Source of the DNA: Barthelona sp. PCE
Lineage: Eukaryota
Direction of reading: 5' to 3'
Assembly (NCBI GenBank): GCA_040285745.1
Contig: JAUFOR010000001.1
Span: 868,001-932,000, forward strand
Length of the DNA: 64,000 nt
Below, in pieces: positions 1 through 64,000 of the stretch. Made by a program: the position numbers and the translations under genes. Each line of letters starts with the position of its first letter. The first letter of the stretch is position 1. The notes under the pieces are model-generated. The model did not search any database. It worked only from the letters and a program-made list of their open reading frames with translations, and was not told the DNA's origin.

Positions 1-1023
1 CTGAGGCCCATTGTCCCCTTCCAATGCGCGTTTGATCTTTCTCAAAAACTTGTTGTCGCTGTCCATCTGGGCCTTCAGGGCTGCGTATTCATCCCCCCTT
101 TCAGAGAGCTCAGATTGTAACTCTCCAATAACAGCGGTAGCGGCTGCCAGCTTTTCATCTAATTTGGCATTTTGCGAGGTGAGTTTATGCATCTTTCTAT
201 CGAGCTGGTTCGACTCGTCTTCCAGCTCTTTGCTCTTTGCGCTCAGTTTCTTCAATGCTTTAGTCTGCTTCCGATCTATTCCGAAATCATACTCAACCGC
301 TTCGCTTTGGAAATCGCGCAAGTTCGAATTGAGTTGGTCCAGAGCCTGGGTTACCTCGTCGTCGTCTACAACACCATCGTTGTTCGCATCAGCCAACGAG
401 AATAAGGACTTGATCAACCTCTGTGGAGCAACACCATATTCAAGCAGGGAAAGAGGTGCTGTCTCATCTGATATACGTGGACGGCGGGCAGGCCTGCGCT
501 CTCTGTTGGGCATTGTTTTCTTGATAACAGTATCAACAATGGTGGAACGTGTGCTAAGTTGTTTGTTCTTCTCTGCTGTTTTATCGTTAGTAAAACCATG
601 AGGGAATTGGCGCTCCCACATGAGCTGAGAGAAGTCGTGGTGGATTGCCTCTGTTTCTGAACGTATTTCAACAACACGTTGCACTAGCCATTGGATAATG
701 GGTAAAAACGCTTTATAATCCAAAGAACGGATCTGAGGTGCCGAAATAGGGTGAGGGCACTTCATGTAACGAAGAGAACGAACGATCTTCTCACCCATTC
801 TGATTATCATACCAAGATTTGCATTCTCTTGGAAGTTTACGTCAACCTCGACGTCCCCGTGGCAACTCTGAATGCACCAGACCATTCCACCCACTACACG
901 ATCGAAATTAGACAGCGACTGGATTCTAGCTCTGAAATAACCCGCAGCAACGAGATAATCGATAATATCGTAAAAGGCCTTCTCCTCAACCTCGTCGTAG
1001 CCTAAAGTAGACACGAATGACAT
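1..1023 (-). CDS. CCDC93: CCDC93 (CCC/Commander complex subunit); 3' end runs off the window
   Basis: Not in the ORF track. Manual translation from ATG 1023 gives MSFVSTLGYDEVEEKAFYDIIDYLVAAGYFRARIQSLSNFDRVVGGMVWCI...MKCPHPISAPQIRSLDYKAFLPIIQWLV, matching the CCDC93 N-terminal domain. Confidence 0.88.
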   Translation of the reverse strand, partial: MSFVSTLGYDEVEEKAFYDIIDYLVAAGYFRARIQSLSNFDRVVGGMVWCIQSCHGDVEVDVNFQENANLGMIIRMGEKIVRSLRYMKCPHPISAPQIRSLDYKAFLPIIQWLVQRVVEIRSETEAIHHDFSQLMWERQFPHGFTNDKTAEKNKQLSTRSTIVDTVIKKTMPNRERRPARRPRISDETAPLSLLEYGVAPQRLIKSLFSLADANNDGVVDDDEVTQALDQLNSNLRDFQSEAVEYDFGIDRKQTKALKKLSAKSKELEDESNQLDRKMHKLTSQNAKLDEKLAAATAVIGELQSELSERGDEYAALKAQMDSDNKFLRKIKRALEGDNGPQ

Positions 1024-1172
1024 CCTAAGATTGTGATTGAAGCAAGAAATTTTTTAACAGCTTCATTTCCGCATCGATTTCTTCCCACATCCCAATCCTT
1101 TGAGACCACTTATATTGGACAACATTACAACGTGCTATCCACATGAATTAATAAATGAATTGTTTTGCTTTA

Positions 1173-2555
1173 CTACATGTTATTGATGATGTTTTCCATC
1201 TCTTCAATTTCTTGATGATCCTCTAACAAGGACGATGTACTTTTTGTCTTACTGAAAGTCTCAGAATAACTTGACATATTGCTTGAACTGCTGTGTGATC
1301 TTGGTCGTCGTGGAGAGTTTGGGACAACTATTGTTACAGCATCCAAAACATCGATGGTAGGGCTGTCCCACTGTGGTTCAGGGAGCACACTCATGCTGCT
1401 ACTGTTGCTCAGATTCATAGGTGTAAATGATTCGAAAAGCCACTCATGCTGCAGCAATATAGAGGCTGTTGGTCGATCATCTGGATCCACCTGTAGACAC
1501 TCCATGAGGAACTCCCTTGCGTACCTCGGAAGATCCTTCGGTATCTCTGGTTTCTCACCTCTTCCTATTCGTAAAAGGGCAGCCATAGGGTTGTAGTTTG
1601 AATACGGCGGCTTTCCCGTCAGCATTTCAAGAACAGTCGCACCGAGCGACCATATATCTGCCTTACGCCCATGTCCGCTCTGCAATACTACTTCTGGTGC
1701 TATCCAATACGGAGAGCCATGTAACGAACGATGATCGATTGATCCTGTTCCTAGCTTAACACTTGCACCAAAATCTGCAAGCTTGACGCATCCCTCAGGC
1801 GTTACAAGGATGTTTGCTCCTTTTATATCTCTATGTATGATGCGGTGCGCATGTAAAAATTCCAAGCCTTGCAAGATCTGTCGTGTGTAGTTCTTCGCCA
1901 CTTTGTTCGGGAGTCCGCCGAACTGCCGTATCAAACTGGATAAGGTGCCACCGGCTATGTATTCCAAAAATATAGACATAACGTTTGGAGATATTTCTGT
2001 TCCCAAATACCTGACAATGTTCCGATGATCCACGAATCGAAGTAGGGATAGCTCTTTCTCAAGGGCGCGGATCTCGACAGATATTTCTTCTTCCAAAGGA
2101 CATTGTTTAACAGCGAGAAGTTCACCAGTTTCAACATTCAGACCTAAAAAGACCTGACCGAACGATCCAGCACCAAGCTGCTTGCCCTTAACCCAGTTTA
2201 TGGGCTTTGTGGGAACAACACTCGTCGTTTTATACATCTCAAAGATCTGTTCCCTGGTTAAATCGTCTTTATCGTAAAAATTGTTATCGAAAAGCAAAGA
2301 CCCCAATGTCACTCGTCTGCCACTTTGCTCCATAAACTCAGAAGCTATATTTTCAAGCATAGCGCGATCATTATTTCCTTCTTCTGGAACCACAGACATT
2401 TCGAATTCTTCATCTGTCACCTCGGGTGTGTCGTTGGGATCATCGATGATAGGCTGGTCATAAATATCGGAAGTCGAAGATATTGAAGGTAAACGAGAAC
2501 GGATTGCTTGTACTTTCAGTTTTTGCCTTGCTGGCGATGATGTGTTACCTCCCAT
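1173..2555 (-). CDS. STE11/MEKK-family MAP kinase kinase kinase
   Basis: Kinase motifs LGAGSFGQV, LAVK, HRDIKGAN, DFG, GSPYWIAPE. Confidence 0.92.
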   Translation of the reverse strand: MGGNTSSPARQKLKVQAIRSRLPSISSTSDIYDQPIIDDPNDTPEVTDEEFEMSVVPEEGNNDRAMLENIASEFMEQSGRRVTLGSLLFDNNFYDKDDLTREQIFEMYKTTSVVPTKPINWVKGKQLGAGSFGQVFLGLNVETGELLAVKQCPLEEEISVEIRALEKELSLLRFVDHRNIVRYLGTEISPNVMSIFLEYIAGGTLSSLIRQFGGLPNKVAKNYTRQILQGLEFLHAHRIIHRDIKGANILVTPEGCVKLADFGASVKLGTGSIDHRSLHGSPYWIAPEVVLQSGHGRKADIWSLGATVLEMLTGKPPYSNYNPMAALLRIGRGEKPEIPKDLPRYAREFLMECLQVDPDDRPTASILLQHEWLFESFTPMNLSNSSSMSVLPEPQWDSPTIDVLDAVTIVVPNSPRRPRSHSSSSNMSSYSETFSKTKSTSSLLEDHQEIEEMENIINNM

Positions 2556-2674
2556 CGAATATTAGCCAGAATTATGTGCTAACAATAAGTTAGAAAACCA
2601 TAAAACAAAAAGAAACAGGTTGAACTCTGTTTTAAGTTTTAACACCATATTTCTCTTGTTTAATAATCGGGAAA

Positions 2675-4780
2675 ATGGCCAGTGAACTTCCAGAGTTGCT
2701 AGATTATCTGTTAAATGATGGTCGTGGTCTTTTTAAGAGACATCAACATAAAGCTTTCTTTGAAATTGTAGGAGAGACAGCAGAGGCAGCGACGTTCACG
2801 CTCACACAGCTTCTTTCATCATTCATTGCTTCACAGTTGGGGTATGCATTGGATACTCCACCGTTTATGCTCATTTCTAACATCTCGGCGCTGACAAAGG
2901 TCGAGACGGGCAGAGACCAGATCCTTGAGAGGAGGCTGCTTACTTTAATCTCCAATATTGTACTATTTTTTCCATTTAACGATTCTGATCCAATTCTAAG
3001 AGACATGGTACGCATGTCATCTCAGCTGCAGCTACCCTCACCGGCGTTCAAGCAGTTGATTATATGGCTACGCTTCTTTGTCGTTGACAGTAACACTAAG
3101 GCCGACCACGAGATGGCAAAAGCTATGGTCGAAATGATTATCGACCCCGTAGAGTGGGACCCCACCTCCTTCGACAGCCTCATGCCGTTCTTCCTGAAGC
3201 AGGCACTGTTGAACTGTTCGGTAGCCAAGAAGAATTCGTCCATCGCAGGTCGATCTGTATTGGAGGTTGCAATAGTTTTGTATACGAAGTTGTTGAACAT
3301 CACTGTCGACCACCTGTCGGAGGAGAAAATGCTGCGCCTGATTGCATTTGCTATTCAGCTTGTGATGCGTTGTCCATTTGTGATGATCCCCATTGCATCG
3401 TTGCTGCCGGTCCTTTACAGACAGATCAAGACGCTCAGCCTCTGGTCCGGGTCTTACGCCCGCGTCGCAGACCTATTTGCAAGAATTTTGGCTCTGGAGA
3501 TTAAAAGTGTGGGACTTTCCAGAGTACTGTGTCTTACTTCAAGCCACGGCATCGGAAATCCGCTTGACATCGTCTCTTTCTCCCGATTCCCATCACACAC
3601 TCTTATAGATCCGGGAATCGCTTCCAGAATTAATTTTAATATTGATGTTCTACCTGAAGAATCGAAAGAAATCGCAACAGACGCGTGTGACGTTTCCTTT
3701 GAGGAGATTTCAGAGCTGATTGCACCATTTAATGACGTGAAAAAGTTTCCGGAGTTATCCTTACCATTGTGTCTTTGTGATTCGTTGACTGCACAAAAGT
3801 TCCCATCAGGTTTGATCCCTTCTTCTGTTCTTGTCCCTGCTACGATGGCCGTGTGCTCAATAGGCGGCGTGCAGGGCTACCTGGATGCCTCATATACACA
3901 GTTGTTGAGCGTGCTGAATGCAACCGACTCAAGTACTTTTGTATTGTGCGGAGACGACATTTCTTTTAATGGTCTCGCAAATGCCATCTGCATGATCATC
4001 AGGCAAGCCCCCGAATCATTATATAAGCGGGATTTGAGGTTTTTCTTCATCCCCCTAGAAGGCCGCAGTGGTGCTCTTGCTTCCTTCCTTAAAGAGAAGT
4101 GCCCGGTGTACGACACGATGCTCTATCGTCCGTTTCACACGCTCATGTTCTCTAATCACGATCCTATCATCGAAGATCTTGGAGGAAACGACTTCATCAG
4201 TATTATCCACCGGGCAATTGTGGACTTTTTTGTGGTTTCAAACAGCATTTTACAGTCAGTGTCCGTCAACCTGTGGTCTATCAGAGCTGAATCTGTGACA
4301 GGGAGTAAGATAAACGTATATTTCGGTTTGTTTTTAGAAGTCGGTCCCCGTGCTTCTAAGCTCGTGTATGAAGCAAAGAAGAGCACCTCCCCGAAGCACC
4401 AGAGCATCAATATGACGGTTAGCTTCGAGGCGGCGACGGTTACGGGCTCTTGTAGTCAAACAATCGAAGACATTTCTGTTGAGGGATTTTTGTTGTGTTT
4501 AACACCCCCAGATGATTCACAATACGCCGAATCAGCAAAGGCCTCTATTCCTGTCGGGGAATTTGGTTTGGAGTTATTTATGAAGCCAACTCAAGGACCT
4601 CCAATACATACTCTAGTAAGGCGACTGGCTATACAATCCGAAAAGGAGTTCCCAATCATTGTGGACGGCCGCGTACTTACTGGTATTGGTAATTTGATCG
4701 TCGAATGTGTTTATTTCGATGGAAAACCAGCCGAAATTAAGTTCGGAGTTTTCTCAGGTTCAGATATTGACAATACCTAA
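2675..4780 (+). CDS. Hypothetical protein; C-terminal half resembles the PI3K p101 (PIK3R5)/PACS-like domain
   Basis: 701-aa ORF; segment FVLCGDD...LRFFFIPL...LASFL recalls that family (by eye only). Confidence 0.5.
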   Translation: MASELPELLDYLLNDGRGLFKRHQHKAFFEIVGETAEAATFTLTQLLSSFIASQLGYALDTPPFMLISNISALTKVETGRDQILERRLLTLISNIVLFFPFNDSDPILRDMVRMSSQLQLPSPAFKQLIIWLRFFVVDSNTKADHEMAKAMVEMIIDPVEWDPTSFDSLMPFFLKQALLNCSVAKKNSSIAGRSVLEVAIVLYTKLLNITVDHLSEEKMLRLIAFAIQLVMRCPFVMIPIASLLPVLYRQIKTLSLWSGSYARVADLFARILALEIKSVGLSRVLCLTSSHGIGNPLDIVSFSRFPSHTLIDPGIASRINFNIDVLPEESKEIATDACDVSFEEISELIAPFNDVKKFPELSLPLCLCDSLTAQKFPSGLIPSSVLVPATMAVCSIGGVQGYLDASYTQLLSVLNATDSSTFVLCGDDISFNGLANAICMIIRQAPESLYKRDLRFFFIPLEGRSGALASFLKEKCPVYDTMLYRPFHTLMFSNHDPIIEDLGGNDFISIIHRAIVDFFVVSNSILQSVSVNLWSIRAESVTGSKINVYFGLFLEVGPRASKLVYEAKKSTSPKHQSINMTVSFEAATVTGSCSQTIEDISVEGFLLCLTPPDDSQYAESAKASIPVGEFGLELFMKPTQGPPIHTLVRRLAIQSEKEFPIIVDGRVLTGIGNLIVECVYFDGKPAEIKFGVFSGSDIDNT

Positions 4781-4782
4781 TT

Positions 4783-7700
4783 TTATTCCTCTGCTTCTGA
4801 TAAAACATCAGAATCTTCATTTTTGGGACTATCAAACGTTGATTTTGTGCTCCTTTTACCTATTTTTTTACCCATTTTAGGTGAAACGAGAGTGCTACGG
4901 CTACGCTTTGTGATAGCCTCTGTACGTAACTTGCCAAACAAACTGTCAAAAGCACCTTTTTCCTTACTCTTCTTCTTCTTTTTACCCTTTGGAGTGCCAG
5001 GAATACGTTTCTTTGGCGTGCTAGGTGTGTCGGGTGTGTCAGGAGTGTCAGGAGATGATAAAGAATTTGTTGAAGCCAATTTTTCAAGTTTCTTCTTCTT
5101 CTTTTCTTCTTCCTTCTTCTGCCTTGTGCGATACGAATCTAATTCTTGTAAACCACGCTTGACCTGCCTGATGAGCTCAACAAAGTACGCTGTGAACTCA
5201 TAAAACGGATCCTTAGGGTTCTCTCCAAATTGCTTTATCAAATCTGTTGCGTTGGACAAAGATGACTCAACTCCGCTCTCTAATAGACCTATGGACTCTT
5301 CTTTGTCACTCACAAAAGCAGTGAAACGCTCATAAACAGGATCTGAGGGATCTAAAGCAGCAGTAAACTTTTGGACTTGCAAAAAAGATTTTTTAACTTG
5401 TTTCAGATCAAGGGAAATGGCCTCAAGATCTATCCTCGGCAGATCCAGCAGGGAATCCATCTCGTCTGCGAACGAAAGACATTCAGGTGCAGTACTCTGT
5501 AAATTGTCAAGTAAAAACATTATGAATGAAGAGTTTCCGTTCTGTAAAGAATACAGCTGGGGAAGACTCTGCAGCGAAAACCCATACGCACCTCCACCTG
5601 GTGAGCCGCTGTTGAGGATGTTGCCTGCAACCAACAGTGCGTGAAAGAATGATTTGAGGTTCTTGTTTTCGAGAATGAGTGAATGGAACTTGTTAATATT
5701 ACCAACCGTGACAAACACGCTGTCTATGAACGATCCGAGCGTTGTAAGGCTGATGAATGCCTCTAAACGATCGACTGGGTTGCCGAATTCCTCAATTAAC
5801 GAAGAGATCATAATATCCGACGGGTGTGATGACTCTGATACGATAAATCCATCAAATAGAGCCATGTCTTCGACCGATGGGAGCAGATTGCGCATGTTCG
5901 AGTACTTTGACTCCGGGATCTTTTTCACAATTTCTTCTGTGAAGGGATTCCTCACGAAATCTGCAATATCACTGATTTGCAGCTTGAGAGAACCACGTAC
6001 AATATCCATATTCTGCATTTTGCTTCCCATAACAGAGACGACCTTGTTTTCCGTCTTCTTTGCCGTCGATTCATTCTTCTTCTTCTTCTTCTCTTCCACA
6101 CCAAAAACGTCTAGGAACGCGTCTATACTGAAGAGATCGGTTGCAGTAACCTTCTTATCGAGAGAATCAATGTCTTCCCAGATTGTGTTGTCGATCTTTT
6201 TATCAGGGATCTTCTTCCACCTCAAGCGCTTCATTGGTTTGGCCAACTTCTTGTTTTTCTTTTTAGGCCGCTTGTTTTTTTTGCCAAAGCCAAAACCAGG
6301 CATACCAGGCATACCAGGACCAGGTGGAGCTCCAGGCATACCAGGAATACCAGGCATACCAGGTGGAGCTCCAGGCATACCAGGAATACCAGGTGGAGCT
6401 CCAGGAATACCAAGAATACCAGGAATACCGGGCATACCAGGCGGAGCTCCAGGCATACCAGGAATACCACCCGGCGGAGCAGGAACACCACCTGGAGGAG
6501 CAGGAATACCACCAGGTGGAGCAGGAACACCACCCGGAGGAGCAGGAACACCACCCGGAGGAGCAGGAATACCACCAGGTGGAGCAGGAATACCACCAGG
6601 TGGAGCAGGAACACCACCTGGAGGAGCAGGAATACCACCAGGTGGAGCAGGAACACCACCCGGAGGAGCAGGGATACCGCCAGGAGGAGCAGGAACACCA
6701 CCAGAAGAAGCATTATTCAGGACCTTTAGCCCAGCAACCTCACTTTTCAATCTTAAAAGATCACCATCCTTAGCATCGATAGTTTTTTTGAGCCCACTAA
6801 TTGTTGTGGCGAGCTTGGCAATCTCAGCCTTCAGCGTCATGATCTCCTTTGCATGCTCATCATCATCTACTACAATTTCGCCCTCTCCTTGAAGAATCTT
6901 GATGGCCTTTGCCAACACTTCCTGCTGAGTCTGGCTATACTTCCGGCTGGTAGGAAGGATTCCCTTCATCAATCCCTCCATTTGATCGACAACATAAAAC
7001 TCAGAATCATCTTCTTTTTGAGTGAAATAATTCTGGATAAGAACATCGTCTTGTAGAGATGAAGTCATGTCCAGGAGTATGTCAAAGAAGTTCTCCCTCT
7101 CGAGCATCTGTCTGAACCTGAATCTGTCCTCGATATCTTCTTCATTGTCGAGGTAAGTGTTAATGAAGAGCAGGAATGTACTCACTACAGCATCAGTCCA
7201 CTCACCGATGCTACTTACGAACTGGAAAGGGCGTGGTTTGTTTAGGACGGCGTTTTTTAACAGTGGGAAAGCATTATGCTTGAATAGAGTGCCTGAACCG
7301 GCAAGGACTGTAAGCATTTCCCAAGCTTGGTTAGCAATGTTGATTGGGAACGATCTGTGTGTCACGAGGCCCCAAACCACATCAACGAAATCCTGCCTGT
7401 GCATTAGCATGTCCATCGTGAAGGAGCCACCGTTAAACATAGCCTTGAAACACAGCAGGAGTTCAACCATCATGTCCCCTGACGCAACGCGGGACTTGAT
7501 GAGCCCGCCCGCAATCTTCAGCAGCTCCTGATGTCCCTTTCCCGCAATCGTGAAATCCGTCAACCAATCCATGTCCTCCGTCTTCAGAGCGGCACGGCAG
7601 TCCTGCAACACGAGTAGAGTGGGCTCATTACGGAGTTTTGCAAGGAGGAACGAAGGATTCTTGGTGCTCTCTGGCTTCTCATTAACCTCTTTCATCTTAT

Positions 7701-7926
7701 ACATGTTGATAAACTGAAGCTTCTGCTGTTTTCCCATCTGTCGCATGTTATCTGCAGCAGCTGGAGGAATCATGAGCTTCCTAATGGTGTCCTCAAACTC
7801 TTTTTCGAAATCTTCATCGTTAGGAACGAAGAAATCTGAACTTGGAGGTGGAAGTGGTGCAGCCCTACCGGGAGGAGCCTCCACCACCTCCTCTTTTTTC
7901 CCTTTAAACCATGAGAACATGGACAT
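4783..7926 (-). CDS. Diaphanous-like formin (GBD/FH3-FH1-FH2)
   Basis: Polyproline FH1 region; FH2 motifs [14 protein letters not shown] and [10 protein letters not shown]...AYGF. Confidence 0.93.
6296..6702 (-). repeat. Coding tandem repeats of the formin FH1 domain
   Basis: About 11 copies of a 21-nt GG(I/V)PAPP unit followed by G(M/I)PG / GAPP repeats. Confidence 0.9.
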
Positions 7927-7988
7927 AGGACAGAAAAATTATAACAACATTTTTACTCAATTTAAATACTATGAATTGAATCTCAGGG

Positions 7989-9044
7989 TTATAGGCCACT
8001 GAAAAACCTTGAATTTTGTGAAATAGGTTTAGACTTTTTTTTGCGATTGTTTCGCCTCTTCTTCTTCTTTGGTACAATTTTCAATTGCTCGGGTTGCGTT
8101 TCTTCAACTTCCTCCTCCTCCTCAACAAGAAAACTGGTGTCCCAAAGCTTCACACAATCACCGTGACTGGAACTGGCGACTATAGACTTTGAGCAATTCA
8201 GTGTTAAGTTCTCAATGGGAAAATCATGATCGCCAATCATACCAAGGGGCTCGTTAGGCATAAATGAGAGAACTCTAATGAGACCGTCGGATGAACCAGT
8301 TAAATAGAGCTCATCAGTAACGGCGATAATGGCAGAAACCGAATCTGGATGAACGTGAAAAGCGTTGCAGGGGAGATCCCACTGGTCCATTTTCCAGAAG
8401 TTTATCTTTCCTTCCAACGTACCCGTAACCAAATAAGGATCTTTACGACTAATAAAGAGCATGCTTTGTTGTTCGTCGTCGAGGTTTTCTGAGATCATTA
8501 GCAATTCTTTGCTGGCAAGATCAAACACATAGAGGTATCCGTCCGCACCCCCTGCACAGAGAACAGCTTGCTCAGGTTCGTAAGCTAAGGATGTGATGCC
8601 TTCGTTGGTTTCTTTCACGCTCATTGTGCACATCTGTGTTTCCAGGTTCCACATCTTGATGGTTCCCTCATCGTCACCAGTGATGACTAAATATCCACCG
8701 AGATAAAGCATTGCAGAAATTGGAGCTGCATGTGCCTTCACCTTCTTCCATGTGACGTTATCTTCACCGGCGAGAAGGTGCTCGACAGAGTGCAGCTTGA
8801 GGCTCTGTGATGAGCCTGCTGTTAAAAGATAATCCCCATTTGCTGTAAAGGACAAACAACGAACTGCTCGGTTATGGCACTTGAATGTGAATATCAGCTC
8901 CGATGATTCGGGCAATGCCTTGACTCTGAATAGCGAACAGCTGCCGTCTATACAACCAACGGCAAGGATTTGTTCTGTTGGGTGAAATGCCATTGAAAAA
9001 ACTGTTGCTGGCACTTCCAGGTCAGAGTATACCAATTCAGTCAT
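7989..9044 (-). CDS. WD40-repeat protein (WDR55-like)
   Basis: Multiple WD repeats with an acidic then basic tail ending FFSGL. Confidence 0.75.
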   Translation of the reverse strand: MTELVYSDLEVPATVFSMAFHPTEQILAVGCIDGSCSLFRVKALPESSELIFTFKCHNRAVRCLSFTANGDYLLTAGSSQSLKLHSVEHLLAGEDNVTWKKVKAHAAPISAMLYLGGYLVITGDDEGTIKMWNLETQMCTMSVKETNEGITSLAYEPEQAVLCAGGADGYLYVFDLASKELLMISENLDDEQQSMLFISRKDPYLVTGTLEGKINFWKMDQWDLPCNAFHVHPDSVSAIIAVTDELYLTGSSDGLIRVLSFMPNEPLGMIGDHDFPIENLTLNCSKSIVASSSHGDCVKLWDTSFLVEEEEEVEETQPEQLKIVPKKKKRRNNRKKKSKPISQNSRFFSGL

Positions 9045-9341
9045 GACAAAATAGAAAAGGGTAGTAATTGAGATACCACCATAATATTGATGAGTGATTT
9101 ACAACTAAATTATATGATGTGGGCTTTGTTGGCAGAATGATGTGTTTGGGGGTACTAAACTGTTGTTGAAGGCAAAATATTGAGATTTTCTATGTTGGGC
9201 CGTTGTAAGTGTTTCTTTATTTTTAACTGGTTTTGATCTTCTAAAAGCACAGTATGAGTCCAGAAAAAGTAAACAGAAAGGGAGTAATCTCAAATGAAGG
9301 CGTTTTGTATTTTTCTTCCAGTTTCTTAGTTCTAGTTTTTG

Positions 9342-10004
9342 ATGAACAAACCCCTTGCACCATACAACCTACTCCTCGTGATGTGTGGTAGCCTGAACCC
9401 AATTACAATTGCACATCTCCGATTGTTCTTTGATGCTAAAGCTGCTTTCAGCCATCAATACTCTGTGATAAAGGGCATCTTGTCGCCTGTCAACGACGCA
9501 TACCGCTCTTTCAAGTTCGGAAAACCCGTTTTGATCGATGGCCACCATCGTGTGAATATGTGTCGTGCTGCCACTGAGGATATCGATTGGATCACCGTAG
9601 ACACATTTGAGATGGAGCAGGACCACTACGTGCGCACGTATGAGTATCTATGTCATCTTACAGACGAGTACCCACTGGCAGAATGGGATATCCGTTTTGT
9701 GTGTGGCGTTGATTTGCTTAGCACATTCAAACCAGAAATATGGAACAACTGCGTCAATATTATCAACGAGTTCGGTTTTGTTGCCTTTGAACGAAAAGGT
9801 TACCCAACTGTTGAAGAGGTTGTTGAAGAAAATCCTATTTTGAGGAAAAACAGTCACCATATACTAACTGCGACAAGTCCTTGTTCAAATAGCATATCGA
9901 GCACGGTGGTGCGAGACTTGGTGCGCAGGAATGACAGCCCACGATTTCTGGTAGCTGATAGAGTACTGGACTACATCAATAATAATCAGCTCTATATTGA
10001 ATAA
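9342..10004 (+). CDS. NMNAT: Nicotinamide mononucleotide adenylyltransferase
   Basis: CGSLNPITIAH, SPVNDAY, CGVDLL and ISSTVVR motifs; first ATG at 9342. Confidence 0.92.
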   Translation: MNKPLAPYNLLLVMCGSLNPITIAHLRLFFDAKAAFSHQYSVIKGILSPVNDAYRSFKFGKPVLIDGHHRVNMCRAATEDIDWITVDTFEMEQDHYVRTYEYLCHLTDEYPLAEWDIRFVCGVDLLSTFKPEIWNNCVNIINEFGFVAFERKGYPTVEEVVEENPILRKNSHHILTATSPCSNSISSTVVRDLVRRNDSPRFLVADRVLDYINNNQLYIE

Positions 10005-10017
10005 AACCAAAATCATT

Positions 10018-13000
10018 TTACACTTCTTCAAAGTCTTCGTCCTCCTCATCAGATGGGAGGTTGACTGTTTGTGGGGCGACAGGAGCATCGATAACCGGTG
10101 ACACTTCCCGTGCCTGTACTTCATCACTTAAATCATCACTTTCCTCATTCTCTTCACTCATAGGATCTTCTGAATTAATGTGACTGTTTTCTTCTTCCTT
10201 TTCCTGTTCAGCTTGAGTTTCGGCGAAAGGATCAAACTCATCAGAGAATCTCTCGTTCTTTTCTTTGTAAAACGCATGCAGAGATTTACCTTGCCTCCTT
10301 AACAGCTCCTCTTCGTCTTCACGGTGCTGACTATACTGGTCTGCGATATACATCATTGTGGCTTCAGCGGTCTCCCTTGTATGCCTGAATATAAACTCTT
10401 TGTCGTCTTCTCTCATTTTCTTCGCTTTCTTGATGAGATAGGCAATATGCTGCTTGCGTTTAGCTTCTTCTTCTTCCATGATATTATCGCGCATTTCGAA
10501 AATTCGCTGTTTCTCCTCAAGACGCTTTTTCTGACGCTCCATTCTCTCCTTCTGCTGTTTTTTGAGCAGTTTGCGGCGCATCTTTCGCTCTGCCGTGTAA
10601 GAATACTCATCTTGCTCAGCCATCAGCTCAAGTTCACGCAACATTGCAGTCTTTTCCTTTTCTTTCTTTTCTCTGCGCTTGCGCATTTTCTCGATATCGC
10701 GTTGCTGTTTAGCTTTTTCCTTTTCACGCATCTGCTTTAGGGATAATCTTTTTTCTTGCTCTTCCTTCTTTCTATTCTCTCGGAACTGCTCAACTTTTGT
10801 CTTCATCGTCGCCAGATCCTCATCAGGCAGCGTGAAAGACGCACTGGCAGATGACTGTCGCTTTCTCTTCTGCTTGATCCTCTCACGACGTCTTGCTTCT
10901 TTGTTCTTCTTATCACGGAATTCAGAAATTTCTGGCTTAACCTTCTCGAGCACACGGCGACGAGGAGCAAGACGCTTGTCAACAGCTTCGATCTCCTTTT
11001 TAATGGCAGCTTCGGCTTCCTCCTTTATAGAATCAACCTGTTTGAGATGCTTCTTATATGCTTTATAGTAGCTCTTCTCCTTCTCACGCTGCTCCTTGAA
11101 CTTCTTACCGAGCTCCTTACCGCGCTCCAAAGCACGTTTGGCAGAGTTGCTGCGCTTGGTTGTCTTCCTAATCTTTCTCACAATAACACGGCGACATTCT
11201 TCTTCCTCCATACGCATCATCTCGAGCTTCTGCTGATCTTCCATACGGTCTATGATGAAATCAACGCGGCGCTGATCTTTTTCAGAGTATTCAGCCTCTT
11301 CACGCTCAAAATACAACTGCTCATCTCTCTTGTTGCTGAAAACAGGCTTGTTCGTGCGCATAGTCTCCTTAACGCGGTTCTGAATGCTTTCAAAGCGCGA
11401 ATATATTTCAGGGGTCGATAAGCGCTTCACCTCTTCGCGCATTGCATATTTATACTTGCCGCGTGGAGAATCAAACACACGACTCTCAACATGAGCGTAC
11501 TTCTTCTTGAAGGAGACGGTGCTCAGCCTACTGGAGTTAAGATCCTTTCGTAAAGAGGCGTTGAGCGAGGCCCCAACAGGAATGGGTTTGTACTTTGGAC
11601 GGCTGGTAAGCGATCCGCTACTGCCCACACGGGTGGGACTGAGCGTAACAAACTGCGACATACGGTTGTTCGGATCGTCTTTCTTCAGTTTCTCACGGTT
11701 ATCGTGGTTAACATGGTAGAAGAGACGCTCAATCATACGAACAATGCTCTTCGGCCAGATTAACGAGGTCATTTTGACGGGGAAAGCAAACATCGTGATA
11801 CTAATTCCTTTGTAGTCCTTCATAGAACTATAGAGATCGATCAGAAGGGGGTTCAACGGTCTAGGTTCAAGTAAAGTCTCCAACTTGTACAGCTCAAAGA
11901 CGTGCCAAATATCATACGTGGCGCTCTCCACCTCCAAAATTGGACAGGCGTTAACCGTATAATCAAAGTCGCTGAGGTCCTGGGCATCCTCTCCGATCTG
12001 GAAGAACTGCTTGAGTACGTTTAACTGTTCACAGTCGCTTTGTTCATGGATTTCTGTGATGAAGGTGTTTGTATCAAGATCCTCCAGTATCTGTCGTAAG
12101 AAATCCTTCTCGGGGAGAGCCCACTTGTGGAAGAGAATACGAACCATGAAGTCAAAGATGGGAGCATGTTGTAAGTATGTGATGTTGAATTTGAGGAAGA
12201 GCTCAGAAATGTTGATGTGTGAAAAAGATTTGTTATCTCTGAAGAAGATCATGTAATCGATGATATCATCGTTTAGCACAAGCAGCATTTCATTACAACC
12301 CCAGAAAAGATCGCAGCACAATTCGAACAGAAATTGGTTTGAAATCTTGGCCTTAAGAAGCTTTTGGATGAAGCACACGTCAGTGTACTCGAATTGGTCG
12401 GCAGTAAATCCAGAGTAGAGCTCGACCAAAGTCCCAGAGTACTCATTGATTGGCACAAACGGTAGAACAAATGCTCTGAAGTAGACGTTATCAAAGTTTG
12501 GTGCGATGATCAACAAAAACACTTGGAAAAATTGTGCAGCAAACGGGCTCTCGAGGAACGACGGAGAATTGATCATGCCTGCAAAGAAAACAAAGGCGAA
12601 GTTACTAATTTGAGAGAACTGTTCGCTCAAAAACTTCTTAGTCAGTATTTTGTTGTTATAAGTGGATGTAATCAAGTTGGAGTCGTACAGCTGGAAGGTT
12701 TCGCTAAACAACAGCACATCGAGCATGTCATTGAATGAATCCATGATTGTGTGGTCGTCGAAACTAATATTATACTCTTTGGGAGCATAGGCAAATATAC
12801 CGCACACTGTTTGAAAGCATGCCAACTTGTTGACCATCAGCTTTTCATCGTCGAAGATCATGATCATTTCGGTGAGGAAGAGCGATATGTCGGTGGATTG
12901 AAGGCTGTTCAATAGAGTTGGCAATATGCAGGCCAGTATGTTAGTTGCCTGGAAAATATGTTTGAAAAGACCAAAGAAGGACTTTTTAAAGATGTATTTG

Positions 13001-14013
13001 TCCAAATCAATCGTTAGGATAAGAGATAAAAGTCTTACATGAACGCTTTCTTCATCAAAGAATTCTGAATCCATAAACTCTAAGAACAGAACAAGGAATG
13101 CCTCCAGGTTGAAGAATTTCAATACAGTCAGCTGTAATTCCCTTGGTAACGATCTTAACAAACAGAAGAAAAAATCACTGGTCTGTTCCCGAAGAATCAA
13201 ATCATTGCTAAAAAGACCTTCTTGGAAGACGCATGTTACAAGGTTTAGGAAAGAAGGCTCTTTAGTGAGTAAAGAAGCCAGTAATGCAACCGGGAAGTGC
13301 TCGACAAAATTGACGTTACCAATCGTCTTACGGATACAGTTTCTGAACTCAAGATACTTAGCTGTGAGTCCCACGAAGAAGCTGGACGGTAAGATCTTCA
13401 ATTTATGGCAGAAATGACCTGTAAGGAGATCCAAAACAGTTTCACAGTGAATCAACTCTTGTTTGGGAGGAAGGAGGCTATCCCTGAGGATATCCTGCTC
13501 CTTTAGCGCGAATGGGTCGAATATATTGTCAGCAAAAGCCTTTTCGAATCGCTCTATCTCGATATTTTCCGATTCTGGAACTGTTTCTTTATCTCTATCT
13601 TTCTTTGACAACGTCTTGAACTGTCGGTTATGGAAGTCTATCTCGAATGCTTGGAGATTTAGGATAATATCTGTTACAATGTCCAAGTTTCCTTCAGAAA
13701 TTTGTTGAATAAAGGCTTTAGATAGATTGATCTTGAAAACATCATTAATGTACTGGAAAAGGATCGTCCAATTGAAGAAATACGTTTTCTGGTTGAATAA
13801 TCTCTTTAAACTGGGTGCTGGCCGAGCGCTTAACTGGTTTCTCTGTGCAAGAGAGCTTAAAAGCATTCGAATTGGCTCTCCGTTCAGTAAAAGGTGATCT
13901 ACATCGCTGCCGAAGTCAGCAAATCGCTTTGCTTGCTCGTTTAAAGGTGTTAGTTCGGAAAAAACACCATGTGATTTGAGAAATTCAAATAAATCTTTGC
14001 GTAACCGTACCAT
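10018..14013 (-). CDS. Large hypothetical protein with possible N-terminal CH-like domain and charged coiled-coil C-terminus
   Basis: 1331-aa ORF; FFNWTIL...ISEGN resembles the SPEF-type CH domain; K/E/R-rich tail. Confidence 0.6.
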   Translation of the reverse strand: MVRLRKDLFEFLKSHGVFSELTPLNEQAKRFADFGSDVDHLLLNGEPIRMLLSSLAQRNQLSARPAPSLKRLFNQKTYFFNWTILFQYINDVFKINLSKAFIQQISEGNLDIVTDIILNLQAFEIDFHNRQFKTLSKKDRDKETVPESENIEIERFEKAFADNIFDPFALKEQDILRDSLLPPKQELIHCETVLDLLTGHFCHKLKILPSSFFVGLTAKYLEFRNCIRKTIGNVNFVEHFPVALLASLLTKEPSFLNLVTCVFQEGLFSNDLILREQTSDFFFCLLRSLPRELQLTVLKFFNLEAFLVLFLEFMDSEFFDEESVHVRLLSLILTIDLDKYIFKKSFFGLFKHIFQATNILACILPTLLNSLQSTDISLFLTEMIMIFDDEKLMVNKLACFQTVCGIFAYAPKEYNISFDDHTIMDSFNDMLDVLLFSETFQLYDSNLITSTYNNKILTKKFLSEQFSQISNFAFVFFAGMINSPSFLESPFAAQFFQVFLLIIAPNFDNVYFRAFVLPFVPINEYSGTLVELYSGFTADQFEYTDVCFIQKLLKAKISNQFLFELCCDLFWGCNEMLLVLNDDIIDYMIFFRDNKSFSHINISELFLKFNITYLQHAPIFDFMVRILFHKWALPEKDFLRQILEDLDTNTFITEIHEQSDCEQLNVLKQFFQIGEDAQDLSDFDYTVNACPILEVESATYDIWHVFELYKLETLLEPRPLNPLLIDLYSSMKDYKGISITMFAFPVKMTSLIWPKSIVRMIERLFYHVNHDNREKLKKDDPNNRMSQFVTLSPTRVGSSGSLTSRPKYKPIPVGASLNASLRKDLNSSRLSTVSFKKKYAHVESRVFDSPRGKYKYAMREEVKRLSTPEIYSRFESIQNRVKETMRTNKPVFSNKRDEQLYFEREEAEYSEKDQRRVDFIIDRMEDQQKLEMMRMEEEECRRVIVRKIRKTTKRSNSAKRALERGKELGKKFKEQREKEKSYYKAYKKHLKQVDSIKEEAEAAIKKEIEAVDKRLAPRRRVLEKVKPEISEFRDKKNKEARRRERIKQKRKRQSSASASFTLPDEDLATMKTKVEQFRENRKKEEQEKRLSLKQMREKEKAKQQRDIEKMRKRREKKEKEKTAMLRELELMAEQDEYSYTAERKMRRKLLKKQQKERMERQKKRLEEKQRIFEMRDNIMEEEEAKRKQHIAYLIKKAKKMREDDKEFIFRHTRETAEATMMYIADQYSQHREDEEELLRRQGKSLHAFYKEKNERFSDEFDPFAETQAEQEKEEENSHINSEDPMSEENEESDDLSDEVQAREVSPVIDAPVAPQTVNLPSDEEDEDFEEV

Positions 14014-14243
14014 TTGTGCGTGTTAGCCGGCTATTCAAAGGTATCTTAAATGGAAAAGGAGTCAATGTTTAAAAACAGATATAGAATTCTCCAGTTTTGG
14101 TTCCGTTTACTTAATGTCATGTGTGAGTGATATGGTACTAACTTGCACGTTAATGACCACAAAGAACTCTAGAATCTGATAATTGGAAAAAAGATCAAAA
14201 ACTACAACGCTACCTTTATCTGAGATGAGAAAATCATGAATTA

Positions 14244-15740
14244 TCACGTCTGAGGCGAAACACTGATGGGCAATTTATGTGTAGGAGTACCCATACCAAG
14301 GAAACAGTTGTACATTTTCTTCACCTGCTTCCTCCACAGCTTGACTGGTCGAATCTTACTCTTAACAGGCTTGATCATCAAACCAAGCTGCTCATGGGTG
14401 CTAATCGCTTCACATCTCTCGTCATAGTCTTCGGTATCGATAACGCACAATGTATCTCTTTTCTCAAGAACTACAAGTGTTCTTGATCCACCAAGACCCA
14501 TTGTCTGCGTGTAGGTACCGACCACATGCATATTAGACTCTGTGGGCAAGAACAATTCGACAATCTTAGATCGAGAAATTGGTTGTAAATTCCCAATTGC
14601 TTCAACCATCTCCGCGCTTGTCTGTTTCTTTGTGTTCTTGCAATACGTCTCGTAATCATCAACAGTGAAGGGGTATATTGTGGGGTGGGGCGCCAAAAAT
14701 AAAAACAATCCCCCTAACTTCAATACAGATTGTTGATAGAAAATCGTCTCTTGAATTAATGAGATTGAAGAGCGCATGCAGCTCATCCACCCATCGACAT
14801 ACCCACCATCAGCGTGACCAATACCTACTCTCTTCCCGTATGGTGGGTCGCAAATAATCGCATCCACGATTCCTGAGCGTAGCACAGGATAAGCAGCATT
14901 TCCACGTGCAACAACCGGCTCTGGGAGCCCAAGTTCCTTAAAGTTATCCGCTACTGTATGTACTTCACCAGTGTGAGTGTACTTCTCACCTATTCTTCCA
15001 TTAAGCCACCTGACATCAAGCTCTGTTCCGATAACATGCGCCCCCAACATCGCAGCGGTGATTATGACCGACCCAGTCCCACAGAAACAGTCATAGACCA
15101 CAGAACCCGGCTTGACTCTGGCTATCCTACACATGAGCAAGGCCCATAGCGGATCAAGTGAAGTTGTGCCTATAAAAGGCCTCCTGTTGAGCGCGAGCTT
15201 ACCAATGATCGCTTGAGAGGCATTTCTTCCCTGTTCACACTCCAATATACCAAAGGAAAACATGAATTTATCAGGGTCTTCCCCTGCAAAAGAGTTGGTC
15301 CTTGATATGTTGTACTGTACTGTACGGCATACATACACTGTTTCTTCGCCCAACTTCGGATCGCCACATGCGTGGAAGATCTTTTTTTTCAAGTCTGGAT
15401 CTATTTCCCGCTGGTAATTATCAACCATGAGGTTATCTCCTTCCATAATGGGCGTATTTTCCCTTATATAGGCGTGAAACTGATCCTCTGTCCCGTAGAA
15501 CTGTTCACGATAGATATATCGTACGAGCAGGCAATCATTAACCACCTTCTTGAGATTATGTACATCATCTGTCGATACGAGGATGTTTAAAATAGGGTCC
15601 CATGTAGGCAGAGTGTCATCATGATCGAGAATATCAACATTGTGACGTTTTGCATTTGCTAAAAACTCGCCCAATCGAAAATCGTAATTTTTTTGTGCAA
15701 AAACAACCTTTAGATCCGTCATTCCAAACCTGTCAGTCAT
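14244..15740 (-). CDS. TRM11: tRNA m2G10 methyltransferase TRM11-like
   Basis: RPFIGTTSLD, YDCFCGTGS (SAM binding) and AIICDPPYG; likely start MTDRF at 15740. Confidence 0.85.
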   Translation of the reverse strand: MTDRFGMTDLKVVFAQKNYDFRLGEFLANAKRHNVDILDHDDTLPTWDPILNILVSTDDVHNLKKVVNDCLLVRYIYREQFYGTEDQFHAYIRENTPIMEGDNLMVDNYQREIDPDLKKKIFHACGDPKLGEETVYVCRTVQYNISRTNSFAGEDPDKFMFSFGILECEQGRNASQAIIGKLALNRRPFIGTTSLDPLWALLMCRIARVKPGSVVYDCFCGTGSVIITAAMLGAHVIGTELDVRWLNGRIGEKYTHTGEVHTVADNFKELGLPEPVVARGNAAYPVLRSGIVDAIICDPPYGKRVGIGHADGGYVDGWMSCMRSSISLIQETIFYQQSVLKLGGLFLFLAPHPTIYPFTVDDYETYCKNTKKQTSAEMVEAIGNLQPISRSKIVELFLPTESNMHVVGTYTQTMGLGGSRTLVVLEKRDTLCVIDTEDYDERCEAISTHEQLGLMIKPVKSKIRPVKLWRKQVKKMYNCFLGMGTPTHKLPISVSPQT

Positions 15741-15951
15741 TGTAATAAGTGAAAAGGTACTTATTGTGAAATGGTGCCTGCTGAATTTAAAAAGGGTTCG
15801 CAAACATTTTATTACTGTGAACGGAGATATTGTGTATTTTATCGGTCTCACAGCCTGCGAATCTAAGATTGTAAAGGATTTCCATTTTGTTTTACATTTT
15901 AGCACCCATTTCTCTATTTTTTGTATATTTAAGACATTGGGCTTGTTGCAA

Positions 15952-17367
15952 ATGGACTCATCGATACGCAAACTAAGGAAAAGGATAGATGCGCTGCAAT
16001 CTGAGAATGAAAATTTGAAGGTTCAAGCAATGCAGCAGAAGAACGAATTCACAAATCAGATAGGGCTCCTCCAAAAGCAAATTGAGGATCTTCAGCGTAA
16101 AAAAGTTGAGCTAATTGCTAAGACTGATTCAATAAGAACGCTTGAAAGTGAATTGGTAGAATTGTATTTGGATACCGTTGATAGAAGCCATCTTGACTTG
16201 ATGGACGAGCAACTGATTGAGGAACAGAGGAATCGTGAACGAAGGAACATGAAAAAATTAAACAGCATCGAGTTAGTCAACTATCTTCGTTCCAATTTGA
16301 GTTTGTTGATTCAGTTTAAGGAAGATTTCGAGACAGAGTTATCCGGCAAGGTTAATAGAAGATATGATACAATTAATGAGAAGAGTAATGTACTTAAAGA
16401 GGAAAACAAAAAACTTACATTGGATCTGGCAGATTGTCAGGAGAACCAATCAGTTTTGCAATTAGAAAATGATCGCTTGGTGGAATTGAATACGCAGTTG
16501 GAGGAGAAGTTGGCAAATAATGATAGATTGAATCAAAGTATTAGAACTGAACTGGGAGAGGCCAAGCATAAATTAAATGGTCGAGATCGTTTGTTTGAAG
16601 AAAAAACGAATTTATTGACTAGAGAGGTGAAGAACGGTGAGCTAAAACAGTTGGTTATTGAGAAACAGGAAGTTGAGATATGTTTACTTTCAAACAGACA
16701 CAAAAATTTGTTTACAAAGATAACCAACACTAAAAGAATTCATGAAGAAGACCTTTTGAAGATGAGACAAAACGAGAGTACTTTGCAAAAGGTTATCACA
16801 GAGCAGGACATAGAGATAAAAGCACTGAAAAAGAATTTACAAAGTTATAAGAGGAACATTGTTTTGGCACGTCAGAATCACTTCGAAACAGAGAGAAAGA
16901 GGCTACAAACGATGCTTAACGAGAAGAATGGGCAGCTTTCCGAGCATGAGAAGGAAATAAGGTCGCTTCGAAGCGAAAACATGAAACTGGCCGAGAGGAA
17001 CATTGGACTCAAACGCGAGTATGATAAATTATTCAGAATTGCGCAACGTGGAGAGAAGGAGATGACTAATGTGAAACAGAGAGCAGAAAAGCGCAGTGAT
17101 GAGAATGCGTTAGAGACTGTGTTGGTTAAGGGAATGCTTGAGAAGAAGAGCAAAGAAAATGATAGCTTAAAGTCCGAAATTGAACGTTTGCAACATCAGG
17201 GAAGTCGTATGATGATGTCTAGTGTGAGCAGAGACGCAGAAAGAAGCAAATTTAGAGAAAAGATAGAACATGTTAGGGAGGAAGCTTATGTTGCCAGAGT
17301 TGTGAGTAACACACCAACGAAAAAACCGGTTGGAACTCCTAACGTTGGTGTCAGAACCGCCCAGTAG
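15952..17367 (+). CDS. Coiled-coil hypothetical protein
   Basis: Long heptad-rich ORF; first ATG at 15952. Confidence 0.7.
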   Translation: MDSSIRKLRKRIDALQSENENLKVQAMQQKNEFTNQIGLLQKQIEDLQRKKVELIAKTDSIRTLESELVELYLDTVDRSHLDLMDEQLIEEQRNRERRNMKKLNSIELVNYLRSNLSLLIQFKEDFETELSGKVNRRYDTINEKSNVLKEENKKLTLDLADCQENQSVLQLENDRLVELNTQLEEKLANNDRLNQSIRTELGEAKHKLNGRDRLFEEKTNLLTREVKNGELKQLVIEKQEVEICLLSNRHKNLFTKITNTKRIHEEDLLKMRQNESTLQKVITEQDIEIKALKKNLQSYKRNIVLARQNHFETERKRLQTMLNEKNGQLSEHEKEIRSLRSENMKLAERNIGLKREYDKLFRIAQRGEKEMTNVKQRAEKRSDENALETVLVKGMLEKKSKENDSLKSEIERLQHQGSRMMMSSVSRDAERSKFREKIEHVREEAYVARVVSNTPTKKPVGTPNVGVRTAQ

Positions 17368-17381
17368 ACAATAAAATTAAT

Positions 17382-18038
17382 TTACTCCTTTTTGAGCTTT
17401 TTGAGCTTCGGTTCAATTAAAAGGAAAGGTAAAATCAATAGAACAAGAACAGCCGCTCCGATAATATCCACAATGTAGTGTTGCTTGGTCGTCAGAGTTG
17501 ATACAATGATGCCTAATGACCATAAAGCTGTAGGGAGTCCAACTGACAGGTTTCTGAACTTAAAAACTGCAATTGTGCACAATAAACCCACAGAAACGTG
17601 CATACTGGGACAGCAGTTGAGGGGAGTGTCTGCCATATGGAGGAACTTCCAGACAGGTTGCCACAAAGTAGGTCTAGAGAGTGGATCCGGTCTGTAAGTG
17701 AGGTAAGTTGGATATAGGACAAAAATGATACCCTGAACGCTCATCATTATTCTCACGAGGAACCAGAAACGAGTTGTTCTTTCGGAATTGCGAATTAAAT
17801 ACGTGGCGACTAATGGTTGAACAAAGCTTGAAAAGTACAAGATAAGCGTCCAGTCGACAATGGGGATGCTGACGTTCTCATTAAAGAGTGTAGGGAGAAG
17901 GTGGTAGTCTATGAAGTGAAGTTTGTTAGGAATCATGTAGCAGAGCCCAAAGAAAATGAGTGAGAATGCTAACTGGACCAAATTATGTTTTTCTGGCGTG
18001 TTAGCCCAACGAGAGAAGAAAAATTTGGGCAAAAACAT
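17382..18038 (-). CDS. PAP2-superfamily membrane phosphatase/phosphotransferase
   Basis: Transmembrane segments with PSMH and KQHYIVD motifs. Confidence 0.8.
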   Translation of the reverse strand: MFLPKFFFSRWANTPEKHNLVQLAFSLIFFGLCYMIPNKLHFIDYHLLPTLFNENVSIPIVDWTLILYFSSFVQPLVATYLIRNSERTTRFWFLVRIMMSVQGIIFVLYPTYLTYRPDPLSRPTLWQPVWKFLHMADTPLNCCPSMHVSVGLLCTIAVFKFRNLSVGLPTALWSLGIIVSTLTTKQHYIVDIIGAAVLVLLILPFLLIEPKLKKLKKE

Positions 18039-18271
18039 GTGTAAAAAAGTATATTTTGTAATGCAGAATTTTTAGGTTAGATTTTTGGATGAAAACACTA
18101 CAACTGTCAAGGTATTTGGATATACAGTTAGGAAATGTTGATAATCATAGAAACTTGTTACCTAGCTCTATCCTTCTTCGTTCTCGCATTGTTGTTGGTT
18201 CATACACTCTGGGACAGCGATGTGACATGCGTGAAACATTGCCGTGTTACTTTTATTTTGTTATATTTACT

Positions 18272-18435
18272 TGATCAAAAACGTCCCTCTTCCATTCGAG
18301 TTAATCGATAAAAGCCACGCTACGCGATCTGATCTGATCGAATAGTGCCTGGGAGAAGGTAGAAGCATCCCGGCTGGAATGTGCGTCGATGTTTTACATT
18401 TGAGACGCTACTGTCGACTCCGGGAGACAAGATCA
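18272..18435. ncRNA. Candidate structured non-coding RNA (two hairpins)
   Basis: GC-richer island in an unusually long spacer; stems ATTCGA/TCGAAT, TCCCGG/CCGGGA, GTCGA/TCGAC and TGATC/GATCA ends. Confidence 0.3.
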
Positions 18436-18657
18436 TTTATTTATTCTTAATTTGTGTTCGCAAACCTATTTCTATTGTTAAAATTAATAAAAAGATAACT
18501 GGAGATGAGGATGGAGGTTTGAGGAATATAAAAGATTTGTGAACCATAGATTCTTTCGTGGATTGGTTTAAAACAAGCTTTCGAGTCTATAACAGTGAAC
18601 ATAATGTCAGGTTCAAATCTCAAAAATGTAAAAAAGAATCTCTGCCATTTCAGCTGA

Positions 18658-18993
18658 ATGTCATCAGAAGAGAGGCAAAATGAACTCAAGAGGGATAGGA
18701 TCAAGCGTATAGTTGGGCCTTCAGATATATTATTGACGGATGAAGCAGCAGGAATTTTAAACACGATTTCAGATGAATTTATTGGTTTTATTGGTCATGA
18801 GAGCCGAGCACAAACAAGCGACAGGGTGATAAAAACAACAGATATTCATTCAGTCCTTTCTGAAATTGGCTATTCACATCTTTCTGATCAAATATCTCAT
18901 CTAACATCAGCACATCAAGCATACCATGCGGAACGCAAGAAACATAGACAGTTTCAACAGATGCTAGAGAGGAATTTAGGAGAAAACGAATAG
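18658..18993 (+). CDS. Histone-fold protein (NC2-beta/Dr1/NF-YB-like)
   Basis: RIKRIV...EFIGFIGHES...IKTTDIHSVLSEIGY histone-fold pattern. Confidence 0.7.
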   Translation: MSSEERQNELKRDRIKRIVGPSDILLTDEAAGILNTISDEFIGFIGHESRAQTSDRVIKTTDIHSVLSEIGYSHLSDQISHLTSAHQAYHAERKKHRQFQQMLERNLGENE

Positions 18994-19584
18994 ATAAAGG
19001 AATACAAAAAATGTTACTATTGCGCCTATAACAGCCACGAGCACATCCTGCCTTGCTCTTTTAAACACAGAACCAATGACACCATCTGACTGACCTGCTA
19101 AACGATTTGTTCTGTCGAGCCCTCCATCAATTGACTTGAAACGATCGCTTTGGATGAAGAGACGCTCCAAAGAACTCATCGCGCTTGATTTGTAGTGACT
19201 GATCATTCGACTAATGTTGTTGAGCTTAAATTTTTCCTGAAAAAAAGTTTGTTGCAATTGTGGATCGCCAGTTCCATTAAGTAATCGATCTTTCTGTTCC
19301 TTGTGAAAGGTTTTCATTGATAACTGTTCTTCTAACTCTTGAAACGATTGTTCTAATTCGGATATTCGACTTTTCAACACTTCAAGTTGATTGTAAAAGG
19401 ACGTTTGATCAATATCCTCGTTCGCACCAGAAAATTCAAGTGAATAAAATGTTGAAAAGTCAATTCGAAGCATTGCTATAAGATTTTCAGCATCTGAAGG
19501 AAATTGTAATGAGCCCTCAAGTAAACCAATCCGCCTGGAGATCTGATGAAACAGTCTCTCCCCATCAGCCAAACTTGCTGTCAT
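18976..19584 (-). CDS. Qb-SNARE (membrin/Bos1/Gos1-like)
   Basis: Helical N-terminus, SNARE motif (LFIQSDRF), C-terminal TM anchor; likely start MTASL at 19584. Confidence 0.72.
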   Translation of the reverse strand: MTASLADGERLFHQISRRIGLLEGSLQFPSDAENLIAMLRIDFSTFYSLEFSGANEDIDQTSFYNQLEVLKSRISELEQSFQELEEQLSMKTFHKEQKDRLLNGTGDPQLQQTFFQEKFKLNNISRMISHYKSSAMSSLERLFIQSDRFKSIDGGLDRTNRLAGQSDGVIGSVFKRARQDVLVAVIGAIVTFFVFLYLFVFS

Positions 19585-19651
19585 ATGAATATTGAAAGAT
19601 GATGAAAACAAAATTACAACCCCATTCACCTATTTTTAGGTATACAAATGC

Positions 19652-20092
19652 ATGCAGGGGAATAAAAACGGAGTAGATCACTCGTTTAGACGGAAATTTG
19701 ACCTTTCAAAAGCAAAACGTAAGAAAGAAGCTAAAAGAAAAAGAAATGCTACAGCTGTGAAACTTCCAGTGGATAACAACGCTTTGAATCCAGGTATGCA
19801 ACAGGGATTCAAGGAGAAAATCGGTAGAGAGGGAAAGGATGTGCAGAACATGTTTCAATGTGAAGTTTGTAATCTCAGATTTACAAATTCATCCACGTAT
19901 TTGCAGCATATAACAAGCTCCGTGCACCAGGCAAAACTGGGACATTCATTAAACGTAAGAGTATCAAAAGAGGAGGAAGTGGTTGTTTCTATTCGTGATA
20001 TTGAAGCAGACACCGCGAACAAAGTTTCTTTTGATATTAACGATCACAAGGATGTTTTAGAGTCAGTTTTACAAACGCTAATATCATCATAG
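19652..20092 (+). CDS. Matrin-type zinc finger spliceosomal protein (ZMAT2/Snu23-like)
   Basis: GVDHSFRRKFD N-terminus and CEVC...YLQHITSSVHQ finger. Confidence 0.75.
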   Translation: MQGNKNGVDHSFRRKFDLSKAKRKKEAKRKRNATAVKLPVDNNALNPGMQQGFKEKIGREGKDVQNMFQCEVCNLRFTNSSTYLQHITSSVHQAKLGHSLNVRVSKEEEVVVSIRDIEADTANKVSFDINDHKDVLESVLQTLISS

Positions 20093-20239
20093 TAGTACAG
20101 GTTTTGTTGTGTATCAAATAAATTATTGGTTAGTTTTGTTTTGTGGTGTATGGTAGATGAATACATTGATGTATGCTATTAAATAGATGTATATCATTAA
20201 TTGAAGTTGTTTTCCATTTTCTCCTATTCTTCATCCTCT

Positions 20240-22252
20240 ATGTCGAACTATAGAGCGGAATTATTCGCAAACCTTCAGTTCTCGTTCATAGTCGGCTATG
20301 TTCCCCAGAACGAAGATAGTTCTGAGATTCTCTTTAATTTTCCTGACGTTTTGGGCGAGAATATTGCTCCTACCATCCTAAGCGCAGGTACATTTTTTGA
20401 GATGTTCATCAGAAGCACTCTTTTCCAGTTGAACTCGAAGGGAATTGACTTGTTTATTCCCAAAGTATATTCTTTCCAGAATTTCAGATTAGCTGTGTGT
20501 CGATTCCATAAGAATATATACGGGGCCCTCTCTCTTTCAATGTTTTATACACCAGAATACTGTTTACGACTAATGCAAATGATTTGTGATTTTCTCTTCT
20601 TAACAAAGTCGTCACTTGATCTCACGTTCACTATCTTCAACAACCAGATCGAGTCCTTCAAAGAGGAGGTGTTCAACTCTGTATCACTGACCGTGAGCTT
20701 AAAGAATTTCTTATCATCCCTGCTGAAGCACCTTGTTTTTCTTCCATGCACATTCCTTCCCATACAGTATCACAAATATGGGCCCAGAGACACAGCTCTC
20801 CACACGCTGTTGAAAAGATCGTTTACGGATTTGAAGAAGCGGATTCCTTCTGTCCTGGCTGCTGGTGTCATCCATCAACGTGATGTTGTCTACAGCGAGG
20901 TCGACGCCTACACTTTGAGGCTCCTCACACCGTTTATCGAGTATTACTCATCGAAATCGGCATCAAGCGATTCCCAACTGGTGTTTTTAAACGCCAGTAC
21001 GATCAAACGTCTGACTGACATGGGTGTGGAGCTCCCCCTGGAGTCCATGCTTGTGCTGCGTGGAGACGCCGACGTTAACATGGAACTTGCTGAGCTTGCT
21101 TTCGGATCCCTTGTCTCAGTAGCATTACTGAGTGATACAAAGCGTGTAGTGGAATATGACGACAGCCCCATCCGCGTCAGCGCAAGAAGGAGGCTGAACG
21201 TCGCCCCAATGAATTTTCTGAACACATCCAGCGACGAAAAGAGGTTGATTCTGCGTAACGCGATTTTGCAACAGTGGAAATCATCAGACATCGGTTCTGT
21301 CGCCGTCGCCGTCCTACGTGTCAGGTCCTACGGCGACTACTCGTCATTCTGCCTTATGCACCCTGATTCTGTTGGAGACCAATCATCAAAGACTGTTGTT
21401 CTTCTTTTGAACAGTATCTTGCGTCGTTTGTCTGCAGAATTCGTCCCAGACCCGATCCAGCCCAACTTGAGCCCAGTGTCATTCAAGGAGCACTCTCCCC
21501 CAATCATCAAAGCACTACGTGATCAGTACAGCGATGCTCTTGATTACAATTACTATTCTTTTAACTCAATCACGCAAGCAATAACCTCCAACTGCCTGAG
21601 TTTCTCGAGGCCGCTCGAGTGTTTGTTCAACTTTAGCAAGCGCACGGGTTTGGATTTCTATCACACAATGCATTCTTCCAGGCGGAACAACGCAAAACTA
21701 TCCCACTACCACGCAGTGAAGGACTTCTATCCCATCCTCCAGTTGAACTCGGTCATTAACCCCATTGATGAAGAGAACCCGTTGGAGTCGTCTAAGCAAT
21801 CATCTTTCATTGTTAATGCAAGCCACCTACACATGCGTATGAACGATAGAAGCGTCCCTGTGTCGGATTTCTTCAGCGTGACGGGCGGCACCCCAAACCC
21901 ACCAGCTCCGTATATTGAGTGTCAAGATGAAGACGTTGAAAACGCAACAATTTTCCCCAAACAGGAGTTAGGCAATCCCATGTTAAAGGACGGGTTGGAA
22001 GCCGCCAAGTACAGGCTCCACAAGTTCTATATGGCCACAAAGACAAGAAAAGAAACTGTTAAGATGATGAAGCCCAGGAAAATTATTTGTGGTTCTATCA
22101 GTGAAGTTTTTGTGACGATGAATGCAAGCAACGTTGAAAGTACTGTACACCTCCACCTGAACGGTAATAAGCTCACAGATACACTCATTGCTTCTGCTGA
22201 GAATATTGCACGTGATGTTATTGCACGTGAAAATGGCATGAATATGTTTTAG
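20240..22252 (+). CDS. Hypothetical protein, possibly longin-domain (CCZ1/HPS4-like)
   Basis: Long ORF with first ATG at 20240; N-terminal FIVGY...EILFNFP resembles the start of a longin domain. Confidence 0.55.
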   Translation: MSNYRAELFANLQFSFIVGYVPQNEDSSEILFNFPDVLGENIAPTILSAGTFFEMFIRSTLFQLNSKGIDLFIPKVYSFQNFRLAVCRFHKNIYGALSLSMFYTPEYCLRLMQMICDFLFLTKSSLDLTFTIFNNQIESFKEEVFNSVSLTVSLKNFLSSLLKHLVFLPCTFLPIQYHKYGPRDTALHTLLKRSFTDLKKRIPSVLAAGVIHQRDVVYSEVDAYTLRLLTPFIEYYSSKSASSDSQLVFLNASTIKRLTDMGVELPLESMLVLRGDADVNMELAELAFGSLVSVALLSDTKRVVEYDDSPIRVSARRRLNVAPMNFLNTSSDEKRLILRNAILQQWKSSDIGSVAVAVLRVRSYGDYSSFCLMHPDSVGDQSSKTVVLLLNSILRRLSAEFVPDPIQPNLSPVSFKEHSPPIIKALRDQYSDALDYNYYSFNSITQAITSNCLSFSRPLECLFNFSKRTGLDFYHTMHSSRRNNAKLSHYHAVKDFYPILQLNSVINPIDEENPLESSKQSSFIVNASHLHMRMNDRSVPVSDFFSVTGGTPNPPAPYIECQDEDVENATIFPKQELGNPMLKDGLEAAKYRLHKFYMATKTRKETVKMMKPRKIICGSISEVFVTMNASNVESTVHLHLNGNKLTDTLIASAENIARDVIARENGMNMF

Positions 22253-22367
22253 TTGAATCAGTGTGTAATATGGTCTATATGGTCGAGTACATCTGTATAA
22301 ACCGACATTTGCAAATAAAAGATAATTGAATCGTTTGTTTTCCCATTATTATCTATTTTCATACGCA

Positions 22368-23867
22368 ATGACGATCGCAAAGGTCCGAATTTCATCTGCG
22401 TCGGGGTTCAACCACATTGTTCGTGAACGAGGATCTTTAGAATTGCATATTCTTCATAATTCATTAGTTGTACATTCATTTAGGAATATAGTCCCCACCA
22501 GCTCGCCAGCTATTCCACATATACCCATAAGTGTTTCCATACAGAAGGGTAAAGCAAATACCTTCAACGAATTGTTGCAGAAAAACACAGTTTTGGAAAT
22601 TCTGCTTGTTTACAAGGAGGGAGAGGTGCGACAACTGGTGGGGTGTGCACAACACAATCTGCTAAACTCTTTATTTAGACCGGATATGACGCTCACATTG
22701 TGGAAACCCGCACAAAAAGTTTCTATTGGTGTTTTGGAGTTGGAAATTACATTTGATGGAATCCCAGACACAGAAATCATCACAAGCGCGGAGATAGATA
22801 GGGTTATATCCATGGAAAGTACTGAGAAAAGCAACAGAAAACAAGAATTTTTCTCCCGCATCGAAAAATTTTTTAACAATCATAAAGATATAGTATCTTT
22901 AGTACCTTCGACCCTGTTCACCCAGGATATATATGGAGAGCGTGTTTTCAGAGGTGCAATGCTTAGTGAAATTGTTTCAACCGAACTTATATCAAATCTT
23001 CAATGCAAGAGATATGTGAGTCTTCTTTCTGCTCGATCAGAGACTGTAACAGCGCACACCCAAGGCCCGTTGACGAGTTTAGTGGTTGGATCTGCATCTT
23101 TTACTGAAAAATCACTGATTCTGTTTGGCTTCATGATGGGTTGCGGTTTTTCTCCGGTTCTCCTAGTGTGCAACGGAGGTGCCCGACTTTACGTGGCGAC
23201 CATCCGTGGTGGCTCATTTATCATATGGGATGCGGCAGATAACAACCGCTTTCTGGCACTGGATGCTGAAGCATGTGAAGCTTCGAGACTGAGATCGATA
23301 GAAGCGTCGATCGACCCCTGTTTTCTGCGTGTGTTTAAGCGCCCGGTCAGCCCTCAGTATATCGATGCAGTCTGGGAGGATAACAATGAGTATTATGACT
23401 TGAATATGAGAAATAAGAGTTTAGCAGTTCATGACTTGGAGCCTATCATGCGTACTTCAATCCCGAACCACACACTCGATGCGGAGCTCAACGAGAGGCT
23501 TGAGACGCTGAGGAGTATTTCACAAATGGGAACTAAGCCGTTGAAACCTCAAATTAAGAGACTTTTGAATGGTATTGTGCATGCTTATGAGCAAAACGCA
23601 TTATATGGCATCCATGCAGGCATGATTGATGTTGAGAGAGCGATAGCCGACCATATACCTGCAAACATGGCGTTCAGTGCTGTACCTGTATTCTTCAACC
23701 ACGGTAACGTAACACAGATTTTTGACGACCTAAAAGCGGATGAATCGCTAAACGCACTATTTATGGACCGAGAACTGTTTGGAGTCTCAATTAAAGCTCA
23801 TGTTTTTGAATATCCGCTTGGGCAACGCGCAGTTTGGGTTGTTGTTGGTGCTATATCCCCAAGCTAA
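22368..23867 (+). CDS. CEP76-like protein (C2 + transglutaminase-like + C-terminal domain)
   Basis: C2-like N-terminus, KRYVSLL, EKSLILFG, C-terminal AVPVFF...AVWVVVG. Confidence 0.7.
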   Translation: MTIAKVRISSASGFNHIVRERGSLELHILHNSLVVHSFRNIVPTSSPAIPHIPISVSIQKGKANTFNELLQKNTVLEILLVYKEGEVRQLVGCAQHNLLNSLFRPDMTLTLWKPAQKVSIGVLELEITFDGIPDTEIITSAEIDRVISMESTEKSNRKQEFFSRIEKFFNNHKDIVSLVPSTLFTQDIYGERVFRGAMLSEIVSTELISNLQCKRYVSLLSARSETVTAHTQGPLTSLVVGSASFTEKSLILFGFMMGCGFSPVLLVCNGGARLYVATIRGGSFIIWDAADNNRFLALDAEACEASRLRSIEASIDPCFLRVFKRPVSPQYIDAVWEDNNEYYDLNMRNKSLAVHDLEPIMRTSIPNHTLDAELNERLETLRSISQMGTKPLKPQIKRLLNGIVHAYEQNALYGIHAGMIDVERAIADHIPANMAFSAVPVFFNHGNVTQIFDDLKADESLNALFMDRELFGVSIKAHVFEYPLGQRAVWVVVGAISPS

Positions 23868-23910
23868 CTTTTATGTAATAAATTTAAACTGTTTACTGAC
23901 AATTTTTCGA

Positions 23911-26900
23911 TTAATACGTGGTAAAATCGACATTCGGGGTGAGTGATGACAGATTTGACAACGCGCTGGGTACGTATGGGGTTGATGTATCGTGAACAGA
24001 CACTGTGGCAGCGACATACACCCATACTGATATTGTATTCTTCAAATATGGTTTAGCGTAAATCGAGATAGCGAACTCAACCGTTCTTGCATCACATTGA
24101 TGAATCTGCAGCTGTTTGACAGCCTCTATGATGGTTTCGTCGTCTGTATAGCTCAGATTAATACAAGCGCCGCTAAGATTATAATTGTTCTGGAGCTCTT
24201 GCAAAACCTGGTTTTCGACCTTCAAATCATTCTTGATGCGTCCTTTCAGTGCAAGGGCCTCCAACTTAACCAAAACCTCGCGCAACTGTGACGCTATCAT
24301 GGCATTGAAATGAGTTCGCCTATGTTTGCGCCATCTAGAATACTTCCTCTTGATTTTGTTTCGCAAACCGTCCTCCAGTTCAAACGCAAACGCGTCCACG
24401 TTGGTGAGCATTGGATATCGCAACTCCGGCGGTTGAGCCGAAACAAACTTCGGTCGCTCTTCCTCTGGCTCTGTGAAAAATGGTTTCCATGCTCTTATGT
24501 TCTCAAAGTCCATATTTGTCTCGGACAGAGCCTTCTTATCCGACTGCGTGTTGAGCAAGATCTGCTCGCTCGATACAATGCAGTCTATGCGGGATAGAGG
24601 GCAGAACGGATCATCCAAGGAGAATTGAAGACCACGACTCGGATCATATATGCGGAACGTGCCCTTCTCTGTGCGCACAAGCACAAGAGCCACATCACCG
24701 TGTACAGCACTGCGACCAAGCAACAGAAATACAGAATATGATGGTTGAAGATATCGAACGAAGTTACAAAAGAGAATAGCGTGCTCCTCATCATCAGCCG
24801 CTCCCAAATCTATGAACTCCTGACTGTTCATCCACACCTCCTCGTGGCCCACAAAGCTCACAGAGTCTGCTATATAAGGGATCATGCACACGAATCTGAA
24901 GGCGCTGTGCATTGATAGGAAATTCTGCGGCGGTTTCAGGGGGCGCAGATATCGGCATATGAATGTACCCGCACCATTTAAGTCCGACACGAGCACTCTT
25001 GCGTTGCGGAAAGAAGATCCACGGCCGAGAAGATAACGCTCCATGAACTTGGCCGCCTTTGTGGTAAGTTCAGCGTTCTCCGCCGTATATTTCAGAGAAA
25101 ATGTCTCTGGGAGTGCGGGAAGCGTCGGATGCACTGTTATAACAAACGTTAACGTCGTCACCTCCTTTGGAACGTTGAACCCGAGCAGAAACTCTGGCCT
25201 GGAAACAGGAATTGTGGCCTCAAGATGGCCTCCGCTCTCGTGCACGATATTAAAGGGGATGGAGACCTTGCCCAGCCATCGTTTCTCATAGCGAACGTTG
25301 ATGGTGTTCTCCTCGCGGTCGTCTTGCTGGTTTCTGAAAATCTGGAGATCAAACAAGTTAAAATCAATCGTGGACTCGAGCTGGCTTAGAACCAGGGGCG
25401 TAACACGCCCCTTGCCCAGGGTTTCCTCATCAAATTCCAACTCTAATGTCGAAAACCAGCTTACCCCTGATCCCACAGCGGTGCTAGTCTTCCTCGTTGA
25501 TCCCTGGAACGATACTTCAATGAAGGGGACGACACTGCGGATGTCTTGCGATATACCATCGCTTCTGACAGGCTTGGATATCGAAGAGCCGGACTCTCTA
25601 AAGTCCCTGGTTGGTATATTGTTCGATCTAATGACCTGGACCACCAGCCGAGGCTTGTCACTCGACATCGCGGTCACGATCTCTGCTTCTGGATATAGCG
25701 GACGATTTGAAGAGAAGAATCTGGCCAACACATCAAGGAAAGATCCTTCGCTTTCGGGGGCAGGTGGCTCACTAACAATATCCGAGTACTGAATTGTCCT
25801 CCTGTCAAGAAGGGCGCGGGCCATGCGACTCGAACGAATACGCTGCAGGAAGGAGGACACCTTTGCCTTGTGTGTCTTCGATTTGCTTTGCGTAACATCA
25901 ACGTCATCAGCCAAAACCGCCTCGCTGAGATTTGCACCGTCAAGCGGTACAACAAAATCTGAAGGGAGACGCCCAGAGGCTCTCATATTGAGCGCACGGA
26001 GTCTCATCGGGTCTGGGTTTGACGTTGCGAACACTGGATTGATTTTCTCCAGAATCGACGCTGGGATCTCGCTAGCCTTTGGCACCTGCAGCGCGGCACT
26101 GCGGGGGTCAAGAGGATCCACCTTGAACGCATTCATTTGTGGTGGTAAAAACTCGGTTCTCATAGGATGAGGGAGGTCTGCACGTGACCAGCCAATGGTG
26201 GTGTTTACGACACCCTCGATCCTTTCGATTGCTGGTTCTGCTACGGTGGCTTCTTCTTGTGTGGTTTCCGCTGCTGCTGCTGGAGGTTCGAGATCAATGA
26301 CAACTTCGCTATTGGTCGTTTCAGAATTGAATGAAGTCTCTATTGTAACAGGGTAGAAACTGCGCAAAGCGAGGCTCGACACACCGGGGATCTGCACGGG
26401 TATCGACGCGATCAGATCGCTAAACGGTAGTAGGGGCATACGTTTTCTCCTGAGCTCCAAATTCATCTGTTTGGGTAGAACGAAGAAAGTGACAACCAGC
26501 CGCTCGTTGAAGACGAGACTTCCGTCCTCCTGCAGCATCTGGGACGATGAACAGCATACCTCACGAGCATCAACAACAACTCTGACAAAATATCGATATC
26601 TCGAAAGCTGCTGCTCCTGTGGGGGAACGTGTTTGATCTCAACCTCAGGACCTAACCTTGCTGTGGCGTTCCTAAGCGCAGCACGTGTCTTTCTGATGAA
26701 CGAGATGCGGTCTCCGAATGTTTTTGTGAGAAGAGTAACGTCTCGCGGTAAATACTCTTTCTTTTCAAGTCTACGCGCCACATACTCTTCAAGGGTGTTT
26801 AATAGGATCAGGCGCTCTTCATAGTCCTGCACGATGTCCTTGTTGAGAGGTACATCGATCGATTTTGAAGGATGAAACTTGACATTAACAGGAGAGCTGT

Positions 26901-27930
26901 TCTCGCCTCCCTTTTCCATAACGCATGTCTTCATCCTTGCCCATAGTTGTGCGATCTCGCTTCGAATGCTGACAGTGCGGTGCTCTGCCTCAGCTAGACT
27001 ATCGTACACACACAACACTGATAGCAAACCGTCTTGTAAGCGTATCAGCTCTTCAATTGATAGCTGAGCCATATCCAGCTCTCCTCGGAGCCCCAGTTGT
27101 GTCTCAACCTCTGTAATGCGCTCATAATACGCGCGTGCCAGTGCTAGACTCTCCACGTGTTTCAAATCATTCACCAATTTTGCAACACGAACGCCCAAGA
27201 TTTTTTCTTCGTCCAGCATCGTATGAGACGTCAGGTTGATTGTGTTAAGCGCGTAGTGCAGTGAAATGTTGGTGCCACTCTTTGCTGACTCTAATCCGCT
27301 CCTATAAATAACGCGGCGTCGCTTCAACTTCAAATCGTCTGGCTGTGCTTGGCTATACTTGCTCCGGAGCATCATGTGGTGGAAAAGATCGTAGTTCACC
27401 CTTTGTAACCTCCCACTGAGATCGAAGAACTGTGTTGACGATCTTAGCCGATGCTCCATGAAAGACAAGTTCGATTTTAAAACGGGGAAGTGTTGCATCA
27501 CCGTAAGGCCTTCTAGTGCCTTATCACGCCTCAAAAACTCCTGGTATTCGTCGCTCTCCTTCCTGAACAGCTGCTTTGGTACATCAATAACTTTCTCTTC
27601 CAGAAAAATCTGCTTAACCTTTGGTGTGAAGATAGGGTGAGTCATAAGTAACACGCTGCGGTCGAGATTTGGCGCCACCTCTGATCCACGTTGCTCTTCA
27701 TTCTCCGATTTCATTGCGGGGGTTGTGAGCTCCAGATCTTGAGATTTGTTGACTCCCTTTGGTGTCTCTAGCTCAAGCTCCTGCGATTGCCCCAGTTCAG
27801 GAACCGTTTGCAGTTGTGTTAAAGCAGAAACTGTGCTGCTTCCAACTGGTGTTGCCGTTCCCCTTCCATTATTCTTTCGTCGCCTTCGTCTGCGTGATCC
27901 TCTTGTGCTTTGGCCCTGTGATGTTGACAT
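23911..27930 (-). CDS. CC2D2A: CC2D2A/MKS6 ciliary transition-zone protein
   Basis: DPLDPR, C2 domain (VPFIEVSFQG...EKRWLGKVSIPF), FICRYL, FVCMIPY, EEHAILFCNF, ISVWVYVA; likely start at 27930. Confidence 0.88.
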   Translation of the reverse strand: MSTSQGQSTRGSRRRRRRKNNGRGTATPVGSSTVSALTQLQTVPELGQSQELELETPKGVNKSQDLELTTPAMKSENEEQRGSEVAPNLDRSVLLMTHPIFTPKVKQIFLEEKVIDVPKQLFRKESDEYQEFLRRDKALEGLTVMQHFPVLKSNLSFMEHRLRSSTQFFDLSGRLQRVNYDLFHHMMLRSKYSQAQPDDLKLKRRRVIYRSGLESAKSGTNISLHYALNTINLTSHTMLDEEKILGVRVAKLVNDLKHVESLALARAYYERITEVETQLGLRGELDMAQLSIEELIRLQDGLLSVLCVYDSLAEAEHRTVSIRSEIAQLWARMKTCVMEKGGENSSPVNVKFHPSKSIDVPLNKDIVQDYEERLILLNTLEEYVARRLEKKEYLPRDVTLLTKTFGDRISFIRKTRAALRNATARLGPEVEIKHVPPQEQQLSRYRYFVRVVVDAREVCCSSSQMLQEDGSLVFNERLVVTFFVLPKQMNLELRRKRMPLLPFSDLIASIPVQIPGVSSLALRSFYPVTIETSFNSETTNSEVVIDLEPPAAAAETTQEEATVAEPAIERIEGVVNTTIGWSRADLPHPMRTEFLPPQMNAFKVDPLDPRSAALQVPKASEIPASILEKINPVFATSNPDPMRLRALNMRASGRLPSDFVVPLDGANLSEAVLADDVDVTQSKSKTHKAKVSSFLQRIRSSRMARALLDRRTIQYSDIVSEPPAPESEGSFLDVLARFFSSNRPLYPEAEIVTAMSSDKPRLVVQVIRSNNIPTRDFRESGSSISKPVRSDGISQDIRSVVPFIEVSFQGSTRKTSTAVGSGVSWFSTLELEFDEETLGKGRVTPLVLSQLESTIDFNLFDLQIFRNQQDDREENTINVRYEKRWLGKVSIPFNIVHESGGHLEATIPVSRPEFLLGFNVPKEVTTLTFVITVHPTLPALPETFSLKYTAENAELTTKAAKFMERYLLGRGSSFRNARVLVSDLNGAGTFICRYLRPLKPPQNFLSMHSAFRFVCMIPYIADSVSFVGHEEVWMNSQEFIDLGAADDEEHAILFCNFVRYLQPSYSVFLLLGRSAVHGDVALVLVRTEKGTFRIYDPSRGLQFSLDDPFCPLSRIDCIVSSEQILLNTQSDKKALSETNMDFENIRAWKPFFTEPEEERPKFVSAQPPELRYPMLTNVDAFAFELEDGLRNKIKRKYSRWRKHRRTHFNAMIASQLREVLVKLEALALKGRIKNDLKVENQVLQELQNNYNLSGACINLSYTDDETIIEAVKQLQIHQCDARTVEFAISIYAKPYLKNTISVWVYVAATVSVHDTSTPYVPSALSNLSSLTPNVDFTTY

Positions 27931-28203
27931 ATAATATGAAAAAAGATGTGAAATGGACAAGAAAACAGAAAACACCTTTATCTACGAATTTACTGACTTT
28001 GCTGGACCTACTGTGAGTCGCAATTGGCTAAAGTTCAACAATAACTTGACCAAACATGAGTTTCGAATGCCTATGAAACCCTGGGAAAGTCAACCAATGA
28101 ATTTCTCGTTTAGGGTATAGTAAGCCTTTAATGCTGGCTCAAAGCACGCTTAATGACCTTTATCAGTAAAAATATCAGATTTATTAAATACATTGGAAAA
28201 AAA

Positions 28204-28806
28204 CTAAAATCTCCTTCCATTATTATCGGAATCAAGTCCTACAGCAATCATTCCTACAACACTAATTAGCATCATGCCCTCGACCAATCCTAACAACATC
28301 CATCCTGCATTAGTAGGGCTATACCTGATGCACTTATAGATATTCAGTGAATTCACATCATCATAAAGTATCTCAGGCCTAATATCTAACGCCCTATTGA
28401 CGTAGCATATAATAGCAAGAACCCCATAGACTATGAAAGGAATCTCAAGTCCAATTAGAATTTTTCTTGCAACGGCAACTTTTTCATCCATTTTGTATGC
28501 ATTCCTAACTGAAGCAAAGAAAAATCGAATTGCATGAACAACAGAAAGATTGACAACGATGAAACATATGGGCTTGCTTTCCCAAAAAATGAGACATGCG
28601 GCTTTGGCTATGAGCATAAAAAAATCTGAAAGAAAAAGTTTTGGGCCCCCCCATTGACCAATAAAAGTCCCAAAGAATGAATGTAAGAACAGTAAGACCA
28701 TTTTAATAGGACTTTCAACGGGAATTTCACCATCAACATGCACAACATCAACACCACCAACCACAGGTGCAGTAGGTTCAAAATCATTTGTTGGTGCGCT
28801 TGCCAT
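28204..28806 (-). CDS. Multi-pass membrane protein, short paralog of the adjacent gene; start uncertain (frame open to at least 28989)
   Basis: Shares PTAPV, SPI, GTF, ICY.NR, N.LN.Y.CI and EG.ML motifs with 29049-30239. Confidence 0.6.
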   Translation of the reverse strand: MASAPTNDFEPTAPVVGGVDVVHVDGEIPVESPIKMVLLFLHSFFGTFIGQWGGPKLFLSDFFMLIAKAACLIFWESKPICFIVVNLSVVHAIRFFFASVRNAYKMDEKVAVARKILIGLEIPFIVYGVLAIICYVNRALDIRPEILYDDVNSLNIYKCIRYSPTNAGWMLLGLVEGMMLISVVGMIAVGLDSDNNGRRF

Positions 28807-29048
28807 TGATGTACCGTGCTCGCCGCAATCCAAAAGTGACTGCCGAAAGCTTGGTTCTTGCTTGTGATTCAATAAAACAAAATCTTTCCCTGCGTCATCC
28901 AAGTCTATGGATAAATCTGGTACAACAGGAAACTCTGTGCCTACTGTTGTTGGATCACTCCCAGCTGAAACTTCAAAATCAGATGAAATTGTTGAGAATA
29001 AAAGGAAAAATTTGAAAACGGGATCTAATTAATATTTACAAAAATAAT

Positions 29049-30239
29049 CTACACTGGAACGACCTTACCCTTCTTCTTTGTTGCAGTGGCTGAATGTTGT
29101 TCAACAAAAGCACGGTATTGCTCACCACATTTTTTGAATGACTTCAACAATGCAGCTATGAGCCAGTAAATAACAAACAACGCAAGAATACCTCCACTAA
29201 ACCGGAGAAAACTTTGAAAAACAACACCAATGGAGAAATCCAAATCATCAGTTTCCAAAAAATAGTACTTGAAGCCTAAAAATCTCAAGCAGAACTTACC
29301 AATAACACCAATAGGGTACATTGATGTGAAAGCAACTTGTACAGCAACATAAATATCACCAATGGTCTCGTGAGGTAAGCCATAAAGATGGTCAAACATC
29401 TCATAGACAATGGTGGTTGATGTAAAGACCCAAATCAATGAGAGAGCACTGGTCAATGCCAATGCAACGATTCCCTTATTGAATATTATACATGCAATAG
29501 TTAGGTAAACTGCAAGAATATGTAAAAAATAAGCTAATCTGTATCTACTTTGCCTTTTCAACGGGTTGGCCTTGCTTCTCTCCTTCAAATGCTTATTGAT
29601 CTCCTTGATATAACCATATTGATAAGCAAACAATATCAGATTAACAAATACTGCCCACCCAAAAAAATTAGCAAGCACGGTGAAAAGCATAAGGCCTTCA
29701 ATAAATCCCGATAATAAAATCAGGTGGGCCACCTTAGGATCCCAATTTATGCAGTCATAATAGTTTAATGTGTTTGGGTTATTATAAACAGAAGAAGAAA
29801 TATTGACCATTCTGTTTGAGTAACATATAAATCCAAAGACGGTAAATAAAGCAAATAGACTGGTTATGATGGTACATATGATGCGCACTGCATTAAAATC
29901 TTTTCCTAATTTGATATATCTATACATATAAAAAAATGAAAAATGCACAATAACAAAGAAAAAGAGCTTGTTGTATTGAATTACGGAAAATATCAGAAGA
30001 GCTGCAACAATGAAGTCAAAGACTTTGAGAAAAGTTTCAGAACTGAATATATTCTTGAAAAATGTTCCAATATTCATTCTAATAAAGGTAAAAAACATAA
30101 AAATTGGGCTGACTTGAACATCATCATCAATGTAAACTGTTGTTGTGGTGTTATGAGGCATTACAGGTGCAGTGGGTACATTTAAAGAAGGTACAACTGA
30201 AGAAGTCGGAACAACAGGTGCATTTGGGATGGATGCCAT
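29049..30239 (-). CDS. Multi-pass membrane hypothetical protein; start uncertain (30239 or 30338)
   Basis: Long hydrophobic ORF with many TM segments. Confidence 0.7.
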   Translation of the reverse strand: MASIPNAPVVPTSSVVPSLNVPTAPVMPHNTTTTVYIDDDVQVSPIFMFFTFIRMNIGTFFKNIFSSETFLKVFDFIVAALLIFSVIQYNKLFFFVIVHFSFFYMYRYIKLGKDFNAVRIICTIITSLFALFTVFGFICYSNRMVNISSSVYNNPNTLNYYDCINWDPKVAHLILLSGFIEGLMLFTVLANFFGWAVFVNLILFAYQYGYIKEINKHLKERSKANPLKRQSRYRLAYFLHILAVYLTIACIIFNKGIVALALTSALSLIWVFTSTTIVYEMFDHLYGLPHETIGDIYVAVQVAFTSMYPIGVIGKFCLRFLGFKYYFLETDDLDFSIGVVFQSFLRFSGGILALFVIYWLIAALLKSFKKCGEQYRAFVEQHSATATKKKGKVVPV

Positions 30240-30922
30240 GGGAATACCCTGAGCAGAGGCCAATGAAACGTCGGTTATGTAAAGAACGCTGGATAAGCTG
30301 GAGAAAATGAAAACGAACTTTATATGTAGTCTGACCATCTCAAGAACAAAAAATGCTAAATTCACAGTAGTCTAACACAAGTTAAACTGTCATTTAAACC
30401 ACATCTGTTAAAAGACTAAAACTTTTACAAAAAATCCTAAACATGTTCATTTTTCTTCTTCTTTGAATTGTTTGTGATGTGTACTGAAGCAAAATAGTGG
30501 CAATTTTTTGTAATATGTACGAAAAACAAATTCAAAACCTAAAACAACCACATTTAATTGACTACATCACGTTCTAACATTTCCATTTTGTCGATATATT
30601 CGTACGACTAAGGGATGCAGCCATATAAATTCTTGATCAGTGATCCTGCGATTTGATACCGTAAATATGCCCTGAATAGATAAAATGACCTCATATGAAC
30701 CTGGAAATCAGTGCCCGTTGAACTTTCCTCTCGATATATTGGTTAACAGAACTTTGCATTTGATGATTTAGGTAATTTTAAAAATTACGGAGTGTTCAAA
30801 AAAGAATTGACGCATTCAACAGTTTGAATAAAGTAAACATGAAGTTTAATAGCCCTACAATGCGGTCGTAGTATGCTAAATACACGTACAAAATGTTTTA
30901 ACTTTTGCTACCTTTTATCACC

Positions 30923-31045
30923 ATGGGATTTGCAAAACAGTTCAAAGCAGTCTTTATCGTAAGGTACAAAGATTCGATTCTTCGAAAGAAGGCCTTACTA
31001 TCTCAACTAGCAACAACTTTATTGTTTACTGCAATCTTTATTGGT
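30923..31045 (+). CDS. ABCA transporter, N-terminal 41 codons upstream of the retrotransposon
   Basis: MGFAKQFKAVFIVRYKDSILRKKALLSQLATTLLFTAIFIG is a typical ABCA N-terminus/TM1 and joins in frame to 37132 once the element is removed. Confidence 0.88.
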
Positions 31046-31175
31046 GACATACAGGCGCTAGCCTTCAGACTTTATACTTGAGGTAGTAAACAGCGGAGGG
31101 GGACGAAGCGAACCGTCATGTGTAGTAGGTGTCCGTAGGACCCGATACGGTTTTTCTTACCTTTTTCAAAAAAAA
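31043..31175 (+). repeat. Split direct repeat A1
   Basis: Identical to 36896-37029 except the terminal A-run (8 vs 9). Confidence 0.97.
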
Positions 31176-31212
31176 TCTTACTTTAGTATTGCTGCGCAAG
31201 AAATTAATTGCA

Positions 31213-31476
31213 ATGACATACTTTAGAGCGGAAAGGCAAACGAAAGAACAAGTTGCGCGCGCTATCCAGCATAGATGCGAGACGTATATTGCGCGCCTGA
31301 GTGTCGTGGTTATGGAGACCTTGTGCAAGGTCCACGAGGCGGATCCCGCCGGTAAAGCCCACTTGATTGAGGCTCTCCCGAGTTACGGGTGCGGCGAGTA
31401 CGCCGACGTAATGCTCTCACCGTGCGTGTTGAGCGAGGACTTCCGGGGGGTGGTTACAAGCATTGGGCGAAGATGA
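31213..31476 (+). CDS. Element ORF0 (87 aa), unknown function
   Basis: First ATG after A1; overlaps the open frame of ORF1. Confidence 0.45.
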   Translation: MTYFRAERQTKEQVARAIQHRCETYIARLSVVVMETLCKVHEADPAGKAHLIEALPSYGCGEYADVMLSPCVLSEDFRGVVTSIGRR

Positions 31477-32710
31477 AAGTCAACAAGGTGTTGACAAGGT
31501 CCTTCCAGCAATTTCCTTTAGCCTAGAGAGGTTTAGGGAACTTGCAAATCTTTTTGGCATGCGCCCATCCAAGTCATTAGCCAAGAATATTGAGGAGTCG
31601 GACATTAGAGGAGTCCGGGAGATGATTAGAGCTGCCGAAAATCACTGGAAGGCAGCTCCGGCTCTCATAACGCAGGAACTGGATGCGTTCAGGGCAGCAA
31701 AGAGGGAGGCCGACAAGATCGAGGGAATATCGGACGTCGACAAGAAACAGCTCATCAAGACGATTACGCAACAGGTAACGCATGCGAAGGAGCAGGCGCT
31801 GAACGAGACGCGGAAGCAGACAATGGCCGCGTGGGAAGAAGAACCATCCGATGACGAGACCGACACCCAGCACACGTCTTCGAACGCAGGAATGAACACC
31901 GCCATGCAGATCGCAAGGGACGCTACCGCTTTGGTGAGCGAGACGATGAAAGAGGCCAGGCAGAGTAGGATGAGAGCCACAACCTATAACGAACCTTTCG
32001 ATGCGGGCATCCAACAAGACAAACTACTCAGGAAGGTCAAACACCAATGGCAAAGAGGTCTGACATACGATAAGTTTACTGCCGCCATGGACAAGTTCCT
32101 CGAGGCGGAGATAAAGCGCAACCCCACGATCTTCGCTGGCGATATTGATCTCGGGCTCTGGAAAGCGGACGACGTCCTTCCGGACGCGTTTGTTGAGGAG
32201 GTGACGGACGACCACAAGGATAATTGGTTCCGCGAGTGGCAAATTCGTCTGAGGGACTTCAAGACGATCTACGAGGACAAGGTCGGATCCCAGTATGAAC
32301 ACGAGTGGCAAACCAAGCGTTTGTACTTGCTGATGGAAGCCGCAGCGGAAATGGCGTTGGGAGACACTCTCCTACTAATCGGCAAGCTGTATGAGGAACG
32401 GCCACACCTCATCCCGACCTTCATCGCTGCCGTCTCTCCATATGGTCCCAGCCGGGCCAACAGGGCGTCAGGTATCTACAACGACGAACTCAACGTCGAC
32501 CACGTGCCTGACAACTGGGTTGACGAGAATCGCGTGAAGCAATTCCTCACTAAGACGCTGGGAGTCGGTAGCTCCGGCATCATGGTCGAGTTTGACCCCA
32601 CCGCCACCAAGAAGGCGTTCAACCATTCCACGAGAGCCCCCAAGCGCACGCACCGTCCTAAGACGCAAAAGAAGAAACAAGCGTTTAGCGCCAAAGAGGA
32701 GGAGAAGTGA
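31433..32710 (+). CDS. Element ORF1, putative Gag-like protein (frame open from 31433, first ATG 31559)
   Basis: Over 400 codons, helical, with a basic C-terminus, upstream of pol; Gag assignment is positional. Confidence 0.7.
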   Translation, partial: ARTSGGWLQALGEDESQQGVDKVLPAISFSLERFRELANLFGMRPSKSLAKNIEESDIRGVREMIRAAENHWKAAPALITQELDAFRAAKREADKIEGISDVDKKQLIKTITQQVTHAKEQALNETRKQTMAAWEEEPSDDETDTQHTSSNAGMNTAMQIARDATALVSETMKEARQSRMRATTYNEPFDAGIQQDKLLRKVKHQWQRGLTYDKFTAAMDKFLEAEIKRNPTIFAGDIDLGLWKADDVLPDAFVEEVTDDHKDNWFREWQIRLRDFKTIYEDKVGSQYEHEWQTKRLYLLMEAAAEMALGDTLLLIGKLYEERPHLIPTFIAAVSPYGPSRANRASGIYNDELNVDHVPDNWVDENRVKQFLTKTLGVGSSGIMVEFDPTATKKAFNHSTRAPKRTHRPKTQKKKQAFSAKEEEK

Positions 32711-33070
32711 AATCGTTCGTCTCCCCCCGCGCGCGATAGTAAATATCTATCCGACAAGGGCGTGGGAGACGCAAATGATCCCAATGCGGTCACAGCGCTC
32801 GCGGACAGGGTCGGCGAGCTCTCCATCGAGAACGTCAAATTGAAGAAGGAGATCAAGAGCCTCAAGAAGGAAATCCCTAAGAAGCAACTCAAAGCCGCGA
32901 AGATGGAACTTCGCGCAGCTACCAAACTCGTGGAGCTCGAAGACAAAAAGACTAGAAGCCATCAAAGCTCGGGAAAGGAGCACACAGAAAACAAAAAGCA
33001 CCTGAGGACGTTAAACGGGATAAGCCCCGTAAGGAGAAAGCACCAACAGCTACTAGCGTGCAGAAGATGA
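32711..33070 (+). CDS. Element ORF1b, in-frame continuation past the ORF1 TGA (coiled-coil, basic)
   Basis: Same frame as ORF1, 119 sense codons after the TGA. Confidence 0.55.
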   Translation, partial: NRSSPPARDSKYLSDKGVGDANDPNAVTALADRVGELSIENVKLKKEIKSLKKEIPKKQLKAAKMELRAATKLVELEDKKTRSHQSSGKEHTENKKHLRTLNGISPVRRKHQQLLACRR

Positions 33071-36000
33071 TCTCCAAGGAGATCAACAAACTCAAACACG
33101 AGGTTGTAGATGAGCGGAATAACGTCCAAATCTCAAGAAATCCGAAGGAGGTAGTCGGCACAGACACCATGCAGTGGCCGGCCGCGGCGCCACCAGTAGC
33201 TCTGCTGAAGCACCTCCCACCCGACATCTTCCAGAAGGGCGGCCCAAGTCAACGAGTACTCAAAGAGGTGGTCCTAGGGGTTACCGGAACATGGGATATC
33301 CTCGGAACAGACCAGATGAAGATCAATTCAGCCGACACGCCCACGGAACAGTTCGTTAGGGACGCCGCGCGCGTCGCTGGCCTCAGCTGCGAAGAAATTG
33401 AGAAGACAGTCCGACTGCTCGTGACTGAGGGCGTAACGCGCGACATGGTCGTTATCGAAGGAAAGAAGCCTCGCAGGCAGGAGCCAGTACGTCACTGGTA
33501 CAAAGACGACGCTGTCGAATTGAACCTGGCCGTAACCGCGCTCAAAAGTAAGGACCTGATCAAAGAGGTCCCCATCGAAGAGATCGAGGACGAACGAAGG
33601 GCATTCATTTCCATCGGCGCGGTCCCGAAGAATGCAGAACCGGACTCAAACAACATGTTCGCTCCGACGCAGAAGTTCGAATTTGACGTCACATCGCCGG
33701 ACAACGAGCACAGGGTTATCGTCGACTGTACTAACACGAACTCTATGTTCGCCAACATTCCAATGGAACTCATCAAAACCCACTCTCTCGAGATTGTCAT
33801 GGGTGGCAATCTCATGTATTCCGTCGACGCAAAGGATGGTTTCACGCTCATTCCACTGGACGAAGAGCTACAAAAACTGTTCTCATTTACACACGAAGGT
33901 AAGCTTTATCAATGCACTAGAATGCCGTTCGGAGTTTCATTCGGCCCGGCCATCTTCGCCCGCATGATGAACCTGGCAACGACCGCAATGCGTGCGTTGG
34001 GATTCAACATCTGGAGCTACGTCGACGACGCTTTCGGATGGGAACGATCCCTCAGCAAAGCGAGGAACTCGATGATGCTGTTCATAATCATCGCGTCGAA
34101 ACTTGGCATCAAGCTAAACTACAAAAAGTCCGTCAGTCCTTCGTACAAATTGGACATCATCGGCTACACGCTGAGCACCGACGACCAGTCTGACGGCGGC
34201 CGGCTAGTCTCAACAATTAGACCGTCGGACAAGAACATCAGAAAGATCAGAGAGATGGCTCGCGTAATGCGAAATAGAATCGACACAGCAGAACAAATCC
34301 CTGTCAGGGACATCATGAAGCTCGATGGCAAACTTGTATCATTTGCCAACGCCTCGACGATTCTTCAGCGGGTTCACCTACAGCTACAAGCAGTACTGAA
34401 GGATCTCGACGCCCAATACGATAACGCGATATTTGACTCGAGCAGGAACAAGGGCCTACGCCTTCTCCTACCTCTTCCACTAGCCGACGCACTCACGAGC
34501 ATCGTTGAATGTAACTTTGAACCGAAGACGCTGAGCTGCGGTAGAGCTAAGGTAACATTACTGAGCGACGCCATGAAGGACCAGAAACATATAGGCATTG
34601 GAGCGAAGGCATACCCAGACGACGACCAAGAGCTCTCGTTCGAACTTCTCCACAGGATGGGAGTGAACGAGCAAGGAGCAAGAAGGATGTTGACACTTCT
34701 CGACGATCTGCCAGAACAGGAAAGAGTAGACATCGAGCAGAACACTGTCGCAACAATCGCGGAGCAGGAGATGGTACCGATCGTCGAGCTACTCAAGACT
34801 AAGGGCAGACAGCTGAGGAACACCGAAGTCGTCTGGTATTGCGACAACACGAACGTATGCGCCGCTGTCGCGAAGGGCTACAGCAAAAACAAGGTCCTCA
34901 ACAAGGGGGCCCGCATAGTGATGGAACTGTGCGAAATGTGGGACGTGATCGTCACACCAATCTACATCAACTCAGAACAGAATTATCTTCCAGACAGCAT
35001 CTCAAGAGGAGCATCGTCGGAGTCGTGGACCAACTCTACGACATTCGTGCACGAGATTCTCCCAGCTAGGGTAATCGAGTTCAAGACATCCGTCGTCGCA
35101 AGCCTCTACGAACCTGGACACATCCCAGCACTGTACGTCCGCGGTTTCCAGCCCACAAAAGGAAAGTCCAGGAGATCAACGAAAGCCGCACATGTGACAA
35201 GACAATGTCTCGGACAAGACCTTATCTCTCTAGGCGAGTATGACCTCAAACGGAATGCGCTCAAGGTCGACAATGTTGCGAACGGGACTGCACACTGTAC
35301 AGGTAAGCTCAAAATCGTCGAAGGATTCGATGACACAAGATACACCGTCCCTCTATCGAATATGGCGATCATCACGAGAGACAACGAAAGAATCGAGGCA
35401 ACAGTTCCGACTTACTCCGCAGCCACAAGCTTAGAGATAGTCATTCTCAAAGTGTGCAGAACCGGCGCGGAAGTAGATGTGATCCTCCCCGGACCACTCC
35501 CGTCTTGCCCATTGTGGGCTACAATCGCACAAAAGACCATCCCATTAAGTGATGGATCCATAAAGATAAGAGTTACGAGAGAAAAGGTTCTCGGCGGCGA
35601 ACCCGAGGACTACAAGCCCGCTGGAGCACGCACTCAGAACCCGGTACAGGTACGGGGCAAATCACTATCTCTGGCAGATCTGTTCGCCATCCCACCGTCG
35701 ATGGACTACGACGAAGTGCTCGAACTCTTTCTGAAAAAAGGAGCGCACCAACCAACGAGGAACATGCTACATCGCTTCGGGAACTTCGTTCAAAAGGTGC
35801 ACAGCACAGAAATAGTGGACGTCGCATGCCCAGGAAACGAAAAGAGACTTGAAGAGCTGATAATCGAGTTCAGATTCAGACTCGAACAGGAAACAAAATC
35901 GAAGAGGCGTGCGAACGGCGACACCACCGAAGTATGGAGGTACACCTCAGATACGATTAACAGTTACATTTTCCACCTGCGTAAAGGACTGCTGGTTCTG

Positions 36001-36879
36001 AAAATGTTCATCACCGACAAGAAATCTCTCCTCACGACCGAAGAACTCGAGCAACTCGTCCAGCTTAGGGCGGCAGTAATCAGATGCACACTGAGCGAGA
36101 GCTCAGAAACACAGAAATTCGCCATCAGCACGTCAGCAATCAGATTCCTGGCGGCAAGAGAGATTGAAGAGCTTAAAGCACTGGTCCAGGAAGGTACCAC
36201 GAAGAAGAAGGCCCTTCAGAAGCTAAACAAAGTAAGAAGAAGAATTGCTATGATGTCATCAATGTACAACTTAGGATGCAGAGCGGCGTCTCTTGCCGCA
36301 GTCAAGACCCACCAAATTGAAGTCTCAAAATCCGGCGATGTCACGGTAACGCTGGACAAAGTGAAGAACCAACAGGGTCGACCAACCAGCTACATGATCC
36401 CCAGAAACGTATGGGAGCTGGGCACACTGCACGACTATTTAAACGACGCTGTGCAAAGAGCAAAAGAAGGAGGTAAAGAGTTTATTTTCTCGAACGGCGG
36501 AGAAGCCCAGAGCGTCTCGAATGCATTAAACACCATGTTCCGAGATTACAACGAGAAAATCAAGCAATCTGACCACAAGAATGCAAGCAAATTCAGAGTA
36601 TTCAAAATGACAGCTCATGGCCTTAGAGCCGGCAGGGCAAAAGAGATAGCACAACATCCAGATGCGACTGTACGAGTATCAGCGCAAGGAATGGGTCTCT
36701 GGAAGGATGTGAAGGCGATGAACCTTGACTATCTCACGAAACCACTATTGACGTTTGAGGAACGAGAGGTGTTGAGTCCGATGGAATTGGAAGGATGGGT
36801 TTTAGGCCACTTCCCGGACGAAACACCCTCTACACGTGAAGGCGAGCCTTCCCACGTGAGCGTTCCCCGACGTCAATAA
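33067..36879 (+). CDS. Element polyprotein: reverse transcriptase - RNase H - tyrosine recombinase (frame open from 32956)
   Basis: RT: VDAKDGF, RMPFG, YVDD (34018-34029), LDIIGY. RNase H: LSDA, EQE, YCDN, PDSISR. YR: GCR, KVKNQ, HGLR, GLW, DY. Confidence 0.95.
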   Translation: MISKEINKLKHEVVDERNNVQISRNPKEVVGTDTMQWPAAAPPVALLKHLPPDIFQKGGPSQRVLKEVVLGVTGTWDILGTDQMKINSADTPTEQFVRDAARVAGLSCEEIEKTVRLLVTEGVTRDMVVIEGKKPRRQEPVRHWYKDDAVELNLAVTALKSKDLIKEVPIEEIEDERRAFISIGAVPKNAEPDSNNMFAPTQKFEFDVTSPDNEHRVIVDCTNTNSMFANIPMELIKTHSLEIVMGGNLMYSVDAKDGFTLIPLDEELQKLFSFTHEGKLYQCTRMPFGVSFGPAIFARMMNLATTAMRALGFNIWSYVDDAFGWERSLSKARNSMMLFIIIASKLGIKLNYKKSVSPSYKLDIIGYTLSTDDQSDGGRLVSTIRPSDKNIRKIREMARVMRNRIDTAEQIPVRDIMKLDGKLVSFANASTILQRVHLQLQAVLKDLDAQYDNAIFDSSRNKGLRLLLPLPLADALTSIVECNFEPKTLSCGRAKVTLLSDAMKDQKHIGIGAKAYPDDDQELSFELLHRMGVNEQGARRMLTLLDDLPEQERVDIEQNTVATIAEQEMVPIVELLKTKGRQLRNTEVVWYCDNTNVCAAVAKGYSKNKVLNKGARIVMELCEMWDVIVTPIYINSEQNYLPDSISRGASSESWTNSTTFVHEILPARVIEFKTSVVASLYEPGHIPALYVRGFQPTKGKSRRSTKAAHVTRQCLGQDLISLGEYDLKRNALKVDNVANGTAHCTGKLKIVEGFDDTRYTVPLSNMAIITRDNERIEATVPTYSAATSLEIVILKVCRTGAEVDVILPGPLPSCPLWATIAQKTIPLSDGSIKIRVTREKVLGGEPEDYKPAGARTQNPVQVRGKSLSLADLFAIPPSMDYDEVLELFLKKGAHQPTRNMLHRFGNFVQKVHSTEIVDVACPGNEKRLEELIIEFRFRLEQETKSKRRANGDTTEVWRYTSDTINSYIFHLRKGLLVLKMFITDKKSLLTTEELEQLVQLRAAVIRCTLSESSETQKFAISTSAIRFLAAREIEELKALVQEGTTKKKALQKLNKVRRRIAMMSSMYNLGCRAASLAAVKTHQIEVSKSGDVTVTLDKVKNQQGRPTSYMIPRNVWELGTLHDYLNDAVQRAKEGGKEFIFSNGGEAQSVSNALNTMFRDYNEKIKQSDHKNASKFRVFKMTAHGLRAGRAKEIAQHPDATVRVSAQGMGLWKDVKAMNLDYLTKPLLTFEEREVLSPMELEGWVLGHFPDETPSTREGEPSHVSVPRRQ

Positions 36880-36898
36880 ACCTACTTCAGTATAAGGT
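36797..36898 (+). repeat. Split direct repeat B1 (contains the pol stop codon and AATAAA)
   Basis: 102 nt identical to 37030-37131. Confidence 0.97.
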
Positions 36899-37029
36899 GA
36901 CATACAGGCGCTAGCCTTCAGACTTTATACTTGAGGTAGTAAACAGCGGAGGGGGACGAAGCGAACCGTCATGTGTAGTAGGTGTCCGTAGGACCCGATA
37001 CGGTTTTTCTTACCTTTTTCAAAAAAAAA
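36896..37029 (+). repeat. Split direct repeat A2
   Basis: Copy of A1; shares GGT with the end of B1. Confidence 0.97.
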
Positions 37030-37131
37030 GGGTTTTAGGCCACTTCCCGGACGAAACACCCTCTACACGTGAAGGCGAGCCTTCCCACGTGAGCGTTCCC
37101 CGACGTCAATAAACCTACTTCAGTATAAGGT
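37030..37131 (+). repeat. Split direct repeat B2
   Basis: Copy of B1; ends TATAAGGT. Confidence 0.97.
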
Positions 37132-39252
37132 CTGTACCGGTACTTAATACCCCAGATTACGTCACAGCTCGAAGAAGCAAAGAACCCAGAAATCATACAC
37201 GCTAAGGGAACTTTAGATCCCATCTACGTTATTGGTGCAGCTCCTTCAGACATCAAGAACGCTTTCACGAACATAGACGAAACATTCGCAAACAAAGAGG
37301 ATTACTTTGAAGCAGAGCGCTCCAAATACCTTGATTATAATGATTTAAATGGAGGATTCCAAGTGGATGAGTCAACACCCAATGTCACTATAACCCTTTT
37401 CGCTCCTGAAGGCCATGAAACAGAAAGATCGCTCAACCTCCTCAACGGATTGTCAAAAGGTATATTCAAGTTGAAAGGTGCTCAATTATCGCCTGAGATG
37501 ACAACTCAGAACATGCCCATAGTTTCAGACTCCAAGAACGTTCTCTTAGTAGTGAGCAAAGTCTTTATGTTCTTCCTCATCATCCCCCTTGTGAACCCGA
37601 CGCAGCCAATCATCCAGACGCTCGTCAGGTATAAGGAGAAGGGAAAGCGCAAGCATCTTGCCATGATGGGTTTGGGTCGTTTGCCCTGGTGGGTTGGTAA
37701 TGTATGCGCCGACTTTATCATCTACCTGATGGTTGCCACTGTGTTCCTTGTCGCGCTTTTCTTTGCCGACTTAATCATTGTAACATTGGTTCCCTGGTAC
37801 GTGCATGTTTTTACGTTCTTAACGGTCTCTTTCTCGTATCTGACCGTTGCCTACATCATTTCCCTTATATTTAAGTCGGAGAAGGTCGCAGTCACAATCA
37901 GCGGTCTGTTTATGCAACTGTTGATATTCATTCCGTTGTTATGGGAACTATTCCTGAACTTCCAAGGAGAAAATGATTTGGAGTCATTCCATCTCGCAGC
38001 TGCTTTCTTCCCTGGATACAACTTCTTGCTTTTCTATAATACTGCCACTGATATTTTGCTTCGTGATGAGCAAGTGCAACTCTTCTTTGGTAACATTGTT
38101 CTCCGTAACTGCTCGATATCCCTTCTTCTCTGGAGCATTTTTGGCATTGTTCTGGTCTATATAATCGACAGGGTCTCGTTCAAGCTGGGCCGCGTTCTGA
38201 AATCAAACAGCGATAGTGCTTCCAAACGTATCTCTCCCTTCAGATCTCCTGACGTCGAGAGCGAGATTGCCCGTGTTAACGGATACCGCAACAAAGCGCT
38301 TCTCAAGATTCAAAACATCTCAAAGACGTTCCCTGTCAAAGGCGAAGAGGATGTACATGCTCTCACCAACGTAAACCTCCTTGCCGAGGATAACAACGTC
38401 ATCGGCCTTGTCGGACCGAACGGAAGCGGAAAAACGACACTCTTCAAGACAATTATCGGTGAGCATGTGCAGACAAATGGTAGCATTTCCATTAACGGTC
38501 TTGACACCAGAAGAGACGCTGAGGAAATCTGGAAGATTCTGTCGATTTGCCCACAGGAGGATATCGTTTTCGACCGTTTAACGTTCAGAGAGCACCTGCA
38601 GATAGTATGTCTCATACGAGACGGTGGTGAAGAAATGATGGATGAACTCATCAGATTGTTCAGCGTTGAAGAGTACATGGATAGGTGGGCTGAGCGCCTC
38701 AGTGGTGGTAACAAGCGTAAGCTCATGATCATGCAGGCATTGTCCGGCCCCAAGGAATCATCTCAGATCTTGTTGCTCGACGAACCCACCGGTGCTATTG
38801 ACGTCAGTGCCCGACGAAACATCCATCGCATCATCCATCAGTTCAAGGAAGATCGCCTCATCGTCGTAACATCGCACTCGATGGACGAAATTACACGTCT
38901 CTGCAACCGTGTCTGTATACTCAGTGTCGGACACCAAAGGGCTATCGGAACGCCCCTCTATCTCACTAAGCAGTACGGTAGTGGTTATGTCTTGCATGTT
39001 CGCAGCAACGGTGCTATGAACGTCAAGGCGATAATTGAGCAGCAGTTCCCCTTCATAAAGGAAGCCAACTACTCGGGTACTGTTTCAATTTGGAACTGTC
39101 CACCTGAAACTGATTTGGAAGAAATTTACCGCTATTTCCTTCCCAACAAGGAAAAGCTCGGTATCATTGATTGGTACATCAACCAGACGACCCTCGATAG
39201 TGTCCTTATGCGTTTCACTTCAGAGGCGATCCAAATGGGGCTCATGTCCTAA
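37132..39252 (+). CDS. ABCA half-transporter, remainder (reconstructed full length 747 aa)
   Basis: Open from 37132 (LYRYLIPQ...); TM domain, Walker A GPNGSGKT, signature LSGGNKRKL, Walker B LLLDEP. Confidence 0.92.
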   Translation: MYRYLIPQITSQLEEAKNPEIIHAKGTLDPIYVIGAAPSDIKNAFTNIDETFANKEDYFEAERSKYLDYNDLNGGFQVDESTPNVTITLFAPEGHETERSLNLLNGLSKGIFKLKGAQLSPEMTTQNMPIVSDSKNVLLVVSKVFMFFLIIPLVNPTQPIIQTLVRYKEKGKRKHLAMMGLGRLPWWVGNVCADFIIYLMVATVFLVALFFADLIIVTLVPWYVHVFTFLTVSFSYLTVAYIISLIFKSEKVAVTISGLFMQLLIFIPLLWELFLNFQGENDLESFHLAAAFFPGYNFLLFYNTATDILLRDEQVQLFFGNIVLRNCSISLLLWSIFGIVLVYIIDRVSFKLGRVLKSNSDSASKRISPFRSPDVESEIARVNGYRNKALLKIQNISKTFPVKGEEDVHALTNVNLLAEDNNVIGLVGPNGSGKTTLFKTIIGEHVQTNGSISINGLDTRRDAEEIWKILSICPQEDIVFDRLTFREHLQIVCLIRDGGEEMMDELIRLFSVEEYMDRWAERLSGGNKRKLMIMQALSGPKESSQILLLDEPTGAIDVSARRNIHRIIHQFKEDRLIVVTSHSMDEITRLCNRVCILSVGHQRAIGTPLYLTKQYGSGYVLHVRSNGAMNVKAIIEQQFPFIKEANYSGTVSIWNCPPETDLEEIYRYFLPNKEKLGIIDWYINQTTLDSVLMRFTSEAIQMGLMS

Positions 39253-39284
39253 TGTTCATATTCATAATGTTTGTTAATAAAGTT

Positions 39285-39980
39285 TTACTCTTGTACTGGG
39301 ACTGGTTGCTCTGGGACGTTAAAGTTGGGGTTGAAGCTCTGTAACAACACACGCATCATGCCCCCAACCTGACGCAAAAGGCCTGGTCTCGGCCTCGGAA
39401 CCGGTGTGGCTTCGCTGGGGTCATCTGTTCCCTCCCCGCGCACTAAGGCTTGCTGTTCTTCTAGTATTGAATTTGCAACGCTCTCAGGGACAACAAACGT
39501 GCGACATTCACCCGTTCTCACCGCTCTTGTCATTTCAATCGCTGCTACAGTTGCCGCTGCGGAGGCTGTCGCGGGAACAAAGCTCGTTGGTCGTTCTACT
39601 ATCTCAGGTTCGACTGTCTCCGGCACAACTTCAGGCATTGTAGGCTGCTGTGCTGCATTCTTTGGGAATACATAAATTGTTATCAATGCATCTGGACTAT
39701 CGTCCTCCATCATGGTACCCACAACTGTGTCGATATCAACAACAGTGTTTTGATGCATTAAAACAACTTCACCCTCATAAAACCCATGTTCTGAATTCCT
39801 TAGTTCTGTAATAATCTCAGAAAATGTTCTTTCACGCGATATACGAACTGTAATTGGTTCCAAAATGCGAAAAACACGCAATTGAACTGTGATAAAATCT
39901 ATTTCATTGGCTTCCTCCAACAGCTCATTCTTTTCATTAGCTTCCTGGTCCATCCACTGTGTGTGTGCAGATGACGTCAT
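39285..39980 (-). CDS. Ubiquitin-like domain protein (possibly HERP-like)
   Basis: Beta-grasp-like N-terminal segment; C-terminal LLQSFNP; likely start MTSSA. Confidence 0.5.
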   Translation of the reverse strand: MTSSAHTQWMDQEANEKNELLEEANEIDFITVQLRVFRILEPITVRISRERTFSEIITELRNSEHGFYEGEVVLMHQNTVVDIDTVVGTMMEDDSPDALITIYVFPKNAAQQPTMPEVVPETVEPEIVERPTSFVPATASAAATVAAIEMTRAVRTGECRTFVVPESVANSILEEQQALVRGEGTDDPSEATPVPRPRPGLLRQVGGMMRVLLQSFNPNFNVPEQPVPVQE

Positions 39981-40008
39981 ATAAAAAAGGGAAAAAACAA
40001 ACAACGTT

Positions 40009-42460
40009 TTACTGATCTAACACATTGGTCAAAAGATCATATGCCCTCAGACTCACTTGCGCCTTGGCACGAACGACGTTCTCCTCGTCTCTAAATTCAA
40101 TTTCCATTTGATCAATATCACCATTCTTATAAACACTCTTCAAATTGATATTTGCAACATAATTGACCTCTAAATCATCTGAAATCCAAAACTCTACATC
40201 AGACGGGATTCGTTTACGGTGGTTAGGCGCAATAAAATCAAGTCGACGTAGACGCTTTCCATATGTAGGTGTAAACTGCCATCTCTTAGCAATACCAATT
40301 TCAAACTCCTCTGTTTTCAGATCAAACGGCTTGCTTCTCAGGTCTGCAGTAAGATTTCCTAAGCATTTGACAACCAACTCTACATCCTCGCACATCGAGG
40401 CTTCATCAACCGCTTTCACTGAGAAAACCTGCACCTGCATGGTACCTATAACATCAGTCTCTTCCTGCTTTGTGTTCACTTCTCTTGGGGTAGGAGGTTT
40501 CGAGCTTGGCCTACTTTCCGTTTTCTCCTCCACTACCTCCTCCGTTTTCGGTATCTCATCCTTCGGCTCTGAAATAGTTTCTTTCTGTGTTTCTTTCTCT
40601 GTTATAATTTCCGGCTCCGGTTCTGGAGTCTTGACCTTAACCGGTTCTTCAACATTCTGTACAGGCTTATCTTCTACAACAACAACAGGTTCTTCCTCCT
40701 CCATAGGTTCTGTGTGCAAAGACTTTTCTTCTTCCCTGGCGGCAGGCCCATCTATTCTCTTCATCTGGGCTGCCCTCGTAGTAACGTGCTCCATAAGCGC
40801 CTCATTGTTCGAAATAAGCTCTCTTGTATTAATCAAAAAGTCTTCGCTGAGTTCTTCTAAAAATTTGCAGCAAAAACTGATGGAAATGCGAGCTTCACGG
40901 TATTCTACCCTTTTGCGAAGCATAGGCACCAATAACAAGTCCCTCAACAATAGTTTTTGTGTCTCAATAATTTCGTTGTTTTTTAGCAAAGAAACATAAA
41001 AGGGGAATCGCAACAATGCTATCAATTGGTTTGGGTATATGTCGAACAAGAAGTCAAACATGCTCTCGATCTTTATCGCCCGTGCAGAGTACGCAAACGA
41101 TGATGATGCGATAGCTCCATATCCGCAATGAGAAATTACCAACGTGAAAACACCTGATTCCGGCTGGTCAAAGACAACGCGCTCAATATCAACACCAAGC
41201 ACATTCTCATCTGCCTTGAGGAACGCGACTGACCCACTATTGTCCCCATCCTCGGTGACGTTCTGCGTGTTGGGCATCTTTGTAAGCTCCCGAGTTAGTA
41301 CATTCACCTTCTCTTCCGAGTCAATCAACGCGGTCTTAAGCCTCTCGCTAACAGACTTGAGACTCTTAACCATCTTCATCAGCCTGCCGTTCTCACTAAG
41401 CAAAACTCGATTCTCCTTCAAGACACTATCATAACTCTCGCCATCATCCAGGCGCACTACATACCCGCTGCTGCACAGTATCTCCGTGGCGCGCTTGAGG
41501 GACATCTCCGACTGGGCGTCCATTGTGCCGTTGTTTGTCGACGTCATCTTTAGCAACTTTCTCAGCTGCTCCAGTTCTTGGTTCAGATGCGACTCATCAT
41601 AGTTTGTGTTCCTGGCCTTCTCGAGGTCTGCCTCCGCCTGCCTCATACGCTCTTCAAATGCACCCTTCTGGCTTTCAGACTGCAGCAACAAATTTCTTGA
41701 CTTCTTCAGCTGTGTTTGTAAATCCACAATCTGAGCCTTGTGACTCGCCTCAACCGCAGACGTCTGCGATCGAACCGTGGAAACAACAGCCTCAAGATCC
41801 GAGTACTTATTTGCAATTCGCTCCTTGTCTTCCTCAGCCACAGTCTTCTGGTGATACATGTTCTCGAGATCCAGCTTCAGCTCCTCTATCTTCGACTCCA
41901 GCAGGAATGCCTTGTCGCTCCTCTGCTGCATAGCCTCACATTCGTCCCTTAGAGAACGGTACTTCTCCTTCAACGATTCAAAAGCATCCACGAGACTTGA
42001 CTTATCTGTTTCTACGTTACTGTACTTCATGCGCAGCAAGTTTCTCTCCTCCACTGCCTGGTTTAGATCGGCTTTAAGAATCGCAATCTCCTCCATCGCA
42101 CTCCCTGCTGTGAACTCCACATCTTTCAGTTTGGTACTCAATCGATCTCTACCCACGTTCTTTTCCCGAAGAGATGCATTATCCTGCAACAAATCTGTGA
42201 TTTTATGATCTGCTGTAAGTAGTTTCTCTCGTAAAAGTGTTATGATGAGCTTCAATTTTCTGTTTTGTTCTTGGACAATAGGATTATCTGATGGTTCGAC
42301 AGGTGCGTGCTCCTTTTGTGGGTGCTCCCTCCTCTTCCTTCTTGTTCTTGGTTCTGATCTTGCCCTTTTGCGCTTCCTTTGCAAATTTGTATCAACCACC
42401 GGTTTCACATGCTCAAAATTGTGCTTGCGCCGATTACTCGGAAGTGACGAGTAGTTGTAG
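40009..42460 (-). CDS. RPGRIP1L/MKS5-like coiled-coil + C2 protein; start unresolved
   Basis: Long coiled coil, C2-like region, acidic linker, C-terminal C2-like domain; first in-frame ATG only at 42096. Confidence 0.6.
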
Positions 42461-42634
42461 TTGAAAATTTTCAAAAAAAATAAAGAAAGAAATGGGTTAA
42501 ATATTGCGCAACAACACAAAATTCATTTACTCCTTATAATATACCTTGAAGACCTCCAAGCTGTCTCTTTGGGGAGAATTATCCAGCTCATGTGTACAAA
42601 AACTCGTTATACGTTTTTCTTTCCTTCTCACATC

Positions 42635-44956
42635 ATGAAAGACAGTGTGCTAAAACTTACGTACACACGTGAATTCGGGACGGATCCAATCCTCGGAATT
42701 GCACAGAGCTCACACGATTTTCTCTTACTAGCAAGTGATTCGGGCAGTTTGCACCATATAAACAAAAGCGGTAAAGAAGACGCACCATTTGGAACGTTCG
42801 AGGACACACACTTCTCATGCATTGACACATTCTTGAATCCCAAAGCGGACGATTTAGTTGTAGGTGGAACCTCGAATGGTTGCCTTATTTTTACATCAAT
42901 TCAATCGCAACCATCCTTTAAAATCGTCGACAACGCCCATACAGGCTGCGTTCTGAGTGTATGTATTAGTGTTGATGGTTCTTCCGTAGTTTCAACTGGC
43001 GAAGATGGTCTTGTCAATGTATGGTCCAAGAACGGTGTTCTGAGATCCACACTGTACACGTCCACAGACCCTGTGCTTCAGTGCGAGTGGATCAATGAAG
43101 CAACGCTGTTGTGCTTATGCTCATCAGACCTTTTTGTCATCATACCTGTACAACCCACTCACGCAGCAATGGAATGGAAGGCACCTATCAGCAACGTGAC
43201 TTGCTTCGCTCACTGTCCCAATAGCGTTTTTTGCGTTATGGGGAACCAGGCAGGGCAAATCGCCGTCTCCGACCTCGACGGCGGCTTGCAGAGAAGCATA
43301 GAAATCGTGGCCAACAACGAGATCACGTCGATTGCCATCTCCAACGACGAGACGCCTCTCATTGTTGCAGGTTTTCATGGAGGTTTCGCCCTGTGCTCTG
43401 TTCTCGGAGAAGTGCAGTCTCTGATCATGGACTGGAAGCTTGAGACCGTTACATCGGTGTGCTTCTCTCCCAGTGGTCACCGTGTGTCGATAGCGACATG
43501 CTGTGGCATTATCAAGTCATTCTTTATCTCAAAGGAGTACAGTGCAGGTGGTCAGTGTTTCCACAGGAATGAGATGTGCTATGAGTACTATATGCACAGT
43601 AAGCCGGACAACAGGGTCAGTTTGTTGATTAACGAGCCTGTGGAGCTCATTGCTGCCCAGAAGAAGCACGCGCTTATCTCAGCCAAAAATTCTCTGTTTC
43701 TATTTGATCTGGACAACACAGAGACCCCACTTCATCACACTTTCTCGCCAAAGGTGCACGTCATGCACATCAAAGCCTCGAAATCTCTGTTCTTGGTAAT
43801 TTCCTCAGACTTCTCGATAGATGTCTTCAACCAAAATCTCAAAGAAGTCTCCTCTCTGCGGCTGAATAAGCTGCCAGATGCGAATCTTGTGGATATCAGC
43901 GATAAACACATCTGCTTTGTCAACCCAGCACAGCCTAGCGTTGCACACTTTGTATCCACTGAGAATGGTAAACCGTCAGCGCACTCTGTAACATGTATCG
44001 GTATCATCCGCAAGGTGAGCATCGCACCCGACGACTCACAGCTGTTCATCATTGATAAGAATAATGATCTACACATTGCCCCAATCACCGCTTTGACGAA
44101 TCCAGAACCTGAGCACAGTATTTTCAAACTACAGACAATGGTCTCTTCCGCCAAGTGGCACAGCTCTGCGCCGATCCTGGCGGTTCTGCACCACGGGGAA
44201 ATCAATGTATTCCTTGATCCCATGTGCATCACACTTGAGCAGACGCTGCTCGAAAAAACAATCGACACAATTAGTCTACCCGAAGGCATGAGCACCGCCG
44301 TCCTCCTGTCATTCAGCAACGGGTACCTTTCACTGACTTCCTCCACAATTGGAACACGCAAGACAACACCACCCGGCGTCCAGTTCTTGCTTCCGTATCC
44401 ATCGTTTGGTGCACTCTTGTACCGTCTGCTAGCTAGGAACAATTCACAACAGGCGCTTCGTCTGTGTCAGTACGTGTCGCAGGAACCGCTGTGGACAATT
44501 CTTGCCAGATGGTCCTTGATCAACTACCACGCAGACATGGCTGAACGATGCTTTGCCGAGTTGAAGATGATTCCGTATGTACTGTATCTTCGCACAGTGC
44601 AGACATACGAGACCGAGATCGCACAGAAGGCAGAGATCTTGTTGTTGTTGAGTAAGGTGGATGATGCTGTTACTCTGTTGTTGAGTTACGGACTCATTTA
44701 TAGGGCGATTGAGATGAGGTGGAAGACAGGTGACTGGATGGGAGCATTGGAGCTTGCCGCACACCAGAGGAAGCACGTAGACACTGTGGTTTACAAGCGT
44801 CAGTTGTATCTTCAGCAATTGCAAACAACTGAGACAAATGAAAAGTTTATGAAATTAAATGAGCGATTACAAGTGAATCCAGAAGAGATAGAAGCAAGGA
44901 TTGAGGAGGAGCTGAGTAATGAGAAGGCTTTAACGGAGAGTTCTCTTGCATTGTAA
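42635..44956 (+). CDS. IFT80: Intraflagellar transport protein 80
   Basis: AHTG...GEDGLVNVWSKNGVLRSTL, ALRLC, GLIYRAI, ALELA...KHVDTVV. Confidence 0.92.
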   Translation: MKDSVLKLTYTREFGTDPILGIAQSSHDFLLLASDSGSLHHINKSGKEDAPFGTFEDTHFSCIDTFLNPKADDLVVGGTSNGCLIFTSIQSQPSFKIVDNAHTGCVLSVCISVDGSSVVSTGEDGLVNVWSKNGVLRSTLYTSTDPVLQCEWINEATLLCLCSSDLFVIIPVQPTHAAMEWKAPISNVTCFAHCPNSVFCVMGNQAGQIAVSDLDGGLQRSIEIVANNEITSIAISNDETPLIVAGFHGGFALCSVLGEVQSLIMDWKLETVTSVCFSPSGHRVSIATCCGIIKSFFISKEYSAGGQCFHRNEMCYEYYMHSKPDNRVSLLINEPVELIAAQKKHALISAKNSLFLFDLDNTETPLHHTFSPKVHVMHIKASKSLFLVISSDFSIDVFNQNLKEVSSLRLNKLPDANLVDISDKHICFVNPAQPSVAHFVSTENGKPSAHSVTCIGIIRKVSIAPDDSQLFIIDKNNDLHIAPITALTNPEPEHSIFKLQTMVSSAKWHSSAPILAVLHHGEINVFLDPMCITLEQTLLEKTIDTISLPEGMSTAVLLSFSNGYLSLTSSTIGTRKTTPPGVQFLLPYPSFGALLYRLLARNNSQQALRLCQYVSQEPLWTILARWSLINYHADMAERCFAELKMIPYVLYLRTVQTYETEIAQKAEILLLLSKVDDAVTLLLSYGLIYRAIEMRWKTGDWMGALELAAHQRKHVDTVVYKRQLYLQQLQTTETNEKFMKLNERLQVNPEEIEARIEEELSNEKALTESSLAL

Positions 44957-45009
44957 AAAAATCGATTTTTTGTTTTGTTTTTGTTTTTATACCCTTCTTT
45001 TTGGGCATT

Positions 45010-45459
45010 ATGGTCAAACCCAGAACCACACGCTTTTATTTGAACGCAACAGCGTGGATAATATGCATTGACATAGTTTTGAGTTTTTTTACGCTAAATC
45101 TGGACATTTCTATCCCTCTTGTTATCGTTTTCTCGTGTGTACATGTGCTAATGATGGCGTTAACCCTTCTTTTTGTATACTTATATATTTCTACAACAAG
45201 AGCTAGTTCACGCGGAAATGTAGGTTTAATCACAAAGGTATCATTCCCTGTTCTGTGGACGATGGGGTGGAAGCTTTTCTTTCTGATCATCTATGTTATC
45301 CTCCGTGTAACCCGCAAATTAGTTGATGATGTAATTTTCAAGTGGTCACAGTTCGGTTTATTTATTGGATTTGGTCTTAACATGGGTGCGGTTGGTCTAT
45401 ACTACAAGAACCTCCTGTTCCCAGAGCTTCACGCTAACGGTCCACATCTGACTATTTAA
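45010..45459 (+). CDS. Small multi-pass membrane protein, TMEM138-like
   Basis: Size and TM layout, with STT...G.VGLI.K and AVGLYY resembling TMEM138. Confidence 0.55.
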   Translation: MVKPRTTRFYLNATAWIICIDIVLSFFTLNLDISIPLVIVFSCVHVLMMALTLLFVYLYISTTRASSRGNVGLITKVSFPVLWTMGWKLFFLIIYVILRVTRKLVDDVIFKWSQFGLFIGFGLNMGAVGLYYKNLLFPELHANGPHLTI

Positions 45460-45464
45460 CACCA

Positions 45465-46031
45465 TCAACGGAGTCCAAATGATGGAAGTCCGTGAACATT
45501 TGTGCTTGTCATGGACTGCTGCTGCAGTTGAGGAAGTCCCTGCTGCATTTGGGGAACGGGCATAGATTCCGTTTGTTCCTGAATAATATCTTCTTCTTTT
45601 GTGCTTGTAGCTACAGAGGTGGATATCTCGAAATCGTTAAAGGTGAGCAAGTGACGACCAACTGGAAGCTGCTGTTCAGCTAATTGCAATTTTGCATCGC
45701 CAAATTTGTTTGTAAGATCTGGAATGGCTTGTTGCTGCACAGCTTGCGAGAATAAATTAACCCTCCTGTTACGGAAACGTTGTAAAAGTGCTCCAACAAT
45801 TTGGATATCACTGGTTCCCAATTGAATTGCATTGGCTTGCTTTAATGTGTGCCTTCTAAATGTGTGGAAGTTCCAAGAAACCTCCAGAATCTTGTTGAGG
45901 TAAGCATATCGTGCCTCAACAAGCATTGGAATGACATTTGGATGAACTCTTTTCACACCTGCATCTGCCAGCAATTTCTTCACAAGTTCGAACTCCGCCG
46001 GGAGCTTTGTCTCGCCCTCTACTGCTTCCAT
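45465..46031 (-). CDS. TAF9-like histone-fold TFIID subunit
   Basis: LPAE..LVKKLLADAGVKRVHPNVIPMLVE..YAY; LPVGRHLLT.ND. Confidence 0.7.
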   Translation of the reverse strand: MEAVEGETKLPAEFELVKKLLADAGVKRVHPNVIPMLVEARYAYLNKILEVSWNFHTFRRHTLKQANAIQLGTSDIQIVGALLQRFRNRRVNLFSQAVQQQAIPDLTNKFGDAKLQLAEQQLPVGRHLLTFNDFEISTSVATSTKEEDIIQEQTESMPVPQMQQGLPQLQQQSMTSTNVHGLPSFGLR

Positions 46032-46102
46032 ATATCGAAAAGGGTTGAATAGTATTCACAAACCAACTTTCCACCTTATTCTCTTTTACAAAGTATATCA
46101 GG

Positions 46103-46822
46103 ATGTCGAACGTTGAAAACGAGCCAATTCCAGAGGTTACAATGCCTAAAAAAACACGCAAGCGTCGCAAGCGCAGAAAAACAACTACAGATGGTACTGA
46201 AAGCGAAAGCGCTAAATCAGAAGTTGAATCCACCACAGAATCGGGCATTGAGGATCTCTCTGATTTCTCTTTGGATCTATCGAACATTAATGTTCGTCGT
46301 AGAAAAACTGATCGTCGTAAGCGCACTACAAAGAAGTCTGATAAGGCTGAGGTCGAAGCAAACAACGCCAAAATCAGGATGGCTTTAGAGGAAGAATACA
46401 ACGATTATCATGCCAGGATTTACGAGTTATTGGAGAAACAGCATCCACACAAGACTGGAGATGTGGACAAGATCAGTGTCCCTCTACCCCGTGTTAAGGC
46501 TGTCTCCAAGAAGACATATGTTGAGAACTTTGCCAGAATTTGCTCAGCTCTCAACAGACCTCAGACTCACCTTCAAGCATATTTTGAGACCGAATTCTCC
46601 ACAACTTCATCTATTGACTCAGAGGGTAGATTGATTCTTAGAGCAAAGAAGATTCACAACCGTTTCCAGAAGGTTCTCACAGCCTATGTCCTCAATTTTG
46701 TGCAATGTCCAAACTGTTCAGCTGCAAACACAGATTTTGAGAACGATCCTAAACGACGTCTCATGATGATCTCCTGTAACAACTGCGGTGCTAAGCATTC
46801 CGTAAATATGACAACAAAGTAA
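46103..46822 (+). CDS. EIF2S2: Translation initiation factor eIF2 beta
   Basis: Basic boxes, KKT...NFARIC..LNR, C2-C2 zinc ribbon. Confidence 0.92.
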   Translation: MSNVENEPIPEVTMPKKTRKRRKRRKTTTDGTESESAKSEVESTTESGIEDLSDFSLDLSNINVRRRKTDRRKRTTKKSDKAEVEANNAKIRMALEEEYNDYHARIYELLEKQHPHKTGDVDKISVPLPRVKAVSKKTYVENFARICSALNRPQTHLQAYFETEFSTTSSIDSEGRLILRAKKIHNRFQKVLTAYVLNFVQCPNCSAANTDFENDPKRRLMMISCNNCGAKHSVNMTTK

Positions 46823-46860
46823 AACAAGTAAAAAAAACTTCTTTTCGTTTACATAATCTA

Positions 46861-48774
46861 CTATAGCGCGAGAACTGGTAGAGACAGGTCGTGAACTGCA
46901 ACAGGGTTCCGGGTTGCACGTTTCACAGAAAGTGCCTTTCGCTTGGGTGCTGGTTTTGCCCTCTTAAATGGTATACGCGTTCGTACAGGCACTTTCTCTC
47001 CAATACTAATACGCCTCACCTTCGGAGGGCTATATCTCTGCATTACTGTGAATGAATCACTGTTGATAAACGGACACAAAGAAGTGACGCTGCACGTCTT
47101 CAAATTCAACGGGACCTTGGCCGCTGAGAATCTCGGTTTCGTCTGTATTGGCTCAATACTGAACGATTCTGTCTTTTTCTTCAGTCTATTTAGTCGATCA
47201 ATGGCACTAAGACTTCTTTGCATTCGTTTTGGTTCAGGCTCTTTTTTTGGTACACAAACTGGTGTAAAATCTGTTGCTGAGTGTATCTTACGGCTGATAC
47301 GCTTAGGGGATGTCTTCTTCGGAGTTTTAGGGGTTCGTACAATAGGATTCCGATTATTGAGAGAAACTGACTTCATTTTATCCATGAACGTGTCCGTCTC
47401 CTCTCGGGTGGGGAGAGGGAACAGTTTCTCAAAAACAGTTGCCTTCTTAGGGGCTATACGCATCGCAAAAGGTTTCGATATTTGTCTCCGAGGATGCTTC
47501 GATACAATAGATGTGACTCCGTCTTTGCTTTGTAGACCAAGCAGTCGCTCATCGGCCTTTATACGCTCCTCAGCAAAGTACCTCCGACGATCACTGCCCT
47601 TTACGTTTATCAACCTCAAGACGTTTCGCAATAGATTAAACTTAATAGACTCATCAAGCACTGAATCACATGTGAACGAGGGTGAATGGTTCACTTCGAT
47701 GAGAGTTGGTTTCATATTTTTATCAAACATGACATCAAACCCCAAAATCTCAAAGGCGTTAGAGCGAGATACATGGATGTTGTGCATGATCTCGGAGCTG
47801 ACAAGCCCCACTGTGTGAACAGCAAGGCGCCCGACTTCTCTCCAGACAGCGTCAAAGTCAACATTCTTCCGCTGAGTAAAATATGCACGTAGCATTGCTA
47901 CTGACCATTTATGCCCGCAACGCTCGAACAACTCACTCTCCCCAAGCGTCCCCATCATCTCTGAGATCTCCTCGTGCGAGAAAACCCTTGGGGGTTGAAC
48001 GAAACCACTATCCTTCTGAATCGCGTAATTTGTTAAATGCCGACTTACGTCAAGATCTTTCTTAGAATACTGACGCGTACAGAAGCGTACAAGGCCCTCT
48101 TCGTATAGGAAAACATGCGGCAACCTCTCCCCCGGCCTGGCAACAACGACAACGTACAGCCTCATGTCAAATTTTGTTTTTGCTATTAAACACGGATTCT
48201 TAACGTATCTCTGTACAACCATCTCGAAGGACGTATTCAACATACCTATATCACGCACCAGCTCAATTCCAGTGCCTTGACACGCTTTGAATGGCTTGTA
48301 AATATAAATTTCACTATGATTTGATAACGCATAATGTTGCAACGCCTCGATGTCACCTGGGAGAACAAAGCTCGGAGGTGTGAAATTAAAGTCCGGGGAG
48401 ATGCGTTTGGCGCGCTCGAATTTTCGTGCCAAAACATGCTTGTGGCATATACTGTGCATGCCTGCAATATGATTGAAGAACTGGAAAGGGTACCCCGCCT
48501 TTGTGCGCTCAAGTCCAATGCTCCTATCCTGGAAATAAATGTTCCAAGGCTCATCAATGTCGACAATCTTGAATCCTTCGCTTTCTGCCGCTTCCCGTAC
48601 AACTTCATATTTGCAATTATCCAGGCAAATCATCTTCCGCGATTTAGCACTCTGGATCCGATCCTTTTGCTTCTTTCTATCGTGCAACACAATTTCTACA
48701 TCTTTAGTATTGAAGCTATTGTCAAAAGGGTCGCCCCCATGTGATGACGAACTCCTGCGCTCTTTTAAGACCAT
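46861..48774 (-). CDS. Tubulin polyglutamylase (TTLL6/13-like)
   Basis: YIYKP..CQGTGI, VQRY, KFDMRLY, HLTNY, FEILGFD, IEVNHSPSF. Confidence 0.9.
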   Translation of the reverse strand: MVLKERRSSSSHGGDPFDNSFNTKDVEIVLHDRKKQKDRIQSAKSRKMICLDNCKYEVVREAAESEGFKIVDIDEPWNIYFQDRSIGLERTKAGYPFQFFNHIAGMHSICHKHVLARKFERAKRISPDFNFTPPSFVLPGDIEALQHYALSNHSEIYIYKPFKACQGTGIELVRDIGMLNTSFEMVVQRYVKNPCLIAKTKFDMRLYVVVVARPGERLPHVFLYEEGLVRFCTRQYSKKDLDVSRHLTNYAIQKDSGFVQPPRVFSHEEISEMMGTLGESELFERCGHKWSVAMLRAYFTQRKNVDFDAVWREVGRLAVHTVGLVSSEIMHNIHVSRSNAFEILGFDVMFDKNMKPTLIEVNHSPSFTCDSVLDESIKFNLLRNVLRLINVKGSDRRRYFAEERIKADERLLGLQSKDGVTSIVSKHPRRQISKPFAMRIAPKKATVFEKLFPLPTREETDTFMDKMKSVSLNNRNPIVRTPKTPKKTSPKRISRKIHSATDFTPVCVPKKEPEPKRMQRSLSAIDRLNRLKKKTESFSIEPIQTKPRFSAAKVPLNLKTCSVTSLCPFINSDSFTVMQRYSPPKVRRISIGEKVPVRTRIPFKRAKPAPKRKALSVKRATRNPVAVHDLSLPVLAL

Positions 48775-48854
48775 CTATCGCAATACCATTCCACGATATG
48801 ATAATAAAAACTGATAACGGAAATATTACCTTTATTACAAAGTCAATTCAATTC

Positions 48855-49475
48855 ATGAATCCTGTTGTTTTTGGCACTACGCGTGCGGGCGATCTTTTCA
48901 ATAACATGAAGGGCATCGATTCATCAGTCAATCAAGTCATTGTTTCTAACAAATATATTGAGGTAGGTCTTGGCTACCAGGTTGAGGAGGATATATCCGC
49001 TGTTTGCGATGCATACAACAATGCTATTTTTCTTTTTATTGATGTTGAGTGTTTACAGCATCAAAAAATGGTTGAGTTTCTCGAGAACAGGAGAGAAAAC
49101 ATTGATATCCTCGCTTTACTCAAGTGGCCTGATACAGAAGAAACAATACTGAGGAGGTATGATAACTTAAAAACATACATTGAATTGATCGATTTACACG
49201 GTCACGAAGACGATGAAACTGGTTTCGAGCGCGTGCTCTCAGCCATAGAGACGAGCGATGTGCTGTATAGACATCTACAGCAGCAACAAATTGAGGAACC
49301 GTCTCCTTCTTACGATAATATGGAATGTGATTTGGATCTTATGCAGATGGGCGCGTTCCTATCGGAATCAAAGAAACGAGCAGAGAGTATGGACGAGGAA
49401 AGCAGAAGCGCCTTTGCGCTGCAACAAATACAATCTATAATAGGGATGCTAGATACCAGCTCAAACCTTGAATAG
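48855..49475 (+). CDS. Alpha/gamma-adaptin-binding protein p34 (AAGAB/Irc6)-like
   Basis: NKY, GFERVLSAIE and C-terminal DEESRSAFA motifs; likely start MNPVV. Confidence 0.6.
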   Translation: MNPVVFGTTRAGDLFNNMKGIDSSVNQVIVSNKYIEVGLGYQVEEDISAVCDAYNNAIFLFIDVECLQHQKMVEFLENRRENIDILALLKWPDTEETILRRYDNLKTYIELIDLHGHEDDETGFERVLSAIETSDVLYRHLQQQQIEEPSPSYDNMECDLDLMQMGAFLSESKKRAESMDEESRSAFALQQIQSIIGMLDTSSNLE

Positions 49476-49886
49476 ACGGCATTGGTGCTCAATAATGGAG
49501 CTTTGCTCAGTTGCAATGTGTGAAACCCGTCCCAAGCAGTCACTTATGCGCAGGGCGATCAGGTGCTTACATAAGTACTTTTTTTGTGTGTTGGCTACTG
49601 AAAAAAGGAAGTCTTGACATGAGCAATGTGTTTTTGAACAAAAATACTCACGAGAATTGTCTTTTCTAGAAAAAACGCGATAAATATGCGCCCCAGACTC
49701 TTGACAATGTAGCGCCTCGAACGAACACGTGTCTAGCACCTTGCTAACACCCAACATTGCCTGCTCCCCGAAAAGAAGTAAAAGACCTGCTACGCTATCA
49801 ACACTGATTGCATTTTCTGATGATATAGCCCTAAAAATAGAGTCTAGCAACCCCATGTCGCCGCCTTTGGAGGGCAAATCATCCAT
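49461..49886 (-). CDS. SWIM zinc-finger protein (ZSWIM7/SWS1-like)
   Basis: CSC.DF...CKH SWIM motif; likely start MDDLP. Confidence 0.78.
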   Translation of the reverse strand: MDDLPSKGGDMGLLDSIFRAISSENAISVDSVAGLLLLFGEQAMLGVSKVLDTCSFEALHCQESGAHIYRVFSRKDNSREYFCSKTHCSCQDFLFSVANTQKKYLCKHLIALRISDCLGRVSHIATEQSSIIEHQCRLFKV

Positions 49887-50070
49887 GAGGAGGTGAAAAA
49901 ACAGGATAAAAAGTATAGACAGTAAACTTGAACACATACAGCATGTTCAGATCTCCGATTACGGATTTTAACACATTGTAGATTCCAGCTGAGAGGCAGA
50001 AATTGAATTTCAAAGACAAATCATTGTTTTTTCCTTTTCTAACTCTTTACACTTTCACACACTCCCACAA

Positions 50071-51110
50071 ATGTCTCAAGGGTTCGATTTTTCTTTGGCA
50101 GCACGGTATGGACTTCAAACGCGATGCGGCTCGCGATATAAGCAACTCACCCACACATGCATTGCATTACATGCACCCACAACAGTGTAGAAGGGATGGA
50201 GGCATGCCTGCAGAGCCCAAAAAGGGCTAGGCAGGATGAAGGGAGTGGAGGCAATCATTGCCTGCACCTTTCCTATTCAACGCCGCAAGCACTCGCACAT
50301 CAAAGCTCTCTAACTTTTAGCAATGCCTTCTTGGACGGCAAAGGAATCAAACAGCCAAACACAATGAAAACAGGAACAACAATTGTTGGTATAAGATTAA
50401 AGGACTGCGTCATTCTTGGTGCAGATACTCGTGCCACTAAGGGCTCCACCGTCGCAGACAAGAACTGTGAGAAGCTCCACTATCTCGCACCTAACATTTA
50501 CTGTGCAGGAGCAGGAACTGCAGCTGATGCCCATCACATCACACGATTAATCTCTAAGAACCTCGGCCTACACAGACTTGAAAGCAGCAGGCCTTCCCGT
50601 GTCGTTACGGCAATGACAATGCTCAGACAGCGTTTATTCAGACATATGGGTCATATTCAAGCTGCTCTGGTTCTGGGTGGATACGACCCCATCGATGGGC
50701 CAAGCCTGCTCAGTATCTCCCCACACGGTTCAGTGCACACACCTCCTTTTGTAACAATGGGTAGTGGCTCACTTTGCGCAATGTCTGTGTTTGAGAGAGG
50801 TTATGCAAACACCCTCACCGAGGAGGAAGGCGTCCAGCTCGTCAAGCGCGCCATTCTCAGTGGTATTATCAACGATATGGGTAGCGGATCCAACGTTGAT
50901 GTATGCGTCATTCGAGGCATCGATGATATCACATACATGCGTAACGTTGAGACCCCAGTGCGCCCCAGGTATCAGCACCCTACGCCTCTAAAGCTCATTG
51001 GTATGGAGATCGTCAGTGATGAAACACGCCCTGTCTTTGCGATGAAACGTCATGAAGTACCAGCTGCTCCAGTTGCTGTTGATGAGAACGAGATGGAGGG
51101 AACAGAGTAA
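50071..51110 (+). CDS. PSMB7: 20S proteasome beta-2 subunit; two exons (50071-50105, 50321-51110)
   Basis: Splicing gives [20 protein letters not shown]...[15 protein letters not shown] and GSGSNVD motifs. Confidence 0.93.
50106..50320 (+). other. Spliceosomal intron, 215 nt, phase 2
   Basis: GTATGG...CTCTAACTTTTAG; removal restores the conserved GF.F....RN propeptide. Confidence 0.88.
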
Positions 51111-51140
51111 TGAGGTTTTACTAAATAAATGAATCTGATT

Positions 51141-54100
51141 TTAATAGTGGCTGTTGAGCATATCACCAAGCCTGTAATTCCCGCTCAAATCAACAGTGAG
51201 GAAGACACTTCGATGATTGGAGGTCATCTCCAAATCGCTGTAGAAGAGTTCGCACATCTTATCGTACCACTTCTCGTTGAGATGGAGCGTTTGTGATGTG
51301 GAAACCTTGTATTCAAACACCTCGCTGAGATAGAATGGATGAAGGCAGAAGCATCTACGTGAGCGAATAAAACATACTGTGCCTGTCTGGACATGTACAA
51401 AAACACACGCTCCTGTGTGCACCGCAGCGTGCCCTAATAATACTTTGGGCAATGAGGCATCCACAAATGTCTGGCAGTGCAAACAGAAGTATATATCTTT
51501 CAGCCGATTGTTATCGTAGCCCATACGCTCGATAAAACTCTTTGCATCCTTTAGCAGAAGATCCCACGTTGCCGGCAGCAGCTCCTTATTGGGAAGGCGG
51601 GCTACAGTAAGATTTGGTGGTGCATGAGCAACGCACTCTGTATCGAAAATATTGGTACAGAAATCGAATCGCTTGAAGCGAGAACGCGTCTCGTGGTCGA
51701 CCATAACGCGCAGATCTGTAATGTCCTCGTCAAGACAAGACAAAATTATAGCGTCCTGAAGGGTAAGAACATTATTCTCATCAATAAGCTCCAAAAAATC
51801 GTTTTTGAACATTGCAATGTGGAACTGCATTGCTCGCTGCAGAACAATCAAGATCAGCTCCTCACGGCGCTTGATGGGATCCTCCCTGAGCACCCAGTCG
51901 ACAAAGTAGTCCACCAGCAACTTGGTAACCTTACCGTAATCTATCTCGTTTCTTAACGTGGCGTCCCTGAAGGTCTGGTCGGTGTAAGCAATATGACTCC
52001 AATTGAAGTCCACCTCTCTGTCGTCTATTCTGACATGACGCAGATCATGGTCCATCACGCTAAGACTCTGCGCGTGAAACTGGGGTAGCAAAGGGAGGGT
52101 GCAGTCACTGAATCGACCACAGGTTGGGCACTCCGTGGCAGAGTCGTTGTGACTTCTAAAGTGCTTCCTGAAACACGATAGGTGCATCATGTGGCCGCAT
52201 GGGCGGAATGATGTGAGGATCTTGCCATAGCAGTCGACGGGGGTGACGCTGCCAAGTATGACAACAACGTTGTCGATCAACTTATCATACGACAAGTCCA
52301 TGATCTCGTGGCAAATGGGGCACGTCTCGAGCTCATCGACGCAGTTAATGTACTCGTGGTTCATGTCGGCCTCAGCAACCTCCTCCATCTCCTCGAGCGG
52401 GAACTGGCTCAAAAGAGCCTCAAGATCGTTGTCGAACTGCCTCGAAACTAACTGCTGGACGTCCTTCGTCTCCTCGTTCGCCTTGAACAGGGAGCGGCCG
52501 CGCTTCCTCAAAGAAGGGAGCCTGGCCAACACCGAGGCATGGTCAAACGTGAAGTGCTCGCTCAAATGAACTATATTTACGTGCAGTGTTCTGATGAGCA
52601 TAGGATCAAGATGTTCAAGCACAGCGTCGATCTCTAGCAGATCAAATACGTCAGTGCCGTACTTGACGAGCTCGAGAGAAATACGGAACAAAGAAGCATA
52701 ACCTTCCTCCAACGACCTCTTCAAAACAGAAATATCTCTTGTGTTATCCTTGTCTGTGGCATCGATTCCCTCAATCTCAGCATGCAATTCCATCAGGAAC
52801 ACGGCAGTAAGAGAAACCATGTTGATGGTGTGCTCTGAAATGCTGTTAAAGTAATCATCAGACACAAACTTCTCCAACGGAATCCTAACCAGTTCGTCAA
52901 AGAGTTCTGTATCCATCTGCACATCTGGGAGATCTGAGTCACCCTTTGCGATTCTCTCAATGTGCTTAATGGTATCCATCGCGCTGTTTCGGATGAAAGC
53001 GCCGAAATCACACATTGCCTTAGACACATCCGTCAACTCAAGACACGGTGCCCTTCCGTACACGTCATGCGGCTCCAGATTCCAGAGGTCTCCAAGCGTG
53101 CGCTCGTCCTCCCTGGTGTATTCAAAGTTGTAGGAGGATAAACGGAGAAGAAGGGGTGTGGACTTTGTCATCGAGATCATCTGCGACAAAAAGAAGCGCG
53201 TGAAGTGAAGTGAATTCTCAACAAACATCTGAGGGGTCAGCGTCGTCATGATCATATTCAACGGCAAGAACGAACGGGCTGAAGGGAGCATGTCAAAAGC
53301 GTCGAGCATCAAATCAATGCATGATGGGAGCAGCAAGTGCATGATGGTTCGCGGGACTGCGACTGTACATGCGCTCTCGACAACGGTGAAGTTGTTCAGG
53401 TACGTGACGGCCTCAGATCTCAAGAACTTCATGATTTCGTCTGTAGAGTCGATCATCATGTGGTGATACACAAGGATGGGGTGTATGACAATGCGGAAAA
53501 ATCGGCGCTTGTAGTCGGTAGTCATGTGTGGAATCAATGGCAATAACACCATGTGTGGGACCAGCATGAGGGGCCATGAACGACGCTCGTCGAGAATACC
53601 GAATAGCTCCTTCTGCATCATGTCCTTAGTGAATATGAACTCCTTTGACACCGCTAACAAACGCTGTTGGATGGCGAAACGCTGCTCGTTCGAAAGCTGG
53701 CGGTCAAAATCAATCTCTTCGACGGTCTTAGCCACAAGGTCGTACTTGTTCAGTACTTCCTGTTTGAGCTGCTTACGCGGCGTTTCAGCCTCTGGGGTCT
53801 TCCTCCAGCACTTCAAAAGTCGCAGCAAACAAGTGGTGACCAGATTGCCCTGGTGGCGCTGCATGAGATCAATTAAAAAGTTGAATCTGGACGAGGCTGT
53901 GAGCGGCGGGGTCTCCATGAACGGGGCTGGGAAAACATCAAAGAGATAAATAGAAAAGAAATCAACTACTCTTGTGAATATGAAGATACTCTCGTTGTCT
54001 GTTCCATAATAGAAGTTCTGTGCCCATGACTTATGCTCGCTGAGAACGTGGATGTAATTGAGAACGATCCTAAAGTTCTTAATGAGATATGTCTTTGAAT

Positions 54101-55145
54101 TCTGGAACTTGTTCAACAAAGACAGCGTCGTGTGGTATGAAGAGTTCTCATTCTCCGTCAACCAATCCTCCCACTGATCTTCCCGGCGGTACTCAGGTTC
54201 TACCGGATCGTCCTCATGCAATAAATTGTGATAGAAGACAACCAGCAAGACGCGAAGGTGAATGTTGAAAATCGGATCTCTTAACGCATCCCGCATCTGC
54301 TCTGAGTGCAGGTACTGTATGGTGATCGAGTCCAGGATACTACGCAGCGGCATATGCTTGTTCTGCATTATGTGTAAGCTAGCTTCGAGATGGAACCTGA
54401 AATACGGTTTGATAGAGTTGACTATTGCAACGGGGTTGGAAAGAAGGATGATAAAGAACTGACGGAACTCCTTTATATTCCTCTTGTTAATATCACACAG
54501 ATTAATAAAAATCTCATCATAATCATCCTCTGTCATATAGTCACACATGAGCACTTTGGCATACTCGCTCACCGAAAACAACTTCTTCATCCTTCTGAAG
54601 AATGGAACCATATCATGCGTCATGTGTTTCGCATTAACGAAGGCATCCAAAAGAGTTTCATATAACGTTCTTACATACTCTGCTAAATATTGGAATCCAT
54701 CCTCTTCGAGACAGTCCATCGCAATCTGCTTGAGCTGCCCGGCGGTAATAGGGCGATGCTTAGCACAGCATCCTGAAGGGTCAATTAATTCAGATCCGCA
54801 GTCACAAGCACCGCTTCCTCCAAGGTATCTGGAGACGTCATGGCCCTCATGCCGTGATGGGTCGAAACATTCATCACAGAAAACCACTGTCCCTAAACCC
54901 ATATTGCATGTGTGACAAATAAAAATGTAGGTATCTTCAGTGAGTGGCTTCCAACAGACGGATCGTCTGTTGCTCCTCTCAAGATCGGTGCAAATGGTAT
55001 CAAAATCACCGTATTCCCATTCAGGAACTGTGAAGTCTGAAAGTAAGACTTCTCTCTCGCCGAAGTGCATATCTCCCAAGAGCTGACGAAGCAAACCCAT
55101 GGGAACGCCCTGATCGGCTGCAATTTGTTCCAAAAGCGCTTCCAT
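51141..55145 (-). CDS. UBR-box / RING E3 ubiquitin ligase (UBR1-like N-recognin)
   Basis: UBR box (CHTC...CDECF...HEGH...GACDCG), RING (CPIC...CGHMMHLSC...CPTC), C-terminal CLHC. Confidence 0.88.
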   Translation of the reverse strand: MEALLEQIAADQGVPMGLLRQLLGDMHFGEREVLLSDFTVPEWEYGDFDTICTDLERSNRRSVCWKPLTEDTYIFICHTCNMGLGTVVFCDECFDPSRHEGHDVSRYLGGSGACDCGSELIDPSGCCAKHRPITAGQLKQIAMDCLEEDGFQYLAEYVRTLYETLLDAFVNAKHMTHDMVPFFRRMKKLFSVSEYAKVLMCDYMTEDDYDEIFINLCDINKRNIKEFRQFFIILLSNPVAIVNSIKPYFRFHLEASLHIMQNKHMPLRSILDSITIQYLHSEQMRDALRDPIFNIHLRVLLVVFYHNLLHEDDPVEPEYRREDQWEDWLTENENSSYHTTLSLLNKFQNSKTYLIKNFRIVLNYIHVLSEHKSWAQNFYYGTDNESIFIFTRVVDFFSIYLFDVFPAPFMETPPLTASSRFNFLIDLMQRHQGNLVTTCLLRLLKCWRKTPEAETPRKQLKQEVLNKYDLVAKTVEEIDFDRQLSNEQRFAIQQRLLAVSKEFIFTKDMMQKELFGILDERRSWPLMLVPHMVLLPLIPHMTTDYKRRFFRIVIHPILVYHHMMIDSTDEIMKFLRSEAVTYLNNFTVVESACTVAVPRTIMHLLLPSCIDLMLDAFDMLPSARSFLPLNMIMTTLTPQMFVENSLHFTRFFLSQMISMTKSTPLLLRLSSYNFEYTREDERTLGDLWNLEPHDVYGRAPCLELTDVSKAMCDFGAFIRNSAMDTIKHIERIAKGDSDLPDVQMDTELFDELVRIPLEKFVSDDYFNSISEHTINMVSLTAVFLMELHAEIEGIDATDKDNTRDISVLKRSLEEGYASLFRISLELVKYGTDVFDLLEIDAVLEHLDPMLIRTLHVNIVHLSEHFTFDHASVLARLPSLRKRGRSLFKANEETKDVQQLVSRQFDNDLEALLSQFPLEEMEEVAEADMNHEYINCVDELETCPICHEIMDLSYDKLIDNVVVILGSVTPVDCYGKILTSFRPCGHMMHLSCFRKHFRSHNDSATECPTCGRFSDCTLPLLPQFHAQSLSVMDHDLRHVRIDDREVDFNWSHIAYTDQTFRDATLRNEIDYGKVTKLLVDYFVDWVLREDPIKRREELILIVLQRAMQFHIAMFKNDFLELIDENNVLTLQDAIILSCLDEDITDLRVMVDHETRSRFKRFDFCTNIFDTECVAHAPPNLTVARLPNKELLPATWDLLLKDAKSFIERMGYDNNRLKDIYFCLHCQTFVDASLPKVLLGHAAVHTGACVFVHVQTGTVCFIRSRRCFCLHPFYLSEVFEYKVSTSQTLHLNEKWYDKMCELFYSDLEMTSNHRSVFLTVDLSGNYRLGDMLNSHY

Positions 55146-55299
55146 TTAGGTTATAAAGATGAAAAATTACAAATCGGGCATTTATGATGGGACACATACG
55201 GCATATATGGCTATCTGTGGGTGCTTGCTTCTAAAGGTTTTGCATTGGAAACAACAACATAAGAACATCAATTTCTCATTTTCTAACTCCTTTCATCAT

Positions 55300-55584
55300 A
55301 TGTCCATTTGTAAGTTGCAATTCAGGGTCCATGGGCGTGTTCAGGGTGTTTTCTTCAGGAAGTATACCAAGCAGTACTGCGACAAACACAATATTCCCGG
55401 TTGGGTAATGAATGATGCTGATGGTACCGTTTGCGGCGAGGCTTATGGAACTAAGCAGACACTCCGCCGCTTCGTAACACGATATTTATCCAGGGGATCA
55501 CGAAGAGCTAACGTAACGAGTGTTGATGAAGTCTACATAAATGTTGATGATGTACCGACAACCAGCTTCCATATCCATCGGTAG
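55300..55584 (+). CDS. Acylphosphatase
   Basis: VHGRVQGVFFR and GWVMN; likely start at 55300. Confidence 0.9.
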   Translation: MSICKLQFRVHGRVQGVFFRKYTKQYCDKHNIPGWVMNDADGTVCGEAYGTKQTLRRFVTRYLSRGSRRANVTSVDEVYINVDDVPTTSFHIHR

Positions 55585-55615
55585 AACAATACTAACACTT
55601 TACAATACACAGGGA

Positions 55616-56908
55616 CTAATGCTCACCGTAGTAAGCATCGGCCAGAGGAACTTCAGCACGACTCTTGAGAGTAGGCATCTTGATGAACACGTTCTTAATC
55701 ATCTCAAGACATTCGTCAAGCTCCTCGTCTGTGATGACAAGAGGAGGGGCAAAACGGATGATATGAGAGTGAGTGGGCTTGGCAAGAAGTCCAGCATCAG
55801 CGAGACAGAGACAGACGTCGGTGGCAGTCAAGCCGTTCTCAAGCGGCTCAATAACAACAGCGTTCAGTGCACCCAAGCCGCGGACTTCAGTAATGAAGGG
55901 GCACTCCTTGGCCAGATTTGTCATGAAAGCGCGGAAACGCTCTCCAATATGCTTGGCTTTGTTGGCCAAATCTTCTTGCTCCATGATATCAAGAGATCCG
56001 ATACCGATGGCGCATGCAAGGGGATTACCTCCATAAGTGGAACCGTGCGTTCCAGGTGTGAATGCTGCACCAATCTCCTTACTACACAAAACGGCAGAAA
56101 GAGGAATCATACCACCAGAGATGGCCTTTGCAATGGTAACAATATCAGGACGAACACCCCAGTTTGAGATAGCAAGCGGCTCACCGCATCGACAACAACC
56201 TGACTGAATTTCGTCAGCAATGAGTAAAACGTCAAACTCATCACAGAGAGCACGAACACCAGGCCAATAATCAGAATCAGGAACAAAGACACCTGCTTCA
56301 CCTTGAACGGGCTCACCGATGAAACCAACAATGCGGTCACCGTGCTCCTCAAAGACTGCGCGGAGGGCAGACAGGTCGTTATAAGGAACCTTGAGGATAC
56401 CAGGAACAGCGGGACCGAAACCTTTGAAACAGTCAGGATCATCACTCATAGAGATGGCCAGAACGGAACGTCCGTGGAAGCATCCCTCACAACAAACAAA
56501 AAGACGATCCTTTTCAGGAACCTTACGCTGCATGTGAGCGACACATAACTTATAAGCGGTTTCGACGGCCTCAACACCAGAGTTCATGGGAACTACGAGG
56601 TCATAACCGAAAAACTTAGTAATCTTCTCACAGAAAACAGGGAAAACAGAATTATGAAAAGCGCGGGAAGAAAGTACCATCTTAGTACATTGTTCCTGCA
56701 TAATCTTAACAAGTTTGGGGTGACAGTGTCCCATATTTTGGGCGGAATAGGCACTTAAAAAGTCGTAGAACTCCTTTCCTTCAGGGTTGGTAACCTTGAC
56801 GGCTCCTGTCTCTCCGTTCTTGACGATATCATCGAAAACGATGGGGAGAGGGTGGTAGTTGTGTGTGCTATACTCGCCTTCCTTGTGAATAAGTTCAGAA
56901 CTGGACAT
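55616..56908 (-). CDS. OAT: Ornithine aminotransferase
   Basis: HNYHPLP, DFLSAYSA, EPVQGEAG, DEIQSG, HGSTYGGNPL. Confidence 0.93.
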   Translation of the reverse strand: MSSSELIHKEGEYSTHNYHPLPIVFDDIVKNGETGAVKVTNPEGKEFYDFLSAYSAQNMGHCHPKLVKIMQEQCTKMVLSSRAFHNSVFPVFCEKITKFFGYDLVVPMNSGVEAVETAYKLCVAHMQRKVPEKDRLFVCCEGCFHGRSVLAISMSDDPDCFKGFGPAVPGILKVPYNDLSALRAVFEEHGDRIVGFIGEPVQGEAGVFVPDSDYWPGVRALCDEFDVLLIADEIQSGCCRCGEPLAISNWGVRPDIVTIAKAISGGMIPLSAVLCSKEIGAAFTPGTHGSTYGGNPLACAIGIGSLDIMEQEDLANKAKHIGERFRAFMTNLAKECPFITEVRGLGALNAVVIEPLENGLTATDVCLCLADAGLLAKPTHSHIIRFAPPLVITDEELDECLEMIKNVFIKMPTLKSRAEVPLADAYYGEH

Positions 56909-57021
56909 TTAAATTGATAGAGGTTATATTAGTGTTTGCGAGTTTTTTAACTGAAACTAGCTACTAGTGGCATAATAAAGCTGGGTCAATGACTGTAAAT
57001 AGAGAAATAAGAAAGTTGGGT

Positions 57022-57408
57022 TTACCTAATCATATTATATAAACGTAACCCAAATTTAAGCACTGTTTCCCACCAATCCCATGCCTTCTGATCTGTTTGT
57101 GAACTGTTCCTAATGCATAACAAATTCAAAAAGGTTATAAAGAACAAAAACAAAGTTTTTTTGAGCAGAGACAAAATAGTTCTTCTAGATGTTAGCGCGG
57201 GTGCTTTTTGTTGTGAGATGTTCAGTATAAGCAAATAATAGCCACAAAATGGTTGTACGAGGAAAAAATACAAGAGCAGGCAAATTGCGAAAACGCTAAA
57301 AATTGCAGTACCCAGTGGCGCGTTTGCAAATATAACCCCCCAAAAGAAACCTATTCCAAAACAAAGAAGAAACACTGTTTTTGAATTTCTCCGCCCTTTT
57401 CGTGTCAT
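57022..57408 (-). CDS. Small hydrophobic hypothetical protein
   Basis: 128-aa ATG-started ORF with TM-like segments filling a gap; no recognised motif. Confidence 0.4.
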   Translation of the reverse strand: MTRKGRRNSKTVFLLCFGIGFFWGVIFANAPLGTAIFSVFAICLLLYFFLVQPFCGYYLLILNISQQKAPALTSRRTILSLLKKTLFLFFITFLNLLCIRNSSQTDQKAWDWWETVLKFGLRLYNMIR

Positions 57409-57573
57409 AGGTCTATCCGCAAGCAGAAGAACTGTACACTTTACATGTTAAACATAGATACAAGCAACCTAGGAGGATTTACTAGCTTTACACCTCAAGC
57501 GAAAACTTTGCTTTCATCTTTGTTCTTTCAATTCATTACCCAAACAGAAACCCAGTCGTTCATACAGACTACA

Positions 57574-59112
57574 ATGTCAGATCTGGAAAAAGGTAAAAGA
57601 ATTCAAACATCTAGCAACTCTTTTATACTCACACCACCTACTTCACCACAGAGACCCCACGTCAGTCTGGATCAGGTTGCACGTAAGCTGTACCCTGAGA
57701 GCCCAATCAGAAAGAGAAGCAACCTATCAATGTCAGACAATACAGATGTAGGTGCGGGCATATCAGCAAAACTACTCGGTGCCGAAGATTCCCCACTGAA
57801 GCCTGAAGGGATGCTCAAGTGCTTTCCTCGTGAGGCTGTTCTTGAGGATGACCTTGTTACAGAAGTCACAGGGTTTGTTGAGCTGGTTGAAGCAAGTGCC
57901 ATTGATGGCCTTATCTCTGTTGAGATTGCGCAGGAGGTTTTCACTGACTACCTTGAGCTCCCAGGATGGATTGCACACGGTCTTTCTGGTCTGAAGAAAA
58001 AATTAAACGACACAACGATCCCATCACGTGAGTTTTTAGAATTCTGCACTTCGCTCGTACAGTACGTAGATGAGCCTAACGATCGTTTCTTCTACACATT
58101 GCTCACAGGCGGAAGTAGAAGGCACCTGATGCAGCTTTTCAAAGAGTCCAGACTGGACGAGGTAGTGCTTTTGGAGCCTAAAAAGCTTCTTCCGTTCATG
58201 TTTGGGCTTGTCAAGAACCACGTAGGGCTCGATTTCCTGCAGGGAACGATGGAATTCCAATCAAAATACGCATGGACCATCATTGTCCGGATCTTCCTGG
58301 AATTGGGTAATAGCAGCAAAGGATTGGTCAGGGGTTTGTCTTTGCGCGACTTTAGGCGGCGACCGGACTTCCTTTCGGTCTGCCATGATGTAGATCGCGT
58401 AGACGACATCAACAAGATAACGGAGTTCTTTAACTATGAGCACTTTTACGTGTTGTACTGTAAGTTCTGGGAGCTGGACACCCGAAAGAAGTTCAAGCTC
58501 ACAAAGGTTGACTTCAAATCGTTTGAGTCTTTCACCCTCAGTGACATGCTGGTCAATCGCATATTTAGACAAGAGCTCTTCCCGTTCGGTTCTTTCTCTG
58601 AGCTTGAAACCTTTTATTTCACCGAAGAGGCACTCAAGCAACATGATTACAACCCCAATGCCAAACATACCGAAATGCACTACAGTGATTGGTGCTACTT
58701 TTTCCTGATGTACAACAACTCCAATTGTCCCATCGCAAAGCGGTTCTTCTTCAACGCCCTCGATGTCGAGGGGTACGACAGACTCATTACAATGTCCCTA
58801 CAGGCTTTGTGGCGTGATTTGTCAAACAAAATCGCAGATTTTCTTGGTGAGCAGGTGCATTTCCAGGATGTGCTCTGTCAGGCATACGACATGCTTGGAA
58901 TCCATGAGGAGCGGAGCCACCTGACAGTGGAAGACATCGTCGACCACCCATACGGTGGTGACGTCTTGTCTTTTTTTTACAGTGCGAACAAATTCGTTGA
59001 TTTCGAGTGTCAAGACCCTATTAGACAGCGTCTGAACAGCGAGGACAGCGATTGGACACACTACTGCAGGATTGAATACGAACGCCTGGCTGCAGAGGAA
59101 GAATCAAATTAG
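57574..59112 (+). CDS. PP2A regulatory subunit B'' (PR72 family)
   Basis: H.GLDFL..T.EFQ.KY, DINKI..FFNYEHFYVLYCKFWELD, EYERL; likely start at 57574. Confidence 0.92.
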   Translation: MSDLEKGKRIQTSSNSFILTPPTSPQRPHVSLDQVARKLYPESPIRKRSNLSMSDNTDVGAGISAKLLGAEDSPLKPEGMLKCFPREAVLEDDLVTEVTGFVELVEASAIDGLISVEIAQEVFTDYLELPGWIAHGLSGLKKKLNDTTIPSREFLEFCTSLVQYVDEPNDRFFYTLLTGGSRRHLMQLFKESRLDEVVLLEPKKLLPFMFGLVKNHVGLDFLQGTMEFQSKYAWTIIVRIFLELGNSSKGLVRGLSLRDFRRRPDFLSVCHDVDRVDDINKITEFFNYEHFYVLYCKFWELDTRKKFKLTKVDFKSFESFTLSDMLVNRIFRQELFPFGSFSELETFYFTEEALKQHDYNPNAKHTEMHYSDWCYFFLMYNNSNCPIAKRFFFNALDVEGYDRLITMSLQALWRDLSNKIADFLGEQVHFQDVLCQAYDMLGIHEERSHLTVEDIVDHPYGGDVLSFFYSANKFVDFECQDPIRQRLNSEDSDWTHYCRIEYERLAAEEESN

Positions 59113-59132
59113 TAAAAAAGGTTTTTACTCAA

Positions 59133-60104
59133 CTAATCAACAAAGTATCCCATGATATCTGAGACTGTGATCAGCTTATGGATAGTACCGTCAGCCTTGA
59201 GCATAACAACGCGGTGAATTCTCTGTTTCGCAATAATTGACATAGCTTCCTCCAGTGTGGCAGTCTGCTCAATAACAACGAGACCCTCGTCGCTATCCAC
59301 CCTGAAGCTTAGGAGATCGTCTACCGTTAAGTTTGTGCTGTGAATCTCCTTAGAGCGATAGAAAAAGAGCAAAAGTGAACTTTTGGACACCAACTCAATT
59401 ACACAACCATTTCCGTCAACAACAGGAAGTACAGAAATGCGCTTGTCGATAAAGAGCTTCATTGTATCAATTAAAAGGTCCTCACACCGAATAGAGATAA
59501 TATCTTGCGCTACGGTTCCGATCGGTAAAGAATCCAGCAATTGCGCAAGTATTTCTCCTCTACGTCGGTATTTTGACACAAGGAACCTGATGATACGCCT
59601 GTGGCTGATGATATGCAAGACATTATCCTTATTCTTTGATAGGACAGGAAGCCTGTGCTTCTTGTTGGTCTCTAGAGTGATTAAACTATCAAATAGTGTC
59701 GTGTCAGGGAGGGCGTGGAAGATATCGTTTGCTTGCGCAAGGTTCTCACCAATAACAGCCCTCCGCAGCCCATCATGCCAACTGCACTCATCTGTGATTG
59801 CGTCAAACGCTATGATAGCCACCTTTATAATGTCTGTAATGGTGCACATGGCCTGGATACGTGATTCCATACTGTTCCAAATGGGAGCAGAGCTAAGTTC
59901 ATTCTCACCTAGGGCAAAAACAACGTCTAAGTAACTTAAATTGCTGTCCAAGACGATAACCTTGCCTGAGTCGGGGATAAGATCGAAAGTTGTGTACCCG
60001 CGAAGGAATTTTTGAATTGGTTTCCTATCATCAGTTTCTCGATGCTCTGTGGTAGGAGCATCCTCGTCGCTGCTGTAACCCAGTTGGAGGTCGGGTTGTG
60101 GCAT
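59133..60104 (-). CDS. AMPK gamma / SNF4 CBS-domain subunit
   Basis: FDLIPDSGKVIVLD, SAPIW, HRLPV, four CBS repeats; start MPQPD. Confidence 0.9.
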   Translation of the reverse strand: MPQPDLQLGYSSDEDAPTTEHRETDDRKPIQKFLRGYTTFDLIPDSGKVIVLDSNLSYLDVVFALGENELSSAPIWNSMESRIQAMCTITDIIKVAIIAFDAITDECSWHDGLRRAVIGENLAQANDIFHALPDTTLFDSLITLETNKKHRLPVLSKNKDNVLHIISHRRIIRFLVSKYRRRGEILAQLLDSLPIGTVAQDIISIRCEDLLIDTMKLFIDKRISVLPVVDGNGCVIELVSKSSLLLFFYRSKEIHSTNLTVDDLLSFRVDSDEGLVVIEQTATLEEAMSIIAKQRIHRVVMLKADGTIHKLITVSDIMGYFVD

Positions 60105-60179
60105 CGTGCAAATTCGTAACCCTCGAAATAAAAGAAAGAAAGAAAGCAAAAGCGAAGAACTGTTTCTTTCCTTTCACAT

Positions 60180-62006
60180 ATGGGCAAAAATACATCTTTT
60201 TCGAAAAAACGTACTGCAGAAAACACCATCAGTCAAACTGACTCTGGCTCTCTGCCACACAAAAAATTGCAAAAAACTGAAGACCTCAATGACACAACTT
60301 TTTTTGAGTCTTTCACCAACGATGGGTATGAATTTTTCGACGTAGACGAACAAGAACTCAACGATTTCCTTGTACAGGAAGTAGATGTTAATTCTGAAGA
60401 GTATATGCGTCTTGTGGGTTCAGCACCAAGTGAATCTGTGCATGTTGAGCAAGATGAGGCCGAAACCGCATCGTTTTCTGTGTCAACAGTGTATCCAGCA
60501 AACACTACCCCATCTCCCAGTGCCGTTTCTGCCTGGGAGTGCTGTGAGTTACATAACTCCCTCATATATTCGCTTGAGGAGAACGGATTCCCTTCCCCAC
60601 TAACTATTCAGACTGAAGTCGTGCCTTATTTAACACTTGGCAGAAATGTTATTATTTCATCACCAACCGGAAGTGGAAAAACGCTGAGTTTTGTACTACC
60701 GGTGCTTAATAGAATCCTGGGCGCTTCTCTTAGTGAGAAATCCCCCTACACCTTGATTGTGGCTCCAACGAGAGAGTTGGCAAAGCAGATCGGTCAGGTT
60801 GTTAATCTCTTCAAAAACGCAGTGAAGAGGCTCCACACGCTCGTCCTTGTGGGTGGAATGTCCATTCAGAAGCAGGAACGCGTCTTACGCAAACTTCCAC
60901 ACGTTGTCATCGGAACCCCTGGTCGAATCATGGACTGCATGTCACGTGGCATCCTAGATATCAGCGAGACCAAGTTTCTCATTTGCGATGAAATCGACAA
61001 AACGCTGAAGCAAAACGACACAGATCCGATCTTTACCGGATTCAACATCAACGGTCAGATAGCCCTCTGTTCCGCAACTGCACTCTTTAATGACGGCCAG
61101 ATGTCTGTTTTCTGTGAGCGCTTTGGCCGTAAGCCGAAGGATTTCAAGGTTTTTGACATCCAAGATGCTGAAATTGTCAGCGCAGATGTAACACTTTTAC
61201 AAGTACGTCTCCAAGACGGCTCTTTTTACTGCCGTGCTCGGTATTTATATGCGCTGCTGCAGGAGTTAGAAACAAACAGCAAAATTATCGTCTTTGTTAA
61301 TGTCATCGATACCGCAAACAAGCTTGCTCGTGTGCTTTCCATTTTGGGCATGACTACGCACGTGCTTCACGCAAAGCAGAAGCAGAAGCAGCGATTTCAG
61401 GTTATTGAAAATTTTGAGAAGAAAAACGGTATCCTTGTTACCACAGATGTTGCATGTCGCGGTATTGATCTCCCGTTTGTCGAAAATGTAATCCATTTTC
61501 ACGTTCCTCGCAGCAGTGAAATCCTGGTGCATAGAAGTGGACGTACAGGAAGAGCCGGTAAGAAGGGATGCGCACACTTGCTTTTCTCAAACAATGATAG
61601 AGGCGCTTGGGCTGCAATCAAGGATGATCTAGAGACCACAGTGATGAACAGAACGCTCTCTACATCTTTATTGTTGAGTACTCAGGAAATTGTGGCGGAA
61701 GCTATCGAGGTTGAAGCCACAGAGCACAGGACAATGAAAGCCGCCACCAAAGATGGCCGAACTCAGCGGATGATGAAAGCTCTTGACTATGCGGATGAAG
61801 ATATTGCAGAGCTCAATGTTGACCTTCAAAAGACGCGTAAAGAACGCAAAAAGATCAATGTGAAGAAGAAGAAGGTGATGGAGCAGGCATTGGCGCACAA
61901 GGGGAAGAAGACAAAAGGTTTTATTGTCGGAAGACCAGAAGTAATGAAGAAGAATACAAAGAACACCCTTGTTGTTAAGAAGCGTCGCTTTGGCTCAGGA
62001 TTATAA
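60180..62006 (+). CDS. DEAD-box RNA helicase (DDX24/MAK5-like)
   Basis: PTGSGKT, PTRELA, GGMSIQKQER, TPGR, DEID, SAT, HRSGRTGR. Confidence 0.9.
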   Translation: MGKNTSFSKKRTAENTISQTDSGSLPHKKLQKTEDLNDTTFFESFTNDGYEFFDVDEQELNDFLVQEVDVNSEEYMRLVGSAPSESVHVEQDEAETASFSVSTVYPANTTPSPSAVSAWECCELHNSLIYSLEENGFPSPLTIQTEVVPYLTLGRNVIISSPTGSGKTLSFVLPVLNRILGASLSEKSPYTLIVAPTRELAKQIGQVVNLFKNAVKRLHTLVLVGGMSIQKQERVLRKLPHVVIGTPGRIMDCMSRGILDISETKFLICDEIDKTLKQNDTDPIFTGFNINGQIALCSATALFNDGQMSVFCERFGRKPKDFKVFDIQDAEIVSADVTLLQVRLQDGSFYCRARYLYALLQELETNSKIIVFVNVIDTANKLARVLSILGMTTHVLHAKQKQKQRFQVIENFEKKNGILVTTDVACRGIDLPFVENVIHFHVPRSSEILVHRSGRTGRAGKKGCAHLLFSNNDRGAWAAIKDDLETTVMNRTLSTSLLLSTQEIVAEAIEVEATEHRTMKAATKDGRTQRMMKALDYADEDIAELNVDLQKTRKERKKINVKKKKVMEQALAHKGKKTKGFIVGRPEVMKKNTKNTLVVKKRRFGSGL

Positions 62007-62043
62007 TCGACTGAATAAACATACACTTAAGTTATTTTTTTTT

Positions 62044-63330
62044 TCAATCTTTTCTTGGCGACCAACGCACATTAAACTCCGGCAAACGCACACTCTGTGT
62101 GTTATTGTTGTGGAACTGCGTCTGCTCATCCTTATCATTGTCATCTTCCATTGTTGTAATAAGGGGGTTAACCTTCAACGACTCAAGGTACTGTTGCTTC
62201 AAAGGCATATCATCTACAACGCCAAAAAGCGACAGCATGTTTGACTGCCTAATGCGGGGGAACTCGGGGAGACGCACAGTCTTTATGGAAGGCGGCTGCA
62301 ATTTAACATTGCGTTTTAAAAAAGATGGGGTTACCGCTTCTTCATCAGAATCATGAATTGCTCTTAATGGTGTGACCGACTCCTGTGGAGCTTTTGAAGT
62401 GGGTTTGCTCACAACTGCGGGCGTACTCTCAATGATTGCATCACGGTTCCAATCGTAAAGAAGCCCAAATTTTGATATCTTATCAACAACAACCCCCAGC
62501 TGACGAGCCCTCTGAAGGAACTTCTTTCGCTGTGGGTGCTGCATGTCATCGTCTGAACAGCATTGAACCATTTTTGAGACACCATCCTTATGAAACCTGA
62601 ACGTGATCGATCCATACACAGCGAGAGCGTACAGAGACATCAGAATCCTGCGCAAGCTACTGATTCCCACGCCAATAAGGGCCACCGACCCTGATGTATC
62701 GTCTATCCGCTCCGGAAACGGGTCTTTTATGAAAAGAGCCGATAGTTGAATGTCCATGACACAGTTCGTCAACACCGAGAGAATAATCCAGCTCAAGGTG
62801 ATACGTGGAACTGTCTGTGGGACACCCTTTGCGTGGTTTATCAGTGCAAACTGTCTGCCTTCATCCCCACTTTGGTTCGGTGAAACAAGAATACCTCCCA
62901 CGTTCTCTATAAGGGTTCTCCATCCGACAGGGAATGAGGAGTCCGCATAGAACACGCATTCCTTAAATAGATCTTCCCTGACCTGCATGGATCTAGATAA
63001 AAAGAGTGAATTGAAGTAGGAAAAGGAGAATGGCGTCTTAAGGTAACTGAATGAGTGTGCCACGGCAATTATATTGCCAGTGATGGTTTTGATATCACCT
63101 GTTTCATTATACTTGTGTAAAAAATCAATACTAACAAACTTATCACATTCTGAACCACTCTGAAGGTAACAATCAAGAGAATTCCCTATGTATACACCTC
63201 TGCTTCGCCCAAAATCATTAATATTAATTCCAACACGAACAACCCTAAAAAAATCACGCAATGTTGATGTGTGTGCATAGATGTCATTCGGACACTGAAA
63301 GAACATCAATGTGCGATTATCTGAAGACAT
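62044..63330 (-). CDS. Hypothetical protein with probable BRCT-like repeats
   Basis: LIENVGG...ITLSWIILSV resembles a BRCT domain. Confidence 0.55.
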   Translation of the reverse strand: MSSDNRTLMFFQCPNDIYAHTSTLRDFFRVVRVGININDFGRSRGVYIGNSLDCYLQSGSECDKFVSIDFLHKYNETGDIKTITGNIIAVAHSFSYLKTPFSFSYFNSLFLSRSMQVREDLFKECVFYADSSFPVGWRTLIENVGGILVSPNQSGDEGRQFALINHAKGVPQTVPRITLSWIILSVLTNCVMDIQLSALFIKDPFPERIDDTSGSVALIGVGISSLRRILMSLYALAVYGSITFRFHKDGVSKMVQCCSDDDMQHPQRKKFLQRARQLGVVVDKISKFGLLYDWNRDAIIESTPAVVSKPTSKAPQESVTPLRAIHDSDEEAVTPSFLKRNVKLQPPSIKTVRLPEFPRIRQSNMLSLFGVVDDMPLKQQYLESLKVNPLITTMEDDNDKDEQTQFHNNNTQSVRLPEFNVRWSPRKD

Positions 63331-63892
63331 TAAAGTACCTGAAAAAATGAAATGGTTGATAACGTTGAATGCAAGATAAAAATCTGTAATTTTCGTTTTC
63401 GCTTCAAAAAGTTTTGATTTTGTTTTGTTAAACCCATAATTTCTTCATCAATCGATGATAAATGCAATACATAACGAGTAACAAAAAAATCCATTCATAA
63501 GCTTGTTCAAGCTCTTTATCTTTTCTAATGAGGTGACATGTGGGTTTGATTGCGCTAAAACAGATAAGTAATAAGAAAAATCGAGAGTTCCAAAAAAACC
63601 TATGAATAACGCTACAGAGAAGTAATAGCTCTTCTTTATCTGCCGACAATGCAATAATATGCAACTTAATGCACGGTATTCCAAAGTAAAGGCATTTAAA
63701 ACTAGAGGTACCACAACCGGCTTAACAGCAAATCAGACTTAATTTTCTGATCTCAAAGTTATTATCCCCCAATACCATTTTTTCTTCAGTTCCCATGTGA
63801 TTCAGGAACCTTACAAAGCAGAACTCTTTGAGAATTCTGCTGTACAACTGTTATATTCATTATCTCTTATTCCTAAGTCACATTGGGTCAAA

Positions 63893-64000
63893 ATGTCTTT
63901 GAATATGGGTCCACTCGACTCTTTGGTAGAAAATTACCTTAGTTGTCGTGCACCTGATGCGGTAACTGCTTTCCAAAAAGCAACAAAGCATAACATCTCA
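63893..64000 (+). CDS. Probable 5' end of a gene with a LisH-like motif (partial)
   Basis: MSLNMGPLDSLVENYLSCRAPDAVTAFQKA... is open to the window end. Confidence 0.4.
   Translation, partial: MSLNMGPLDSLVENYLSCRAPDAVTAFQKATKHNIS

Follow-up and report, generated by a model that had tools for sequence, protein, structure and literature searches.

A 64-kb stretch of DNA from Barthelona sp. PCE (Metamonada), a free-living anaerobic protist, was analysed (the window), and at positions 31043 to 37131 it carries what is very probably a young, autonomous-type copy of a tyrosine recombinase (YR) retrotransposon of the order DIRS, Ngaro-like in its anatomy. The element is very divergent, lies within the known DIRS/Ngaro class and is not a new element type; new are its host group, the depth of its divergence and a conserved domain, here called X, at the position of the DIRS/PAT methyltransferase (MT). 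An earlier note on this DNA had proposed a tyrosine-recombinase retrotransposon having split direct repeats of PAT/Ngaro type, the element being divergent and possibly active and its host a protist. Repeats and domains bear out the first part of that proposal, and as to the second, the element was found to be very divergent and to be a member of a young family with several copies, possibly a mobile one.

[quoted passage not shown] The Ngaro-type features are gag, RT/RH and YR in this order on one strand, split direct repeats A1...B1A2B2 with the inner repeats 3' of the YR and the pol stop (36877-36879) inside B1, and no MT detectable by sequence profiles.

Repeats, termini and insertion site

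The features of the element and of the gene that it interrupts are the following, in positions of the window.

30924..31042, + strand: interrupted host gene, first ~40 codons (ABCA-like transporter); flanks join into one open frame
31043..31175, + strand: repeat A1 (133 nt), left end, starts GGT; 100% identical to 36896-37028
31213..32710, + strand: gag-like region, all-helical prediction with basic tail; ATG 31213 opens the siblings' long frame
32708..32710, + strand: TGA ending gag, within a 33-nt predicted intron of all five gene models
32712..32779, + strand: predicted stem-loop just 3' of the TGA; MFE -33.1 kcal/mol, z = -1.88, 9/200 shuffles as stable
32741..33066, + strand: Lys/Glu-rich coiled-coil linker from gag to pol; weak bZIP_1 match
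33067..36879, + strand: pol ORF (ORF call), 1270 aa, with RT, RNase H, domain X and YR in one unbroken frame
33454..34266, + strand: RT, YVDD at 34018-34029 (residues 318-321); RVT_1 E 1.3e-14
34549..35052, + strand: RNase H (D501, E568, D593, D643); hhalign probability 99.0%, E 5e-18
35053..35640, + strand: domain X, ~195 aa, with alignment columns invariant across the four Barthelona families
35641..36798, + strand: YR, N-terminal helical part and Cre-like catalytic domain; four concordant weak-to-moderate lines
36797..36898, + strand: repeat B1 (102 nt), holds the last 27 pol codons and stop, ends GGT; 100% identical to 37030-37131
36896..37028, + strand: repeat A2 (133 nt), from the repeat comparison; GGT 36896-36898 common with B1
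37030..37131, + strand: repeat B2 (102 nt), right end, from the repeat comparison, ends GGT
37132..39252, + strand: remainder of the interrupted ABCA-like gene (ABC2_membrane_3 and ABC_tran), from domain matches and the joined flanks

The order A1...B1A2B2 of identical repeats had been read correctly in the earlier note; both pairs are 100% identical, which at this length lies far outside what chance would give. The "133/134" nt given there for repeat A arose from the terminal A-run, which counts 8 A in A1 and 9 A in A2. Four repeat families were found in the 64-kb window, among which A and B are the only dispersed ones; the other two make up a 21-nt tandem array in a formin gene. No pair of inverted repeats was found within 29500-38500. 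Identity of both A and B pairs is what the model expects at insertion (in an excerpt of PMC6681497). The trinucleotide GGT stands at 31043-45 (left), at 36896-98 (B1/A2 joint) and at 37129-31 (right), with no target duplication, and this pattern, a single observation at one insertion site as far as GGT specificity is concerned, matches the trinucleotide rule for DIRS integration published in a passage of PMC7192593.

When the element was taken out in silico, its flanks rejoined in frame as one ABCA-like ORF. GC content is 0.51-0.535 within the element and 0.36-0.47 in the adjoining bins, and the AT skew inside is about +0.25. An assembly artefact was ruled out by five colinear gene models and by short-read contigs that agree at >=99%, those of runs X1 and X2 covering inner parts of the element only; a joint in run X3 (21-letter sides, 1141 foreign letters) was taken as spurious. 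The one Rfam match, to a miRNA and at chance level, lies outside the element, and no tRNA genes were found.

Applied to the domains, repeats, family, GGT and host gene observed here, the published DIRS/Ngaro model would have a sub-genomic RNA, from the start of A1 to the end of B2, reverse-transcribed, after which the inner B1A2 copy would restore and join the ends and so close a circle at the B|A junction. The Cre-like YR would then recombine the junction GGT with a target GGT, so that GGT would flank the element left and right and the target would not be duplicated. In DIRS-1 the cDNA consists for the most part of linear single strands.

The pol frame, gag and the in-frame TGA

It had been claimed in the earlier note that one ORF of ~1270 aa carries RT (YVDD), RNase H (D-E-D-D) and a full YR catalytic set, and all of these residues could be located, those of the YR being R1072, K1100, H1184-x-x-R1187, W1212 and Y1222. 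The Pfam search that the note had suggested gave a clear RVT_1 match and, for the YR, a Phage_integrase match at E 0.002, below the cut-off. The RT region matches RTs of a pararetrovirus, a foamy virus and Ty3, and the RT family profile matched 8r0s, a pararetroviral RT, at E 5e-15. For RNase H the hhalign target was made of the Pfam-labelled RT_RNaseH regions of 4 matches. The YR profile matched Cre at E 9.5e-4 with R, K, HxxR and W aligned, and the YRs of DIRS/PAT-type matches at E 4.9e-4 (hhalign). Among the Foldseek matches listed for its AF2 model, all were tyrosine recombinases; the model of residues 655-1270 is poor (mean pLDDT 47.6), and only its YR part was used. In a word-indexed homologue search restricted to 212-772 aa the YR profile found nothing. 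The RNase H and YR catalytic residues are invariant across four divergent families except for D501, a column absent from one gene model of the four-family alignment. An aspartic protease found no family match in Pfam, and a D[TS]G motif is missing in 4/4 Barthelona families; neither was an rve (DDE) integrase matched by Pfam in the element proteins.

The fusion is not peculiar to the window copy, whose pol frame is shared by its siblings. Residues 580-1876 of one of them, P0004, align with window positions 32986-36876 in one frame, 99.7% identical and gap-free (tblastn), and the siblings are colinear with an unbroken pol frame, where the earlier note had allowed for other copies with the YR in a separate frame. 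In the three other families the single frame is known from gene models only, and predicted introns may hide breaks. The note had also taken the in-frame RT-RH-YR fusion to be undescribed. This does not hold, as an in-frame YR was described in fungal Ngaro (Muszewska et al., in an excerpt of PMC3783388) and single-ORF TATE copies in Bodo saltans (Ribeiro et al. 2019, in a passage of PMC6681497). Single predicted proteins with RT and YR were also seen in beetles and a crinoid (P0036, P0082, P0153).

In the sibling gene models the reading frame opened by ATG 31213 passes through gag and the coiled-coil linker into pol, with one in-frame TGA between gag and linker. In the window the ATG-delimited gag ORF is 31559-32710 (383 aa), and it begins at 31559 because of a frameshift caused by one additional G in the run 31444-31449. 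The label gag is given by position only; the region had no Pfam match and no CCHC motif, and its AF2 model (mean pLDDT 38.4) is uninformative on the fold. A single RNA would serve for both gag and gag-pol, translation now and then passing the lone in-frame TGA into pol, and to this readthrough we give slightly better than an even chance.

Gammaretroviruses have an in-frame stop between gag and pol that is read through, with a stable RNA structure close behind it. Like them, the element has a single in-frame gag/pol stop and, closely following it, a predicted stable RNA structure, the stem-loop, which is a possible stimulator of readthrough, or else a structured intron, and has modest support. 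It differs from them in having TGA in place of UAG and in lacking a protease to process the product, and its readthrough is one that we infer. That the TGA instead lies in a genuine 33-nt intron and is spliced out is on the unlikely side. All five deposited gene models do excise it as a predicted GT..AG intron (32707-32739), which appears as an 11-codon gap in the frame-2 HSP of tblastn, and the annotation pipeline drew on RNA-seq hints according to a section of PMC11316075. Yet the models also invent short introns exactly at the frameshifts of the window (P0007), and the predictor therefore bridges breaks by introns. Moreover, the interval has a length divisible by three and contains the sole stop, a classic in-frame readthrough layout; a spliced template RNA would give copies without the interval, whereas 5/5 models retain it; and no splice joint was present among the contigs listed, with thin cover there.

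The element had been called complete in the earlier note, which needs qualifying for the gag and linker region, where the window copy has, compared with its siblings, one extra base in the G-run 31444-31449 and in each of the A-runs 32944-32948 and 32992-32996. These three one-base insertions would break the frame from gag to pol, unless they are assembly errors. It is quite conceivable, at somewhat under an even chance, that they are real and the copy in the window is dead, the alternative being an intact copy with Nanopore homopolymer errors. The insertions could be located at one G-run and two A-runs, and tblastn of P0004 against the window shifts from frame 1 to 2 near 31448-31467 and later back to 1, with a mismatch-rich stretch between. 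Pointing the other way, the assembly is a Nanopore one polished with Illumina reads, as stated in part of PMC11316075, and polishing works poorly on repeats. In run X2 a short-read contig has the shorter form, with one base fewer at 32993, and is clipped at 32946, though it possibly comes from a sibling copy. Identity is also 100% within both the A and the B pair, and pol differs from that of P0004 at just 4/1297 residues.

Domain X and the placement of the element

Domain X occupies the MT position of DIRS/PAT elements, between RH and YR. Sequence profiles detected no similarity of X to methyltransferases or anything else, a search of the ESM Atlas gave no usable match, and the AF2 model, with pLDDT mostly 21-56 over X, says nothing on its fold. 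By definition a PAT-like element has a Dam-like methyltransferase between RH and YR, and when this was tested none was found. We regard it as very doubtful that the element is PAT-like all the same, with X a degenerate MT diverged past recognition. The location of X exactly at the MT position would suit such an origin, as would the split repeats common to PAT, the MT-bearing neighbours in a quick tree and the company kept by the RT: among the best 150 of 5189 matches, 48 of the 52 best-scoring non-rve RT relatives outside Barthelona with >=300 aa after the RT carry an MT. However, Pfam Dam had no match at E<=1, a custom HMM made from 11 MT domains recognises the MT body in 65/162 proteins, whereas in the Barthelona proteins it matches the RH tail only, and when X was compared by hhalign with 60 aligned MT domains the probability was 1.2% (local) or 0.1% (global).

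Among described systems, Ngaro elements (zebrafish DrNgaro1, fungal, Cafeteria burkhardae) come close, sharing the arrangement A1-[ORFs]-B1A2B2, the order gag-RT/RH-YR, the lack of an MT, a size of ~6 kb and a YR with HxxR and catalytic Tyr (excerpts of PMC8547959 and PMC4157794). Unlike them, the Barthelona element has gag in the same frame as well, with one TGA between, a conserved ~195-aa X between RH and YR, a metamonad host and a YR under the Pfam cut-off, and the likeness is one of anatomy, not phylogeny. With PAT-like elements (Pat1, Toc3, Kangaroo) it has in common the split direct repeats, an RT similar to those of MT-bearing elements and the succession RT-RH-[domain]-YR; it differs in that the PAT-defining MT was not detected and gag has no zinc finger. 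TATE and VIPER of kinetoplastids also have split direct repeats, with 100% pairs in young copies, no MT and, in Bodo saltans, single-ORF copies, but their order is gag, YR, RT/RH (sections of PMC6681497), and a VIPER-like element was ruled out by the C-terminal YR found here. DIRS-1 of Dictyostelium resembles it in its RT, RH and YR, in lacking both a protease and a DDE integrase, in the trinucleotide that marks circle junction and flanks alike, and in the need for the inner terminus copy to restore the ends (passages of PMC7192593). A DIRS1-like element was nevertheless ruled out, as DIRS-1 has inverted terminal repeats, an internal complementary region and an MT, and the Barthelona element has no inverted repeats and no such region. 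An LTR retrotransposon (Ty3/gypsy) was excluded by the lack of rve, of an LTR pair and of a target duplication, and a Crypton DNA transposon by the presence of RT.

Close matches were confined to Barthelona sp. PCE itself, where there are five unannotated gene models, 97.9-99.5% identical to one another, one of which is the window's own. All members (5/5) of this cluster belong to Barthelona sp. PCE, on contigs of three differing sizes, and in the word-indexed search both the whole pol and residues 650-1270 found only their own cluster. Three further divergent families in the genome have the same colinear layout, with a YR ending the same gene model, and the four families share 18-28% protein identity. 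In the RT tree the element lies on the non-Ty3 side, rve-bearing RTs forming a separate clade (split 100/100). The RT trees hold only unnamed or uncharacterised proteins and no named Ngaro, PAT, DIRS1 or VIPER reference, and the label Ngaro-like thus refers to anatomy only. It appears improbable that the Barthelona families are a branch apart from Ngaro. The best match outside Barthelona (E 8e-21, 28% identity, among the best 150 of 5189 matches), a YR too divergent for the Pfam cut-off, the unique X and a careful tree, in which the four families group weakly (81/79) with P0055 and P0146, both without an MT body, would favour such a separation. Against it, the anatomy has every structural hallmark of Ngaro, and the backbone of the tree, built from the best 150 of 5189 matches and without named references, did not resolve.

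Meaning for barthelonids and YR retrotransposons

YR retrotransposons are rare and patchy in distribution, and whether they arose once or repeatedly is debated. No report of them in Metamonada was found in the literature searched, and the Barthelona genome paper (PMC11316075) has no word starting with "retrotranspos". In the deposited annotation the elements are entered as hypothetical proteins of the host, and the model P0007, which splices the polyprotein onto the ABC transporter gene, should be corrected.

It would be a bold and rather unlikely extension of these findings that the YR retrotransposons of barthelonids are an ancient lineage that is mobile to this day, has diversified (into four or more families, with 18-28% protein identity, within a single compact genome), would form its own superfamily-level branch and would make a readthrough-gated gag-RT-RH-X-YR polyprotein without a protease, a new domain X having replaced the DIRS/PAT MT. 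The compact element, with its intact-looking copies, offers a test case for the model of circle junction and trinucleotide, and the presence of several deep families in the small, gene-dense genome of a free-living anaerobe provides a distant sampling point for the debate on the origin of YR retrotransposons.

Repeats and insertion site

The element is a real, well-preserved tyrosine recombinase (YR) retrotransposon that has probably been mobile recently. The split direct repeats A1...B1A2B2 reported in the earlier note were borne out in both coordinates and identity (100% in both pairs); the reverse-transcription model for such elements needs the A and B pairs to be identical at the moment of insertion (PMC6681497).

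Features of the element and of the gene around it (window coordinates)
31043-31175 and 36896-37028, repeats A1 and A2, 133 nt each, 100% identical
36797-36898 and 37030-37131, repeats B1 and B2, 102 nt each, 100% identical
31559-32710, ATG-delimited ORF 1 of the element interior, 383 aa
33067-36879, ATG-delimited ORF 2 of the element interior (pol), 1270 aa
30924-31042 and 37132-39252, split ABCA-like transporter gene, flanks joining in frame

A repeat search found no inverted repeats at the element, whose two repeat pairs are the only dispersed repeats within the 64-kb window (two of its four repeat families), the other two families being one 21-nt tandem array. With about 12 units (6300-6750, minus strand), this array codes for the proline-rich, FH1-like segment of a formin that has FH2 and Drf_GBD domains. 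The triplet GGT, which is the overlap of B1 and A2, opens A1 and closes B2, so that in the one site examined it stands at the left end, the right end and the inner B1/A2 joint; no target duplication was found at this site. The terminal A-run counts 8 A in A1 and 9 in A2. The element has a higher G+C content (0.51-0.535) than adjoining bins (0.36-0.47) and an excess of A on its sense strand (AT skew about +0.25).

When 31042 is joined to 37132, one open frame runs from an ATG at 30924 into a protein with ABC2_membrane_3 and ABC_tran domains and ends at 39252; the insertion thus lies some 40 codons into an ABCA-like transporter gene, which it interrupts. In the deposited annotation, gene model P0007 (2533 aa) joins the element polyprotein to this transporter by splicing. 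By its sequence P0007 is the window's own model, since it runs on into the window's downstream ABC transporter. Genes are closely packed in the window, where long unbroken ORFs encode flagellate housekeeping and ciliary proteins (IFT80, tubulin-tyrosine ligase, CEP76-like, WDR55, DEAD helicase, kinase). The element itself lies in ordinary unique DNA, outside any repeat cluster.

Domains of the polyprotein

The reverse transcriptase (RT) was matched by Pfam RVT_1 (E 1.3e-14, pol residues 238-369) and by the solved structures of RTs from a pararetrovirus, from foamy viruses and from Ty3, a profile from four related Barthelona families reaching E 5e-15; its YVDD occupies residues 318-321. RNase H (RH) had no Pfam match in the pol ORF, and was placed at about 479-656 by profile-profile comparison with the regions that bear an RT_RNaseH label in four database hits (99.0% probability, E 5e-18), in which its E, D and D residues were aligned.

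The YR assignment rests on several lines that are each weak alone, but agree. Pfam Phage_integrase gave E 0.002 and 18.3 bits, under the 27.1 cut-off. The four-family profile matched Cre recombinase at E 9.5e-4 (2.9e-4 for the full-length profile), R, K, HxxR and W aligning with Cre's own, and an hhalign comparison with YR domains from four DIRS/PAT-type hits (E 4.9e-4, probability 32%) aligned R, K, HxxR, W and Y. An AF2 model that includes the YR is of low confidence (mean pLDDT 47.6, catalytic core 60-80); the Foldseek matches listed for it are exclusively tyrosine recombinases (Cre, lambda Int, XerA/XerH, Tn1549 Int and a Staphylococcus integrase), the best at E 2.4e-3 and none below 1e-3. 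The four families share only 18-28% identity, yet all of them keep R1072, K1100, H1184, R1187, W1212 and Y1222. Domain and motif scans of the element detected no DDE integrase (rve), protease or zinc knuckle.

When 145 non-Barthelona hits were scanned, Pfam Dam detected the Dam-like methyltransferase (MT) of DIRS/PAT elements in 11; in the window's pol it had no match. A custom HMM built from those 11 domains recognised the body of an MT in 65 of 162 collected proteins, and on the Barthelona proteins only its first 50 positions matched, at the end of RNase H; when the RH-to-YR interval was compared with 60 MT domains by hhalign, the probability was 1.2%. This interval is more than a spacer: about 195 residues of it, domain X, contain many columns that are invariant across the four families, and no match to X was found in Pfam, the ESM Atlas or the homologue search. 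At its end lies the eight-residue motif KIRVTREK (window 35560-35586, pol residues 832-840), which is seen again close to the N-terminus of P0010 (model residues ~9-27) and, in looser form, at the matching place in P0013, both models of related Barthelona families; possible readings are a processing site, a nested fragment and a repeated motif.

Reading frame from gag to pol

The ORF of about 1270 aa noted earlier is present, but the frame of the sibling copies is longer, their models beginning at the ATG at 31213 and continuing through gag, linker and pol. By tblastn, the sibling model P0004 matched the window in three pieces.

Pieces of P0004 matched in the window
P0004 1-85, window 31213-31467, frame 1
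P0004 79-583, window 31448-32995, frame 2, containing an 11-codon gap
P0004 580-1876, window 32986-36876, frame 1, 99.7% identical, gapless

Three homopolymer runs of the window, one of G (31444-49) and two of A (32944-48 and 32992-96), are each one base longer than in the sibling copies. A short-read contig from sequencing run X2 has one base fewer at 32993 and is clipped at 32946. Since the assembly is Nanopore, polished with Illumina reads (PMC11316075), the three homopolymer bases may be either errors or real mutations.

The 11-codon gap corresponds to an interval of 33 nt (32707-32739), which holds the gag stop TGA (32708-10) and has the same frame on both sides. All five gene models cut the interval out as an intron, and its removal by splicing is conceivable, though rather doubtful, as the same predictor also places short introns over the frameshifts of the window, and copies made from a spliced template would lack the interval. 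On these two grounds we lean slightly towards in-frame readthrough of the TGA. Directly after it a stem-loop is predicted (-33.1 kcal/mol, z -1.88, 9 of 200 shuffles equally good).

Relatives, classification and novelty

A word-indexed search returned a single cluster of five 'hypothetical proteins' of Barthelona sp. PCE, mutually 97.9-99.5% identical, on contigs of three different lengths; P0007 is one of the five. Exhaustive HMMER gave 5189 hits at E<=1e-3 and only 2 at E<=1e-30; the cluster was followed by Barthelona P0008 (37% identity), P0009, P0010 and P0013, and all remaining hits began at E 8e-21. P0009 appears to be a degraded member of the P0008 family. P0158 (a full-length P0008 relative), P0010 and P0013 align over the full length of the polyprotein, the terminal YR included, and these three further families, which lie on other contigs, have the gag..RT-RH-X-YR layout at 18-28% identity to the window's element. 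The genome thus holds at least four families of one layout, three known from gene models alone. When contigs of sequencing runs X1 and X2 were aligned to window 30000-38200, a run with a second organism code from the same study contained pieces of the element that were at least 99% identical on 9 of 10 contigs; this run may come from a closely related strain, or from one culture labelled twice.

DIRS1-like elements have inverted repeats, an ICR and an MT, PAT-like elements split direct repeats and an MT, and Ngaro-like elements split direct repeats, inner repeats after the YR and no MT (PMC4157794, PMC7192593); VIPER/TATE elements have split direct repeats, no MT and the order gag, YR, RT/RH (PMC6681497). 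By anatomy the element is Ngaro-like, because its repeats are split and its YR stands last, unlike that of VIPER/TATE, and because it has neither the inverted repeats of DIRS1-like elements nor, by profiles, a detectable MT like that of PAT-like ones.

RT trees were built from the best 150 of the 5189 hits, a quick one of 116 proteins and a careful one of 57 chosen from them (LG+G4), leaving out near-duplicates of the Barthelona families and RT matches under 150 query positions, and thereby the YR-labelled P0082, P0138 and P0153. A 100/100 branch separates rve-bearing Ty3-type RTs from all others, the Barthelona families included, and the backbone of the non-Ty3 side is unresolved. In the careful tree the four families group weakly (81/79) with P0055 and P0146, which are without an MT body. 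Among the best 150 hits, 60 non-Barthelona rows extend 300 residues or more beyond the RT; 48 of these have an MT, and 8 of the 12 without one are rve-type. As it draws on these best 150 hits and holds no named Ngaro, PAT, DIRS-1 or VIPER sequences, the tree would fit a Ngaro-like, a PAT-derived or a separate lineage alike.

The earlier note was right in identifying a YR retrotransposon with RT, RNase H and YR in one ORF, and the fusion is a family trait rather than specific to this copy, as three other families end in the same YR. The novelty that it drew from the fusion fails, since a single ORF is already on record for two TATE copies of Bodo saltans (PMC6681497) and single predicted proteins with RT and YR occur in two beetles (P0036, P0153) and a crinoid (P0082), P0036 and P0082 carrying an MT as well. 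No report of metamonad YR retrotransposons was found in the main text of open-access papers, and the Barthelona genome paper does not mention retrotransposons (PMC11316075). Going by the open-access literature, the metamonad host group is new; so are the families' deep divergence from all else in databases, a conserved domain X with no recognisable relative, and the sharing of one frame by gag, one TGA and pol. Some of the element's features merit specialist follow-up.
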